From Escherichia coli (lineage in GTDB: Bacteria > Pseudomonadota > Gammaproteobacteria > Enterobacterales > Enterobacteriaceae): a DNA stretch of 349 bases. The stretch is taken from assembly GCF_003334765.1 (NCBI RefSeq), contig NZ_QOWT01000133.1; one strand, written 5' to 3'. Positions 1-349 of this stretch are shown in pieces (within the stretch, counting starts at the first letter, position 1; the number at the start of each line of letters is the position of its first letter). Below the pieces are notes generated by a model, which did not search any database, was not told where the DNA came from, and saw only the letters and a program-made list of their open reading frames with translations. A program made the position numbers and the translations under genes.

Positions 1-225
1 GCTCTGTATCACTGTATTGTCTTCCGGCAACTGATGAGGGCTGGCAGAAGTCGCCGGTGTTTCGGTAGCGTCACGTTTATCCACCACGCGGAGTGAATAA
101 CCGTTTTCAGCGACCTTGTTAATCAGTTCAATGAGATTAACACCATCGACGTCAACGACAATTCGCCCCATGTTCAGCGCCTGCACGTTAACGCTGTCGG
201 CTTCCAGCGTCAGGGCCAGTTTCAT
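1..225 (-). CDS. Hypothetical protein, N-terminal 75 codons (3' end lies beyond window position 1). Compact N-terminal segment followed by a Thr/Pro/Ala/Ser-rich low-complexity stretch. Family not recognised.
   Basis: Minus-strand ATG at complement 223-225, preceded by GGAGG with a 7-nt spacer. An in-frame TAA lies 21 nt upstream of the ATG with no alternative start codon between, so the start is well defined. The frame is open for 75 codons to the window edge: MKLALTLEADSVNVQALNMGRIVVDVDGVNLIELINKVAENGYSLRVVDKRDATETPATSASPHQLPEDNTVIQS. All three plus-strand frames hit stops within the first 100 nt (TGA 32-34, TAG 66-68, TGA 94-96). Codon choice is enterobacterial-like (CTG, GCG, GAA, AAC, CAG). 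Confidence 0.85.
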   Translation of the reverse strand, partial: MKLALTLEADSVNVQALNMGRIVVDVDGVNLIELINKVAENGYSLRVVDKRDATETPATSASPHQLPEDNTVIQS

Positions 226-349
226 TGTTTCGCCTCCGGATGCTTACCCAGAGTAATGTTATTTACTGTTCGGTAATTGTCGCGGGTCATCAGGCCGGTC
301 GCCCTGCGAGCCCGGAGGATATCGATGCTGTTTATTAACTGAGAGCGGG
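222..349 (-). CDS. C-terminal 42 codons of an upstream ORF of unknown function (5' end lies beyond window position 349). Its stop overlaps the downstream start (ATGA).
   Basis: The minus-strand frame is open from the window edge to TGA at complement 222-224: ...RSQLINSIDILRARRATGLMTRDNYRTVNNITLGKHPEAKQ*. The TGA overlaps the downstream ATG by 4 bp (ATGA). The internal ATG at complement 288-290 has no Shine-Dalgarno, so this is more likely the tail of a longer protein than a 22-codon mini-ORF. No competing plus-strand ORF exists. Confidence 0.65.
   Translation of the reverse strand, partial: RSQLINSIDILRARRATGLMTRDNYRTVNNITLGKHPEAKQ
233..237 (-). promoter_or_regulatory. Shine-Dalgarno (ribosome-binding site) for the downstream CDS, embedded in the 3' end of the upstream CDS
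   Basis: Plus-strand CCTCC at 233-237 is GGAGG on the minus strand, followed by the 7-nt spacer CGAAACA and then ATG (complement 223-225). This is a canonical core sequence and spacing. Confidence 0.75.

What the first reader, a model, noticed from the sequence alone, without database searches (positions are those of the whole stretch)
222..240. ATGA stop/start overlap with an embedded Shine-Dalgarno: translationally coupled gene pair
The upstream ORF ends ...GAG GCG AAA CAA TGA and the downstream ORF starts at the ATG inside that same ATGA tetranucleotide. The GGAGG ribosome-binding site sits 7 nt upstream, within the last codons of the upstream gene. This arrangement is typical of tightly co-expressed partners, such as subunits of one complex or consecutive pathway steps, so the two products probably function together. 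The small downstream protein may be an accessory or partner of the larger upstream one.
Basis: partly seen in the sequence, partly recalled or inferred. Interest (0 to 1): 0.3.

Follow-up and report, generated by a model that had tools for sequence, protein, structure and literature searches.

The report
CbtA toxin / YeeW-like gene junction
This is the four-base stop/start overlap between a well-known E. coli toxin gene (cbtA/yeeV family) and its usual downstream neighbour (yeeW-like, DUF5983); it is real and conserved, but already annotated and ordinary.

Summary
GGAGG is at window 237..233, followed by a 7-nt spacer. ATG is at 225..223 and overlaps the TGA at 224..222.

The upstream ORF is the 3' end of a 125-aa CbtA-family (YeeV-like) type IV toxin. 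The downstream ORF is a YeeW-like DUF5983 gene.

The window is 100% identical to three E. coli chromosomes. The gene pair occurs in 4860 of 5426 complete E. coli genomes.

ATGA alone means little: 17 of 25 control CbtA genes ending in TGA also have a start-like NTGA. The real evidence is conservation. In all 28 loci (about 12 genera) where DUF5983 follows cbtA, it starts in a 4-nt [A/G]TGA overlap behind a strong Shine-Dalgarno sequence.

Translational coupling is therefore plausible but untested. The ribosome-binding site is strong and unpaired, so independent initiation is also possible.

Functional partnership is not shown. CbtA's known partner is the upstream antitoxin CbeA. DUF5983 has no assignable fold or function, and it is often decayed next to an intact cbtA.

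In this window's locus, a ~278-nt deletion has fused the DUF5983 N-domain in frame to DUF957. The result is a 140-aa ORF.

Verdict: already known, low interest.

The parts
222..349 (-). 3' end of a CbtA-family (YeeV-like) type IV toxin gene. First full codon starts at 347. Encodes residues ~85-125, RSQLINSIDILRARRATGLMTRDNYRTVNNITLGKHPEAKQ, then the stop TGA at 224..222.
   Evidence: Translation. 100% match to L001 5751-6128, annotated 'TA system toxin CbtA family protein' WP_000854692.1. Pfam CbtA_toxin PF06755, E=5.5e-63, over residues 1-112 of 125.
233..237 (-). Shine-Dalgarno sequence GGAGG, inside codons P-E-A of the toxin's 13-residue C-terminal tail. It sits 7 nt before the downstream ATG.
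   Evidence: Sequence. Anti-SD duplex -9.5 kcal/mol. SD-like elements are present at 26 of 28 homologous junctions at <= -6 kcal/mol, against 7% of background windows. The only GGAGG on this strand of the window.
222..225 (-). ATGA: the start codon of the DUF5983-like ORF (225..223) overlaps the stop codon of the toxin gene (224..222).
   Evidence: [A/G]TGA overlap in 28 of 28 loci where DUF5983 follows cbtA: 25 ATGA and 3 GTGA.
1..225 (-). First 75 codons of a 140-codon ORF (L001 6125-6547). It comprises the DUF5983 N-terminal domain, a divergent linker, then (beyond the window) DUF957 in frame. PGAP calls it a DUF5983 pseudogene 'missing C-terminus', plus a separate DUF957 CDS that starts one base past the window.
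   Evidence: The exact 140-aa protein belongs to a 518-member 90% cluster.
58..216 (-). DUF5983_N domain (residues 4-56 of the downstream ORF).
   Evidence: Pfam PF25638, E=1.3e-28. The N-terminus MKL[AS]LT[LV]EAD.[IV]NV.ALN is conserved across genera through synonymous codon changes.
1..54 (-). Divergent linker and deletion scar. Relative to intact loci (L007, L008), about 278 nt are missing, comprising the DUF5983 C-domain and the spacer before DUF957. The alignment places the junction near window 6/5 (L001 6344/6345).
   Evidence: MAFFT alignment of 8 loci. The position of the junction is approximate because the flanking linker is poorly alignable.

Best explanation
The window spans the junction between a cbtA-family toxin gene (YeeV type, 125 aa) and its conserved downstream neighbour, a yeeW-like DUF5983 gene. 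Both lie in a CP4-44-type integrative island of E. coli.

Shown:
- The two ORFs are on the same strand and overlap by ATGA.
- A strong GGAGG lies 7 nt upstream, inside a 13-residue tail of the toxin that falls outside the CbtA Pfam domain.
- Wherever DUF5983 follows cbtA, its conserved N-terminus starts exactly in a 4-nt [A/G]TGA overlap.

Inferred:
- The two genes are co-transcribed within the cbeA-cbtA-yeeW unit.
- Ribosomes start DUF5983 at this AUG either by termination-reinitiation after reading cbtA or by direct SD-driven initiation. DUF5983 synthesis would then track toxin mRNA and, to some degree, toxin translation. I put about 0.5 on measurable dependence on upstream translation.

In this particular locus the downstream gene is a deletion derivative. 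The DUF5983 C-domain is lost and the N-domain is fused in frame to DUF957, giving a 140-aa ORF that is common in E. coli.

The biochemical role of DUF5983 is unknown. My working guess is an accessory protein of mobile elements whose N-domain is specific to the cbtA-linked form. It is not an obligatory subunit of the toxin.
For: Identity:
- 100% matches with RefSeq annotation.
- Pfam CbtA_toxin and DUF5983_N.

Conservation:
- 59 of 60 rows sampled across 4866 matching E. coli records annotate both genes under the match.
- 28 of 28 loci with DUF5983 downstream have the 4-nt overlap.
- SD energy is -8.4 against -2.1 kcal/mol in controls, Mann-Whitney p=1e-11 on non-independent loci.

Single transcription unit:
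- It is the only overlapping pair in the 10-gene array.
- No promoter-like site lies inside cbtA, and a terminator-like hairpin follows DUF957.
- The operon name yeeRST-cbeA-cbtA-yeeW is quoted in PMC7660256.

Start-site choice:
- Residues 1-18 are conserved across genera with synonymous changes.

Deletion and fusion:
-.

N-domain tied to cbtA:
- All five plasmid rows whose match starts at query residues 1-5 (N-domain) overlap a cbtA/toxin annotation.
- The rows matching only query residues ~66-163 (C-domain), and two 17-163 rows with a different N-terminal region, do not.
Against: - Coupling itself is untested. The SD and AUG are mostly unpaired in the predicted mRNA fold (z = -1.17), so there is no sign of the RBS-masking structure that makes a downstream gene strictly dependent on upstream translation.
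- DUF5983 is often decayed beside an intact cbtA, in 7 of 9 E. coli loci. This argues against a tight functional requirement.
- pN/pS of the N-domain (~0.4-0.6) is weaker than that of cbtA (~0.2).
- The promoter and terminator scans are consensus matches only.
Confidence: 0.8

Rival explanations
1. The overlap is only gene packing. DUF5983 is co-transcribed but translated independently from its own strong, accessible SD. It has no functional relationship with the toxin and is simply a neighbouring mobile-element (leading-region type) gene.
For: - The RBS is unpaired and strong.
- DUF5983 C-domain homologues occur without CbtA next to DUF932, relaxase, TraM and SLT genes. They are on 211 plasmids, of which 187 are conjugative or mobilizable.
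- CbtA subfamilies of 106-113 aa have no DUF5983.
- DUF5983 decays often while cbtA stays intact.
- Four-base overlaps are the commonest overlap class in bacterial operons (general knowledge).
Against: - The exact 4-nt overlap and an SD in the toxin's tail are kept in 28 of 28 loci, down to ~55% protein identity.
- The DUF5983_N domain was seen only in the cbtA-linked form.
- The N-domain and its start are retained even in truncated alleles.
Confidence: 0.35
2. In this strain the downstream ORF is a dead remnant. The junction is a relic of a once-functional cbtA-DUF5983 pair, and any product of the 140-codon ORF has no function.
For: - PGAP flags it as a pseudogene missing its C-terminus.
- About 278 nt, including the whole PF19419 domain, are deleted.
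- Sister alleles carry a stop that gives 64-68 aa.
- pN/pS among short forms is ~0.5.
Against: - The frame stays open for 140 codons and joins DUF957 in frame.
- The exact protein is in a 518-member cluster seen on many contigs.
- pN/pS is still below 1.
- A 2026 preprint predicts a confident homodimer for the family next to DUF5983. By position this appears to be DUF957 (10.64898/2026.06.09.728211).
Confidence: 0.25
3. The overlap is a recoding site. A programmed frameshift at the end of cbtA makes a CbtA-DUF5983 fusion protein.
For: One database protein combining CbtA, DUF5983 and ANF00264 domains is mentioned in the 2026 preprint, which also raises programmed frameshifting in this locus.
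Against: - There is no slippery heptamer at GCG AAA CAA TGA.
- There is no significant local RNA structure and no Rfam hit.
- The junction sequence varies (GAAACAATGA, GAAATGATGA, CAGTGAAG...) while only the start/stop overlap is kept.
- The downstream ORF has its own SD and start codon in every locus.
- The DUF5983-DUF957 fusions are explained by a deletion.
Confidence: 0.02

Closest known systems
cbeA-cbtA-yeeW (yeeU-yeeV-yeeW) of cryptic prophage CP4-44, E. coli K-12
   Same: - Same gene families in the same order (antitoxin, toxin, DUF5983).
- Same island gene array: Ag43, DUF905, DUF932, antirestriction, RadC, DUF987, cbeA, cbtA, DUF5983, DUF957.
- The same ATGA overlap is annotated in a K-12-type chromosome (L003, strain 3A: cbtA 1251-1625, yeeW 1622-1816).
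- The window is ~89% identical to it.
   Different: - This window is a paralogous or allelic copy. The CbtA N-terminus differs.
- The junction is GAAACAATGAAACTG rather than GAAATGATGACACTG.
- The downstream ORF stays open into DUF957 (140 aa), whereas K-12 yeeW stops at 64 aa.
Classical translational coupling through overlapping stop/start signals (e.g. trpE-trpD and trpB-trpA of the E. coli trp operon; recalled from memory, Oppenheim and Yanofsky 1980)
   Same: Same-strand genes, the stop of the upstream gene overlapping the start of the downstream gene, and an SD inside the upstream coding sequence.
   Different: Coupling in trp was shown experimentally and links subunits of one enzyme. Here no experiment exists and no complex is known.
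Three-gene toxin-antitoxin modules (e.g. toxin-antitoxin-chaperone systems with a SecB-like third gene; recalled from memory)
   Same: A third conserved gene sits in the same operon as a toxin-antitoxin pair. A large-scale survey lists DUF5983 as the partner always found downstream of CbtA_toxin (PMC10790755).
   Different: - The third gene here follows the toxin.
- It has no chaperone-like or any other assignable fold.
- It is frequently inactivated next to an intact toxin.
- It is absent from other CbtA subfamilies.
DUF5983 C-domain proteins of conjugative or mobilizable plasmids and some phages
   Same: Homologous C-terminal domain PF19419, and the same kind of neighbours such as DUF932.
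   Different: Those proteins lack the DUF5983_N domain and are not preceded by cbtA. The window's own allele has lost exactly this C-domain.

Membership tests
Stop/start-overlap translational coupling architecture | Two ORFs on the same strand whose stop and start codons overlap | tested here: met
   ATG 225..223 and TGA 224..222 on the minus strand. The same overlap is annotated in RefSeq.
Stop/start-overlap translational coupling architecture | Shine-Dalgarno sequence at functional spacing inside the upstream gene | tested here: met
   GGAGG with a 7-nt spacer, -9.5 kcal/mol against the anti-SD. Enriched over controls.
Stop/start-overlap translational coupling architecture | Arrangement conserved in homologous loci | tested here: met
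   28 of 28 loci in about 12 genera.
Stop/start-overlap translational coupling architecture | Downstream translation depends on translation of the upstream gene | not testable with these tools
   This needs a reporter with a premature stop in cbtA. The mRNA fold shows no RBS masking, so dependence is not implied by structure.
CbtA/CbeA type IV toxin-antitoxin system | Toxin with a CbtA_toxin domain (PF06755) | tested here: met
   E=5.5e-63 over residues 1-112 of 125.
CbtA/CbeA type IV toxin-antitoxin system | CbeA/YeeU-family antitoxin gene immediately upstream | tested here: met
   cbeA lies at L001 5330-5704, 46 nt before cbtA. It is outside the window.
CbtA/CbeA type IV toxin-antitoxin system | Toxicity through FtsZ/MreB, relieved by the antitoxin | not testable with these tools
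   Known for the K-12 homologues (PMC5624674, PMC5371832). Not tested for this allele.
DUF5983 (YeeW / Aec77) | N-terminal domain PF25638 | tested here: met
   E=1.3e-28 over residues 4-56.
DUF5983 (YeeW / Aec77) | C-terminal domain PF19419 | tested here: not met
   Absent from the 140-aa ORF and present in intact relatives. Removed by a ~278-nt deletion. The window's gene is therefore a truncated derivative, not a full member.
Three-component toxin-antitoxin module | Third gene obligatorily co-inherited and intact with the toxin-antitoxin pair | tested here: not met
   It is truncated, frameshifted or IS-cut in 7 of 9 E. coli loci with intact cbtA. It is absent from the 106-113-aa CbtA subfamilies.
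Three-component toxin-antitoxin module | Third protein acts on the toxin or antitoxin | not testable with these tools
   There is no functional literature. The fold is unassignable.

The most novel reading that the evidence does not exclude
The DUF5983_N domain is a toxin-linked third component of YeeV-type CbtA modules. It would be made from the same mRNA in a ratio fixed by the conserved 4-nt overlap, and it would bind or modulate CbtA (or report on its translation). That would explain why the N-domain and its overlapping start survive even when the C-domain is deleted or swapped for DUF957. CbeA is reported to act on the toxin's targets rather than on the toxin, so a toxin-binding partner would add a new layer to type IV toxin-antitoxin biology.
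Probability: 0.12. Interest if true: 0.5.

Novelty: already known. Interest (0 to 1): 0.13.

Why it matters
It matters little beyond correct annotation. The junction is already annotated with these coordinates in RefSeq, and the CbtA/DUF5983 adjacency has been reported (PMC10790755; bioRxiv 10.64898/2026.06.09.728211).

Three modest points come out of this work:
- The overlap and the SD are conserved wherever DUF5983 follows cbtA, and the N-domain seems specific to that context. This gives a cheap, testable handle on an uncharacterised gene next to a much-studied toxin.
- The 'fused or split' DUF5983/DUF957 annotations, which a recent preprint tentatively ascribed to programmed frameshifting, are explained in these loci by a deletion.
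- ATGA by itself should not be taken as evidence for coupling.

Tried and rejected
- NCBIfam gave no family for CbtA, the 140-aa ORF or DUF957. PADLOC gave none.
- PHROGs gave only families of unknown function for CbtA and the DUF5983 C-domain.
- Rfam gave nothing in the window at E<=1.
- A PDB sequence search with the DUF5983 profile gave nothing below E=0.67.
- The first AlphaFold model, from 18 sequences, was too poor to use (pLDDT 54.7). After adding trimmed representatives it reached 86.5.
- Literature searches for yeeW, DUF5983 and Aec77 found no functional study.
- Sequencing error or frameshift at 222-225 is rejected because of identical and near-identical genomes and conserved junctions.
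- Programmed frameshifting is rejected. There is no slippery site or structure, and the junction sequence varies.
- An internal promoter for DUF5983 inside cbtA was not found by the consensus scan. This is weak negative evidence.
- The plus-strand ORF across the junction (window 116..256, 46 aa) has no support and was not pursued.

Full report
**1. What is in the window**

The finding is on the minus strand. The reverse complement of window 240..222 is TCCGGAGGCGAAACAATGA.
- GGAGG occupies 237..233.
- A 7-nt spacer (CGAAACA) occupies 232..226.
- ATG is at 225..223 and TGA at 224..222.
- One minus-strand frame is open from the window edge and ends ...NNITLGKHPEAKQ*.
- A second frame starts at the ATG and stays open to the other edge: MKLALTLEADSVNVQALNMGRIVVDVDGVNLIELINKVAENGYSLRVVDKRD....

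**2. Identity**

- Megablast against 5,426 complete E. coli genomes finds three chromosomes at 100% and 37 records at >=99%. It finds matches in 4,860 genomes, with a median of 2 copies and up to 9.
- The annotation under the match is 'TA system toxin CbtA family protein' followed by 'DUF5983 family protein'. This holds in 59 of 60 rows sampled evenly down the ranking.
- In strain GF43 (locus L001; window position w = L001 position 6350 - w), the window lies in a CP4-44-type island. The gene order is Ag43 adhesin, DUF905, DUF932, antirestriction, RadC, DUF987, cbeA, cbtA (5751-6128), DUF5983 (from 6125), DUF957, DUF4942.
- Pfam confirms CbtA_toxin (E=5.5e-63, residues 1-112 of 125). It also confirms DUF5983_N for the downstream ORF (E=1.3e-28, residues 4-56).
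- The SD and the overlapping start therefore lie in a 13-residue tail of the toxin, outside its Pfam domain.
- cbtA/DUF5983 is the only overlapping gene pair in this ten-gene array. Antitoxin and toxin are separated by 46 nt.

**3. Is it more than chance?**

The tetranucleotide alone is not. Any gene ending in TGA has a start-like NTGA three times out of four. Among CbtA homologues that end in TGA and have no DUF5983 downstream, 17 of 25 carry [A/G/T]TGA, mostly followed by ORFs of 12-47 codons.

What is not chance is the combination:
- A scan of one genome per species returned 80 CbtA loci.
- Together with nine E. coli loci chosen across the identity range, 28 loci have a DUF5983 homologue downstream.
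- In all 28, the tblastn match to DUF5983 residue 1 begins at the overlap. There are 25 ATGA and 3 GTGA.
- Three of the ATGA loci read ATGATG, with two in-frame starts.
- These loci come from about 12 genera: Escherichia, Trabulsiella, Yokenella, Serratia, Kluyvera, Buttiauxella, Enterobacter, Citrobacter, Edwardsiella, Mixta, Pantoea and Superficieibacter.
- DUF5983 protein identity in these loci falls to about 55%.
- The first residues, MKL[AS]LT[LV]EAD, are kept through synonymous codon changes such as AAA/AAG and CTG/TTA/CTC. This supports the overlapping codon as the true start.
- The predicted anti-SD duplex upstream of the start averages -8.4 kcal/mol at these 28 junctions, against -2.1 at the 61 CbtA gene ends without DUF5983.
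- 93% of the junctions reach -6 kcal/mol, against 7% of windows inside cbtA. The loci are related, so the p-value overstates independence.

**4. Coupling**

The anatomy is that of classical stop/start coupling.
- No sigma-70-like site was found inside cbtA, and a terminator-like hairpin follows DUF957 at L001 6575-6601. These are consensus scans only.
- The K-12 orthologues are listed as the unit yeeRST-cbeA-cbtA-yeeW (PMC7660256).
- The predicted mRNA structure around the junction is not unusual (z = -1.17). It leaves most of the SD and the AUG unpaired.
- Nothing in the sequence therefore forces the downstream start to depend on ribosomes arriving from cbtA. Re-initiation and direct initiation are both plausible.
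- I put about 0.5 on a measurable dependence.

**5. The downstream gene here is a deletion derivative**

- Intact relatives encode a 162-163-aa protein with PF25638 (N) and PF19419 (C) domains. A separate 65-aa DUF957 gene follows 11 nt later.
- Alignment of eight loci shows that the window's lineage lacks about 278 nt, covering the C-domain and the spacer.
- In L001 and L002 the frame stays open and joins DUF957, giving a 140-codon ORF. PGAP splits this into a pseudogene plus DUF957.
- In K-12-type alleles a TAA gives 64-68 aa.
- The exact 140-aa protein sits in a 518-member 90%-identity cluster.
- Of nine E. coli loci, only two have an intact DUF5983. One is frameshifted with an internal deletion and one is cut by an IS. 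All nine cbtA genes are intact.
- Crude pairwise pN/pS is ~0.4-0.6 for the N-domain and ~0.2 for cbtA.

**6. What is DUF5983?**

- The family is small: 266 representatives at 50% identity in 1.84 billion proteins.
- An AlphaFold model built on 59 trimmed sequences is confident (pLDDT 86.5; blocks of the C-domain from residue 71 mostly 95-98).
- Distant C-domain-only homologues lie beside DUF932, relaxase, TraM and SLT genes, without cbtA.
- tblastn finds the family on 211 plasmids, 187 of them conjugative or mobilizable. In the sampled rows, only matches that include the N-domain coincide with a cbtA annotation.
- CbtA subfamilies of 106-113 aa lack both the tail and DUF5983.
- The C-domain is thus an independent mobile-element module. 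The N-domain appears tied to cbtA, and no function can be assigned.

**7. Literature**

- A survey of E. coli toxin-antitoxin loci already reports DUF5983 as the partner always found downstream of CbtA_toxin (PMC10790755).
- A 2026 preprint notes DUF5983, and an adjacent family it calls ANF00264, next to cbtA. It suggests programmed frameshifting to explain fused versus split predictions.
- By position that family appears to be DUF957, which no longer hits Pfam-A. In the loci examined here the fused form is explained by the deletion.
- CbtA's characterised partner is CbeA. Neither protein autoregulates the operon (PMC5371832).
- No functional study of YeeW/DUF5983 was found.

**8. Verdict**

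Co-expression is likely, coupling is plausible but untested, and partnership is unproven.
- The feature is an already annotated junction of a known operon, so novelty and interest are low.
- The one reading worth a bench test is that the cbtA-linked N-domain modulates the toxin (probability about 0.12).

Noticed in passing
window 225..1 (minus strand) and beyond; L001 6125-6547: The ORF that starts in the ATGA runs in frame for 140 codons into the gene PGAP annotates separately as DUF957 (GTG at L001 6350, one base past the window). Relative to intact loci, about 278 nt (the DUF5983 C-domain plus the spacer) are deleted. This explains the 'fused or split DUF5983/ANF00264' annotations that a 2026 preprint tentatively ascribed to programmed frameshifting.
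   Followed up: partly
L007 2128-2322; L001 6350-6547: The protein that PGAP names 'DUF957 domain-containing' has no hit at all in the current Pfam-A. It also has no hit in NCBIfam or PHROGs. By position it seems to correspond to the AntiFam entry ANF00264 discussed in the preprint. I could not verify this equivalence.
   Followed up: partly
L015 2884-2955, L018 2887-2958, L032 2875-2946: CbtA homologues of Cedecea, Raoultella and Hafnia end in ATGA that opens a 23-codon ORF with a conserved sequence, M..[KR].T.SRKYINTSP[ED]RLVFF. It is unrelated to DUF5983. It could be a small protein or a conserved remnant.
   Followed up: no
L033-L035, L037, L039 (about 2848-2982): Kosakonia, Enterobacter mori and related loci have a 1-nt TAATG overlap and a GGAGGG SD. 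A short ORF (19-44 aa) follows, beginning MTLALIVDADTVS. It looks like a decayed DUF5983_N.
   Followed up: no
L090 852-1421; L092 3001-3306; plasmid hits H81-H101: DUF5983 C-domain-only proteins, or versions with a different N-terminal region, sit near DUF932, NikA-like, relaxase, TraM and SLT genes on conjugative or mobilizable elements, without cbtA. This suggests the C-domain is a leading-region-type accessory module.
   Followed up: partly
L001 6575-6601 and 6606-6633: A terminator-like hairpin (11 pairs plus a T-run) lies just after DUF957. A promoter-like site lies just before DUF4942. Together they hint that the cbeA-cbtA-DUF5983-DUF957 unit ends here. These are consensus matches only.
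   Followed up: no
L010, L012, L052: Contigs labelled as Collinsella, Lachnospiraceae and Clostridiales MAGs carry CbtA genes. L010 and L012 are 89-93% identical to the E. coli query and also carry DUF5983. L052 is ~53% identical and has none. These are probably mis-binned Enterobacterales contigs.
   Followed up: no
(CbtA length against context): The 13-residue tail beyond the CbtA Pfam domain holds the SD and the overlapping start. It is present in the ~125-aa subfamily that carries DUF5983 and absent from the 106-113-aa subfamilies (YkfI/YpjF-like lengths) that do not. The tail may exist largely to host the downstream gene's initiation signals.
   Followed up: partly
window 116..256, plus strand: A 46-codon TTG-initiated ORF lies antisense across the junction. 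It has no supporting evidence and is probably spurious.
   Followed up: no

Follow-up and report, generated by a model that had tools for sequence, protein, structure and literature searches.

An open reading frame at the end of a cbtA-family gene

The DNA analyzed here (the window, 349 nucleotides of Escherichia coli chromosomal DNA that is 100% identical to chromosomes such as that of strain GF43) raises the question of whether the reading frame running off one of its edges belongs to a functional gene and, if so, whether public annotation is right to treat that gene as broken. On the minus strand, nt 1-225 translate without a stop as MKLALTLEADSVNVQALNMGRIVVDVDGVNLIELINKVAENGYSLRVVDKRDATETPATSASPHQLPEDNTVIQS, giving 75 codons that are still open at nt 1, as a sequence-only reading of the window had claimed. 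The ATG at 225-223 is the sole option for a start, the next in-frame stop lying 7 codons upstream with no ATG, GTG, or TTG in between. The length of the ORF was dropped as evidence of a gene, as it is no better than chance: when the window was shuffled 2000 times, 228 of the resulting sequences (11%) had an ATG-initiated open stretch of at least 75 codons. We regard the ORF as real because of its homology, which comprises a match to the Pfam domain DUF5983_N (Table 1), 647 homologous protein clusters, and wide occurrence in E. coli: of 5426 complete genomes, 4860 carry related DNA, the median being two copies per genome.

Another minus-strand frame, with the C-terminal peptide …RARRATGLMTRDNYRTVNNITLGKHPEAKQ, closes at TGA 224-222, over the start of the ORF. 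In a 100% identical record, the corresponding gene is annotated by PGAP as 'TA system toxin CbtA family protein' (WP_000854692.1), CbtA being a cell-division toxin of type IV toxin-antitoxin systems. The toxin gene and the ORF overlap by four nucleotides, stop over start, a geometry typical of translational coupling, and a Shine-Dalgarno-like sequence lies within the toxin coding sequence (Table 1).

Table 1. Features of the window; all lie on the minus strand
Feature	Position (nt)	Strand	Basis or remarks
CbtA-family (type IV toxin-antitoxin) toxin gene, 3′ end: last 41 codons, ...RSQLINSIDILRARRATGLMTRDNYRTVNNITLGKHPEAKQ, and TGA at 224-222	222..349	-	Translation
GGAGG, Shine-Dalgarno-like, 7 nt before the ATG, within the toxin coding sequence	233..237	-	Read from the sequence
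ATGA start/stop overlap: ORF ATG 225-223 over toxin TGA 224-222	222..225	-	Sequence
yeeW-family ORF, first 75 of 140 codons	1..225	-	Ends 198 nt past window position 1; L001 8125-8547
DUF5983_N domain (Pfam PF25638), residues 4-56	58..216	-	E 1.3e-28, 98.8 bits, model 1-55 of 56
Linker, residues 53-75 in the window and on to ~77; Thr/Pro/Ala/Ser-rich	1..69	-	Predicted disordered (pLDDT)

The ORF joins a DUF5983_N domain to a DUF957 domain

The compact N-terminal segment that the sequence-only reading had described without naming it corresponds to DUF5983_N. Residues 1-52 contain 9 Val, 7 Leu, 5 Asp, 5 Asn, and 3 Gly but no Pro, include the motif GRIVVDVDGVNLIELINKV, and carry E8 and D10 where they had been placed. 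Residues 53-77, in turn, contain 4 Thr, 3 Pro, 3 Ser, and 3 Ala. The low-complexity stretch DATETPATSASPHQLPEDN is present as reported, although its numbering as residues 53-70 was off by one, and it spans residues 52-70.

That stretch had been taken for an interdomain linker leading to a further domain outside the window, with the proviso that a stop just past position 1 would make it a C-terminal tail. In a genome identical to the window, the frame continues for another 65 codons into a DUF957 domain and meets its first stop at codon 141, for a total of 140 codons. Residues 76-140, which lie outside the window, are identical to the annotated DUF957 protein WP_023563519.1, and the C-terminal half of the ORF aligns with stand-alone DUF957 proteins over the conserved region WLQDNIDCES-IIFDNDED-TDS-LLP. 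Because both conserved parts share one frame, we interpret the Thr/Pro/Ala/Ser stretch as their connector; it totals ~25 residues and is specific to one of the two forms of the gene described below, the short form. The sequence-only reading was also correct in suggesting that this might be a conserved hypothetical protein or one of the DUF type: the window's protein is a member of the already known YeeW/DUF5983_N family and is not novel, and the family to which it was matched is named yet uncharacterized.

The AlphaFold2 monomer of the ORF had a mean pLDDT of 58 and a pTM of 0.36. The N-domain was modeled as a β-hairpin and a helix at low confidence (pLDDT 27-66, whether alone or in a tandem construct), so that its fold is unreliable, and residues 50-77 had pLDDT values below 50. 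The C-terminal domain, of ~63 residues, is predicted to be helical; its pLDDT, 51-76 in the monomer, reached 74-85 when a tandem dimer was modeled, a gain confined to this domain, and it is probably a dimer. A Foldseek search of the tandem-dimer model against the PDB yielded only generic helical bundles, none with E below 1, and a PDB sequence search with the family profile gave no match. There was likewise no match to curated families in NCBIfam, to defense systems in PADLOC, to noncoding RNAs when the window was searched against Rfam at E up to 1, or to Pfam-A over the DUF957 half of the ORF.

From the lack of a Pfam-A match on that half and from the description in a recent preprint, DUF957 is apparently the same family as AntiFam entry ANF00264. 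According to the preprint, ANF00264 consistently adjoins cbtA/cbeA, is annotated in three ways (as a fusion to DUF5983, after a 'C-terminally incomplete' DUF5983, or separately), and is predicted to form a globular homodimer with a pLDDT of 94.8 and an ipTM of 0.87 (10.64898/2026.06.09.728211). The fused and split annotation patterns of this locus have thus already been described. The family is reportedly listed in AntiFam as spurious, whereas the DUF957 part of the window's ORF is under the strongest purifying selection of its three parts (dN/dS 0.13). Our data fit the conclusion of the preprint that this is a real domain, DUF957 being the most constrained part and the one whose predicted confidence increases in the tandem dimer. 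The genes ykfH and ypjJ were considered as DUF957 proteins, wrongly, as both encode DUF987 proteins.

DUF957-like domains with other extensions were also found without cbtA. One of them, in a Logan contig (SRR22361136; L018 3001-3354), carries a C-terminal extension of ~55 aa (P0175) and lies in a plasmid-like setting, with a Rep3-type gene nearby and with neither cbtA nor DUF5983_N. The domain is therefore not confined to CbtA islands.

Short and long forms of the locus

The gene occurs in two forms, of which the long form is about fourfold commoner (3759 genomes, versus at least 917 with the short form to which the window belongs). The long form encodes a 163-aa protein (e.g., WP_000761652.1) in which the N-domain leads through another, Pro-rich linker into the DUF5983 C-domain (PF19419), and DUF957 is a separate cistron in another frame after a short gap, an arrangement seen in E. 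coli and in the divergent lineage L017. PF19419 has been assigned a glyoxalase/bleomycin-resistance-like fold in a Salmonella survey. The N-domain and DUF957 part of the long form are ~85-95% identical in DNA to those of the window's gene, and both forms lie in the same island context and overlap cbtA by 4 nt; they differ in that the window's gene is without PF19419, which gave no match on the 140-aa ORF in the Pfam search, and has no separate DUF957. Where the long form has a middle segment of 361 nt, the short form has 86 nt. As nothing longer than a 7-mer (E 1.6) is common to these segments, the origin of the short form by a simple internal deletion of the sampled long form was ruled out.

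The C-domain is also found elsewhere. In GCA_000496755.2 (L010 2774-3094), PF19419 forms a stand-alone 106-aa gene upstream of cbeA, flanked by RadC and CbeA, where DUF987 is normally found; its product is 54% identical to long-form residues 67-162, and the same island carries a short, one-ORF yeeW after cbtA. This suggests that the C-domain acts as a movable module. A rare hybrid was observed in GCA_002154805.1 (MUBQ01000007.1; L007 2501-3203), where a 161-aa protein (P0086) consists of the short linker through 'VMPLTTE' followed by the long-form C-domain, with a separate 'LLTTE…' DUF957 downstream. Here, the sequence TTAACCAC[T/A]GAAA stands on either side of the C-domain, at 2735 and 3015, and a deletion between these repeats would give the short form exactly. 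The L007 locus also contains a duplicated partial cbtA gene (1948-2193).

The eponymous gene of E. coli K-12, yeeW (b2006; L002 3941-4400 in MG1655), lies in the CP4-44 cryptic prophage and encodes a 64-aa protein. It resembles the window's gene in its N-domain, in the type of its linker (…RVVDDRDSTETPATYASPHQL…), and in its overlap with the cbtA stop. It differs by a TAA in the linker, where CCG GAA has become CTG TAA so that the product ends in ...PHQLL, and by the loss of ~93 nt from within the DUF957 part, whereas all 140 codons of the window's gene are intact. We view K-12 yeeW as a decayed short-form copy, with the N-terminus MMTLEAD… in place of MKLALTLEAD…. The same CTG TAA stop, at codon 68, is found in L015, whose product ends at codon 67. 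The stop that the sequence-only reading had allowed for is thus absent at the window's locus but has a counterpart in this minority allele, which, with its stop in the linker, encodes a 64- to 67-aa protein with a tail. Together with the separate DUF957 of the long form, the linker-stop allele indicates that a covalent link between the two domains is not essential.

The short form is under purifying selection and is probably mislabeled as a pseudogene

PGAP annotates codons 1-59 of the ORF as a 'DUF5983 family protein' pseudogene ('incomplete; missing C-terminus') and codons 76-140, which are in the same frame, as a separate 65-aa 'DUF957 domain-containing protein' with a GTG start. This split is probably an artifact of comparison with the commoner 163-aa long form. 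Of seven E. coli copies sampled, with up to 46 differences in 423 nt between them, six had the 140-codon frame intact, and 140-aa forms are found in large database clusters (P0001, 297 members; P0007, 518 members). Using the Nei-Gojobori method summed over pairs of these seven sequences, which are not independent, we obtained an overall dN/dS of 0.22 in the ORF frame, with 0.33 for the N-domain, 0.13 for the C-domain, and 0.25 for the linker, the latter value being indicative only as it is based on ~10 variable codons. In the other two frames, dN/dS was 0.76-6.5. The short-form ORF is therefore under frame-specific purifying selection, and neither a broken frame nor relaxed selection, as expected of a pseudogene, was found.

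More distant relatives were sought among 1.84 billion representatives, of which just 201 clusters matched. P0126, P0130, and P0133 (118-134 aa, 47-56% identity) match the ORF end to end, with an N-domain, a short linker, and DUF957, while their linkers are unrelated in sequence. The island setting is shared by P0130 and P0133, whose genes each begin on the last 4 nt of cbtA (ATGA and GTGA); P0126 has no cbtA upstream. We infer that the pseudogene call is an artifact because a dead fragment would not retain its ribosome-binding site, coupling geometry, frame, and architecture across such divergence.

The main alternative is that PGAP is right, with nt 225-49 being a dead DUF5983 remnant, the junction being open by accident, and only the 65-aa DUF957 protein being functional after translation from an internal GTG or ATG just past the window. 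In keeping with this, all fetched short-form RefSeq records except L015 carry the label 'incomplete; missing C-terminus', the long form outnumbers the short form, K-12 and L015 still carry the allele with a stop in the linker, and an internal ATG (M77) does exist, preceded by a weak GAG. However, the N-domain and linker show low dN/dS values specific to their frame, this frame has remained open in all but one of the diverged copies, the coupling to cbtA through ATGA has been kept, as has GGAGG, and relatives at ~50% identity share the one-ORF layout with other linkers, an accident that would not be expected to recur. We therefore consider it unlikely that the PGAP annotation is correct at this locus.

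Programmed ribosomal frameshifting, which would join the two domains and make the variable annotation a reflection of recoding, has been suggested for ANF00264 (10.64898/2026.06.09.728211), and in database proteins of 203-239 aa (P0047-P0093), DUF5983 is indeed connected to DUF957 by a segment of the C-domain region read out of frame. In these fusions, the frame shifts after 'LGLSK', at a short A run, and their appearance is that of indel variants or of artifacts in sequencing or gene calling, not of conserved recoding. Among them is Aec77 (P0061, 208 aa), which, like the window's ORF, starts with the N-domain and ends with DUF957 but differs in that the two are joined via an out-of-frame stretch of the C-domain region; it probably represents either a frameshift variant or an artifact of gene calling. 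Aec78 (P0102, 80 aa) corresponds to DUF957 itself (both names are those given by the sources to these database proteins). Against recoding, the geometry of the long form is not conserved, with an offset of 2 and an 11-nt gap in L005 versus an offset of 1 and a 19-nt gap in L007; moreover, the long-form DUF957 has its own ATG, and in L005 its frame is closed 22 codons upstream of that ATG. At the window's locus, a frameshift is needless because the two domains already share a single frame, and we regard this explanation as very improbable.

Least probable of all is a stand-alone protein of ~65-75 aa in which the low-complexity stretch is merely a C-terminal tail, as in K-12 YeeW and the L015 product: this is refuted for the window's sequence by the absence of a stop before codon 141 in the identical genome, and the K-12 state is a derived one, having arisen through the CCG GAA to CTG TAA change and the deletion described above.

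The gene follows cbtA in a CP4-44-like island

In strain GF43, the genes are arranged in the order GTPase, Ag43-type autotransporter, DUF905, DUF932, antirestriction, RadC, DUF987, CbeA, CbtA, the ORF, and DUF4942, and the island adjoins the kps capsule cluster. The island that carries the window's ORF is a CP4-44-like integrative island, and K-12 yeeW takes up the corresponding slot. A yeeW-family ORF lies directly downstream of a cbtA-family gene in the window and in L005, L006, L009, L010, and L017, and in relatives at ~50% identity, the 4-nt overlap with cbtA reads ATGA in L009 and L017 and GTGA in L010. In agreement with this arrangement, an independent survey found DUF5983 in E. coli always downstream of CbtA (PMC10790755). 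At the long-form locus of NZ_CP148583.1 (L005 1128-1504), cbtA carries a frameshift according to its annotation, while DUF5983 and DUF957 after it are intact.

The genes cbeA, cbtA, and the ORF lie on one strand, with the 4-nt overlap between the latter two, and a terminator-like hairpin is found only past the ORF. This hairpin, outside the window (L001 8575-8601), begins 28 nt past the ORF stop, has 11 pairs (6 G-C), and is followed by a T-rich tail, which suggests that the cbeA-cbtA-yeeW unit ends there. A promoter-like site and the DUF4942 gene (L001 8632-9474) come next; the DUF4942 protein matches PHROG families, one of which is annotated as DNA methyltransferase (phrog_6263, E 3.6e-15).

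A phage origin of the ORF was also considered and rejected in favor of an integrative-island gene, as the PHROG search gave no match and a phage collection contained a single match to the window. The latter, OR844783.1 ('Escherichia phage ECO111 5-P'), is an unannotated 3.2-kb sequence that is 90.5% identical to window positions 9-249; it is probably a fragment of a similar type of island and not a true phage genome.

A putative accessory of CbtA/CbeA

Taken together, these results place the 5′ part of a yeeW-family gene in the window and make it likely, in our judgment, that this gene is an intact two-domain cistron following cbeA-cbtA and that its division by PGAP is an artifact. Through translational coupling, the product would be cotranslated with the toxin in stoichiometric amounts. 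The protein is acidic and would be soluble and cytoplasmic; the cytoplasmic location that had been proposed from the sequence fits a pI of 4.4, a net charge of -13, and the absence of a hydrophobic segment, and the same charge makes DNA binding unlikely. If the C-terminal domain dimerizes as its predicted structure suggests, it may present two N-domains on flexible tethers. More speculatively, from the position of the gene, the protein could be an accessory partner of CbtA/CbeA that, for instance, binds or modulates the toxin or its cytoskeletal targets.

Third components are known from tripartite toxin-antitoxin modules, such as the SecB-like chaperone of TAC systems and PasC of pasABC. The yeeW-family gene resembles them by analogy, being an extra small cistron encoded together with a toxin-antitoxin pair, but no sequence or fold relationship between them and the YeeW-family ORF was found. 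Our literature search found no experiment on YeeW-family proteins. A published study of the toxin-antitoxin pair, which does not mention yeeW, found no autoregulation of the operon by either CbtA or CbeA and described the trigger of toxin activation as not known (PMC5371832). This lack of autoregulation and the constant adjacency of the genes make the yeeW-family gene a candidate for a missing partner. A tentative and rather doubtful extension of this idea is that the DUF5983_N-linker-DUF957 protein is a dimeric, toxin-coupled third component of CbtA/CbeA modules that binds or tunes CbtA or its targets FtsZ/MreB.

The useful outcome of this analysis is the correction of an annotation and a testable picture of a three-gene cbeA-cbtA-yeeW unit, with no new kind of system involved. 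The correction would concern the short form in at least 917 complete E. coli genomes, the RefSeq pseudogene label being attached to every fetched record but one. Should the third-component proposal hold, the 'type IV' CbtA systems would really consist of three parts, one of which public annotation would systematically hide, by labeling the gene a pseudogene in PGAP and half of its product spurious in AntiFam.
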